This document shows, in pieces, positions 1 through 41,691 of a stretch of DNA of 41,691 bases (position 1 is its first letter; each line of letters opens with the position of its first letter). The stretch lies in the IMG/VR virus record IMGVR_UViG_3300037604_000033, positions 1 to 41,691 of that record; one strand, 5' to 3'. This stretch comes from a virus. Lineage: Duplodnaviria > Caudoviricetes. Under the pieces are notes generated by a model. It did not search any database. It had not been told where the DNA came from and worked only from the letters and a program-made list of their open reading frames with translations. Made by a program: the position numbers and the translations under genes.

Positions 1-127
1 AACCTGTTCGCCGACAGCCAGAACAACGCCGACCCGGGATCGGCCATCCCGGTCGTCTTCGGCGTCGCCGAGGTCGGGTCGGTCGTGGTGTCGGCCGCCA
101 TCAAGGTCGAGGATCGGACATGATGCG
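1..127. repeat. Terminal direct repeat, copy 1 (circular-contig overlap)
   Basis: 1-127 is identical to 41565-41691. It falls inside the I/J tail genes, so it is an assembly overlap of a circular 41,564-bp genome, not a biological end. Confidence 0.97.
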
Positions 128-3100
128 GGGCGGTCATGCTGCGCCAGCTTTCGCCATTCGGCCGATGGCCGAACGGCTGACGCGCACGGGTGGTCCTGGC
201 GGCGCTGTTGCCGCGCCCGCTGTTCGCGGGCGCAAGGGCGGCAAGGCCGGATCGGGCGGGCGAACGCCGGTCGAGTCGCCTGACAGCCTCTTCGCCGACA
301 GCGTCGCGCGCATCGTCGATGTCGTCTCCGAAGGGGAAATCGGCGGGTGGGCCGATCCTGACAATCCGCGCCGCTGCATCCTGTTTGATGGAACGCCGCT
401 CGAGAACGCGGACGGCTCGCTGAATTTCGAAGGCGTCGACTTCGAGCTGCGCACGGGCTCTGCTGATCAAGAGGCCGTCGCCGGCTTCGAGGCGGTCGAG
501 AGCGAGCACTCGGTCGGCGTCACGGTCGAGCAGGCCCTGCCGGTGACGCGGAGCGTGACCGACGCCGACACTGATGCGGTGCGCATCACGCTCGGCGTCG
601 GTGGGTTCTCCGATCTCGACAGCGCGAGCGGCGACCTGCGGCCAACCTCGGTCGAGATGGCGATCGAGATGCAGGTCGGCGCTGCGGCCTTCGAGGAAGT
701 CACGCGCGTGACGATTTCGGGCAAGACAAGCTCGGGCTATCAGCGGCAAGTCCGCGTCGAGCTGCCCGAGCTGCGCCCGGTGCAGCTCCGGGTGCGGCGG
801 ATCACGGCCGACAGCAACCGCTCTAGCCTGCAGAACGCGGTCGCCTGGCAGACCTACACGGAAATCATCGACGCAAAGCTCGCGTATCCGCACACGGCTT
901 ATGTCGCGCTCACCATCCCGGCGCAGGCCTTCGGCGGCCGCCTGCCGGTGCGCACATACAAGCTCGCGGGCGTCAAATGCCTCGCGCCGGCGAACCGCGA
1001 CGCCGAGACGCGGGAATATGACGAGGCCGAAATCTGGGACGGCTCGCTGACGCGAGTCGCGCACGATAATCCCGCATGGGCGCTTTACACGGCTCTGCTC
1101 GAAGAGCGCTGGGGGCTCGGCGAGTACCTGGGCGCCGCCGAGCCTGACAAGTGGGCTTTCTATCAGCTCGGCAAGTATTGCGATGAGCTGGTGCCGGATG
1201 GCGCAGGCGGCTATGAACCACGCTTCACGCTCAACGGCGCGCTGAGCACGCGCGAGCAGGCCTTCGACGTCATCCAGAAGCTCGGATCGGTGATGCGGGC
1301 GCTCACCATCTGGCGCGAGGGCGCCATTCATGTCGCCGCCGACATGCCGGCCGATCCGGTCAAGCTCGTGACGAACGCCAACGTGCAGGGCGGCCGGTTC
1401 GAATACGCCGGAACCGGCATGACGGCGCGCCATACGGCCGGTTCCGCCGCCTACCGCCATCGCGAGGACAGCTTCGCGCTCAAGCGCTCGCTCTCCTGGG
1501 ATGATCCTGCGCTTGTCGCCCGCTACGGCTGGCGAGAAACCGAGCTGACGCTGCCGATGACGGCCTCTCGCGGCGAGGCACTGCGGCAGCTCAAATGGGC
1601 CATCGACACGGATACGACGCAGCGCGAGACGGTCACCTATGGCTGCGGGCTCGACCATGCCGGGTTGCGGCCCGGCGATGTCGTGCTGATCGCCGACAAG
1701 CATCGGGCCGGATGGCGTCTCGGCGGCCGGCTGCGCGAGATCGAGGCGGCGCGCCTGCGGCTTGACCAGGCGGTCACGCTCTCGGCCTCCGAGAGCTACA
1801 CGCTGGCGGTCGCCAAGCGCGACGGAAGCTTCGCCGAGCTGCCGGTCGCGGTCGGTCTCTCGGGCTCGGTCGAATGGGTGCAGACGGTCGGCCCGCACGG
1901 GCTCGACGCCGAGCTGAAGCCTGGCGCGGTGTTCGTGCTGATGCAGACCAGCGCGCCGCCTCGCGCCTTCCGCATCCTGGAAATCGCGAACGACGCGCCG
2001 CCCTACGCGGTCACGGCGGTGGAGCACGACCCGGACAAATACGCACGAGTCGAGCAGGGCCTGCGGCTTGAGACCGATCCGCCCTACATCCTGACGCCCT
2101 CCGGCGCGATGCCGCCGCCGGTGGCCATCGTGGCCAGCGAATTGCTCTACCGAGACGGCTCGGCCGTGCGCGCCGCGCTCGATGTGAGCGTGAGCGCGCC
2201 CGCCGACCCGCGCGTCGCTGCGCTCGAATTGTCGATGAAGGCGCCCGGCGCCGACGCCTGGTCGAGCCTCGGGCTGCAGGTCTCGCCGCTCTGGCGCGTG
2301 CAGAACGCCGAGCCCGGCCTCTATCGCTTCCGGGCGCGCGCCTTCGACGCCCTGCAGCGCGCCGGGGCCTGGTATGAGGCCGAGCACATCGCGCAAGCGC
2401 TGCTCGCCCCGCCCGAGACCGTCTCGGGGCTCTCGGTCTCGGTCAATGGCGGGCAGGCGACGTTGCGGTGGCAGGCGGTCGCAGACCTTGACGTCGCCGC
2501 CTATCGCATCCGGCACACGGGCGATGAGGCGGGGACCTGGCCGGCGGCGCAGGATGTCGCGACGGTTCCGGCGCCGGCGACCTCGGCCGTGATGCCTGCG
2601 CTGCCGGGGCGGTGGCTCATCAAGGCCATCGACATGAGCGGCATTGAAAGCGCGGCGGCCGCGTCAGCGATCCTGTCATCGGCGCTGCTCGACGGGCTCA
2701 ACGTGGTCGAGCTGGTCGAAGGCGGCGACGCCGCCGGCGGCGTCTGGGATGGCGAGGGCTCCGGCGCCGATGACGTCGAGGGCGACGTTTCGCTGATCTC
2801 GGCAGCGCTCGTGAAGGATTGGGGGCTCGTTAAGGATGTCGGGCTCATCGCGACCTTCGGCGGTCTCGCCGAGTCAGGGACGTTCACGCTGGCCGAGGTG
2901 GTCGACCTCGGCGACGTCTACGCCTGCCGCGTCTCGGCGACGCTCGCGGCCAGCGGTGCGCGGCTCGACAACCTGGTCGCCAATTGGGGGCTGGTCGCGG
3001 ATGTCGGGCTGGTGAGCGGCGCGGCGCCGGAGGCGTGGCGGGCGTCGGTCGAGATTCGCACGACCGACGACGACCCGGCCGGCTCGCCGACCTGGTCGGC

Positions 3101-3467
3101 CTGGGCCGAGATGGTCGCCGGTGACGTCACGGCGCGGGCCTTCGAGTTCCGCGTCGCCCTGGCGCGCTTCGCGCCGCTGGTGACGCCGCGCGTTTCATCG
3201 GTCGAGATCACGGTCGACATGCCCGACAGGGTGGCGGGCGCGGATGCGGTCACGGTGCCATCGGGTGGCCTCCGCGTCTCCTACGCCCCGGCGTTCCGCG
3301 CCAGGCCGGCGCTCGCGGTCGACGCGCATGGGCTATCGGCCGGCGACCGCAAGGCCGTGACCAACGCCGACGCTACCGGGTTCGACGTGCAGTTTTTTGA
3401 CGCGGGCGGCTCGCCCGTCGAGCGCGTCGTCGACTGGATCGCCAAGGGCTACGGCCGGAAAATCTAA
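120..3467 (+). CDS. Tail tip / host-specificity protein (lambda J-like, TipJ) with FN3-like C-terminal region
   Basis: 1115 aa. J-family motifs SEGEIGG, YPHTAY, DNPAW, EPRFTLNG, LRPGDV. Follows the M-L-K-I tail tip genes on the circle with an ATGA overlap. Confidence 0.92.
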   Translation: MMRGGHAAPAFAIRPMAERLTRTGGPGGAVAAPAVRGRKGGKAGSGGRTPVESPDSLFADSVARIVDVVSEGEIGGWADPDNPRRCILFDGTPLENADGSLNFEGVDFELRTGSADQEAVAGFEAVESEHSVGVTVEQALPVTRSVTDADTDAVRITLGVGGFSDLDSASGDLRPTSVEMAIEMQVGAAAFEEVTRVTISGKTSSGYQRQVRVELPELRPVQLRVRRITADSNRSSLQNAVAWQTYTEIIDAKLAYPHTAYVALTIPAQAFGGRLPVRTYKLAGVKCLAPANRDAETREYDEAEIWDGSLTRVAHDNPAWALYTALLEERWGLGEYLGAAEPDKWAFYQLGKYCDELVPDGAGGYEPRFTLNGALSTREQAFDVIQKLGSVMRALTIWREGAIHVAADMPADPVKLVTNANVQGGRFEYAGTGMTARHTAGSAAYRHREDSFALKRSLSWDDPALVARYGWRETELTLPMTASRGEALRQLKWAIDTDTTQRETVTYGCGLDHAGLRPGDVVLIADKHRAGWRLGGRLREIEAARLRLDQAVTLSASESYTLAVAKRDGSFAELPVAVGLSGSVEWVQTVGPHGLDAELKPGAVFVLMQTSAPPRAFRILEIANDAPPYAVTAVEHDPDKYARVEQGLRLETDPPYILTPSGAMPPPVAIVASELLYRDGSAVRAALDVSVSAPADPRVAALELSMKAPGADAWSSLGLQVSPLWRVQNAEPGLYRFRARAFDALQRAGAWYEAEHIAQALLAPPETVSGLSVSVNGGQATLRWQAVADLDVAAYRIRHTGDEAGTWPAAQDVATVPAPATSAVMPALPGRWLIKAIDMSGIESAAAASAILSSALLDGLNVVELVEGGDAAGGVWDGEGSGADDVEGDVSLISAALVKDWGLVKDVGLIATFGGLAESGTFTLAEVVDLGDVYACRVSATLAASGARLDNLVANWGLVADVGLVSGAAPEAWRASVEIRTTDDDPAGSPTWSAWAEMVAGDVTARAFEFRVALARFAPLVTPRVSSVEITVDMPDRVAGADAVTVPSGGLRVSYAPAFRARPALAVDAHGLSAGDRKAVTNADATGFDVQFFDAGGSPVERVVDWIAKGYGRKI

Positions 3468-3482
3468 GAAGAGCGAGAGAGA

Positions 3483-4451
3483 ATGGCGCAGAAAAACCTC
3501 AACCTTGATCCCGAGACGCTGCTCGGAACCGAGCTGATCTCCGAGCTGAATTTGTGGGCGGCGGCGGTCAAGAGCCTGCATTCGGGCGCGACCCGGCCGA
3601 GCTATCTGACCGCCGGCGGAATGTGGGTGGACACAAGCGCGGCCGGCTTCCTGACGCTGAAACTGTATGACGGCGCGTCCGACGTCGCGCTCGCGACCGT
3701 GACGACCGCGACGCACGCCCTGGCGCTGGCCGCGCATTCGCACGCAATCAGCGACGTTACGGGGCTGCAGACGGCGCTCGACGGCAAGAGCGCGGCCGGA
3801 CACGGCCACGCGCTCGAAGAAATCTCTGGCCTGGTCGCCGCCTTGGCCGGCAAGAGCGCGACCGGGCACGGCCACGCGCTCGAAGACGTCACGGGTCTGG
3901 CCGCCGCCCTGGCGGGCAATTGGTCACACGTCGGCAGCCTGACCGCCTCAGCAGACGCGACGCTCGAATTCACGGATCTCGATGAGTTCGACGAATACGA
4001 GTTCATTTTCGATGATGTTCTCCCGGCGAACGACGGGGTCCAGTTCAAGCTACGCTTGTCTTCAGATAATGGCGTCAGCTTCAACAGCGGCGCCAGCGAC
4101 TACTCGTGGGCTATTCAGTGGGTTTACGACACCAGCACTACAGCTAGCGCGTACAACGGCGTTAATGTCGATGACATCCGACTTGTGGCCTCAGGTTTGG
4201 CCGTGGGGAATGGTGCAAGTGAGGGCGTGTGCGGCTCAGTTTTTCTACACAGGCATAAAAACGCGAGTGTCGAGACGCGGGTCACCGGCCGATTGATCCA
4301 CAACTATTCGAACGCAAACCAGTTAGTTCACAGCCGTGTGGGCGGGCGACGTAAAGCCAACGAAGTCAGTGACGCTGCTCAGTTCTTCTTTGATTCCGGG
4401 AACATCGCTTCCGGCTCCATCCATCTCCTCGGAAGGAACTACACGACATGA
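3483..4451 (+). CDS. Tail fibre / receptor-binding protein
   Basis: 322 aa directly after J. N-terminal LHSGATRP..WVDTS fibre-attachment-type motif, three HxH fibre repeats, and a compositionally distinct C-terminal domain. Confidence 0.8.
   Translation: MAQKNLNLDPETLLGTELISELNLWAAAVKSLHSGATRPSYLTAGGMWVDTSAAGFLTLKLYDGASDVALATVTTATHALALAAHSHAISDVTGLQTALDGKSAAGHGHALEEISGLVAALAGKSATGHGHALEDVTGLAAALAGNWSHVGSLTASADATLEFTDLDEFDEYEFIFDDVLPANDGVQFKLRLSSDNGVSFNSGASDYSWAIQWVYDTSTTASAYNGVNVDDIRLVASGLAVGNGASEGVCGSVFLHRHKNASVETRVTGRLIHNYSNANQLVHSRVGGRRKANEVSDAAQFFFDSGNIASGSIHLLGRNYTT
3735..3918 (+). repeat. Three 66-bp (22-aa) phage tail fibre repeats
   Basis: HSHAISDVTGLQTALDGKSAAG / HGHALEEISGLVAALAGKSATG / HGHALEDVTGLAAALAG starting at 3735, 3801 and 3867. 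Confidence 0.9.
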
Positions 4452-4885
4452 CCGTCAAGAGAAAACGACTGAGCGCTCGCGACGGCAACGTTGCGATTAT
4501 CGAAACAACTGAGGAAGCGCTTAACCGGCCGGATCCGCCCGGGCCGACGTCGGCCGAGCTGGCCGCGACGCTCTCGCTCCGGGCCTCGGCGTTCTGGGTC
4601 GGGTTGCAGCGCGCGCTTGTCGCGAAAGGCGCCATGACGCTGCAGGATGACGTGCAGGCGCATGTCCTGGTGACGATCGAGGCCGCCGAGGCCGGCGAGG
4701 CGATCGACGCCGAAACCGCGATGGAGGCGCGCATTCGCGTCCGCACGGCCGGCGACTTCCTGCGCAATGATCCCGAGCTGCCGGGGCTGCTCGACGGCAT
4801 CGGCGCGCTTCTCGGGCTCTCGCCGAGTGACATCGACGATGTGTTCCTGCGCGCCGCAGGCCTGGCGCCGCCCGAGCCCGCCTGA
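4448..4885 (+). CDS. Putative tail fibre assembly/chaperone protein
   Basis: ATGA overlap with the fibre gene. C-terminal LGLSxxDIDxVFxxA motif typical of small proteins that follow fibre genes. Confidence 0.55.
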   Translation: MTVKRKRLSARDGNVAIIETTEEALNRPDPPGPTSAELAATLSLRASAFWVGLQRALVAKGAMTLQDDVQAHVLVTIEAAEAGEAIDAETAMEARIRVRTAGDFLRNDPELPGLLDGIGALLGLSPSDIDDVFLRAAGLAPPEPA

Positions 4886-4932
4886 CCGGGCCGCAGTGCG
4901 GCCGCCCTTCCCCTGACATCGCGGAGAGAGCC

Positions 4933-5589
4933 ATGCATCTCACAGCAACCGGGGCGCTCATGCGCCTCGCGGAAACCGTCTATGCCGAGCGCGATCTCGA
5001 CGACCCGCCTGGGCGCGAGCTGGCCGATGCGGCTCTCGTGCTCGCGACGGCGGGCTCGGCGCGTTGGGCGGAGATCGCCGCCCGCGTCGTCGAGGCCTGG
5101 CCCGAGCGGGAACAGGTCGGCTATCTGCGCGATCGGCGCGAGGTCATGCCCGAGACGGTTTTCGAGCATTTCTCAAAGCCGGGCGTCTGGCCCGATCCGG
5201 TCGGCGCAGGCGAGCAGATGGTCGAGCTGGTCGAGATCGAGGGCGGCGCGATCCTGACCGGCGACGGGAAGATCGACCCGGTTCTCGACGGCACGCTTGC
5301 GCCGAGTTCCGATGAGGTCGTCGCGCAGCGCTTCAATCAAATCGAGACTCGGCTCGACCAGTCGGATGAGCGGCTGAGCCAATTTGAATCAGCGCTTGCG
5401 GCGCATGAGGCGGGCCTTCAGATCGTCGCCGCGTCGCTCTCGCGCCATATCATCCGTTCCGGCGCGCTGCCGCGCTGGCGCACGCTCGAAGAGTTCAAGC
5501 TGCTCGTGATCGAGGTCATGGGGACCGAGCAGGTCCCGCTCGACCAGCTCGCCATCGATCCGGCGGCGCTGCCGACGCAGGAGGGGTGA
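4933..5589 (+). CDS. Hypothetical protein (C-terminal coiled coil)
   Basis: 218 aa, GGAGAG RBS upstream, co-oriented between the fibre and lysis genes. Confidence 0.7.
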   Translation: MHLTATGALMRLAETVYAERDLDDPPGRELADAALVLATAGSARWAEIAARVVEAWPEREQVGYLRDRREVMPETVFEHFSKPGVWPDPVGAGEQMVELVEIEGGAILTGDGKIDPVLDGTLAPSSDEVVAQRFNQIETRLDQSDERLSQFESALAAHEAGLQIVAASLSRHIIRSGALPRWRTLEEFKLLVIEVMGTEQVPLDQLAIDPAALPTQEG

Positions 5590-5592
5590 GCC

Positions 5593-6555
5593 ATGGGCCA
5601 CGCTCCGCAGCCCTTCACGCACCCGCTTCCTGGCGTCTGGGATGGGGTCGCCGATGGTCGGCGGGATCGGCCGCCGCCGGCCGCCTATCCGCCGCCTGGC
5701 GCGGGCCTGACGCAATCGCGCACGACGCAGACGACGGCGGCCGCCTTCGCTGCGCTGCCGTTCGCAGAGCCGTCCGACCCGGAAAGCGCCGTTTCGGTTG
5801 AGAAGGTCGCCCGGCGGTGGTGGGAGATCGACCCGGCGTCCTGGCCGCTGCCGCATTTCCCGCCCGAGGAATTGCGGTGTCGGGCAGAAGACGCGCTCGG
5901 CGGCGGCCTGGTGTATCTGGCGCCCGCCGTGGGCGCGTTCCTGGAGTTCCTGCGCGCCGAGACGGGCGGGCGGCCGCTCACGGTGTCGAGCTGCTACCGC
6001 ACGCGCGCATATAACGATGCGCTGCGGCGGCGCGGCTACGGGACGGCGCAGCGGTCGCAGCACATGCTCGGGCGGGCGATCGACGTACAGGTGCGCGGGC
6101 GCTCCGCCGACGCGCTGCTCGACGCCGCGTCGCGGTTCGTCGGCCCGAATGGCGAGCGTGTCGGCGGTGTCGGAACCTATCCGAGGTCTCGCGTGCCGTT
6201 CATTCATTTCGATTTCGGCCCGGCCGGCCGCCGCTGGGGCGATCCTTTCGAGCCCGGCTTCGCCGGCATGGCTGAAGACGAAACGGGGGCGATCAGCGAG
6301 GCCGAGGCCGACGACCAGGCGAAGGCCGGCCGGGCGATTGGCGGCGTTGGCGCGGGGGCGGCGACCGGCGGCGGCCTGGTCGTGACCGGGGCGGCCGGCG
6401 ATCAGATCGGCCCGGAGTTCGTGCTGCAGCTCGCCCGGTACGGCGCGCCGACCGCCGTTGCGCTCGGCGCCGCCTTCGCGGCCTGGGTCTATCGGCGCGA
6501 GCTGGCCGCCTGGTCGCGCCGCGCCTGGTCGCGGATCGCGGGGCGGCTCCGATGA
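5593..6555 (+). CDS. Endolysin, peptidase M15 (YcbK/D-Ala-D-Ala Zn-peptidase-like) with C-terminal hydrophobic segments
   Basis: Motifs SCYRTxxYN, SQHMLGRAIDV, GVGTY, FIHFD; GAGGGG RBS; located in the lysis position. Confidence 0.85.
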   Translation: MGHAPQPFTHPLPGVWDGVADGRRDRPPPAAYPPPGAGLTQSRTTQTTAAAFAALPFAEPSDPESAVSVEKVARRWWEIDPASWPLPHFPPEELRCRAEDALGGGLVYLAPAVGAFLEFLRAETGGRPLTVSSCYRTRAYNDALRRRGYGTAQRSQHMLGRAIDVQVRGRSADALLDAASRFVGPNGERVGGVGTYPRSRVPFIHFDFGPAGRRWGDPFEPGFAGMAEDETGAISEAEADDQAKAGRAIGGVGAGAATGGGLVVTGAAGDQIGPEFVLQLARYGAPTAVALGAAFAAWVYRRELAAWSRRAWSRIAGRLR

Positions 6556-6896
6556 TCGGCGCGCTGTTCGGCGGTCTGCCGACGCTCACGGCGGGGACCT
6601 GGCGCTTTCTGCGCGTGGCGGCGGCGCTGCTCGCGGCGCTCGGCGTCGTCGTCGCGGTCGTTTCATGGATCGAGCATGCCGCCGTGCTCGAAGATCGCGC
6701 CAACCGGGCGCAGCAGGCGCAGGCGGAAACCGAGCGGGTAAGGGAATGGGTGAATGATAAACGCGAAACAGCGGATTGGCGCGACGCTTTGCCTGATCTT
6801 GGGGCTGAGCGGCTGCAGCTCATGGGGGGAGAAGGCGGCGAGCATCAATCCGGTGGCGGTGGAGCCGACGCCGATTCCGCCGGCGACGCGCCTTGA
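6552..6896 (+). CDS. Putative inner-membrane spanin (Rz-like)
   Basis: N-terminal TM segment (VAAALLAALGVVVAVVSWI) followed by a helical region. Directly after the endolysin and overlapping a lipoprotein ORF. Confidence 0.6.
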   Translation: MIGALFGGLPTLTAGTWRFLRVAAALLAALGVVVAVVSWIEHAAVLEDRANRAQQAQAETERVREWVNDKRETADWRDALPDLGAERLQLMGGEGGEHQSGGGGADADSAGDAP

Positions 6897-7077
6897 GATC
6901 GGCGCGGCGCTGCGCCGGATCGGCGATGAGGAAACCGGGCGCCCGATCCCGCGCGCCGAGCGCGAGCCGATGACGGATGCGGAGGCTGCGGCGATCCTGG
7001 AGGGCGTGCGGGCCTGCTGGATCGACCGGGGGGCGATGCGGCAGGCGCTGGGGGCGGCGAAACGGCTGAGCGAGTGA
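6754..7077 (+). CDS. Putative outer-membrane lipoprotein spanin (Rz1-like)
   Basis: Signal peptide with lipobox LILGLSG-C and a Pro-rich mature part. Overlaps the i-spanin candidate by 143 nt in another frame. Confidence 0.65.
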   Translation: MINAKQRIGATLCLILGLSGCSSWGEKAASINPVAVEPTPIPPATRLEIGAALRRIGDEETGRPIPRAEREPMTDAEAAAILEGVRACWIDRGAMRQALGAAKRLSE

Positions 7078-7120
7078 GGGCGGCCGCGTTGGCGGCGAGG
7101 GATGCGAGAGAGGGCGGCGG

Positions 7121-7492
7121 GTGAGCGACGCAATCACGTTGGGATATCAGGACGCGGCGGCGCTCGGCGGGCTCGCTGTCGCTGCTGCGGGCCTTTACTG
7201 GCAAGTGCGCCGGGCCGTTCGCGCCGACATGAAGGCCGAACGCGAGGTGATCGCCAGCGAGCGCGCCGCGCTTCTCGAACAGCACCAGGCGCTTAACGCC
7301 CGGCTGCAGGATCACATCGACCGCATGCGCAAGCGCCTTGAGGCGCTCGAAGCGCGCGAGTCGACGCTGCAAGAGAGGCTGCGCGCCGTCGAGGCGGAAA
7401 ACCGGCGCCTGCGGGCGCTTCTGATCGAGAAGACCGGCGGCGACGTGATCGAATTTGAGCGCCTGCAGAAGTTGCGGCCGGGCGCTGCTTAG
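7121..7492 (+). CDS. Membrane-anchored coiled-coil protein (possible holin/lysis accessory)
   Basis: One N-terminal TM (AAALGGLAVAAAGLYW) plus a coiled coil; last gene of the late operon. Confidence 0.55.
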   Translation: MSDAITLGYQDAAALGGLAVAAAGLYWQVRRAVRADMKAEREVIASERAALLEQHQALNARLQDHIDRMRKRLEALEARESTLQERLRAVEAENRRLRALLIEKTGGDVIEFERLQKLRPGAA

Positions 7493-7534
7493 GCTGGTTC
7501 CGAATCATCGTAAACCAGAACGCGGCGTGAACGG

Positions 7535-7585
7535 GCTGTGCCGCGTTTGTGCCACATCACATAGCGCTGTGCCGCCTTGTGCTGC
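7535..7585. promoter_or_regulatory. Putative integrase arm-type sites of attP
   Basis: Repeated TGTGC(C/T)(G/A)C units: GCTGTGCCGCGTTTGTGCCAC (7535-7555) and GCTGTGCCGCCTTGTGCTGC (7566-7585), 55-100 bp from the att core. Confidence 0.5.
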
Positions 7586-7638
7586 ACTCTAGGCGCTGTT
7601 TGTTCCGCCGCGAAGTGCGGCTAAGCCCTTGAAAGCGC

Positions 7639-7683
7639 TGGTGCCCGTAGTAAGAATTGAACTTACGGCCTCTCCCTTACCAA
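7639..7683 (-). mobile_element. attP: attP common core = 3' half of tRNA-Thr(GGT)
   Basis: Reverse complement reads TTGGTAA GGGAG AGGCC GTAAG TTCAATT CTTAC TACGGGC ACCA: anticodon loop with GGT, perfect T-arm, acceptor 3' strand and CCA. No 5' half is present. It lies in the intergenic gap next to the integrase operon. Confidence 0.9.
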
Positions 7684-7759
7684 CGGGGAATTAGTGGCGC
7701 GCAAGCCCTTGCTGCGCAAGGCGTTCCAGCTTCAACCGGCTTTTTGTGACTCGGACTTG

Positions 7760-8179
7760 TCAGGAGAGCAGAAAGGCGGCGGCATGGCGCCGGAACGCGA
7801 AGGCGCGGCGGGCGGCGGCCTTGAGAACGGCCGTCGCGAGATCGGCGTCGACCCTGAACCATTCTCCCCGCTCGTGCGCATGGGCGAGCTTCGCGTGCGC
7901 CCAAGCTTCCGCGTAGCGCGCGCCGATCTCGGGGACCTCGGCCGTGCGCTCAAGCCGGAGCGCCTGCGGGTTTCCAGGCTGCAGCGCGGCCATCCGCCGG
8001 GCGGGCTCGCGGGCGATCCCGAGCTTGCGCCAGTCGCCGCAGGAGATCACGTAAAGCCGCGTGAGGGCGTCGAGCGCCTGCTCGAGGTCGCCGGGGGGCG
8101 GGTCGATTCGGAAATCGACGAACGTCAGGCGGCCGCGCTGGTCGCGGCTCTCATCGAAGAGCGTTGGGCCGGTCGCCAC
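7760..8179 (-). CDS. T5orf172/Mug113-like (GIY-YIG superfamily) protein
   Basis: LYVI..RKLGIA.EPARRMAALQPGNP..L..AEAWAH..L....RGEWF motif chain. GTG start inferred at 8179 with GAGG upstream, overlapping the end of int. Confidence 0.75.
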   Translation of the reverse strand: MATGPTLFDESRDQRGRLTFVDFRIDPPPGDLEQALDALTRLYVISCGDWRKLGIAREPARRMAALQPGNPQALRLERTAEVPEIGARYAEAWAHAKLAHAHERGEWFRVDADLATAVLKAAARRAFAFRRHAAAFLLS

Positions 8180-9209
8180 GGTCTCGGCCTCGATCCCCGC
8201 CGAAATCCCAACCGTGCGCGAGCAGGCGCTCGGGCAGATCGGACGGCGCAAGCTTGGTGTAACGGCGCACCATCGCCGGCGACCGCCAGCCTCCGCGCGC
8301 TTCGAGGCGCAGCGTGTCGCCCGTGGCGGCATAGAACCACGTCGCCCAAGTGTGGCGCAGCACATGCGGCGTCACGTCCTGGCCGAGGCCAGCGCGCTCG
8401 CGGGCGGCGTTGAAAGCGAATGACATCTGCCCGCCGCCGTTCTCATAAAGCCGGTACGGGTTTCCCTTCGGCGTCCTGAAAGCCGCTCCGGTTTCCGGCA
8501 GGCCGTCGAGCAGGGCCTGCCAGGCGCGCTCGGGCGGGACGATCCATCTCGGGTGTCCCGTTTTGCTCGCGCCGTCTCTCTCGGCGGCGATGAGCGCTTC
8601 TCCCGAGCCCTGCGATATGTCGCGGACCTGAAGCGCCAGCAGCTCGCCCATGCGCAGGCCGGTCCCGAGCAGAACCACGACAACGCGGCGCAGGCGGGGC
8701 TTGCAGGCCGCGATGAGGGCTTCGGCTTCCTCGGGCGTGAGCCATCGCGTGCGCGGATTGTCCTGGCGCGGGCGGGGGCGCTTTCCAGCGTAGTAATTGA
8801 GGACGGCGCGCGCCGGCGTCACGGCCTGGCGGTGGCGGGTCGAGGGCTGCGCCTTGGGGTAGAGCGCTCGGCCTGCGCGCTCGATCTCGGCCTCGGTGAT
8901 GTCCGACACGCGCCGGCCGCGAAAATGGATGATGAGCGGCTTGAGGAAGCGCGGGCCGTGGCCGGCTTCCATGTAGGCGAGGGCGGCTTCCTCGAAGGTG
9001 GTTTCATCAATGCCGACCTCGCGCTTGTAACGGCGCTCAAGCTCGGCGATGGCGGCCGCCTCTATTCGCCGCGCCGCCGCCTCTGCGGCCTTTCGGTCGC
9101 GCGTTCGAGTGCTTTCTCGAACGCGGAGCGAGAGCCGCTGCGCCCCGAACGTCGCGTCGACCACCCCGTCGACGTGCCAGACGTCGCCCCGTCGCTTGAG
9201 CTTGAGCAT
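8151..9209 (-). CDS. int: Tyrosine recombinase / integrase
   Basis: Catalytic motifs TGLRMGE (R), HVLRH (HxxR), GGW and RRY. Start placed at MLKLKRRGDVW (9209), 352 aa. Confidence 0.93.
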   Translation of the reverse strand: MLKLKRRGDVWHVDGVVDATFGAQRLSLRVRESTRTRDRKAAEAAARRIEAAAIAELERRYKREVGIDETTFEEAALAYMEAGHGPRFLKPLIIHFRGRRVSDITEAEIERAGRALYPKAQPSTRHRQAVTPARAVLNYYAGKRPRPRQDNPRTRWLTPEEAEALIAACKPRLRRVVVVLLGTGLRMGELLALQVRDISQGSGEALIAAERDGASKTGHPRWIVPPERAWQALLDGLPETGAAFRTPKGNPYRLYENGGGQMSFAFNAARERAGLGQDVTPHVLRHTWATWFYAATGDTLRLEARGGWRSPAMVRRYTKLAPSDLPERLLAHGWDFGGDRGRDRGDRPNALR

Positions 9210-9451
9210 CCCTTCCCGCCTTCCGTCTTCTGCCGCGCCCGCGCCTCGCGCTCCTGGTGCTCGATTTCGAGGCGGCGGCGCAGCTCGCGAATGTCCGCCT
9301 GATAGAACAGCCGGCGCCGCCCATGATAGACGCCGACGTCGGAATGCCGGACGATCACGTCGCTGAAAGCCCGGATGCTCAAGCCGATGATGCGCGCCGC
9401 CTGCTCGCGCGTGGCGGGGACTTCGGCCCAATCTGGCAGGTCGTCAGGCAT
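9062..9451 (-). CDS. xis: Putative excisionase / recombination directionality factor
   Basis: Small basic winged-HTH-like protein (TREQAARIIGLS..GRRRLFYQADI) immediately upstream of int. Its Ser/Arg-rich tail overlaps the int 5' end by 148 nt. Confidence 0.65.
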   Translation of the reverse strand: MPDDLPDWAEVPATREQAARIIGLSIRAFSDVIVRHSDVGVYHGRRRLFYQADIRELRRRLEIEHQEREARARQKTEGGKGCSSSSDGATSGTSTGWSTRRSGRSGSRSAFEKALERATERPQRRRRGE

Positions 9452-9659
9452 GGCGAAGCCTCACGGCTTTGACGATCTCGGCGGCGCGCCGGTAGTGGCT
9501 CGACCGTGCGGCGGCGCGCCGGCCGACGCCCTGCGCGGCCTGCGCCTCGCCCTCGAGGCGCAGCTCGGCGTCGCGCAGCGTCGCGCGCACGATCTGATCA
9601 ACCTCTTGGCGGGTGTAGAGCCTTCCGGTGTCGCCATACTTGATTGCGGTTTCAGCCAT
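9444..9659 (-). CDS. Hypothetical protein
   Basis: 71 aa, short overlaps with both neighbours in the leftward operon. Confidence 0.65.
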   Translation of the reverse strand: MAETAIKYGDTGRLYTRQEVDQIVRATLRDAELRLEGEAQAAQGVGRRAAARSSHYRRAAEIVKAVRLRHA

Positions 9660-9774
9660 GGCGCGGGCGTCCTTCCAGTTTGTCGAGTCGGCGATGCAGG
9701 CGCGCGAGCGACGCGAAACAGGCGATGCCGGCGCCGAGCGCCAGCGCCGAGACGATCAGGGCGGCGGTGGTCAT
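9652..9774 (-). CDS. Small membrane protein (40 aa, absent from the ORF track)
   Basis: Translated by hand as MTTAALIVSALALGAGIACFASLARLHRRLDKLEGRPRHG. AAGGAG RBS, ATGA overlap upstream, and it exactly fills the gap. Confidence 0.7.
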   Translation of the reverse strand: MTTAALIVSALALGAGIACFASLARLHRRLDKLEGRPRHG

Positions 9775-9971
9775 GACTTCTCCTTCTCGAAAAGGTCGCC
9801 GACCGCCGGCGGGCGGCGATAGTCCTGCGCGATGGCTTCCATGATCGAGAGCCGGCGGTCGGCCTGGTCCTGCGTCATGCGGTCGGCCTGGACCTCTCGC
9901 GGATACACGCGCTTGCGCATCGCGATCTCACGCTCGAGTTCGGCGAGCTTGTCCTGCGCCGACCAGCTCAT
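9771..9971 (-). CDS. Conserved phage hypothetical protein
   Basis: MSWSAQDKLAELEREIAMRKRVYP.. 66 aa, GGAGGG RBS, ATGA coupling on both sides. Confidence 0.75.
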   Translation of the reverse strand: MSWSAQDKLAELEREIAMRKRVYPREVQADRMTQDQADRRLSIMEAIAQDYRRPPAVGDLFEKEKS

Positions 9972-10183
9972 GCGGTTTCCCTCCGCTGCGGTTTTTCGGG
10001 TGTGGCGGGCTGGAATTCGCCGCACCATTCCTGCTCGCCGACATGCGGGGCGTCGAAGCTTGGGAAGTAGTCGCAAGGCCATGTCACGACAGGCGGGAAC
10101 CTCCTGCACCATCCCGACCCGTCCGACTCGGGGTCGGCGCGACGCTTGAAAAAGCGGCATGCGCCGCAGCTCTCGCCGCTCAT
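9968..10183 (-). CDS. Small Cys-rich putative metal-binding protein
   Basis: CGAC..WCRRFPP..WCGEF four-Cys pattern; ATGA-coupled. Confidence 0.7.
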   Translation of the reverse strand: MSGESCGACRFFKRRADPESDGSGWCRRFPPVVTWPCDYFPSFDAPHVGEQEWCGEFQPATPEKPQRRETA

Positions 10184-10578
10184 CGCCGACCGCCTTTGAT
10201 GAGCGCGCGCATGCGGTCCATTTCTGCGGCGGTCGGGTAGGGCGGCACGAGCGGCCGCCCGGCGATCCCGGCGTCGAGCGTGGCGCGTTCGTCTGGCGTG
10301 AGGCCGCCAAGCGCCCGGTCGAGGCGTTCCGCGAAGCCATCGGGGATCGCGACCGGCGTCTCGATGATCTCGGTGCGGTTCTCGGGATCGCCGGCGAAGC
10401 CGCGCTCGGCGAGCTGCGCGGCGATATCCGCCGGCGGGCTGAGCTGCACGCGGCGCCCGTGCTCGATCTGCACCATGTGCGACGGCTTGAGGCCGAGGGC
10501 TCGCGCCATCTCAACGGTCGTCATCCCGCGCCCGAGGCGGATGCGGGCCAGGGCGTCTCGAAGCGGGGGGCGGCTCAT
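10180..10578 (-). CDS. XRE-family HTH protein
   Basis: LARIRLGRGMTTVEMARALGLKPSHMVQIEHGRR is a classic XRE HTH. ATGA overlap with the MipZ-like gene. Confidence 0.8.
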   Translation of the reverse strand: MSRPPLRDALARIRLGRGMTTVEMARALGLKPSHMVQIEHGRRVQLSPPADIAAQLAERGFAGDPENRTEIIETPVAIPDGFAERLDRALGGLTPDERATLDAGIAGRPLVPPYPTAAEMDRMRALIKGGRR

Positions 10579-11432
10579 GCGATGGCCTCCCGCTGGTCGC
10601 CGGCGAGGCGGGCGGAGAGGCCGGCGAACAGGCGATTGATCTCGCCGCGCGCGGCCTCGAAATCGAGCGCGCGGGCGTCGTCGGGCGCCTTCACGTCGAG
10701 CACGGTGAGCCCGTAGGGCCAGAGATCGGAATAGACCGGGCGTTGAGCGATGCCGGCCAGCAGCTCAAACCCGAGCTTGTCGGGCTTCGAGAGCATTTCG
10801 AGCACGCGCCAGACCCGAGACTCCGAGAGCGGCTGCCGGGCGTCGTATCGGTTGAGCACGACTGACCAGGTGATGCGCCCGACGTCGCGCGTCTGGCGAA
10901 TGATGTTCGCCTTGGCGACGGATTCGGCATAGGCGGCCGCGTTCACGTAAGCCCGCGTCGCCGGGTCAAACTTGGCGATGAGGTCAAGGTCGACCATCGA
11001 CGCGCCGAGCGGCGTGATGAGCAGATCGGCCGCGACATGCGCGACCTGTGAAAGCGTCGTATCGGCGCCGGGACAGTCGACCACGACCACATCGACGACG
11101 GGCAGCAGGTCGTCGACCGCCTCGCGAAACGCCCGGTAATCGGCGGCGAGGCGCAGCTCGCCCTGCGTCTCGCGCGAGGCCTGGACGAACCGCCGGCGCG
11201 GCAGGGTGAGCGCGTGGCCCTTCGCTTTCATGAAGGCCGCCCGGTTCTCGAAAAAGCCGTCCGTGCTGCGCTGCTGCACGTCGAGGTCGATGAGACCAAC
11301 CGTCATGTCGCTCGCCAGCAGCTTCGCGACCAGGTGGCAGACGGTGGTCGACTTGCTCGACCCGCCCTTGATGTTGCCGACGACCACGACCTGCCCGGCC
11401 CAAGCCTCGCGCATGTCTTCAATGCTGAGCAT
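10575..11432 (-). CDS. mipZ: MipZ-like ParA/MinD-family ATPase
   Basis: VVVGNIKGGSSKST, IDLDVQQRS..FFENR, VDCPG, AHVAADLLITP..SMVDLDLI, W.VVLNR, GF....GI.QR.VY.DLWPYGLT.LD, AARGEI. These match MipZ-specific motifs recalled from alphaproteobacterial MipZ. Confidence 0.85.
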   Translation of the reverse strand: MLSIEDMREAWAGQVVVVGNIKGGSSKSTTVCHLVAKLLASDMTVGLIDLDVQQRSTDGFFENRAAFMKAKGHALTLPRRRFVQASRETQGELRLAADYRAFREAVDDLLPVVDVVVVDCPGADTTLSQVAHVAADLLITPLGASMVDLDLIAKFDPATRAYVNAAAYAESVAKANIIRQTRDVGRITWSVVLNRYDARQPLSESRVWRVLEMLSKPDKLGFELLAGIAQRPVYSDLWPYGLTVLDVKAPDDARALDFEAARGEINRLFAGLSARLAGDQREAIA

Positions 11433-11435
11433 CGC

Positions 11436-14297
11436 TCATGCCTCCCTTACCTGCCCGCGCTTCGCGCCGGCGTTGACGTTGGCCCAAGCGGTGCGCGCCG
11501 CTTCGTCGCGGTTCATGCCCTGGCCGACGAGGCGGTTGGCCTCGCGCATGGCCAGCCGCTTCAAGGCCTTCTGATCTCGGAAATATTCGGCGTTCTTCGC
11601 CATCTCTGCGGTCGGGCGAAACGCGCCATTGCTCACGACAAGCCCGCCCTCGGCGAGGTCGGTCGGCCGGCGACGCATCAGCCCGTTGTGCAGCGTGGAT
11701 CGCTGGCGCTCCGGGTTGAGGTCGTCGGCGTTGACCGGCGCCAGCCCGTCGCCGACCGTGCCGCCGGCTTCAAGCTCAAGCGACTCCGGGTCGAAAACCG
11801 AGCTGCCGTCATCGCCATGGTCGCGGAAGCCTGCGCCCGCCCCGGCCGGGGCTCCCGAGATGTAATCGGCCGGGTACTCGTCAAAAGGGCGCTGGCGGGC
11901 TCCTGCAGCCCGCTCGGGCTCGGCCTGGTCGTCGCCGATGTCGTGCAGTCCGAGCCCGCCGCGCCGCTTCTCGCGCAGCTCCTGACGCCGCCGCGCCAGC
12001 TCTGCCGCGTCCTGGTCGGCCGTCGAGGCTGGCGAGGGCGGTCCTTCGGCAGGGGCGCCCTGCTCGGGCTGGACCGAAGCGCCGGCGAGCGTGTCGAGGT
12101 CGAGCGGCGCTTCCGCAGCGGGCTCGGGCTCGGGCTCATGCCGGCGCTCCATCTCGGCGGCCATGCGGCGCGCCTCGGCCATCCATCCGTCATCAGCCTT
12201 GGGCTCGGCCTGGTCGGCCGCCTCCGGCGCATCAGCCTCGGTCTCGGCCTGGTCGGCCGCCTCCGGCGCGTCGGCCTCGGGCTCGGCCTGGTCGGCCGCC
12301 TCCGGCGCATCAGCCTCGGTCTCGGCCTGGTCGGCCGCCTCCGGCGCGTCGGCCTCGGGCTCGGCCTGGTCGGCCGCCTCCGGCGCGTCGGCCTCGGGCT
12401 CGGCCTGATCGGCCGCCTTCGGCGTGTCGGCCTCGGGCTCGGCGGGCTTGCCGAACCGGATTCGGGAGAACAGGCCGGTGCGCTGTTCTCCGGTCTCGGC
12501 GGGTTCGGCCGGCGCCGAGACCGGCCGGGCGCCGGCTGCCTCGGGTTCGCCGGCGTCTGCGGCGGGCGCGCCTGCTGCGGCCGCCGGCTGCGTCTCGGGC
12601 GCGGTTGCCGGGCGCGGCGTGACTTTGAGCCCGACGCCGCCAGCGGCAATCCGCACGACTTCCGAGCCGACATCGCCAGCAAGGCGGCCGAGCGCGCCGG
12701 CGATGCGTCCGGCCCGCGTGGGGCCGCTCGGCGGGGCCGGCAGCGCGTTGCGGGCGAGCTGCGCGTCGAGCTTCGCCGAGAGGTCGGCCAGGCTCGCCGG
12801 ATCGGCGCCCGCCTGGACCGCCGCGCGATAGTCGCCGAGCGCGCCGAGCGTGCGCTCGCGCTCGATCTCGGCCTGCAGGCGCGCCGCGTGGCGGGCCTGG
12901 TCGGCGAGAATCCAGCTGCGTTCGGCGTGCGCCTCGAGCGCCGCAACCGCGACGTCGCCGCGAACGAGGCTGAGCCACATCCTGCGCAGCCATCCGACCA
13001 GGCCGAGGCTCGGCCGGCGCGGGCGGGCGTGTACGCGCCACAGAGAGGCCAGCAGATCGAACAGAAGCGAGATCAGCAGGCCGCCGCAGATTTTGACGCC
13101 TTCGGGCGTCGCCCCGATGAAGCGGCCGACCGGGTTGTTGACGAGCATCAGCAGGATGGCCGCCCAAACCTGCGCGCCCCATTCGCTGCCGGTCACGGTG
13201 AGCCCTTCGAGCTTGCGGCGCAGCTCATCCGACCGCTTTTCCTTCCGGGCGGCGTCCTCGCGGAGGGCGGGCAGGCTGGCGCTCGCCTGGGCGACGGCTT
13301 CCTCGGCGGCGCGGCGGGCGCTCGCGCGGCTTTCGAGTTCGGCCGCGCGGATCGCGGCCAGGGCGACGCGGGCCTGCGCCGCTTCGCCGCGCTCGGCCGC
13401 GCGTGCCTTCTCGGCCTCGGCGAGCGCTTCGACGATGGGCTTGAGCTCTTCGCGGGCGGCGTTGGCCGCGTCGCGCGCGCCGCGCCATAGCGGGCCGTCG
13501 CCAGCCTTGAGCACGGGGTCGCCATCCTGGCCGACGCAGCCGGGCAGGCTCGCGCTGCCGTGCAGCTCGCAATCCGCGACGGCCTGCAGCCGGTCGACAT
13601 CCTCGCGCAGTCGCGCCACACGCGCGCGCTCCGGCGCGAGCGGGTCATCGGTCGGCGCGTCCTGCCGGGCGGCGGCGGCCGCCGCCTCGGCGGCGCGGCG
13701 GGCCTCGGTCTCGGCCGCCAGCAGATCGGCGATGCGGGCATTGCCGGCGGCGACACTGTCAAGCGCCGACTGGATGGAGGCCTTGGCGATCCTCTGCGCC
13801 TCCGTGGCCTCGGCGATATCCTTTTCCAGGGCCGTCCGCTGCTGGGCGATCTCGGTTTTGCGCTGCGCCTGGTCCTGCGCCGTCTGCTCGCCCTTGGCGA
13901 TGTAGGCATGGAAGGTCGCCGCCGAGGTGATGACCGACGCCAGCGTGATGAGCCGCGCCTGCATCAGCAGGCCTCGGCTGTAAAGGATCATGGCCAGGCA
14001 GATCATGGCGCCAAACCCGAGCGTGCCGACCATCTGCGTTGCGGTCGGCGTGCCGGTGAGGACGCCATACATGGTCGAGGCCGAGGTCGAGGCGCTGACG
14101 CCGCCGGCGAACAGCGCCGCCATGTCGAGCACGGTGAAGGGCGGGGCCTTCGCGCCCGATTGCGCCTCGCGCCGGTGGCGCAGCCAGTGGGCGAGGATGA
14201 AGGCCAGCAGCCCGAGCGCCAGCCCGTAGGGCAGCAGCTCGGGCGAGAGCGCGCGATCGAGATACGCGCCCGCCTGGAGTTGGATTTCGTCGAGCAT
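11436..14297 (-). CDS. Large membrane-anchored coiled-coil protein with acidic repeat region (DUF4407-like)
   Basis: Start placed at MLDEIQ (AGGAGAG RBS), 953 aa. About 3-4 N-terminal hydrophobic helices, a coiled coil with a CExxG..C..GxGP hairpin motif, 1-2 further hydrophobic helices and a long Glu/Pro/Ala-rich tail. Confidence 0.8.
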   Translation of the reverse strand: MLDEIQLQAGAYLDRALSPELLPYGLALGLLAFILAHWLRHRREAQSGAKAPPFTVLDMAALFAGGVSASTSASTMYGVLTGTPTATQMVGTLGFGAMICLAMILYSRGLLMQARLITLASVITSAATFHAYIAKGEQTAQDQAQRKTEIAQQRTALEKDIAEATEAQRIAKASIQSALDSVAAGNARIADLLAAETEARRAAEAAAAAARQDAPTDDPLAPERARVARLREDVDRLQAVADCELHGSASLPGCVGQDGDPVLKAGDGPLWRGARDAANAAREELKPIVEALAEAEKARAAERGEAAQARVALAAIRAAELESRASARRAAEEAVAQASASLPALREDAARKEKRSDELRRKLEGLTVTGSEWGAQVWAAILLMLVNNPVGRFIGATPEGVKICGGLLISLLFDLLASLWRVHARPRRPSLGLVGWLRRMWLSLVRGDVAVAALEAHAERSWILADQARHAARLQAEIERERTLGALGDYRAAVQAGADPASLADLSAKLDAQLARNALPAPPSGPTRAGRIAGALGRLAGDVGSEVVRIAAGGVGLKVTPRPATAPETQPAAAAGAPAADAGEPEAAGARPVSAPAEPAETGEQRTGLFSRIRFGKPAEPEADTPKAADQAEPEADAPEAADQAEPEADAPEAADQAETEADAPEAADQAEPEADAPEAADQAETEADAPEAADQAEPKADDGWMAEARRMAAEMERRHEPEPEPAAEAPLDLDTLAGASVQPEQGAPAEGPPSPASTADQDAAELARRRQELREKRRGGLGLHDIGDDQAEPERAAGARQRPFDEYPADYISGAPAGAGAGFRDHGDDGSSVFDPESLELEAGGTVGDGLAPVNADDLNPERQRSTLHNGLMRRRPTDLAEGGLVVSNGAFRPTAEMAKNAEYFRDQKALKRLAMREANRLVGQGMNRDEAARTAWANVNAGAKRGQVREA
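12192..12443. repeat. 39-bp tandem repeat, 6 full copies plus partial flanks (13-aa EPEADAPEAADQA)
   Basis: Unit CTCGGCCTGGTCGGCCGCCTCCGGCGCRTCRGCCTCGGK starts at 12204, 12243, 12282, 12321, 12360 and 12399; in frame within the 953-aa gene. Confidence 0.95.
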
Positions 14298-14310
14298 CGG
14301 GTGCGCTCTC

Positions 14311-14586
14311 CTAGATGATGCCGGCGACGGCGCCGGCGCAAAGGTCGATGATGAGTTCCGCCGACGCATCGTGCGGGACGTTCGCCGGCCCGAAGGCCTC
14401 GCGCGCCGCCGCCCGCGCTTCGTCGAGCGAGCAGCGCGCCTGCAGTCTGCAATCCTGCGCCATGCTGGCGTCGCCGGCGGCGTCATGGGCGCGCGCCCTG
14501 GCGGCGCGAGAGATCGCCCCGAGGGCGTGCGCTTCGGCGCGGTGCCGGGGCTTGGCGTCGTCGCTGAGCTGGATGATGACGGCCAT
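14311..14586 (-). CDS. Hypothetical protein
   Basis: MAVIIQLSDD.. 91 aa; GGAGGG RBS; TGATG overlap with the upstream gene. Confidence 0.65.
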   Translation of the reverse strand: MAVIIQLSDDAKPRHRAEAHALGAISRAARARAHDAAGDASMAQDCRLQARCSLDEARAAAREAFGPANVPHDASAELIIDLCAGAVAGII

Positions 14587-15008
14587 CACACGCCCTCCCG
14601 CGTGTGCTCGATCGCCTTGTCGGCCGGCTGCGTCCGCCAGTCGGGCCAGTCGCGCAGTTCGTTGCGGTCCTGCTTTTCCTTCACGGCGCGGGCGATGCGC
14701 TCGGGCTCCAAGCCGGCGCGCCAAGCAAGATCGAGCGAGAGCAGGATCACGTCTGCGGCTTCGGCGGCGAGCGCGTCGCGGGTGTCCTTCGCCTCTTTCG
14801 CGATGCTGCCGGGGATCGGGCCGAGCGTCGTCGCCAAGGCTTCGCTCTCGGCTTCCTGGGCGGCCTCGGCGGCCTCGCTCGCCTTGGCGAATTCGGCCAG
14901 CTCGCGCCGGATATGGTCGGACACGCCGGCGACGCGGCGTCCGGGACCGAAGGTCGCGCGGGAGAACGCGCGTTGCCGGTAGAGATGGGCGACAAGGTCG
15001 AAGCTCAT
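14586..15008 (-). CDS. DUF550-family dATP/dGTP pyrophosphohydrolase-domain (MazG-like) protein
   Basis: HL.RQRAFS.ATFGPG.R..GV.DHIR.EL.E, E.ADV.LL.LD..WR.G and N..R.WPDWR....DKAIEH motifs. Confidence 0.8.
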   Translation of the reverse strand: MSFDLVAHLYRQRAFSRATFGPGRRVAGVSDHIRRELAEFAKASEAAEAAQEAESEALATTLGPIPGSIAKEAKDTRDALAAEAADVILLSLDLAWRAGLEPERIARAVKEKQDRNELRDWPDWRTQPADKAIEHTREGV

Positions 15009-15652
15009 GAGCGAAATTCCTTCCAGCCGCGCCGGATGGCGCGTTGTTCCGCCGCGACGCGGCGCTCGAGGTGGTCAAGGTCGATCGCCTCGCCGAGCGC
15101 CGACTCGGCGACGCGGTGCGGAGCGACGAAAGGCGGCATCGGCTGGCAGGGCTTGCCGAGCGCGTGGTCGACGATCCGCGCCATGATCAGGCGCGCGTCG
15201 GGCTTGCGCATCGCCGGCGCGCGCGGGCCGTCCGGGCGCCAGATCATCAGCGCGATCTGATTGCCGTCATGCTCTCCGAGGCTGCGCACCACGAAAGCTG
15301 CGGCGGCGGCGGCGGGATCGTCATAGCGGACGAACAGCGAGACGGCGGTCGCGCGGCAGGACTTGCGCCATATGTCGAGCATTTCTGGCGACGCCTCGCC
15401 GCGCGCCGTGTGTCGCATCGCGCCGATGGTGCCGGCGAAGGCGGCTTCGGCGTTCGCGTCGTTCGCGGCGGCGATGATGCGGTCGAAGCGCTCGAAGAAG
15501 TCCGCCCATGCGAGCGCGGCGGCCGCCATCGCTTCGACGTCGCCCTGCCGTGAGCGGCGGTCGATGATCTGCGCCGCTCGCTCGTGGCGGCCCGGCGTCT
15601 GCATCAGGGCGCGTTTCACGGCGCGCTGCAGTGGCGATGAGGTCGCGGTCAT
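15005..15652 (-). CDS. Hypothetical protein
   Basis: 215 aa, GGAGG RBS, ATGA-coupled at both ends. Confidence 0.7.
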   Translation of the reverse strand: MTATSSPLQRAVKRALMQTPGRHERAAQIIDRRSRQGDVEAMAAAALAWADFFERFDRIIAAANDANAEAAFAGTIGAMRHTARGEASPEMLDIWRKSCRATAVSLFVRYDDPAAAAAAFVVRSLGEHDGNQIALMIWRPDGPRAPAMRKPDARLIMARIVDHALGKPCQPMPPFVAPHRVAESALGEAIDLDHLERRVAAEQRAIRRGWKEFRS

Positions 15653-15852
15653 GGCTGCGCCTCCGTCATGAGGCGCGGCGGCGCTGGGGCGCGTCTGGCG
15701 CGGCGGTCGCGCCGCTCCATCCGAGAGGCCTTGTCGCGCAGGAAATCCGCCACGCGCTGCAGCGGCTCCATCTCGGCATCGGTCGCGCCCTCATAGGCCT
15801 CGCACCATTCGGCGGCGAAGCGCAGGTCATCGGGCGTCACGGGGCGGCTCAC
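15649..15852 (-). CDS. Hypothetical protein (paralogue of 15849-16073)
   Basis: 67 aa, coupled; 18/44 identities to the upstream neighbour by hand alignment. Confidence 0.7.
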   Translation of the reverse strand: MSRPVTPDDLRFAAEWCEAYEGATDAEMEPLQRVADFLRDKASRMERRDRRARRAPAPPRLMTEAQP

Positions 15853-16073
15853 AGCGCCACGCTCGACCGACCCGGCCGGGTCAGTGCGCCTCTTGGACAG
15901 GTGGCGGCCTCGCGCTCGCGGCGGCGCTGGCGGGTGTCCGCCTCATCGCGCAGCCTCTCGGCGAAGTCCGCGAAGGTGATGGCCTCATGGGGCATTGCCC
16001 CGGCCAGCGCGTCGCAATACTCGGCGACGCCGCGCAGGGCCTCGGGCGTGAGATAGGGCGCGCGCTCGGTCAT
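15849..16073 (-). CDS. Hypothetical protein (paralogue of 15649-15852)
   Basis: 74 aa, GGGGAGG RBS, coupled. Confidence 0.7.
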   Translation of the reverse strand: MTERAPYLTPEALRGVAEYCDALAGAMPHEAITFADFAERLRDEADTRQRRREREAATCPRGALTRPGRSSVAL

Positions 16074-16678
16074 CGGGCGGCCTCCCCGATCCCGGCCGGC
16101 GGCTGGGCCGTATGTCCGGCCGGATCGTGGGCGCGCGAGTCGGCGGCCAGCAGAAGGCCGAGGACAAAGGCGAGCAGCAGCGTGTAAGCCCTGATATCGG
16201 GCGTCTGTTCAATGGAGGTAATCAGACGATGAGCAGCGACGATGAAGCCTTGCGTGAGACGATGAAAAGACTTGAGCGCGAGGCTGCGGCGGCGGCCGAC
16301 TCCAAGATCGCCGCCGACCGACGCGCGTTCGAAGCCAGCCCGGTGGGCCGGTTCATTGCACTTGCGGCGCTTGTGGCGCTGGGCCTGATCGCCTGGTCTG
16401 CCATTTCCAGCGGTGGTGAAAGCGACGCAGAGCGCGACGCGCGCAGAGCGCAAGAGGCCAGCTGCAAGGCTGGTACGCTGGCCGACTGCCCGGCGCACGT
16501 AATGGTTCGCGCCCGGCGAATTGCTGACGCCATCGACGATGGTGCGGTCACGCGCTCGCAGCTTCGCCGGATGGCCGAATGCGAGACGCGCTGGTCGACT
16601 GACGCCGCAGCGCGGGTCATCTGCGCCGACCAGGTCCTGAGCGACTGAGCTGCGGCGGCGGGTTCGGAAAACAGGCAT
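16070..16678 (-). CDS. First gene of the pL operon, hypothetical with C-terminal hydrophobic segment (overlapped antisense by 16229-16648)
   Basis: GGAGG 7 nt before the ATG, right after pL. Stop overlaps the next start (ATGA). The TM-like YTLLLAFVLGLLLAA lies outside the overlap, but the middle looks like a shadow frame. Confidence 0.45.
   Translation of the reverse strand: MPVFRTRRRSSVAQDLVGADDPRCGVSRPARLAFGHPAKLRARDRTIVDGVSNSPGANHYVRRAVGQRTSLAAGLLRSARVALCVAFTTAGNGRPGDQAQRHKRRKCNEPAHRAGFERASVGGDLGVGRRRSLALKSFHRLTQGFIVAAHRLITSIEQTPDIRAYTLLLAFVLGLLLAADSRAHDPAGHTAQPPAGIGEAAR
16229..16648 (+). CDS. Single-pass membrane protein with 4-Cys extracytoplasmic domain (moron / superinfection-exclusion candidate)
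   Basis: GGAGGT RBS before ATG 16229; 139 aa; TM FIALAALVALGLIAW; opposite strand to the flanking operon. Confidence 0.7.
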   Translation: MSSDDEALRETMKRLEREAAAAADSKIAADRRAFEASPVGRFIALAALVALGLIAWSAISSGGESDAERDARRAQEASCKAGTLADCPAHVMVRARRIADAIDDGAVTRSQLRRMAECETRWSTDAAARVICADQVLSD

Positions 16679-16710
16679 CGGGTCGCCTCCATCGGTGAAC
16701 GATGGGGACG

Positions 16711-16740
16711 AATATGCAGTAGGGAAATCCCTACTGTCAA
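16711..16740 (-). promoter_or_regulatory. Leftward early promoter pL
   Basis: Minus strand TTGACA-N18-CATATT, with an operator filling the spacer and an RBS plus ATG just downstream. Confidence 0.75.
16717..16736. promoter_or_regulatory. Operator OL1
   Basis: Perfect palindrome CAGTAGGG-AAAT-CCCTACTG. Confidence 0.88.
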
Positions 16741-16745
16741 TCAGA

Positions 16746-16765
16746 CAGTAGGTAAAACCCTACTG
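16746..16765. promoter_or_regulatory. Operator OL2 (overlaps the cI stop codon)
   Basis: CAGTAGGT-AAAA-CCCTACTG, one arm mismatch relative to OL1. Confidence 0.85.
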
Positions 16766-17455
16766 GTTTTTGTTCTGCCCGCCCTCCTTTCCCGATTCGT
16801 GCAGCGTTTCCGAGGGCTTGGCGACTGCTGCGCCTTCGTTCGAAAGCCGCTCGACCAGGTCGGCGGGCAAGACAAGGCGAACGCGACTTGCGGCCACGAC
16901 CTCGCGATCTCGGATCGGTGGCAGATGCGGCGCAATCGGGCCTAGAAACGCGCGCCCGGCCGGGTCAAATCTCAGGGTTTTGACCATCATTTCCCCGTCG
17001 TCGACCGAGCAAACGCAGACGTGTCCGTCGTGCTCAAGAGACGGCGCCTCTCGCGACGGTTCGTAAAACAAGACCGATCCGCGCTGCGCGTAGGGCGCGA
17101 GTGCAGACGTCATGACGTCCAGGGCGGCGAATTCCTCACCTGAGATTTTTCCGAACGCGTAAACCCATTCCGGGGCGAACTCGCTCGGGTCTATGAGCTG
17201 CACATGGTCCTCGGCCATAACCTGGCCGACGACCCGGACCGGCTCGCCACGCTCGAAAAACACAGCGGGACTTACCCGCAATTCGTGGGCCAACCGAACG
17301 AGATTATCGACGCGCAGGCTTTGTTGTCGGCCGCTGATGAAGTGCAGAACCAGCGTGTGAGTCAGGCCTGCTGCTCTCGCGAGCCCGGTAGGCGTGAGAC
17401 CGCGCTCCGCCATAAGCGCTTCTAGCTTCGGGATGATCTGGTCGCGAGTGTTCAT
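16760..17455 (-). CDS. cI: CI-like repressor (XRE HTH + degenerate S24 domain)
   Basis: Start placed at MNTRDQII, 231 aa. HTH LMAERGLTPTGLARAAGL; S24-like C-terminus (GEMMVKTL); divergent from cro and flanked by operators. Confidence 0.88.
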   Translation of the reverse strand: MNTRDQIIPKLEALMAERGLTPTGLARAAGLTHTLVLHFISGRQQSLRVDNLVRLAHELRVSPAVFFERGEPVRVVGQVMAEDHVQLIDPSEFAPEWVYAFGKISGEEFAALDVMTSALAPYAQRGSVLFYEPSREAPSLEHDGHVCVCSVDDGEMMVKTLRFDPAGRAFLGPIAPHLPPIRDREVVAASRVRLVLPADLVERLSNEGAAVAKPSETLHESGKEGGQNKNQ

Positions 17456-17505
17456 GTCGCGACCGTCCCCAATACCGCCGCAAAAGGCATGGTTGTTTTT
17501 GCCTA

Positions 17506-17535
17506 TTGCAAGAGTAGGGAAAACCCTACTATGCT
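17506..17535 (+). promoter_or_regulatory. Rightward early promoter pR with operator OR1 (17513-17530)
   Basis: TTGCAA-N18-TATGCT with AGTAGGG-AAAA-CCCTACT in the spacer. The cro ATG is 7 nt downstream, so the mRNA may be leaderless. Confidence 0.8.
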
Positions 17536-17542
17536 TTGAGCT

Positions 17543-17788
17543 ATGGAACACCAGCGCGATATCGGGCCGGCCGAGCCGGAGGTGGTTGACGAGCCTGGAC
17601 AGCTCATCGCCGAGATTCAGGCCTATTGCGAGGCGCGAGGGATCGAACCCTCGACGCTGGGAAAGAACGCGATCGGCGATCGCGATTTGATTGACCGGCT
17701 GATGCGCTACCGCGAACGCACACGCGACGTTGCGGCGCGCCTCCGCGCCTACATGCGTAAAAATCCTCCAAAGCGGCAGGCGTCGTGA
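17543..17788 (+). CDS. cro: Cro-like regulator
   Basis: 81 aa, divergent from cI; LIAEIQAYC..RGI.PSTLGK.A.GD..L..RL pattern of alphaproteobacterial phage Cro-like proteins. Confidence 0.7.
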   Translation: MEHQRDIGPAEPEVVDEPGQLIAEIQAYCEARGIEPSTLGKNAIGDRDLIDRLMRYRERTRDVAARLRAYMRKNPPKRQAS

Positions 17789-18114
17789 TGACGGCCTGCG
17801 CGAAACCCTCTCCCGATCCGAAGCCGCATCCTCTCTCGGGCGCCGCCGGGCGTCGGCGCTCCGACGCCGGGCTCGCCGAGGGCGTGCTCGAGCAATTGGG
17901 CGCCGCCGAGGTCTCGGCCCTCCGCGGCCATTTCGCCGACCAGCTCGCCGAGCGGCTGCGCTTCGACGCCGCGGTGGCGTTCACGCGCGGGCGCATGGGC
18001 GCGGATGAGTTCCGCATGTGGCTGCGGGCGTCGGCCCTTCTTCAGGTCGCGGACGGCGCGCCAGACGCCGCCGAATGGCCTGACCCGGCGGCGCTGCCGC
18101 TCGCTGCACAATGA
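17785..18114 (+). CDS. Hypothetical protein
   Basis: 109 aa, coupled to cro and to the methylase. Confidence 0.6.
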   Translation: MMTACAKPSPDPKPHPLSGAAGRRRSDAGLAEGVLEQLGAAEVSALRGHFADQLAERLRFDAAVAFTRGRMGADEFRMWLRASALLQVADGAPDAAEWPDPAALPLAAQ

Positions 18115-19070
18115 GCGAGGGCGATCTCATGGGCGCTTTTACGTGTCTGGACCTCTTCAGCGGCGCGGCCGGCGCCTGGACGCTCGGCCTGCATCGCGCG
18201 GGCTTCCGCACCGTGGCGGCCGCCGAGGCTGATCCGTGGCGCCGCGAGATGTTCGCCAAGCGCTGGGGCGTTCATGTCTATGCGGACGTAAGGGAGATTA
18301 CCGCCGATGCATGGGATGGCGCGCGACCTTTTCTCGTTTGCGGGTCTCCCCCCTGCCAGCACATCAGCGCCGCAAATACGCGGGGCCGTGGAGTGCTCGG
18401 AGACCGACTGTTCTTTGAGGCCGCCCGAATTGCTGACGAGCTCCGCCCTACGTGGATTGCGTTTGAGAACAGTGATCGCCTCCCAGCTCGGGGATATGAC
18501 TCAGTCGCAGCATCGCTGGAAGGCGCGGGCTACGACCTTTGGCCGGTCATATTGGGTGCTGGCCATGCCGGCGCGGCCCATCGGCGCAACCGAATTTTCG
18601 TCATCGGGCGGCTTTCTGCCTCTGCCGATACCGGACAAGGACGCACTCTCGAGCAGTCATCGGGGCTCGGATGCTTGGGTGCCGACGCCGACCGCAATGG
18701 CGGGCAAATGCTCTCCGGCGACAACATGGGCGGGCGGAAGCGCAGCGCGGCCGAAGGCGCTGGCGATGATCGAATTGGCGTTGGAGGAATTTCTGCCGAC
18801 GCCGACGGCGCAGGATTACGGATCGAACAAGGGCGGCGCTGCTGGCCGGACGGGGCGCGCGCGCCCATCTCTCTCGACCCTGGCGCGGGCCTGGGGCCTG
18901 TCGGGACCGCAAGCCTTGCTAGCTATCTACGCGCATATGCAGGGATTCCCCGTCGCCTGGCCGAGCGTTGGCGAGCGGCCTTCGGCGACGCGATCCCGCC
19001 GCAGATCACGGAGGTAATCGGTCACGCGATTCTGGCCTTAGAGGCGGACGAGATGGCGAGGGCCGCATGA
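18111..19070 (+). CDS. DNA (cytosine-5) methyltransferase, alpha-type polypeptide
   Basis: Motifs I (LDLFSGAAG), IV (GSPPCQ), VI (FENS), VIII (HRRNRIF) and X (AFGDAI); no motif IX visible in this frame. Confidence 0.88.
   Translation: MSEGDLMGAFTCLDLFSGAAGAWTLGLHRAGFRTVAAAEADPWRREMFAKRWGVHVYADVREITADAWDGARPFLVCGSPPCQHISAANTRGRGVLGDRLFFEAARIADELRPTWIAFENSDRLPARGYDSVAASLEGAGYDLWPVILGAGHAGAAHRRNRIFVIGRLSASADTGQGRTLEQSSGLGCLGADADRNGGQMLSGDNMGGRKRSAAEGAGDDRIGVGGISADADGAGLRIEQGRRCWPDGARAPISLDPGAGLGPVGTASLASYLRAYAGIPRRLAERWRAAFGDAIPPQITEVIGHAILALEADEMARAA
18316..19017 (+). CDS. Nested out-of-frame polypeptide, putative beta subunit of the C5 methyltransferase
   Basis: About 233 aa in the +1 frame, entirely within the MTase gene. 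Carries two (W/F)xPTPTA motifs and the motif IX-like HMQGFPVAW. Confidence 0.7.
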   Translation: MARDLFSFAGLPPASTSAPQIRGAVECSETDCSLRPPELLTSSALRGLRLRTVIASQLGDMTQSQHRWKARATTFGRSYWVLAMPARPIGATEFSSSGGFLPLPIPDKDALSSSHRGSDAWVPTPTAMAGKCSPATTWAGGSAARPKALAMIELALEEFLPTPTAQDYGSNKGGAAGRTGRARPSLSTLARAWGLSGPQALLAIYAHMQGFPVAWPSVGERPSATRSRRRSRR

Positions 19071-19375
19071 GCGCCGCCGAAGTGACCTGGTCGGGCCTGT
19101 TCTCCGCGCTGGCGACGCTGGCCGCGCGGCAGGGCGACGACCCGCTGCAGGCCATCGACGCCGCGCTTGAGGCGGCTGAGCAGGATGCGCTCGCGTTAAT
19201 CCGAACCGAGTTGAGAGCGGCCCGCGCGGCGGCTGCGGAGGCCGCGCGGCGCGAGCTGCAGGGGCTGATGCAGTCGCCGCCCGGCATGGGGTCGCTCGAA
19301 AAGCGCCGGGCGATGGCCGCCCGGCGGATGGCGATGCTCGGCGAGATCGTCGCCGAGATGAAGGCGGAGGGCTGA
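19067..19375 (+). CDS. Hypothetical protein
   Basis: MSAAEVTW.. 102 aa, ATGA overlap with the MTase stop. Confidence 0.65.
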   Translation: MSAAEVTWSGLFSALATLAARQGDDPLQAIDAALEAAEQDALALIRTELRAARAAAAEAARRELQGLMQSPPGMGSLEKRRAMAARRMAMLGEIVAEMKAEG

Positions 19376-19378
19376 GAG

Positions 19379-20281
19379 ATGGCGAGGGACACGACAGGCG
19401 AGACGGTTTTGCCGCTCGATGAGAAGGCCGGGCAGGGGACGGGCCGGGCGCTCGACACGAAAGAGCTGCGCGGCCTGGTCGAACAGTGGGATCGGCTCGA
19501 AGAGCGCGGGCAGCAGCTCGCCGAGGATCGGCGCGACTATTGGACCTGGGCGAAGGCGCGGGGCTTCGACGTCGATGGGCTCCGGCTCTACTTCCAGCGC
19601 CGCAGGAACCGGGATCGCTGGCACGCGCGGGCGGCCCTTGCCGATCTCTATGAGGATCGTCTCGACCATGACGCCGGGCCGATGTTCGACGAGCCCGAGG
19701 CGCAGACCGCCGAGGCGGAGGCTGCCGCCTTCCGTGAGGCGCTTGTGCGTGGCGGCATCTACACCATCGGGCTTGCCAACATGGTCGACGCCCGCGCCAT
19801 CGCCAGAAAGTTCGGTTTCAGCGACGCGGCGGTCGAGCTTGTCATCGGCGAGGGCCGCCCCGAGGTCGTCGGCCTGCCTGGCCAGTCCTTCGGCCAGGCC
19901 GATGAGCCCAAAGCGCCGCCCAAGGCGACGATCACGCGCGTAGAGGTGACGACGCCGAAGGGGCGCACGGCCAAGCTCAAGGCCTCCGACCCGCTGGTGC
20001 GGCTGCATGCGGCGTCGGTCGAGGGCCATGGCGACTATTGCGCCTGCGACGACTGCCTCGCCCTGCGGCGCGGCATTCTCGCCGAGAAGGTGGCGGACCA
20101 CGAGGCCAAGGCGGCCGAGTCGTCGGCGCGCGTCGACGCGCTGGTCGAGGCTGCCGAGCCGGCCAAGCAGGCGGCGGTCGTCGACGCTCTCGCCGGCCGG
20201 AAGCGCGCGCCCCGCAAAAAGCCCGCCGCCAAAAAGCCGGCCGCCAAAAAGCCCGCGACCAAGAAATCCGCCGAGCAGTGA
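19379..20281 (+). CDS. GapR/DUF2312-like DNA-binding domain fused to an extended C-terminus with an H1-like tail
   Basis: ELRGLVEQWDRLEE..QQLAEDRRDYW..AKARGFDVDGLR....RR resembles GapR; CACDDC motif; KKPAA repeats at the C-terminus; GGAGGG RBS. Confidence 0.7.
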   Translation: MARDTTGETVLPLDEKAGQGTGRALDTKELRGLVEQWDRLEERGQQLAEDRRDYWTWAKARGFDVDGLRLYFQRRRNRDRWHARAALADLYEDRLDHDAGPMFDEPEAQTAEAEAAAFREALVRGGIYTIGLANMVDARAIARKFGFSDAAVELVIGEGRPEVVGLPGQSFGQADEPKAPPKATITRVEVTTPKGRTAKLKASDPLVRLHAASVEGHGDYCACDDCLALRRGILAEKVADHEAKAAESSARVDALVEAAEPAKQAAVVDALAGRKRAPRKKPAAKKPAAKKPATKKSAEQ

Positions 20282-20337
20282 GGGATCGGCCGACCCGGCC
20301 TCAGAGCCGGGCGGCCGCGCCGACCGAGGGAACCGTC

Positions 20338-21408
20338 ATGACCGATCCGACCATGCCCGCCGCGCGGGCCGATGGCTCATCCGCGCCGCCTGCCGAGTTA
20401 ACCACGCCATCGCCAGCGGTCATCCGGCGCGAGGCCGCCAGGCGCGTCGACGCCGCCCCGGACATGGGCGCGGCCGCCGCCATCTGGGCGGGCCGGGGCG
20501 CGCATGTCGTGCCGTTCCATTGCCGCACGGGCGACCAGCTCGCCCCGCCGATGACGGACGCCGGCGAGATCGCCGAGGCCTGGGCGCGCGACCCGCATGC
20601 GCAGATCGGCGCGGCGGTCGGCCGGCGCTTCGGCGTCTTCGCGGTCGTCGCCGATCCGATGGATTGGGATTCGATGGCGCAGGGCCGGCCGCAGCCGGGG
20701 CCGCGCTGGCGCGGGGGCGCGACCTGGCGTGAGATCGCGCTGTTTCGCTGGTCGCCCGTTTGCGACGGGATCGTGCGGCCGGGCCGCCTCTACCGGGCGC
20801 CGGGCGTCAACGTGCTGGCCGGGGGCTCGGCTGTGATGCTGCCGCCGTCGCCGCCGGGCGGCGCCGAGCTGGTCGTCATCACGCCCGGCGAGATCGCGCC
20901 GCCGCCGGCATGGCTGCTCGAAGAGCTGGCCTTCGACGGCCTGGTGCTGAGCCTCGCCACGGGGCGCGGCCGGCTGCGGGACCACATCGCGGCCGCGCCA
21001 GCGGGGGAGACGGTCGCCGAGCCGGCCTCCCCGACGTCCTCGCGCCGCGCTTCCTCGAAATCCGCTCCCGCGCCCTCGCCTGCGAAAGGCGCTGAGCCCG
21101 ACAAGGCGGGCAAGCGCCGGGCCGCCCGAAGGACTGCCTGGGCGCGCTCGGGCATCCGGCGCGAGTTGGCCGGCATTCGCGCCGGCGACGGGGCCGCCGA
21201 GGCGCTGGGGCGCGCCGCCTGGGCGCTCGGTCGGTTCGTCGCCGGTGGCGATCTCGACCAGGCCGACGCCGAGGCGAAGCTCTGGGGGCAGGCGCGGGCG
21301 CTCGGCCTGGTCGGCCAGCTTGGCGAGGCCGAGGTCTCGGCCCGGATCGGCGCCAGCCTCAAGCGCGGCGTCGACGCCGGCGCGCGGCAGCCGGCGGAGG
21401 CGTCGTGA
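20338..21408 (+). CDS. Primase/polymerase-like replication protein (divergent Prim-Pol plus C-terminal helical domain)
   Basis: Start placed at MTDPTM (GAGGG RBS). VVPFH..TDAGEI..AW..P.AQIG, PGVNV.AGG..V.LPPS and PPPAWLLE patterns; directly upstream of the helicase. Confidence 0.6.
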   Translation: MTDPTMPAARADGSSAPPAELTTPSPAVIRREAARRVDAAPDMGAAAAIWAGRGAHVVPFHCRTGDQLAPPMTDAGEIAEAWARDPHAQIGAAVGRRFGVFAVVADPMDWDSMAQGRPQPGPRWRGGATWREIALFRWSPVCDGIVRPGRLYRAPGVNVLAGGSAVMLPPSPPGGAELVVITPGEIAPPPAWLLEELAFDGLVLSLATGRGRLRDHIAAAPAGETVAEPASPTSSRRASSKSAPAPSPAKGAEPDKAGKRRAARRTAWARSGIRRELAGIRAGDGAAEALGRAAWALGRFVAGGDLDQADAEAKLWGQARALGLVGQLGEAEVSARIGASLKRGVDAGARQPAEAS

Positions 21409-23147
21409 TGGCATACGACCAGAATCCGACGCTGCATCCGCCCGCCGACATCGCACCCGTGCGCCCGCTCGGTTTCGACTCCGGCGCGCTGTTCCTGCTC
21501 GACGGCGCCGGGCAGTTCCGACGCATCACGGCGAAGGACGCCGAGGCCGGACGCGGCGTCTATGACTTGTTCGCCGGCGGGCTCGGCGGCGACGGCATGC
21601 CGGCCGAGGAATGGCTCGAAAAGTTCTTTCCGCCGAGGCGCGAGCGCCAGGGCGGGGCGGCCTGGTCGTCGGTCGACGCCGGCGCGTGGCTGATCAAGGC
21701 CTGCAAGGCGGCCTCGATCTTCGACGCGACCATCGAGCTGCGCCGGCTCGGCGTCTGGCGCGAGGGGCCGGCGGCGGTCGCGCATGCCGGGCTTGCTTTG
21801 ATCGACGCGGAGGGCTCGGTCTCGCCGGCGGGCTGCATGCGGGCCGGGGCGGTCTATCCGACCAGCTCGCCGGGCGCCTTCCGCGACATGCTCGACCCGC
21901 TGCCCGAGGCGGCCTCGGCAGCCGACATGCTCGACCTGTTCAATGAGGTCCGCCGGGGCTGGGGATGGCGGCGCGCCGACATCGACGCGGTCGCCTGGTT
22001 CGGATGGGTCGCGCAGGCGGCGCTCGGGGCCTTCCCGCGCTGGCGCTCGCATCTCTGGGTGCAGGGCCAGAAGGGCTCGGGCAAATCGCAGCTCATCCAG
22101 CTCGGCCATGAGCTGCTGGGGCCGCTCTCGCCGCAGGTCTATTCGGACTATTCGCCGGCGGGCGTGCGCCAGGCCGCGAACGGCCAGGCAAGGGCGCATC
22201 TTTTCGATGAGGCCGAGGCGACGGGCGGCGCGGGGCGTGTCGAAGGCGTTATCGAGATGGCGCGCACGATGAGCGGCGGCGAGGGCTCGCTCACGATCCG
22301 GGGCGGCTCGGATCACACGTCGGTCGCCTTCGCGCTGCATGGGGCCGTGTATCTGGCCAGCATCATCCCGGGCCGCCTCGAACCGCAGGACCGCTCTCGC
22401 TTCGTGATGCTCGAGCTGGGCGGGCGGCCGCGCGCGACGGACCCGGCGGCCGCCGAGGAAGCGCTGCTCGCCCTGCATGAGCGCGCGGCGGAGCTCGGGC
22501 GCGGCTTCTGGCGTCGGATGCTGGCGCGCTCGGTCGATTGGGACCGGGCGCACAAGCTCGCTTCGGCCTATGTGCAGCGGCTCGGCGGCGAGGCGCGGGA
22601 CGGGCAGACCATCGGCGCGGTGCTCGCCGGCTGGCATCTGGCGACCAGCGATGCGCCGATGACCTGGGACGACCTCGAAGAGATCAACGATGTGGCGCTG
22701 GCGCTGCTCGATGACAGCAAGGCCGCGCAGGAAGAGGGCGAGGGCGAGCGCTGCTGGTCGCATCTCATGAACAGCGAGGTGAATTTCGGCGGCGGCGAGA
22801 AGCGCCGCGTTGGCGATGTCGTGTGGTCCGCGCGGGGCGGCGACGCCTCCGAGGCGTCGCGCAAGCGCCTCTCACGCTTCGCGATGCGGCTCGCGCCGGG
22901 CGAGTCCATCGACGGATCGGAAGATCGGCTCTGGATCGTCTCGGGCGTGAACAAGGCGCTTGATGAGCTGTTCCGGTCGACCCGCTGGGCCGGGGGCGGG
23001 CATCGCGCCGCGCTGTTGATGCTCGACGGCGTGAAGCCCGAGCCGGCGCCCAAGCGGGTCGGCGGCATGCCGGCCCGCGTCCTGGCGATCCCACGGAAAT
23101 ACTGGCCCGATTACAGGGCCGAGGATGGAGGCGATAGCGATGAGTGA
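21405..23147 (+). CDS. P-loop NTPase, putative replicative helicase (SF3/P4-alpha-like)
   Basis: Walker A GQKGSGKS, Walker B HLFDEAE, DRSRF arginine-finger-like motif; 580 aa. Confidence 0.75.
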   Translation: MMAYDQNPTLHPPADIAPVRPLGFDSGALFLLDGAGQFRRITAKDAEAGRGVYDLFAGGLGGDGMPAEEWLEKFFPPRRERQGGAAWSSVDAGAWLIKACKAASIFDATIELRRLGVWREGPAAVAHAGLALIDAEGSVSPAGCMRAGAVYPTSSPGAFRDMLDPLPEAASAADMLDLFNEVRRGWGWRRADIDAVAWFGWVAQAALGAFPRWRSHLWVQGQKGSGKSQLIQLGHELLGPLSPQVYSDYSPAGVRQAANGQARAHLFDEAEATGGAGRVEGVIEMARTMSGGEGSLTIRGGSDHTSVAFALHGAVYLASIIPGRLEPQDRSRFVMLELGGRPRATDPAAAEEALLALHERAAELGRGFWRRMLARSVDWDRAHKLASAYVQRLGGEARDGQTIGAVLAGWHLATSDAPMTWDDLEEINDVALALLDDSKAAQEEGEGERCWSHLMNSEVNFGGGEKRRVGDVVWSARGGDASEASRKRLSRFAMRLAPGESIDGSEDRLWIVSGVNKALDELFRSTRWAGGGHRAALLMLDGVKPEPAPKRVGGMPARVLAIPRKYWPDYRAEDGGDSDE

Positions 23148-23325
23148 TTGGTCGGCCGATCCTGATCTCGGGGACGATGAGACCGCCTTGGGCGGCTCCG
23201 GCGTCTGCCACGAATGCGGCGGAGACGGCGAGGTCGTCTGCGAAGCATGCGGCGACTGGGACGACGCGAGCGTCTGCACCGAATGCCACGGCTCCGGGCT
23301 GGCGCCGTGCTGGGAGTGCTCGTGA
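23140..23325 (+). CDS. Small DnaJ-type zinc-finger protein
   Basis: 61 aa with four CxxC motifs (CHECGGDG, CEAC, CTECHGSG, CWEC); GGAGG RBS. Confidence 0.75.
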   Translation: MSDWSADPDLGDDETALGGSGVCHECGGDGEVVCEACGDWDDASVCTECHGSGLAPCWECS

Positions 23326-23609
23326 TGGGCTCGCCGGCGCCGGCGGGCGTTGTCGCGCTGTTCCTCGCGCCCGACGGGCATGTGATCGCCTCGGCGGTCG
23401 ACTTCAATCAGGCTCGCAACGGCATGCCGCTTGAGGACTCGCAGCGGGCGCGCGCCGAGCAGGCGCTCGCGCATCGGGTGGTCGCGGCCCTGGCCTCGCC
23501 GCTGCTGGCGAAGGCGCTGGACGGCTTCGCGCTCGATACGGTCATGCGCAAGATGACCGAGGCCGGTTGCAGGACCGTGGTCCTGCATGTCGGAGGGGCG
23601 GCGTCATGA
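23325..23609 (+). CDS. Hypothetical protein
   Basis: MGSPAPAGVV.. 94 aa, coupled on both sides. Confidence 0.65.
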   Translation: MGSPAPAGVVALFLAPDGHVIASAVDFNQARNGMPLEDSQRARAEQALAHRVVAALASPLLAKALDGFALDTVMRKMTEAGCRTVVLHVGGAAS

Positions 23610-23959
23610 GCGGGCCGAAGCGGATCCAGCTTTCGCGCCGCAAGGGCTGGCGCAAGCCGGAGGGCGCGGTGGTCGTCGCCCGGCCGAGCGCGTTCGGGAA
23701 TCCGTTCAACTGGCGCGATTGCCCGGCGGAAGTCGGCCCGCCCGGATGGGCGCGCGGCGCGGCGGTCGACGACTTCCGCAATTGGATCACGGGAACATGC
23801 AGCGGCCTTTCGCTCTGGTATCCGCGCCGTCGCGAGGAGCTTCTGCGCCGCCTGCCCGAGCTGCGCGGGCGTGATCTCGCCTGCTGGTGTCCTCTCGACC
23901 AGCCTTGCCATGCCGACGTGCTGCTCGACCTGGCGAACCGGCCGGAGGGCGGAGAATGA
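23606..23959 (+). CDS. DUF4326 family protein
   Basis: PKRIQLSRRKGWRKP..V.RPS.FGNPF and ELRGRDLACWC....CHADVL signature. Confidence 0.88.
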   Translation: MSGPKRIQLSRRKGWRKPEGAVVVARPSAFGNPFNWRDCPAEVGPPGWARGAAVDDFRNWITGTCSGLSLWYPRRREELLRRLPELRGRDLACWCPLDQPCHADVLLDLANRPEGGE

Positions 23960-24171
23960 CCTGCGGCGCGTGCCTCTATTGGCTCAAGGGCTGGCGAACG
24001 GATGAGAGCGGCCGGCGCGTCGCCCGGTTCCTGTTCTGCGCCCGCTTCCCGGAATACGTCGAGCGCGACGCCGATCACGTCTGCGGCGAGTTCAAGAGTC
24101 GGAACCGTCCGAACCGGCGGTCACGCGCGGCCGCGCGCGCGCGGGCCGAGAAGCCGAGGCGGCGGGCATGA
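23956..24171 (+). CDS. Small Cys-rich putative metal-binding protein
   Basis: MTCGAC..FCARFP..VCGEF, the same four-Cys pattern as 9968-10183. Confidence 0.7.
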   Translation: MTCGACLYWLKGWRTDESGRRVARFLFCARFPEYVERDADHVCGEFKSRNRPNRRSRAAARARAEKPRRRA

Positions 24172-24416
24172 GCGGCCCCGGCTCCCTCCCGCCTCCCTCC
24201 CCTGCGGAGCTGCTTAGGCGGCGGTCCTGCGGCTGCTGCGGCGGCGAGGGGCGCGTCGCCGGCGCGGACGGCCGGGCTCGGCCCTGCTCGCGCTGCAGCG
24301 ATGAGGCCTACCGGGAGTGGTCGGGCTTCTGGCGCTTCCATGGATGGCGGCCTGGCGCGTCGCCGGTGTCGTCTCTCGAAGAGTGGAGGGCGCGCCGTGC
24401 TCGACAAATCACATAG
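24168..24416 (+). CDS. Small zinc-finger-like hypothetical protein
   Basis: CGCCGGEG..RPCSRC; ATGA-coupled. Confidence 0.6.
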   Translation: MSGPGSLPPPSPAELLRRRSCGCCGGEGRVAGADGRARPCSRCSDEAYREWSGFWRFHGWRPGASPVSSLEEWRARRARQIT

Positions 24417-24420
24417 ACAA

Positions 24421-24700
24421 GGGCGTTACGATCCGGGGTCGGCCGTAACGCCGCCGTTTCGGGTTTCGTATCGGTCAAAGCGCCAACGGAATCCGAGGCT
24501 TACAGCTCAGAATGCGCAAAGCGTTACGGCGTTACGGTTCACGCCGATGACTCGTCATGCCTGCGCCCATGGTGGGGGTGTTCCTACCGTAACACGTAAC
24601 CACCCATCTATTGAGAAGGAAGAAAAGAAAGAAAAACAAAGGGTTGGGGCGTCGAAATCAGCGGTACGGTCGCGTTACGGTCGGGCGGCGACCGTAGCGG
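24421..24700. other. Putative replication origin (iteron-like CGTTAC/CGTAAC cluster with A-rich tract)
   Basis: CGTTACG at 24424, 24522, 24530 and 24673; CGTAAC at 24444, 24588 and 24595; A-rich tract 24611-24640. Confidence 0.5.
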
Positions 24701-24738
24701 TTGAGGGCCGGCGACACGATATATTGAGAGGCGAGGCG

Positions 24739-25485
24739 ATGAAGCGTCGAAATATGGTGACCTTGGGCTATGGCGATGCGCGCGTGACCGTAGCGGCGAC
24801 GCGCGAGGGCGTTTTCGAGCGGCCTGCGCGCTCGGACCTGCAGCGGCAGGCCTGGGGCTTCGCCGGCCCGGCTGAGCCGGTGCGGGTGGCGCCGCGCTCG
24901 GCGGATGCGCTGCGGACGGCGCGCGAAGAAACCGGATTCGCGTTCGAGCAGGCGGCGGTGCGCGGACAGCGCCGGGCCGACCAGGCGCTGCCGCGCGACG
25001 GCGGCGCGCCCGAGGGCTCGGTGCGGGGCCATCTCGTCGAGATCGCCGGCTCGGGCTCCGAGCGCATCCGGCGGCGCTGCTCGCCGATCAATGATCCGGC
25101 GTTCAGGATCGACCCGGCGCTGCGGCTCGCCGGCCAGCGGTTCGAGCGCCTGGCGGCGCAGGCCGAGGGCGTCGAGCGGATGCGCGGCACGCTCGACGAC
25201 ACGCCGCCGAGCACAGACGCCGACCCGGACGCGGCGCGGGCGCGCGCCGTGCGGGCCTTCCACGCCTTCGAGCGGATCGCGGGGCAGATTCCGGCGCTTC
25301 CGGCGCTGGTGACGCCGAACGGCAATGTGAGCGAGTGGCAGGTGCTGCAGCTCGTGGTGCTGCAGCGGCAGACGCTGGTGCGGGTTGCCTGCGGCGACAA
25401 GGGATGGCGCTACCGCAAGGCCAAGGCGCTTCTCGAGGCCGCGCTCGAGCGCGTCGAGGGCCTGCTGCCGGAGTGGGCGAAATGA
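24739..25485 (+). CDS. Putative late-gene regulator (Q-position, DUF6456-like)
   Basis: Start placed at MKRRNM (GAGG RBS), 248 aa. AGQRF..L and LL..ALERV pattern; lies upstream of a promoter-terminator unit that precedes the packaging genes. Confidence 0.5.
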   Translation: MKRRNMVTLGYGDARVTVAATREGVFERPARSDLQRQAWGFAGPAEPVRVAPRSADALRTAREETGFAFEQAAVRGQRRADQALPRDGGAPEGSVRGHLVEIAGSGSERIRRRCSPINDPAFRIDPALRLAGQRFERLAAQAEGVERMRGTLDDTPPSTDADPDAARARAVRAFHAFERIAGQIPALPALVTPNGNVSEWQVLQLVVLQRQTLVRVACGDKGWRYRKAKALLEAALERVEGLLPEWAK

Positions 25486-25820
25486 GCGCACGCGAGCCGG
25501 TCAATCAGGCGGTTTCAGCCGCTCGGGTCGCCGAGCGGGCGGCGGCGCGGGCCGAGAAGGCCGCCGGGCTCTCGCGCAACTGGGCGGCGGTGCTCATCGC
25601 GCTCATCGTCGCGCTCGGCTACTCTGCGCCGCATGTGACGCGGTTTCTGGAAGTCCGGGCGATCGCGGCCAGCGGAGAGGACCCGCTGCGCGTCTACTGC
25701 GCGGCGAGCTGGCCGAGCACGACGGACTTTGCGCGTGTGACGATCTGCGAGGCGGTGGCGAGCGCCGAGCGCCGGGCCGGCGGCCTGGCGTATGAGATCG
25801 GGCGGATGGAGGCGAAGTGA
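25482..25820 (+). CDS. Membrane protein
   Basis: 112 aa, TM WAAVLIALIVALGY, two Cys; ATGA-coupled. Confidence 0.65.
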   Translation: MSAREPVNQAVSAARVAERAAARAEKAAGLSRNWAAVLIALIVALGYSAPHVTRFLEVRAIAASGEDPLRVYCAASWPSTTDFARVTICEAVASAERRAGGLAYEIGRMEAK

Positions 25821-26242
25821 TGAGCGCGATGAAACAACCGGGCGAGCGGAGCCCGCGCCAGTTTCTCGACGAGAGCGGCGTATATCAGGTGGTCTATGGG
25901 CCGATGATGAAAATGGCCCATGCACTGATGCGATCCTTTCCCGATCTCGACAGTGGCCGGGCCGAGCGACTGGTCGGAGGCCTCATGGCGGCGCTCTGCA
26001 GACTTGGCGACGCTTCGAAAGCCGAGCGGGTCTCGGTCGAGGTGATGCAGGCGCTTGTCGCTGGCCGGATGAGCGGAGACCAGTTCCGCAGCCTGCGCGA
26101 GGCGGCGCCGCTTCTTATCGACGAAATGTTCGTTGAGGCCGGAGGCGATCCCGACGCATTCGTGCGCCACGGCTGCGCTGGCACATATCCGTCCGACCTA
26201 ATCTTTTTGGCGCTCGATGCGCTCGCGCGGGATCGCTGGTGA
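25817..26242 (+). CDS. Stand-alone tape-measure-domain-like protein
   Basis: 141 aa, GGAGG RBS. 24/60 identities by hand to the N-terminal domain of this phage's tape measure protein (36761-36940). Confidence 0.7.
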   Translation: MMSAMKQPGERSPRQFLDESGVYQVVYGPMMKMAHALMRSFPDLDSGRAERLVGGLMAALCRLGDASKAERVSVEVMQALVAGRMSGDQFRSLREAAPLLIDEMFVEAGGDPDAFVRHGCAGTYPSDLIFLALDALARDRW

Positions 26243-26299
26243 TGGTGCGCGGCGGGCTTCCATGTGGCGTCGATATGGCGGCCCGCCTCATTTTGTGGA

Positions 26300-26330
26300 T
26301 TGACCGGGTGGATACCTTAACGCTAGTGGA
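26300..26330 (+). promoter_or_regulatory. Putative late promoter (pR'-like)
   Basis: TTGACC at 26300 in an intergenic AT-richer patch; the -10 element is weak. Confidence 0.4.
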
Positions 26331-26348
26331 TTGGCAGGGTCGCAAGAG

Positions 26349-26382
26349 AACCGCCGAGGCCGAGAGGTCGCCGGCGGTTTTT
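26349..26382 (+). terminator. Intrinsic terminator-like hairpin 1 upstream of the late operon
   Basis: AACCGCCG...CGGCGGTT followed by TTT. Confidence 0.6.
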
Positions 26383-26428
26383 GCGTTCGGCCCTCGCCCA
26401 TCCTGTCGGGCGTCTCCTCCCTGCCTGG

Positions 26429-26467
26429 GCCGGCCGCTTGCGCAGCGGCGGCGGCCGGCGCTTTTTT
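26429..26467 (+). terminator. Intrinsic terminator-like hairpin 2 upstream of the late operon
   Basis: GCCGGCCGC...GCGGCCGGC, then GC and T6. Confidence 0.65.
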
Positions 26468-26481
26468 GGAACCGAGCGAGC

Positions 26482-27015
26482 ATGACGAAACCACGACGCC
26501 AACCGAGCGCCGGGCCGATGAAGCCCTGCGCGCGGCCGGGCTGCGCGGTGCTGTTGCCGCTTGGCGTGAGCTACTGCTCGAAGCACCAGGCGGAGGCCGA
26601 TGAGGTGAGGCGCAAGCGAAATGCGCGGGCCGATGGCCGGCGCCGGGCGCGCTCCGACAACGCTTGGCGCGGGTGGTACAAGCTCGCCAAGTGGGCGAAG
26701 CTGCGCAAGGCGGTGCTCGATGAGCAGCCGCATTGCGTCATGCATCTGGCGGTCGGCCGGTTCGTCCTGGCCAACGTGGTCGACCACATCCGCCCGCATC
26801 GGGGCGACTGGTCGCTGTTCTTCGACCGGACAAACCTGCAAAGCCTCTGCGAGACCTGCCACAACAGCACGAAACAGGCGGAAGAGCGCGCGGCCGAACG
26901 CCTCGGCGAGGACCGGGGGGCGGGTCAAAGTGGCAAGGCCGGCGGCGAGGGGACCGGCGTTTTGGCTCATTTTTTTGTGCGGGTTGGAAATCAACGGGGG
27001 GTGTCCGATGGCTGA
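26482..27015 (+). CDS. HNH endonuclease (terminase-associated)
   Basis: KPCARPGC..YCSKH, VVDHIRPHRGD..LFFD..NLQSLC..CHN; immediately upstream of terS. Confidence 0.9.
   Translation: MTKPRRQPSAGPMKPCARPGCAVLLPLGVSYCSKHQAEADEVRRKRNARADGRRRARSDNAWRGWYKLAKWAKLRKAVLDEQPHCVMHLAVGRFVLANVVDHIRPHRGDWSLFFDRTNLQSLCETCHNSTKQAEERAAERLGEDRGAGQSGKAGGEGTGVLAHFFVRVGNQRGVSDG
26915..27000. other. Candidate cos region
   Basis: GGGGGCGGGTCAAA..GACCG..T7..GGGGGG at the HNH-terS junction, where cos lies in HK97-type HNH/terminase phages. Positional inference only. Confidence 0.35.
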
Positions 27016-27511
27016 GCGCGGACGCAAGCCTCGCCTTGACAGCAAGCGCGCCATGGCCGGCGCGTTCGGCATCCGGGCTCGGGTCGTCGGGCTCGACGAC
27101 TTCCCCGCCCCGCCGGCAGACTTCGACTCGCACGCGGTCGACGCCTATCAGGCGATTGTCGAGCATCTGGCCTTCAACAAGGCGCTTGCGGTCGTCGACC
27201 TACCGCTCATCTGCATTGCCGCCTCGGCCTGGTCGCGCTGGGTCGCGCTCGACGCCGAGGTGCGCCAGGCCTCCGAGACCGGCGCCAATGGCTTCCTCTC
27301 CGGCCTCGCGCAGGCGCGCGCCGCCGCCGAAAAGTCCTACCGCTCGACCGTCTCCGAGCTGGGCCTCTCGCCGGTGTCCCGAATGAAGACTGACGGCGCG
27401 CTGCAGCATTCCCTTTTCGACCTTCTGGACCGTACCGCCTCCGGGCGCGGGGATGCCGGCGCGGGGCATGATCCCTTTGCGCCGCGCGAAAAGGTGGTCC
27501 CGATCCGCTGA
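27008..27511 (+). CDS. terS: Terminase small subunit (P27-like)
   Basis: MAERGRKP start, ELGLSPVSR motif, directly upstream of terL. Confidence 0.85.
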   Translation: MAERGRKPRLDSKRAMAGAFGIRARVVGLDDFPAPPADFDSHAVDAYQAIVEHLAFNKALAVVDLPLICIAASAWSRWVALDAEVRQASETGANGFLSGLAQARAAAEKSYRSTVSELGLSPVSRMKTDGALQHSLFDLLDRTASGRGDAGAGHDPFAPREKVVPIR

Positions 27512-29202
27512 TGCGCGATTACGTCGCGATTGCGGAAGAGTACGCCGATGGCGTGCTCTCTGGCGCTGTGCCTGCCTGCGTGTGGACGCGCAACGCCTGC
27601 GCCCGCTTCCAGCGGGACCGCCAGCGCGAGGCGGCGGGCTGGAAGTACCGCCTGGACCCTGCGGCCGCCGAGCACGCCTGCGCCTTCGCCGAGACCTTCG
27701 AGCATGTCGAAGGCGAGTGGGCGTCACGCTCCGAGCGCCTGGAGCTGCAGCCCTGGCAGGTTTTCATCTTCGTCAACGTGTTTGGGTGGCTCAAGGTCTC
27801 GACCGGCTATCGCCGGTTCACGACCGTTTACGTTGAGGTCCCGCGCAAGAACGGCAAATCGGCGATGGTGGCGCCCATCGGGCTTTACATGCTCGCGCTC
27901 GACGGCGAGGCCGGCGCCCGCGTCTACTCGGCGGCGACCAAGGCCAAGCAGGCGCGAATCGTCTTCGACGTCGCGCGGCAGATGGCAAAGCGCAATGTGA
28001 CGTTTCGCGAGCGGTGCGGCGTCAAGGTGCAGCAGCACAAGCTCATCGGCGACGATCTCTGCGAATTCACGCCGCTCGAGGCGCAGAAGCTCGACGGGCT
28101 CAACGTGCATTGCGCCCTGGTCGATGAGGTGCATGAGCATCCCGACTCCCGAGTGGTCGATGCGCTCGACCAGGCGCGCGGCGCGCGCCGGCAGTCGCTG
28201 CTCTTCATGATCACGACCGCCGGCTCTGATGTCGGTGGCGTCTGCTACCGCTGGCGCGACTATCTCTGCAAGGTGCTCGACGCCGAGCTGCCGGTCGATG
28301 ATGAGGCGTTCTTCGGCATCATCTACGCGGCCGATGAAGGCGACGACATCTTCGACGAAGCGACGTGGTGGAAGGCGAATCCCAACCTCGGCGTCTCCAA
28401 GTCTCTCGATTACATGCGCGACCAGGCGAACAAGGCGAAGGCCTCGCCGCCCGAGCGCGGCGCGTTCATGCGCAAGCATCTCGACGTCTGGACGCAGGTG
28501 GGGGCCACGGCCTTCGATATTGACGGCTACAAGCGCGGGCAGCGCCGGCTCGACCGTGCGTCCTTCGCCGGGCTCGGCGGCGTCGTCGGCGTCGACCTGG
28601 CGCAGAAGGATGACCTGGCCTCGGTCGTCTGGGCCAATTGGATCGAGTCGCGCGAGGGCGTGCGCGAGCTGGTGCTGCTCGCCGACCATTTCGCCAGCGC
28701 CGCGACCGTCGACGCGCCCGGAAACGAGCATCTGCGCGGATGGGCCGACCAGGGGCTCATCCGGGTGTCGCCGGGCCATCTCATCGACTTCGAAGCCATC
28801 CAGGACATGATCCTCGAACGCTGTTTCTTCCATGCCGCTTCCGAGGCGAGCTTCGACCCGCAATTCGCCGCCGGCATCATGGCCGCGCTCTCGCGCGAGG
28901 GCGTGCTCTGCGTCGAGTGGCGGCAATCGCCCATGAACATGGATCCGCCTTTCCAGCTCGTGCAGGGGCTGGTCGCCGAGGGCCGTGTCGTCACGGATGA
29001 GCGCGACCAGGTGCTCGCCTGGATGTTCCGAAACACGCTCGATGAGCAGCGCGGCGAGTTCCATCGCCCGGCCAAGCGACGCCCCGGCGAGAAAATCGAC
29101 GGCGTGTCGGCGGCGGTCTCGGCGGTCGGTCGCCTCATGGCGGTCGAAGAGCCCGCGCCGGAGAGCGTCTACGAAACACGGGGGTTTAGATTCGTCGGAT
29201 GA
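27511..29202 (+). CDS. terL: Terminase large subunit
   Basis: L.PWQ.F, VPRKNGKS (Walker A), VDEVHEH (Walker B), ITTAG, KANPNLG, GVDLA, KIDG. Confidence 0.97.
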   Translation: MRDYVAIAEEYADGVLSGAVPACVWTRNACARFQRDRQREAAGWKYRLDPAAAEHACAFAETFEHVEGEWASRSERLELQPWQVFIFVNVFGWLKVSTGYRRFTTVYVEVPRKNGKSAMVAPIGLYMLALDGEAGARVYSAATKAKQARIVFDVARQMAKRNVTFRERCGVKVQQHKLIGDDLCEFTPLEAQKLDGLNVHCALVDEVHEHPDSRVVDALDQARGARRQSLLFMITTAGSDVGGVCYRWRDYLCKVLDAELPVDDEAFFGIIYAADEGDDIFDEATWWKANPNLGVSKSLDYMRDQANKAKASPPERGAFMRKHLDVWTQVGATAFDIDGYKRGQRRLDRASFAGLGGVVGVDLAQKDDLASVVWANWIESREGVRELVLLADHFASAATVDAPGNEHLRGWADQGLIRVSPGHLIDFEAIQDMILERCFFHAASEASFDPQFAAGIMAALSREGVLCVEWRQSPMNMDPPFQLVQGLVAEGRVVTDERDQVLAWMFRNTLDEQRGEFHRPAKRRPGEKIDGVSAAVSAVGRLMAVEEPAPESVYETRGFRFVG

Positions 29203-30494
29203 GCTGGTTAACGCGATTCCTTCCTGCGTTGTCGGGCAGCTCCCGCGCGGATGTCGCGCTCGCCGAGACGCCGCGCACGCCGCGCGCCGCCGGCGACGCC
29301 ATCGACCTGCTGAGCGTCACGGACTCTGCCGAGCTTGATCGGTTCTTCCGGGGTCTTGGCGTCGGTTCGGCCTCCGGCGCGATGGTGACGCCCGAGACCG
29401 CGATGCGGGTCTCGACGGTTTATCGTTGCGTCTCGATCATCGCCGAAGGCGTCGCCAGCGTGCCGCTCGGCGTCTATCACGACGACGGCACGCGCTCCGA
29501 GCGCAAGCGCGGTCATGCGGTCGACCGCCTGCTCTCCCGCCGGCCGAACGCCTGGCAAAGCCCGTATGAGTTCCGGCGGCAGCTCACGTCGCACATCCTG
29601 CTGACCGGCAACGCCTTTGCGCGGATCATCCGGTCGCAGGACGGCCGCCCCACGGACCTGTTGCCGCTCAACCCGGATCGGGTCGAGGTCGAGCAGCGCG
29701 CCGATTTCTCGCTCGCCTACCGCTACCGGAACGGCAACGGCAGCGCCTTCACGCCGATGCGTCCCGAGGATGTGCTGCATCTGCGGGGCTTGAGCGTCGA
29801 CGGCGTGACGGGGCTCTCGGTCATCGGCCAGGCGCGCGAGGCGATCGGCGTCTCGATGGTGACGGAAGAGCATGCGGCGCGGACCTTCCGCAATGGCGCG
29901 CGGCCCTCCGGCGGCGTGGCGGTAGAGGGCAAGCTTTCCGATGAGGCGTTCGACCGGCTCAAGGCCGATCTGGCCGAGCGCTATGAGGGGCCGCAGAACG
30001 CCGGGCGCGTCATCCTGCTCGAAGAGGGCGCCACGTTCGTCCCGTTCACGATGTCGAGCGTCGACGCGCAGTTCATCGAGACGCGCCGCTATACGCGCGA
30101 GGACATCGCGCAGATGTTCGGCGTTCCGCCCTTCCTGCTCGGCGACACGACCAAGGCGACCGCCTGGGGGTCGGGCCTCGAGCAGATCATGCTCGGCTTC
30201 AACCGATTCACGCTCGGCCCGTGGCTGACGCTCTGGGAACAGGCCATCAACCGCGACGTTCTCGGCGAGGCCGACCGGGCCGCCGAGGCGCGCTTCGACG
30301 ACCGGGCGCTGCTGCGCGGCGACATCACGACCCGAACCGCCTTCAACGCCGCAATGCTGCAGTGGGGCGTGATCTCGCCGAATGAGGTCCGGCGTGACGA
30401 GGGCTTCGCGCCGCGCGAGGGCGGGGACGTGTTTTATCCGCCGCCGAACATGGCGGCCGCTCCGGGCGGCGCTGCGCCCGAGACCCGCGACTAG
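29199..30494 (+). CDS. Portal protein, HK97 family
   Basis: VY.CV.II, PN.WQS, GNAFA, VLHLRG...DG..GLS, DAQF.ETR, FGVPP, NEVR. Confidence 0.96.
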   Translation: MSWLTRFLPALSGSSRADVALAETPRTPRAAGDAIDLLSVTDSAELDRFFRGLGVGSASGAMVTPETAMRVSTVYRCVSIIAEGVASVPLGVYHDDGTRSERKRGHAVDRLLSRRPNAWQSPYEFRRQLTSHILLTGNAFARIIRSQDGRPTDLLPLNPDRVEVEQRADFSLAYRYRNGNGSAFTPMRPEDVLHLRGLSVDGVTGLSVIGQAREAIGVSMVTEEHAARTFRNGARPSGGVAVEGKLSDEAFDRLKADLAERYEGPQNAGRVILLEEGATFVPFTMSSVDAQFIETRRYTREDIAQMFGVPPFLLGDTTKATAWGSGLEQIMLGFNRFTLGPWLTLWEQAINRDVLGEADRAAEARFDDRALLRGDITTRTAFNAAMLQWGVISPNEVRRDEGFAPREGGDVFYPPPNMAAAPGGAAPETRD

Positions 30495-30507
30495 AGGGAG
30501 ACAGCCG

Positions 30508-31428
30508 ATGTCGCTTCGACAGCTCGCCGAGCTACGCCTGCCGATGGCCTATTCGGGCGCGGAATGGGAAGAGCCCGAGGACATCCTGCGCCGCAAGCAT
30601 GGCGGCGTGCTCGCGCGCTGGGCTCGCTCTGCCCGCGCCGCCGAGGCCGACGATCGCGCCACGATCTCGATCTATGAGCCGATTGGCGAGTCCTGGGACG
30701 GCTCCGGCGTGACCGCCAAGCGCGTCGCCGGCGCGCTGCGGCAGATCGGGGCGCAGCCGGTCGCGGTCAACATCAATTCGGGCGGCGGCGACCTGTTCGA
30801 AGGCCTCTCGATTTACAATCTGCTGCGCGAGCATCCGGCCGAGGTCACGGTGCGCGTCGTCGGCCTGGCGGCCTCGGCGGCCAGCGTCATCGCGATGGCG
30901 GGCGACCGGATCGAGGTCGGGCGCGCGGCGATGCTCATGATTCACAAGGCGTGGGGCCTGGTGATCGGCAACGCCGACGACATGCGCCGCGCCGCCGATG
31001 ATTTCAGCGACTTCGACGACCTCATGGCCGGCGTCTACGCCGCCCGCTCCAAGCAGAGCGCCGAGCAGGTCGCCGAGTGGATGACGGCCGAAACGTGGTT
31101 CGGCGGCGAGAAGGCCGTCGAGGCCGGGCTCGCCGACGCGCTGCTGCCGGCCGACCAGGTCGAGGAAAAAGCCGCCGCCGCCGCGCAGGATCGCGCGCCG
31201 AATGCGGCGCTTCGAAGAATAGACGTCGCCCTCGCGAAGGACGGCGTTTCGAGGCGAGAACGCCGCGCGCTTCTCGCCGACCTTGGCACGCCGAGCGCTG
31301 CCGAACCTCGCGAGCTGGCCGGCTCGCAGACTGTCACGCCTCCGGCTGACAACGTCACGCCTCGCGCTGACGACTGGACCGCAGCGACGCCCGAGATGGG
31401 CCGTCTCATGCAAGCTTTCACGATCTAG
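30508..31428 (+). CDS. Prohead protease, ClpP/S14-like
   Basis: INSGGGD, GLAASAASVIAMAG, MIHKAW, ETWF..AVEAGLAD; AGAGGGAG RBS before ATG 30508. Confidence 0.92.
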   Translation: MSLRQLAELRLPMAYSGAEWEEPEDILRRKHGGVLARWARSARAAEADDRATISIYEPIGESWDGSGVTAKRVAGALRQIGAQPVAVNINSGGGDLFEGLSIYNLLREHPAEVTVRVVGLAASAASVIAMAGDRIEVGRAAMLMIHKAWGLVIGNADDMRRAADDFSDFDDLMAGVYAARSKQSAEQVAEWMTAETWFGGEKAVEAGLADALLPADQVEEKAAAAAQDRAPNAALRRIDVALAKDGVSRRERRALLADLGTPSAAEPRELAGSQTVTPPADNVTPRADDWTAATPEMGRLMQAFTI

Positions 31429-31442
31429 GAACACAAACCGAC

Positions 31443-32831
31443 ATGACGAAAACGAACCTGAAGGCGGTCGAGCTTCCGACCGCCGCCCGAGACCGGCTGC
31501 GCGCGATCGGCGTTGCTCCCCGCGCCGACGCCGAACGCCAGACCGCAAACGTCAACACGCCGGCAAACGCCGCGCTGCCCGAGGGAACGCCGGCCGAGCA
31601 GCTTGGCGCTCTGCACAGCGCGTTCGCGCAGTTTCGCGCGGCGAATGACGAGCGCCTCGCGCAGATTGAGCGGGGCCGCGAAGATGTGGTCACGCGCGAA
31701 GAGACTGACCGGCTCAACGAAGAGGTCGGCCGCCTGCAGGGGCGCATCGACGCGCATAACGCGCGCCTCGAAGGGCTGGCCCTCAATGGCGGCGGCGGCG
31801 AGCGGTCGGGCGTGCGCTCGGGTCTGATCGAGCGCTTCCACAATGCCGAGTATTCGCAGGCTTACGGTGGGTTCCTCCGGCGCGGCGGCGAGGCGCAGGA
31901 AGCGGCGCTCGCGAGCATGGCCAACGGCCTGCCGATGGCGGCCATCGTGGGGACCTCGGACGCCGCTGGCGGCTACGTGGCGCCGATCGAGTGGAACCGG
32001 CAGATCATGGATGAGCTGCGCAACCTGGTCGGTATGCGCCGGCTGGCGCGCGTCGAGACGATCTCGGGCTCTGGCTTCCAGGACCTCTATCCGTCCGGCC
32101 TGCCGGCGCGTGGGTGGGTCGGCGAGGCTGATGCGCGACCGTCTACCGCGACGCCGACGTTCAGCGCGCTGACCTTCAACGCCGAAGAGCAGTACGCCAA
32201 TCCCGGCATCTCGCAGCGCATGCTCGATGACGCGGTGATCGATATCGAAGCGTGGCTCGCCGGCAAGATCGCCGAGGCCTTCGCGATCGACGAGAACGCC
32301 GCTTTCGTGACTGGCGACGGCGACGACAAGCCCTTCGGCATTCTCGACTATGTGACGGGCGAGGCGTCGGCGGCGAAGCATCCTTTCGGCGCCATCGCCA
32401 AGGTCATCAGCGGCGGCGCGACGACGCTGACCTATGACGGTCTCATCAACCTGGTGCATGAGCTGCCGTCGCAGTACGCGGCCAACGCAAGCGTCGCGAT
32501 GAATCGTCTGACCATGGGCGCGGTTCGCAAGATCAAGGATACGGACGGCTATCCGATCTGGCAGCCTTCGCTCGCGCTCGGCGACCCGTCGACGGTGCTC
32601 GGGCTGCCGAATGTCGAGCTCTCCGACCTGCCGAATGTCGGCGCGGGGACCTTCCCGGTCATCGTCGGAGACTTCATGCGCGGGTATCTGATCGTCGACC
32701 GGCTCGGCATCCGCGTGCTGCGCGATCCGTACACGAACAAGCCCTATGTGCAGTTCTACACGACCAAGCGCGTGGGCGGCGGCGTGCGCGACCCGAAGGC
32801 GTTCCGGGTGCAGGAGGTCGCGGCCTCCTAA
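31443..32831 (+). CDS. Major capsid protein, HK97 fold
   Basis: GGY.AP.E, WVGE, SQRMLDD, AF.TGDG..KPFG, GDF.RGY.IVDR..RDPYT.KPYV.FY..KRVGG. Confidence 0.97.
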   Translation: MTKTNLKAVELPTAARDRLRAIGVAPRADAERQTANVNTPANAALPEGTPAEQLGALHSAFAQFRAANDERLAQIERGREDVVTREETDRLNEEVGRLQGRIDAHNARLEGLALNGGGGERSGVRSGLIERFHNAEYSQAYGGFLRRGGEAQEAALASMANGLPMAAIVGTSDAAGGYVAPIEWNRQIMDELRNLVGMRRLARVETISGSGFQDLYPSGLPARGWVGEADARPSTATPTFSALTFNAEEQYANPGISQRMLDDAVIDIEAWLAGKIAEAFAIDENAAFVTGDGDDKPFGILDYVTGEASAAKHPFGAIAKVISGGATTLTYDGLINLVHELPSQYAANASVAMNRLTMGAVRKIKDTDGYPIWQPSLALGDPSTVLGLPNVELSDLPNVGAGTFPVIVGDFMRGYLIVDRLGIRVLRDPYTNKPYVQFYTTKRVGGGVRDPKAFRVQEVAAS

Positions 32832-32851
32832 CGCCGGGAAGAGCTGACAGC

Positions 32852-32885
32852 GCGGCCGCCTGGCGACGGGCGGTCGCTTTCATTT
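32852..32885 (+). terminator. Terminator-like hairpin after the capsid gene
   Basis: GCGGCCGCC-loop-GGCGGTCGC followed by TTTCATTT. Confidence 0.5.
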
Positions 32886-32899
32886 CGGGAGACGAAACC

Positions 32900-33415
32900 T
32901 TGAAAGCGAAGATGACAGAAGCGCGTGAGCTGGTCGGGCCGGGTAACCAGCTGACCGAGTTTCCGGTCGGCGCAATCGTGTCGGGCAAGACGGCGCGCGT
33001 GGCGTTGGCCAACGGATGGGCCGAGGAAGTCCCGGACGATACGCCGGAGAGCGCGCCGGCGGAGGTCTCCGGCGAGCAGACGCCATCTCAGGCCGTGGCC
33101 GCCATGGTCGACGCTCTGGGCCAGGCCAAGCGCGATCTCGCCGAGCGCGATGCGCGGATCGCCGAGCTGGAGGCGCGCCAGGGCGACGCCGACGATGAGA
33201 GCGCGCGCTCGACCATCCAGGCCGCCGAGGATGAGGCCGCCCGGATCATGGCGCGGGCGGAAGAGGACGCCGGAAAGATCGTCGATGAAGCCAAGGCGAA
33301 GGCCGCCGAGATCGTCGCTGACGCCGAGAAGAAGGCGAAAGGGACGCTCAATGCGGAGCTGGATGCGCTCAAGGCGGGCAAGACCACCAAGAGCGGCGGC
33401 GGCTCGGCGAAGTAA
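32900..33415 (+). CDS. Hypothetical head-associated protein with coiled-coil repeats
   Basis: Between capsid and connector; GGGAG RBS before TTG; 11-residue A..EA..I periodicity. Confidence 0.7.
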   Translation: MKAKMTEARELVGPGNQLTEFPVGAIVSGKTARVALANGWAEEVPDDTPESAPAEVSGEQTPSQAVAAMVDALGQAKRDLAERDARIAELEARQGDADDESARSTIQAAEDEAARIMARAEEDAGKIVDEAKAKAAEIVADAEKKAKGTLNAELDALKAGKTTKSGGGSAK

Positions 33416-33421
33416 CGCGCC

Positions 33422-34027
33422 ATGACGTTCGTCATCCCAAGCCTGGACCCGGTGCAGACGATGGCGCCGGGCGCCTTGCCTGTCTCTCTCGCCCTGGCGA
33501 AGGCGCATATGCGCATCGACCATGCCGAGGAAGACTCGCTCATCGAGCAGTATCTCAGAGCGGCGACGGCGCATCTGGACGCGCGGCGGGGCGTGCTCGG
33601 GTTCTGCCTGATCGCGCAGCGCTGGCGGCAGGACTTCCCGCGCTGGGGGCGTCTGCGGCTTCCCTTCGGGCCGGTGCGCTCGGATGGCCTGGTCTCGGTC
33701 GATTATGTCGACGCGGCGGGCGCGGTGCAGCCCTACGCGGTGCCGGCGGGAACGGTGGTCTATTCGGAGCATGGCGCGCTGTGGGTGGAGCTGACGCCGG
33801 GCCTGGCGCTCGCCTCGCGGCCCGACGCGGTGCGCGTGACCTTCGAGGCCGGAGAGGTCGAGGTCGAAGAGGACACGTACAATGTGCCGCCGCAGATCGT
33901 GCAGGCGATCCTGCATCTGACGGCGTTCATGTATGAAAATCGCGACATGGAACCGCCGCAGGCGGGCTCTCCCGTGGCCATCGGCGTCGACCGGCTGCTC
34001 GATCCGATCCGAAAGCGGCGTGTCTGA
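33422..34027 (+). CDS. Head-tail connector (gp6-like)
   Basis: PVSL..AKAHMRID..ED.LI..Y..AA, VP..I.QAIL....YENR. Confidence 0.9.
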   Translation: MTFVIPSLDPVQTMAPGALPVSLALAKAHMRIDHAEEDSLIEQYLRAATAHLDARRGVLGFCLIAQRWRQDFPRWGRLRLPFGPVRSDGLVSVDYVDAAGAVQPYAVPAGTVVYSEHGALWVELTPGLALASRPDAVRVTFEAGEVEVEEDTYNVPPQIVQAILHLTAFMYENRDMEPPQAGSPVAIGVDRLLDPIRKRRV

Positions 34028-34356
34028 TGCGGGCTGGTCGCCTCAATGAGCGCATCTCGATCATGCGGTCGACGTCTGTTCCCGATGGCGGCGGTGGGGA
34101 AACCCAGACATGGGCGGAGGCCGGCCAGCGCTGGGGCGCGTTCAAGCCGGTCGATGCGCGCGTGCGGGCCGAGCAGGTATCCGGCGGGGCGCAGGTCGCG
34201 CCGACAGGCGGCGTCGTGACGCTGCGCGCCGACACGCTGACGCGCTCGCTGAGCATCGACGATGTGCTCGAGTTCGCTGGGCGGAGCTGGAATGTCCGCG
34301 AGGTGCAGCCGGCGACGCGCTATGGCTCGATTTCCGTGGCGGTTGAAAGCGAATGA
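34027..34356 (+). CDS. Head closure / head-tail adaptor (SPP1 gp16-like)
   Basis: MRAGRLNERI.I.....DG.GG...W motif and gene position. Confidence 0.88.
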   Translation: MRAGRLNERISIMRSTSVPDGGGGETQTWAEAGQRWGAFKPVDARVRAEQVSGGAQVAPTGGVVTLRADTLTRSLSIDDVLEFAGRSWNVREVQPATRYGSISVAVESE

Positions 34357-34904
34357 GCGATTACCTGCCGGGCGATGGCCGCCAGCGGATCGAGGGCGAC
34401 CTCTCCGAGGATATCGAGCGGGCAATCGGCCTCAACAGCGACCGCCCGGTCTCGAAAGGCGGGTCGAGTCGCGTCAAGGGCGCGCGCGAGCTCCGGTCTA
34501 AGCTCCGGCGCATGCCGGCGGCGCTGAAGGCCGAGGTGCGCGAGATCAATGAGCACGCGGCGCGCGAGGCGCACGCATCCGGGCTCGCCTGGATGGACGC
34601 GCTCGGCATCGGCAACATCACGGGGCAGCTCCGCAAACAGTACCGGTGGAAGGTCTCGCGCAACGGGCTTTCGGCCCGCGTCGGCTATCTGACCAAGGCC
34701 GCCCGGCGGAAGGTGTTTTACGCGATGTTCCTGCACAACGGCACGCGCCACATCGTGGCGCGGCCGTTTCATCAGCTCGCCATCGACGAAAGCCGGCTCA
34801 AGTGGGCGACCAACCTGCGGTCGATGCTTTCGCAGATCGTCAATCAGCGCGATGTCGGCGGGCGCCGCGTCTACCGCGCGCCGAGGTGGAAGCGCCGCCG
34901 ATGA
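34353..34904 (+). CDS. HK97 gp10-like neck protein
   Basis: V.G..EL..KL, TG.LR, FYA.F...GT....ARPF. Confidence 0.8.
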   Translation: MSDYLPGDGRQRIEGDLSEDIERAIGLNSDRPVSKGGSSRVKGARELRSKLRRMPAALKAEVREINEHAAREAHASGLAWMDALGIGNITGQLRKQYRWKVSRNGLSARVGYLTKAARRKVFYAMFLHNGTRHIVARPFHQLAIDESRLKWATNLRSMLSQIVNQRDVGGRRVYRAPRWKRRR

Positions 34905-35308
34905 CCGTAGAACGCTCCTGGGAGTTCCAGACGGGGCTTTATGACCTGGTCTCGGCCGCACTCGTCGGCGAGGGCCTGAGCGGCGGCGACGTGCCGGTCT
35001 ATGACCGCGCGCGAGCCAACCCGCCAGCGCTCTTCGCCAGGCTCGACAGCCATAATGTCGTCGACGCGGAGGTGAAGGCGGGCGCGGCCGCGCAGCACGG
35101 GATGACGGTGCATCTGTTCCACAGCGACGCGACCAGCCGGGCCGAGATCAAGCGGCTTGCCGGCGTGGTCGCGGCCGCTCTGCGCGACCAGGTCGTCGCC
35201 GGCGGCGCGCTGCAGATCGAGACAACAGCCTTTCAGGTGGATGACGACGGGCAGGCCGAGCACGCCATGCTGCGCGTCTCCGCCTGGATCATGCCGGCGA
35301 CGGCGTAA
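34901..35308 (+). CDS. Tail completion/terminator protein (DUF3168-like)
   Basis: VYD...P..F, H..TVHL, ..AAL pattern; directly upstream of the tail tube gene. Confidence 0.7.
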   Translation: MTVERSWEFQTGLYDLVSAALVGEGLSGGDVPVYDRARANPPALFARLDSHNVVDAEVKAGAAAQHGMTVHLFHSDATSRAEIKRLAGVVAAALRDQVVAGGALQIETTAFQVDDDGQAEHAMLRVSAWIMPATA

Positions 35309-35346
35309 CCGACCGGCGCTGCCGGCGTTCAACTCAAGGGGCAGAA

Positions 35347-35757
35347 ATGGCCGACTCCAAACGCTTCAAGGTTTTCATCAGCTCGGACGGGACCGACGCC
35401 GGTTCGAAGAACGAGCTGGCCTCGCAGGGCGACTTGACCGTGAACCTGGGCAAATCGACCGAGCGCGTGGTGCAGAAGAATGCGGTGCATTCCTACTCGA
35501 CCGATGAGGGCTTCTCCGTCGACGGCTCGTTCATCCCGGCGCGGCCGCTCTCGGTCGCGCAGGCCGCGCTCATGACGGCGCACGACAATGAGACGACCGT
35601 CTACGCCTGGATTGAGGACGAAGCGACCGGCGGCCTTTCGTTCGAAGGCGACTTCAAGGTGGCCATCTCGAACCTGGACGCGCCGGCGCAGGGCGTTCAA
35701 CAGCTCAACTATTCGTTGAGCGCCGAGGGCTCGGTCACGCGGGGCGTCGTTTCCTGA
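35347..35757 (+). CDS. Major tail tube protein
   Basis: 136 aa; FEG.F.V..L...A......YSLS..G.VT C-terminal pattern; position. Confidence 0.75.
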   Translation: MADSKRFKVFISSDGTDAGSKNELASQGDLTVNLGKSTERVVQKNAVHSYSTDEGFSVDGSFIPARPLSVAQAALMTAHDNETTVYAWIEDEATGGLSFEGDFKVAISNLDAPAQGVQQLNYSLSAEGSVTRGVVS

Positions 35758-36125
35758 TGCGTGAACGCGTCATGATGTGGGTCGGCGGGGGCGAGCATCC
35801 GCTCGCGCCGACCTACGGCGCCGCCGCCGAGATCGAGGCGGCGACGCAAAGCTCGCTCGGGCAGCTCTGGCAGGCGCACGCCGCCGGCGCGCTGCAGATC
35901 GGAGAAATGGCGGCCATCGTGACGGCCGGCATGAACGCGGCGAAGGCCGACGCGGCCGAGCTGCGCGACGTCGCCGAGCACATCTTCGATCGCGGCGTCG
36001 GGGATGTGAAACAGCGGCGCGAGATCGCCGCCTTTCTCGCAGCCATGCTCTGGGCGCCCGCCGAGGCGCGGGAAAAGCTCGCGGCCGAATGGGGCGAGCC
36101 CGAGACGAACGCGGAGGCGGCGTGA
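35757..36125 (+). CDS. Tail assembly chaperone (GTA gp10-like)
   Basis: L.PT.GA.AEIE pattern; between tube and tape measure. Confidence 0.7.
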   Translation: MRERVMMWVGGGEHPLAPTYGAAAEIEAATQSSLGQLWQAHAAGALQIGEMAAIVTAGMNAAKADAAELRDVAEHIFDRGVGDVKQRREIAAFLAAMLWAPAEAREKLAAEWGEPETNAEAA

Positions 36126-36283
36126 TCTCGGACCTGTTCGGCTTCGCGGTCGCGCATCTGAGCTGGCGGCCGGCTGACTTCTACTCGGCGACGCCGCGCG
36201 AGTTCTGGGCGGCCGCCTCGGCGGTCGAGGCCGCGCAGCCGAAGCGCTCGGGGCTCATCAACACGGGCGGAGAGGTGTTCTAG
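36122..36283 (+). CDS. Small tail assembly chaperone (gpT-like)
   Basis: L.W.P..FY.ATP.EF motif; GTG start with GGAGG; lies in the -1 frame of the upstream chaperone. Confidence 0.75.
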   Translation: MISDLFGFAVAHLSWRPADFYSATPREFWAAASAVEAAQPKRSGLINTGGEVF

Positions 36284-38998
36284 GTGGAGCGGCTTCTAAC
36301 CGTCTTCGACGCGGCTACGGCGCCGTTCGAGAAGGGCGTCTCGCGGGTCGAGCGCGCCCTCGGTCGCTTCGAGCGCGGCGTCGACAAGCGTCTGCGCAAT
36401 TTTGACCGGCGCTTCGAGCAGTCGGCGCGCTCCATCCGCATGCTCGAGCGCGCGCTCATCGCGCTCGGAACGGGCGCCGCCGCCAACGCTGCGCGAAAGT
36501 ACGCCGAGAGCTGGCGTCAGTTGCAGCGCTTCATGACCGCTGCGGGCTTCGAGGCCGAGGACGCCCGAGACCGGATCATCGCCGCGTCAATGCGCGTGCG
36601 CGGCGATGCCGAGCAGTTCGCGCTTGCGGTCAAGCAGCTCGGTCTCGCGACCGGCGATGGTCTCGACCTGACCATCCGCCGCGCCGAGACGCTGCAGAAG
36701 CTCCTGAAACTGAACGGCGCGACGGCGGCGCAAGCCGGCTCGACGATGCTGCAGCTCACGCAGGCGATCCGGGCCGGGACGCTGCAGGGCGATGAATTCC
36801 GCTCTCTGCGGGAGAACGCGCCGGCGCAGTTCATGGAAGCCATCGCGCGCGAGGCCGGGGCGACCATCGCCGACCTGCGCCAGCTCTCGAAGGAAGGCAA
36901 GCTCTCCGCCGACCTGGTCATCGGCGCGCTCGACAGCCTGGACGGCCTCGCGGACAGGAAATTCGCCAAGCTCGCGCTCTCTGGCGAAGAGGCGTTCAAG
37001 ATTCTCGAAACCGGGCTCGCCAAGTTCGTTGGACAGGTCGATGAGAGTCTCGGCGCGACCGAGACGATAAACCGCGCGATCGCCGATATGGGCGAGTGGC
37101 TCGCCGGCGCCAGCGAAGAGGCTGAAGTCTTCGCGCAAGGTCTCAAGTATGTCGCCGCCGCCGCCGCCTCGCTCGGCGTCGGGCTCTTCGGCGCCAAGGC
37201 GGTCAACAGCGCGCAGCGGATGATCGTGGCCCGCCGGGCGCTGATCGCCGCCGCCGTCGCCGAGAACGCAGAGGCGCAGAAAAATCTCGTGCTCGCCCGC
37301 TCGAAGGCGGCGGCGGCAGGGGCAAGCGCGGCGGCGGCCAATACGCTCGCGGTGGCGGAGGCGCGGGCTGCGACGGCCGCGAACGCCCTGGCGGCTGCGC
37401 AGCAGCGGGTCACGCTGGCGGCGACAGCGGCGACAGCGGCGACGGCTGCGTTTTCGCGCGTCCTGGCGTTCTTCGGGGGGCCGGTCGGCCTGGTGTTCAC
37501 GGCCCTTGCCGCCGGCGCGATTTACTACACGGCGCAGGCCGGCGCGGCCCGGCGTGAAACCGAATTGCTCGCCAACACGGGCGATGACCTGGTTTCGACC
37601 ATGGACCAGCTCGCCGACAAGCAGCGGCAGGTCGCCGAGCTGGCGGGCGCTGCCGGCGGCGCGCAGACCGAGGCCTCACGGCAGGCGCGCGTCGCGCTCA
37701 ACGCCGAAATCGCGGTGCTCGAGCTGAAGCTCGAAAAGATGCGCGAAGAGCTTCGCCTTGCGCAGGATGTGCGCGTCTCGCGCGGCGTCGAGCTGGGCCG
37801 CGAAGTGGTCGAGCTGACCAGGGCGATCGACCTTTATGAGCGAGTCAAGAAAGTGCGTCCCGACGCGGTGTCTCAAACCGGGCAGACGCTCGAAGAGATG
37901 CGGGCGACGCGCGATTCGCTCATCCAGGAAAGCCGCATGCTTTCGACCGATTACGCGCTCGCCGACGCCCGGCTGAAGGCGGCCGAAGAGCGCGCGAAGG
38001 CCGCCAAGGCGGCGGCCGACGCGCCGGCTGGCGCCGGAGCTGGCGCCACGGGCGGCGGCAAGGGGAAGAAGGACAAGCCGCCCGAGCTGCAGGGGCCCGA
38101 GTATGATCCCGGCGCGCTGTTTCGCGACCAGCTCCGCGAGGCGCGCGAGCTGCTGGATGAAAACCGCACGGCCGAGGAAAGGCTCGCGCGGGCCAAGCAG
38201 CATCTGCTCGACCTGCAGCCGGCGCTTGTCGAGGCGATTCGCGCCGAGGCTTTCGCGCATGGCGAGGTGATCTCTGCAGCCGAGGCCGAGGCGCAGGCCA
38301 AGGCGGCGATCGAACGCGCCAATGAGCGTCTGGTCGAGAGCGCCGAGACGGTGCAGAACGCGCAGCGCGAGGCGATGCGCGAGTTTGCGCAGGGCATCGC
38401 CTCGACCATCCGCGAGGCCGACAACCTCTCGGACGCGCTCGACAGGATCGCCGACCAGCTTCTCGACATGGTGCTCGATGACGCCTTCTCGACCCTGTTT
38501 GGCGGAAAGGCGTCATCGCCGCTCGGCTCCATCTTCGGTTTCATCAGCTCGGGGATCGGATCGCTCCTGGGCGGCGGCGGCGGTTTCACGGGGCTCGGCA
38601 TCTTCGCCGATGGCGGCATGGTGCGCGGTCCTGGCACGGGGCGCAGCGACAGCATCCCGGCCCGGCTGAGCAATGGCGAATTCGTCGTCAACGCTCGCGC
38701 CACGGCCAGAAATCGCGGGCTGCTCGAGGCCATCAACAGCGGCCGCGCATTCGCCGATGGCGGCCTGGTCACGCCCTCGCCTGCGCCGGTCATGGCGCCG
38801 CCGCCGGTGATCTCGCCGCGCGCCGGCGTCGCGGCGACCTTCGCGCCCTCGATCACGGTCAACGTCGATGGCGGCGATGATCCGCAGGGGACCGGCCAGG
38901 CCGCCGCCCGCGCCGTGCAGGCGGCAGTGCAGGCCGAGATGGCGAAAAGCCTTCGCCCTGGCGGCCTTCTCGACAATGCCCTGAAGGGGAAGCGCTGA
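36284..38998 (+). CDS. Tape measure protein
   Basis: 904 aa, Ala-rich helical; QL.QA...G.LQGDEFRSL.ENAP domain; FADGG.V.GPGTG.SDSIPA.LSNGEFV. Confidence 0.95.
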   Translation: MERLLTVFDAATAPFEKGVSRVERALGRFERGVDKRLRNFDRRFEQSARSIRMLERALIALGTGAAANAARKYAESWRQLQRFMTAAGFEAEDARDRIIAASMRVRGDAEQFALAVKQLGLATGDGLDLTIRRAETLQKLLKLNGATAAQAGSTMLQLTQAIRAGTLQGDEFRSLRENAPAQFMEAIAREAGATIADLRQLSKEGKLSADLVIGALDSLDGLADRKFAKLALSGEEAFKILETGLAKFVGQVDESLGATETINRAIADMGEWLAGASEEAEVFAQGLKYVAAAAASLGVGLFGAKAVNSAQRMIVARRALIAAAVAENAEAQKNLVLARSKAAAAGASAAAANTLAVAEARAATAANALAAAQQRVTLAATAATAATAAFSRVLAFFGGPVGLVFTALAAGAIYYTAQAGAARRETELLANTGDDLVSTMDQLADKQRQVAELAGAAGGAQTEASRQARVALNAEIAVLELKLEKMREELRLAQDVRVSRGVELGREVVELTRAIDLYERVKKVRPDAVSQTGQTLEEMRATRDSLIQESRMLSTDYALADARLKAAEERAKAAKAAADAPAGAGAGATGGGKGKKDKPPELQGPEYDPGALFRDQLREARELLDENRTAEERLARAKQHLLDLQPALVEAIRAEAFAHGEVISAAEAEAQAKAAIERANERLVESAETVQNAQREAMREFAQGIASTIREADNLSDALDRIADQLLDMVLDDAFSTLFGGKASSPLGSIFGFISSGIGSLLGGGGGFTGLGIFADGGMVRGPGTGRSDSIPARLSNGEFVVNARATARNRGLLEAINSGRAFADGGLVTPSPAPVMAPPPVISPRAGVAATFAPSITVNVDGGDDPQGTGQAAARAVQAAVQAEMAKSLRPGGLLDNALKGKR

Positions 38999-38999
38999 C

Positions 39000-39350
39000 A
39001 TGCCCGAGACCCTGACCGTGCGCGAGCCGCGCCTCACGGGCCAGCAGACGCAGCATTCGGCGACGGTGATTGTCGCCGAGTTCGAAGGCGGATACCGGCA
39101 GCGCGCCCGCCCCGGCCCGAACGGCGTCCGCCGGCGGCTCTCGCTCGAATGGCCGGGCATGCCGGAGGCCGAGGCCGAGACCCTGCTCGCATTCCTCAAG
39201 GCGCGCGGCGGGGCCGAGGCTTTCTTCTACACGCCGCCGGGCGAGTCTGCGGCGGTGCTCTGGACCTGCGCGAGCTGGTCCGACGCCTGGGTCGGGCGCT
39301 CCGCGCGCACGGTCACGGCTCAGTTCGAAGAGGAATTTGACCTTGTCTAA
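39000..39350 (+). CDS. Minor tail protein M-like (distal tail)
   Basis: F..GY.QR...G.N, FL.ARGG.EAF.YTPP, W.C..W, A.FEE. Confidence 0.88.
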   Translation: MPETLTVREPRLTGQQTQHSATVIVAEFEGGYRQRARPGPNGVRRRLSLEWPGMPEAEAETLLAFLKARGGAEAFFYTPPGESAAVLWTCASWSDAWVGRSARTVTAQFEEEFDLV

Positions 39351-39351
39351 G

Positions 39352-39498
39352 ATGACCGCGCGACTGCGGCAGGCCTCCGACCTGCTGAAAACCGCGATTG
39401 TGGCAGTGATCCTCGCCGCCGCGCTCGGGATGCTCTGCCTCGGCGCCTACGCCATCGTGACGGGCTCGCCGCTCACGATCCGGGTTCAGATGGGCTGA
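39352..39498 (+). CDS. Small single-TM protein (48 aa)
   Basis: MTARLRQASDLLKTAIVAVILAAALGMLCLGAYAIV..; exactly fills the M-L gap; GAGGA upstream. Confidence 0.55.
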   Translation: MTARLRQASDLLKTAIVAVILAAALGMLCLGAYAIVTGSPLTIRVQMG

Positions 39499-39505
39499 GC
39501 GCGCG

Positions 39506-40279
39506 ATGCCGCATCCTCTCGACGCCGACCTTGCCGAAGCGCTCGAAGGCTTCGACGTCGGCGAAGTGGTCGAGCTGTTCCAGCTCGACGCCACGGACAT
39601 CGGCGGCGAGGTGTATAGCTTCGCGCCCTCGCCCGTGATCGACGCGGACGGCGACCAGGCCTTTCCGAGCTTCGGCGGCGTCGTCTACTCGGTGTTGCCG
39701 TTCACGCGCGAGGGCTTCGCCTGGTCCGGCTCCGGCCCGCTTCCGACGCCGCGCCTGACGTTCAGTCTGGCGCGTGAGGACGGCGACCAGGCGAGCGCGG
39801 CGACGGCGCTTCTGGCCCTGCTCGGTCCGCTCGACGACCTTCTCGGCGCGCGGGTCATCCGGCTTCGGACGCTTCGTCAGCATCTCGACGACGGCGACGA
39901 CCCGGACGCTGACGCGCATCTCGGGGCCGAGGTCTATGCGGTCGAGCGCAAGGCGGCGCAGACGGGCGACTCGGTGACCTTCGAGCTGCGATCGGCTCTC
40001 GATCATGAGGGCGTGACGCTCCCGCGCCGCCAGGCGCTCGACCGCTGCCAATGGCGCTATCGGGTCGCCAATGAGGCCGGCGACGGCTTCGATTATAGCC
40101 GGGCGACCTGCCCCTATACCGGCGCGGGGATGTTCGGCCTGGATGGCGGCGCGGTCGCGGCGCCGGCGCTCGACCGCTGCGCGAAAAACCTGGCCGACTG
40201 CAAGCTGCGCTTTGGCGCGGCGGCTGAGCTGCCTTTTGGCGGCTTCCCCGGCGTCGGCCGCATCAAGGGCGGAACATGA
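39506..40279 (+). CDS. Minor tail protein L-like
   Basis: ELF.LD, P.PRL, DL.GA.V.R.RT...LD, CQW.YR..C.Y.G..D.C.K....C.LRFG..LPFGGFPG. Confidence 0.92.
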   Translation: MPHPLDADLAEALEGFDVGEVVELFQLDATDIGGEVYSFAPSPVIDADGDQAFPSFGGVVYSVLPFTREGFAWSGSGPLPTPRLTFSLAREDGDQASAATALLALLGPLDDLLGARVIRLRTLRQHLDDGDDPDADAHLGAEVYAVERKAAQTGDSVTFELRSALDHEGVTLPRRQALDRCQWRYRVANEAGDGFDYSRATCPYTGAGMFGLDGGAVAAPALDRCAKNLADCKLRFGAAAELPFGGFPGVGRIKGGT

Positions 40280-41076
40280 CCGAAGCTCACTGGCCGGATT
40301 TCTTCCGGCGCCCGCGCGGCCCGTTCTCGCAGGCCGTGATCGACGCCGCATGCCGGCATGCGGCCGAGACGCCCGGCGAGGAAGCTTGCGGCCTTGTCCT
40401 GGCCGGCGAGTTCATGCCTTGCCGCAACGTCGCCGCCAACCCGGCCGAGGCCTTCGAGATCGACGCGGAAGCCCTCTCATGGGCGTTCACGGGCGGCGAA
40501 CTGGAGGGCGTCATCCACAGCCATCCGGGCGGCCCGTGGTGGCCAAGCGCTGCCGACATGGCTTCGCAGATCGAAACCGGCGTGCCGTGGGCCATCGTGA
40601 TCCCTGGCGAGCCCGAGTCGGGCTCTGGCGCGCTCGCCTGCGCGTGGGGCGATGGTTTGCCCGCGCCGGCGCTCTTCGACTCCGCTGGCCGGCATCAGCC
40701 GCGCGCGTTCTGTCATGGCGTCGCCGACTGCTACAGCATCGCCCGCGCCTACTATTCCGAGCAGGGCGCGCCGCTGCCCGAGTTTCCCCGCGATTGGGAG
40801 TGGTGGACCCGAGGCGCGAAGGGGCCGGAGCTCTACCTGCAGGGGTTCGAGGCTGCCGGCTTCGAGCTGGTCACGGTCGACCAGGCCGAGGCGCGTCGGC
40901 TGGCGCAGCCGGGCGACGCCTTCCTCAAGGCGCTCAAGAGCGAGACGCCGAATCATTGCGCCATGTATCTCGGCGACGGGCTCGCGCTCGATCATCTGCC
41001 GCTGCGGCTGAGCAGCACGCGGCCGGTGAATGTCGTGCTCTCGGGCATGACGCACCATCTGCGGCGGGTGCGCTGA
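40276..41076 (+). CDS. Tail tip assembly protein K-like (JAB/MPN + NlpC/P60)
   Basis: EACGL, HSHP.....PS..D, G..DCY, NH...YLG. Confidence 0.92.
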   Translation: MTEAHWPDFFRRPRGPFSQAVIDAACRHAAETPGEEACGLVLAGEFMPCRNVAANPAEAFEIDAEALSWAFTGGELEGVIHSHPGGPWWPSAADMASQIETGVPWAIVIPGEPESGSGALACAWGDGLPAPALFDSAGRHQPRAFCHGVADCYSIARAYYSEQGAPLPEFPRDWEWWTRGAKGPELYLQGFEAAGFELVTVDQAEARRLAQPGDAFLKALKSETPNHCAMYLGDGLALDHLPLRLSSTRPVNVVLSGMTHHLRRVR

Positions 41077-41687
41077 TGAGCGGCGTTGCGATCCATCTGC
41101 ATGGCCGCCTCGGCCGGCGGCTCGGGCGCGAGCTGGTGCGCCTGCGCGTCGTCTCCCCGGCGGAGGCCGTGCGGGCGCTCTGCACCATGCTGCCCGGCGC
41201 GCGCGAGGCGCTTGAGAGCGGCGCTTATCAGGTGGTCCGCCAGGCCGGCGCCGGGCGCCTGCGCCGGCAGCGCTCCGACCAGGCCGAGACCCTGCATCGG
41301 CGGTTCTCGCCCGGCGAGGGCGCGCTGCACATCGTCCCGCGCGTGCGCGGCCGCAAGCGCGGGGGCTTCGCCAAGATCATCCTGGGAACGCTGCTAGTGG
41401 CGGCGTCATTTTTCATCCCCGGCGCCGGCCTTCTCGGCGCCGGGGTCGTCACGCCTGGAGCGGTTCTCGGCATTGGGGTTTCGATGGCGCTCGGCGGCCT
41501 GGCGCAGCTTTTCGCGCCGAAGCCCAAGCGCCCTGACTCGCGCAGCGGCGAGCGCGAGACCTCAAACCTGTTCGCCGACAGCCAGAACAACGCCGACCCG
41601 GGATCGGCCATCCCGGTCGTCTTCGGCGTCGCCGAGGTCGGGTCGGTCGTGGTGTCGGCCGCCATCAAGGTCGAGGATCGGACATGA
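41076..41687 (+). CDS. Tail assembly protein I-like
   Basis: I.LHG.LG..G, SPAEA.RAL, HIVP...G.K, IPVVFG...VGSVVVSA; its 3' end is duplicated at 1-123. Confidence 0.9.
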   Translation: MSGVAIHLHGRLGRRLGRELVRLRVVSPAEAVRALCTMLPGAREALESGAYQVVRQAGAGRLRRQRSDQAETLHRRFSPGEGALHIVPRVRGRKRGGFAKIILGTLLVAASFFIPGAGLLGAGVVTPGAVLGIGVSMALGGLAQLFAPKPKRPDSRSGERETSNLFADSQNNADPGSAIPVVFGVAEVGSVVVSAAIKVEDRT

Positions 41688-41691
41688 TGCG
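41565..41691. repeat. Terminal direct repeat, copy 2 (circular-contig overlap)
   Basis: Identical to 1-127. Confidence 0.97.

Follow-up and report, generated by a model that had tools for sequence, protein, structure and literature searches.

A divergent MipZ-family ATPase encoded beside a large predicted membrane protein in the early operon of a temperate phage

The three genes and their early operon

We examined three leftward genes of a temperate phage from pond metagenomes, whose record is complete at 41.7 kb and carries direct terminal repeats; the window is the whole stretch of DNA analysed, 41,691 nucleotides in length. The genes encode a predicted membrane protein, a MipZ-family ATPase and an XRE-type helix-turn-helix (HTH) protein (Table 1). 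We confirmed from the open reading frames (ORFs) that all three are intact, as an earlier note on this sequence had described, with a gap of 3 nt between the membrane-protein and ATPase genes and an ATGA overlap between the ATPase and HTH genes, and that a Shine-Dalgarno-like run lies 5' of each. Together they occupy 9.9% of the record, close to the tenth that had been claimed. Their third-position GC content (0.87-0.88) is the same as that of the capsid and terminase genes, and both gene junctions are bridged by contigs of other runs (X3, 10178-12220; X4, 10178-11555), with X9 (11336-11627), a contig from a different study, also spanning a junction; the bridging contigs and the phage-like codon composition rule out an assembly artefact or a foreign insert. 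The phage encodes both an integrase and a GapR-like protein (another host cell-cycle factor), and its att site is tRNA-Thr(GGT)-like.

The three genes belong to a leftward operon of 13 ORFs, which overlap at 10 of the 12 junctions, the two exceptions being those that flank the 953-aa gene. Since coupling is spread over the whole operon, the tight spacing of the three genes is not special, and we rejected the earlier note's use of it as the sign of a module. Single genes beside the cassette come and go in natural variants (joints 9965-10178 and 9448-9657). Transcription of the three genes likely starts at the sigma-70-like promoter. Three operator-like sites were observed, compared to 0.02 expected by chance, and the layout of promoter and operators bears out the placement of the ATPase in a lambdoid PL-type early operon. 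The search for a CtrA box returned no match.

Table 1. Coordinates of the genes and sequence features discussed, numbered from the first nucleotide of the window.
Feature	Position	Strand	Description
Membrane-protein gene	11436..14297	-	ORF of 953 aa
MipZ-family ATPase gene	10575..11432	-	ORF of 285 aa; divergent clade
XRE HTH gene	10180..10578	-	ORF of 132 aa
Acidic tandem repeat in the 953-aa gene	12196..12443	-	39 bp (13 aa) unit, 6.4 copies
Sigma-70-like promoter	16711..16740	-	10/12 consensus matches; overlaps one operator-like site and adjoins a second
Two operator-like sites	16718-16735 and 16747-16764		18 bp, near-palindromic
Third operator-like site	17513..17530		Between the repressor gene and a rightward cro-like ORF
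CI-type repressor gene	16760..17455	-	phrog_4

Ancestry, fold and altered residues of the ATPase

MipZ is an essential chromosomal regulator of alphaproteobacterial division. The phage ATPase matches the Pfam MipZ profile (PF09140) with 204.5 bits against a cut-off of 20.7 (E 2e-60), and in the PDB it matches MipZ at E 7e-35, compared to 3.5e-5 or worse for ParA/Soj. Foldseek ranks MipZ (2xj4, E 1.6e-21) ahead of ParF (6e-11), and the structure match to MipZ by VIA has a Z score of 30.4 and an rmsd of 2.8 over 256 aligned residues. The model (pLDDT 89.6) contains the S6/S7 hairpin before helix 7 (strands 153-156 and 161-165), and its likeness to MipZ is partly built in, because the alignment behind it is rich in ordinary MipZ sequences. 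A PHROG search gave a ParA-like match; the NCBIfam ParA score is 56.5 bits against a cut-off of 180, and MinD is also far below its cut-off. The MipZ-like character that had been proposed is thus upheld by Pfam, the PDB and the fold, and in the comparison suggested with it, of MipZ against plasmid ParA, the protein sides with MipZ in Pfam, PDB, NCBIfam and Foldseek searches, which rule out a plasmid-type ParA.

The ATPase and three relatives (P0005-P0007, of which P0005 is 73% identical) form a long-branch MipZ clade, which trees place as sister to the Rhodobacterales MipZ (SH-aLRT 96 in one tree, 89/84 in another), with a basal position of the clade also compatible with the data (AU p 0.55). 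A decaying pseudogene is unsupported: the three close members all depart from the conserved residue at 21 columns, and at 14 of these they carry the same replacement. All three listed polymorphisms in the MipZ gene are synonymous.

We compared the four clade members with 191 other MipZ sequences as controls. K13, G14, K18, D40, D42 and R221 are kept in 4/4 members, and the deviant Walker A motif (K13, G14, K18) and the catalytic D42 are all present in the phage ATPase, in which G17 is replaced by Ser and the resulting KGGSSKS still fits the consensus KGGXXK[S/T] (PMC9178275). The FtsZ-binding patch is altered. W164, a key FtsZ determinant in the study that also tested K155, R167 and K168 (PMC9897490), is lost in the three closest clade members; it is a tryptophan in 179 of the 191 controls and absent in the other 12. 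R167 is lost in the same three (R/K in 188/191 controls), whereas P0007, the most distant member, retains both. In the phage ATPase W164, R167, K168 and K155 are A, N, I and N, respectively, with K155 and K168 also varying among the controls, and positions L161 and L172 differ as well. With these FtsZ-binding residues lost, a direct block of septation is unlikely, and the septation block through FtsZ that the earlier note had considered is not borne out, W164 and R167 being gone from the ATPase and its two closest relatives.

Changed in all four members are G17 and N134 (each 191/191 in the controls), D135 (D/E in 191/191) and N195 (188/191), all of which fall in the three segments described as moving at the MipZ dimer interface (PMC3355305). 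Upon examining the mapped DNA-binding patch (R194, R196, K197, R198, R219, R221, L237, R242 and L248), we found that most of its residues are replaced, with R198, R221 and L248 kept and R194, R196 and K197 lost in the phage ATPase; R219 is changed too, though it is poorly conserved in the controls. At positions 194/196/197/198, which have a role in DNA binding (PMC7229837), clade members carry 0-1 of 4 basic residues, compared to at least 2 in 190 of the 191 controls. The K+R total of the segment is unchanged, that of residues 196-216 being equal to the control mode (4), so that DNA binding may be shifted and not lost.

The phage ATPase is therefore a MipZ by ancestry and fold, with residue changes common to a small clade. 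It shares family and fold, including the S6/S7 hairpin, with the MipZ of Caulobacter crescentus (PDB 2XJ4/2XIT/2XJ9), that of Rhodobacter sphaeroides and the Magnetospirillum MipZ1/MipZ2, together with the deviant Walker A, D40/D42 and R221. In contrast to these, it is encoded by a phage, carries an extra N-terminal helix (residues 4-11) and changes at W164, R167, N134, D135, G17, N195, R196 and R213, and has a membrane-protein gene adjoining its own. Because the FtsZ residues are lost and the dimer and DNA residues are changed, the ATPase likely no longer blocks division, and with its ATP motifs kept and its grip on FtsZ lost it has likely been repurposed. Possibly, it now works together with the large membrane protein whose gene immediately precedes its own.

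The membrane protein, the HTH protein and searches for relatives

Hydropathy peaks of the 953-aa protein lie at approximately 21-39, 51-69, 89-107, 116-134, 377-395 and 401-419, and its long helices at 115-212 and 268-366. It is predicted to be an inner-membrane protein with four N-terminal transmembrane (TM) helices and one or two further ones, a periplasmic coiled-coil hairpin (~135-366) with a tip loop at Cys243-Cys254, a cytoplasmic helical part (~431-552), an acidic disordered tail and basic C-terminal helices, a topology suggested by the Cys pair together with a positive-inside charge pattern. Residues 560-870, which include the 6.4 copies of the acidic repeat, have a net charge of -49, and a variant of the protein is 26 aa shorter, consistent with two fewer copies of the acidic repeat. 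The prediction agrees with the description in the earlier note of a membrane coiled-coil protein with an acidic disordered tail, laid out like a landmark. Its family is tiny, with three relatives (P0065-P0067) that have the TM core, the Cys pair and a juxtamembrane motif in common; the tails are not significantly conserved among them (at best, 4-10 of 300 shuffles score as high). Neither Pfam nor NCBIfam detected LysM or TPR domains in the protein, PADLOC gave no match for it or its relatives, and fold searches with a single-sequence model (pLDDT 60) found nothing. The C-terminal helices were also compared with ChaB, and profile and fold searches gave such a likeness no support.

The protein weakly resembles DUF4407 (PF14362), with which it shares several TM helices, a long coiled-coil stalk tipped by a Gly-rich loop, a TM helix that returns through the membrane and a cytoplasmic tail, while differing in its extra N-terminal TM helix and very long acidic tail. 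The Pfam profile does not match the window protein; it is the best Pfam match of two of the three relatives, at E values (0.005 and 0.016) too weak to pass the cut-off, and the best score in the family is 16.5 bits against a cut-off of 31.3, which none reaches. The hhalign probability is 26.8% over the tip loop and the Atlas score 0.79; weak matches to the profile also occur in 10 of 151 genomes and in 2 of 14 controls. There is also a likeness to HubP/FimV of Vibrio and Pseudomonas (acting with ParA1, ParC and FlhG), in the inner-membrane location, the coiled coils and the large acidic repeat-bearing region, here presumably on the cytoplasmic side, beside a ParA/MinD ATPase; unlike HubP/FimV, however, the phage protein has 5-6 predicted TM helices instead of one and lacks the periplasmic LysM and C-terminal TPR (FimV) domains, and no homology was found.

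The third gene encodes an XRE-type HTH at residues ~7-58, as had been proposed, with an HTH_31 score of 33 bits against a cut-off of 27; no domain could be assigned to its C-terminal half. The stated absence of ParB likewise stands: ParB_N has no match in the phage genome, while the control profile matched in 11 of 14 genomes. A parS consensus has no match in the phage genome, and none of the 20 largest repeat families is a non-coding repeat array; these negatives would be compatible with a CBP of the HTH type.

We found no other phage-borne MipZ in IMG/VR, INPHARED or BFVD, and co-occurrence searches of viral contigs and INPHARED returned the same phage or nothing; the expected co-occurrence of the three genes in phage sets thus yielded no second genome. 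The 953-aa protein was not found in PLSDB, the ATPase and membrane-protein profiles each had 0 matches in 401 genomes of the order of genome G001, and the genes are absent from all 16 viral loci examined whose integrases are 39-47% identical. No homologue of the 953-aa protein lies near 160 other MipZ loci (110 with at least 3.5 kb upstream), and no membrane protein emerged from an exhaustive search as a clear partner of P0005. The contigs of the ATPase relatives (17,283 or 3,184; 4,213; 2,710 bp) and those of the membrane-protein relatives (11,277; 12,567; 10,724 bp) differ in size, so that no contig at hand holds both genes. Scans of 10 of 64 metagenome parts and 9 of 64 genome parts showed only ordinary MipZ among the matches listed; the word-based protein search is lossy, since it did not recover P0066 although the query alignment contained it.

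Possible roles of the cassette

The reading we tentatively favour, as one possibility and short of a probable answer, is that the MipZ has been rewired and docks on a membrane landmark supplied by the phage, taken as far as the recruitment step. The promoter and operator layout would give expression on infection or induction and repression in the lysogen. To judge from Caulobacter mutant data, the ATPase would quite probably inhibit FtsZ weakly or not at all and bind the nucleoid in an altered manner, and its remodelled dimer interface would insulate it from host MipZ. Retaining its ATP motifs and blind to FtsZ, it could work during early infection as an adaptor that is switched by ATP and sits on the acidic cytoplasmic tail of the membrane protein. 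Orphan ParA/MinD ATPases usually adjoin the gene of their partner. On the analogy of HubP and ParA1, the membrane protein would be a landmark and recruit the ATPase; in HubP, the acidic repeat region is where its partners bind (PMC8789113). A counter-point is that the loss of basic residues does nothing to favour binding of the ATPase to an acidic tail. The weakest step concerns the cargo, which may be phage DNA tethered by the XRE HTH protein and given a membrane or polar address for replication or integration. The whole positioning machine, which the phage would have built around a division regulator captured from a host, is doubtful; in it, an insulated, FtsZ-blind MipZ would act together with a multi-pass landmark bearing an acidic scaffold tail and with an HTH adaptor that ties phage DNA to a selected site on the membrane early in infection.

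It is somewhat unlikely, though a serious contender, that the early operon is a mosaic in which the three genes are accessories independent of one another, the membrane protein acting alone on the envelope (e.g. in phage exclusion), the HTH protein being an ordinary regulator and the ATPase having its partner elsewhere. The operon-wide overlaps, the single-gene deletions beside the cassette in variants, the occurrence of ATPase and membrane-protein relatives on different contigs and the lack of a membrane-protein homologue near the 160 other MipZ loci would all be expected of such neighbours. However, 2.9 kb is a heavy outlay for one gene in a genome of 41.7 kb, the positioning-type ATPase encoded 3 nt away has lost known partner surfaces, a repressor-controlled early gene would presumably not protect the lysogen, and PADLOC does not match the membrane protein or its relatives.

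An unlikely alternative is a cell-cycle decoy, a monomer-biased, FtsZ-blind MipZ that would occupy host ParB (or ParA) at the origin, displacing host MipZ and uncoupling division and segregation. The changed dimer-interface residues, a phage without ParB and its GapR-like protein are in keeping with this, as is the binding of monomeric MipZ variants to polar ParB in Caulobacter (PMC3355305) and Rhodobacter (PMC6315104). Against it, overexpressed monomer-locked variants had no division effect in Rhodobacter (PMC6315104), and R196, the loss of which weakens ParB foci (PMC7229837), is changed; R219 is as well, but its poor conservation in controls lessens its weight. K13 and G14, where mutation locks the monomer, are intact.

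Kil is located in the PL operon, and the similar position of the phage genes, the filamentation of Caulobacter MipZ DNA-binding mutants (PMC7229837) and the retention of W164 and R167 in P0007 would suit a Kil-like FtsZ inhibitor, freed from DNA and ParB and blocking Z-rings cell-wide, a version of the septation block that the earlier note envisaged; set against the mapped FtsZ site (PMC9897490), the W164A, R167N and K168I changes, the differences at L161/L172 and the non-basic residue at K155 make this very improbable. An ATPase gene followed by a small DNA-binding gene is the layout of type Ib partition, and this order and the PHROG match could suggest ParA and ParB of a plasmid-like prophage, but the integrase and att site, the location downstream of a repressor-controlled promoter, the lack of a parS-like palindrome or non-coding repeat array in our searches and the low NCBIfam ParA score leave hardly any room for it.

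A rewired MipZ docked on a membrane landmark would join PhuZ/TubZ, phage ParA and lambda Kil among the phage functions that position DNA or affect division, although PhuZ and Kil have unrelated folds, phage ParA belongs to another ATPase subfamily and none is derived from MipZ. Literature searches found no phage division inhibitor in alphaproteobacteria. If the whole positioning machine is real, no MipZ-derived system would have been seen in a virus before, nor a MipZ for which a membrane landmark takes the place of ParB and the nucleoid; if the ATPase merely acts as a ParB decoy, it would still represent a new route of phage interference with division. With its ATP core kept and three partner surfaces changed, the phage MipZ is a natural separation-of-function variant, in which the rewiring of ParA/MinD-family ATPases to new cargo can be tested directly, and it bears on the ways in which small temperate phages exploit or disrupt the spatial organisation of polarised hosts.

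MipZ identity and altered surfaces of the phage ATPase

We found that the ATPase is a MipZ and not a ParA, with Pfam, PDB sequence search, Foldseek and VIA-align all placing MipZ far above ParA, ParF, Soj and MinD, the structure model having been built from an alignment rich in ordinary MipZ. A word-based protein search returned 37 matches among 6,869 candidates, comprising the same phage, three relatives (73%, 70% and 46%) and ordinary MipZ, none of it above 42%; the phage ATPase and its three relatives form a single long-branch clade (support 100/100). In viral contigs, MipZ-type patterns recovered only a 99.95% identical copy of the same phage and weak ParA matches, MipZ was found in 0 of 50,697 INPHARED records, and the best BFVD matches were distant (E 1.7e-5 or weaker), one being a ParA. 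PLSDB contained 10 MipZ records, six of them on replicons above 1.4 Mb, and MipZ outside the main chromosome therefore has precedent. We also observe two adjacent MipZ paralogues lacking W164 (Gln) in Devosia genomes (L120, L110 and G004), with a third copy elsewhere in G004; Magnetospirillum carries MipZ1 and MipZ2 (accessible text of PMC7022226).

Upon mapping Caulobacter numbering by hand onto the phage ATPase from the PDB alignment and comparing it with 191 other MipZ sequences as controls, we observe that K13, G14, K18, D40, D42 and R221 are kept. The FtsZ-binding site includes W164 and R167 (accessible text of PMC9897490); in the phage ATPase and its two nearest relatives these are Ala and Asn, where 179/191 controls have W and 188/191 have R or K, respectively, and the most distant relative (P0007) keeps both. 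On this evidence the phage MipZ probably does not cap FtsZ. The near-invariant G17, N134, D135 and N195 differ in all four clade members. According to the accessible text of PMC3355305, the segments that contain them, namely the P loop, the beta5-helix 6 segment and the beginning of helix 8, are located at the dimer interface. DNA-binding residues include R194, R196 and K197 (accessible text of PMC7229837); all three are lost, yet the summed K and R of that segment is unchanged. Overall, 55 of the 80 strongly conserved columns are intact in the phage ATPase, every control keeping at least 65. Of the 21 columns at which all three close members are changed, 14 carry the same new residue. Among the listed best-supported polymorphisms, 3/3 are synonymous in the ATPase gene, 4/7 in the HTH gene and 9/13 in the large-protein gene, where the other four fall in the disordered tail and three differences inside the repeat are omitted. 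The pattern of residue changes, together with the synonymous polymorphisms, fits rewiring of the ATPase rather than decay.

The large membrane protein and the HTH protein

Searched exhaustively against 1.84 billion representatives, the large protein gave nine matches: one is a variant of itself, three are relatives that match its N-terminal half (E 3e-26 to 1e-8), and the remaining five cover nothing but the acidic repeat. Common to the relatives are four N-terminal hydrophobic segments, a coiled coil whose tip loop reads CE-x-G...C...G-x-G and a returning TM helix, as well as a juxtamembrane motif. Their tails range from about 150 to 600 residues with no significant likeness between them. The conserved Cys pair, together with the basic residues that follow the first and last TM helices, suggests that the stalk is periplasmic and the tail cytoplasmic. 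Matches to DUF4407, an uncharacterised family, are suggestive of a link but fall below every threshold. The HTH protein has an XRE-type domain; its relatives in viral contigs were confined to the same phage, and no PDB match was found.

Genome setting and operon organisation

The record is a complete virus of 41,691 bp with terminal repeats, recovered from pond metagenomes, and carries HK97-type head genes, a lambdoid tail, an integrase and a CI-type repressor. We infer an alphaproteobacterial host from the MipZ, the GapR-like gene, integrase relatives in the order of a Rhodobacter genome (8 of 401 genomes) and GANTC depletion (67 observed against 196 expected, one control word being depleted almost as much). 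The GapR-like ORF would give the phage another host cell-cycle or nucleoid factor besides MipZ.

Features of the phage genome around the cassette and early regions
Feature	Coordinates	Strand	Remarks
71-aa ORF	9449-9681		absent or replaced in variants; next after the Cys-rich ORF
71-aa Cys-rich ORF	9966-10177		after HTH gene; precisely lost in variants
Likely att site (attP)	~7631-7686		reverse complement of tRNA-Thr(GGT) 3' half; matches tRNA-Thr(GGT) genes, best genome match 88% identical
T5orf172/MUG113 (GIY-YIG-like) ORF	7760-8365	-	overlaps integrase end, adjoins att site
Terminator-like hairpin and T-run	10154-10167	-	13 nt past HTH stop codon
dATP/dGTP pyrophosphohydrolase (MazG-like) gene	14586-15008	-	upstream of large gene; also in related viral locus L170
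Lone ORF	16112-16648	+	hydrophobic segment, several cysteines; inside leftward region, adjoins repressor; no family match
Lambdoid immunity region	16711-16764 and 17513-17530		three 18-bp near-palindromic operator-like sites, one overlapping leftward promoter
C5 cytosine DNA methyltransferase	18111-19070	+	in rightward early operon
ORF with GapR-like domain	19379-20281	+	N-terminal, DNA-binding; Pfam PF10073, 36.4 bits, above cut-off
15-bp tandem repeat	20215-20256		2.8 copies, upstream of primase-like gene; possible replication iterons

The three ORFs hold at the lengths and junctions described earlier, both junctions being spanned by contigs from other runs. Three operator-like palindromes flank the repressor (0.02 expected by chance), a sigma-70 match (10/12 positions) points leftward at 16740, and a scan from there to the integrase found no further leftward promoter; given these operators and the sole leftward promoter found in that stretch, the three ORFs are most likely early lytic genes. 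The earlier note had called them a coupled cassette; their tight spacing does not set them apart, with 10 of 12 junctions in the leftward operon overlapping and neighbouring genes singly deleted or replaced in natural variants. Because these variants drop or swap single 71-aa ORFs, the early operon is mosaic gene by gene. Terminator-like sites overall are not enriched (9 found against 6.2 expected).

Candidate roles of the three genes

The best-supported part of the mechanism is the negative one, the probable lack of FtsZ capping. Our favoured reading, held tentatively, is that the phage MipZ docks on the adjacent membrane protein as an ATP-switched adaptor, which would provide a membrane address for phage DNA or proteins. 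In layout the large protein parallels HubP, in which the acidic repeats serve as the binding region for partner proteins (accessible text of PMC8789113); no homology is detectable.

Close behind, and somewhat less probable, is that the three genes are independent neighbours. For the proposed module, no second genome carrying the genes was found. The contigs of the three ATPase relatives and those of the three large-protein relatives do not coincide in length, the surroundings of 160 ordinary MipZ loci lack a large-protein homologue, those of 16 distantly related phage integrases lack all three genes, and the HTH protein is tied to the other two solely by gene position. Also close behind, though unlikely, is that the phage MipZ acts as a decoy of host ParB, for which Rhodobacter monomer data (accessible text of PMC6315104) speak partly in favour and partly against. 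A Kil-like division block is improbable, the septation block through FtsZ that had been proposed being at odds with the loss of W164 and R167 in the three closest clade members, and plasmid-type partition is the least probable of these readings.

Across the accessible literature on MipZ with phages or prophages, alphaproteobacterial phage division inhibitors, phage ParA-like ATPases and MipZ paralogues, in which subscription journals are little covered, no phage-encoded MipZ was found. The phage-borne, rewired MipZ adjoining a rare membrane scaffold-like protein is real and, it appears, undescribed.
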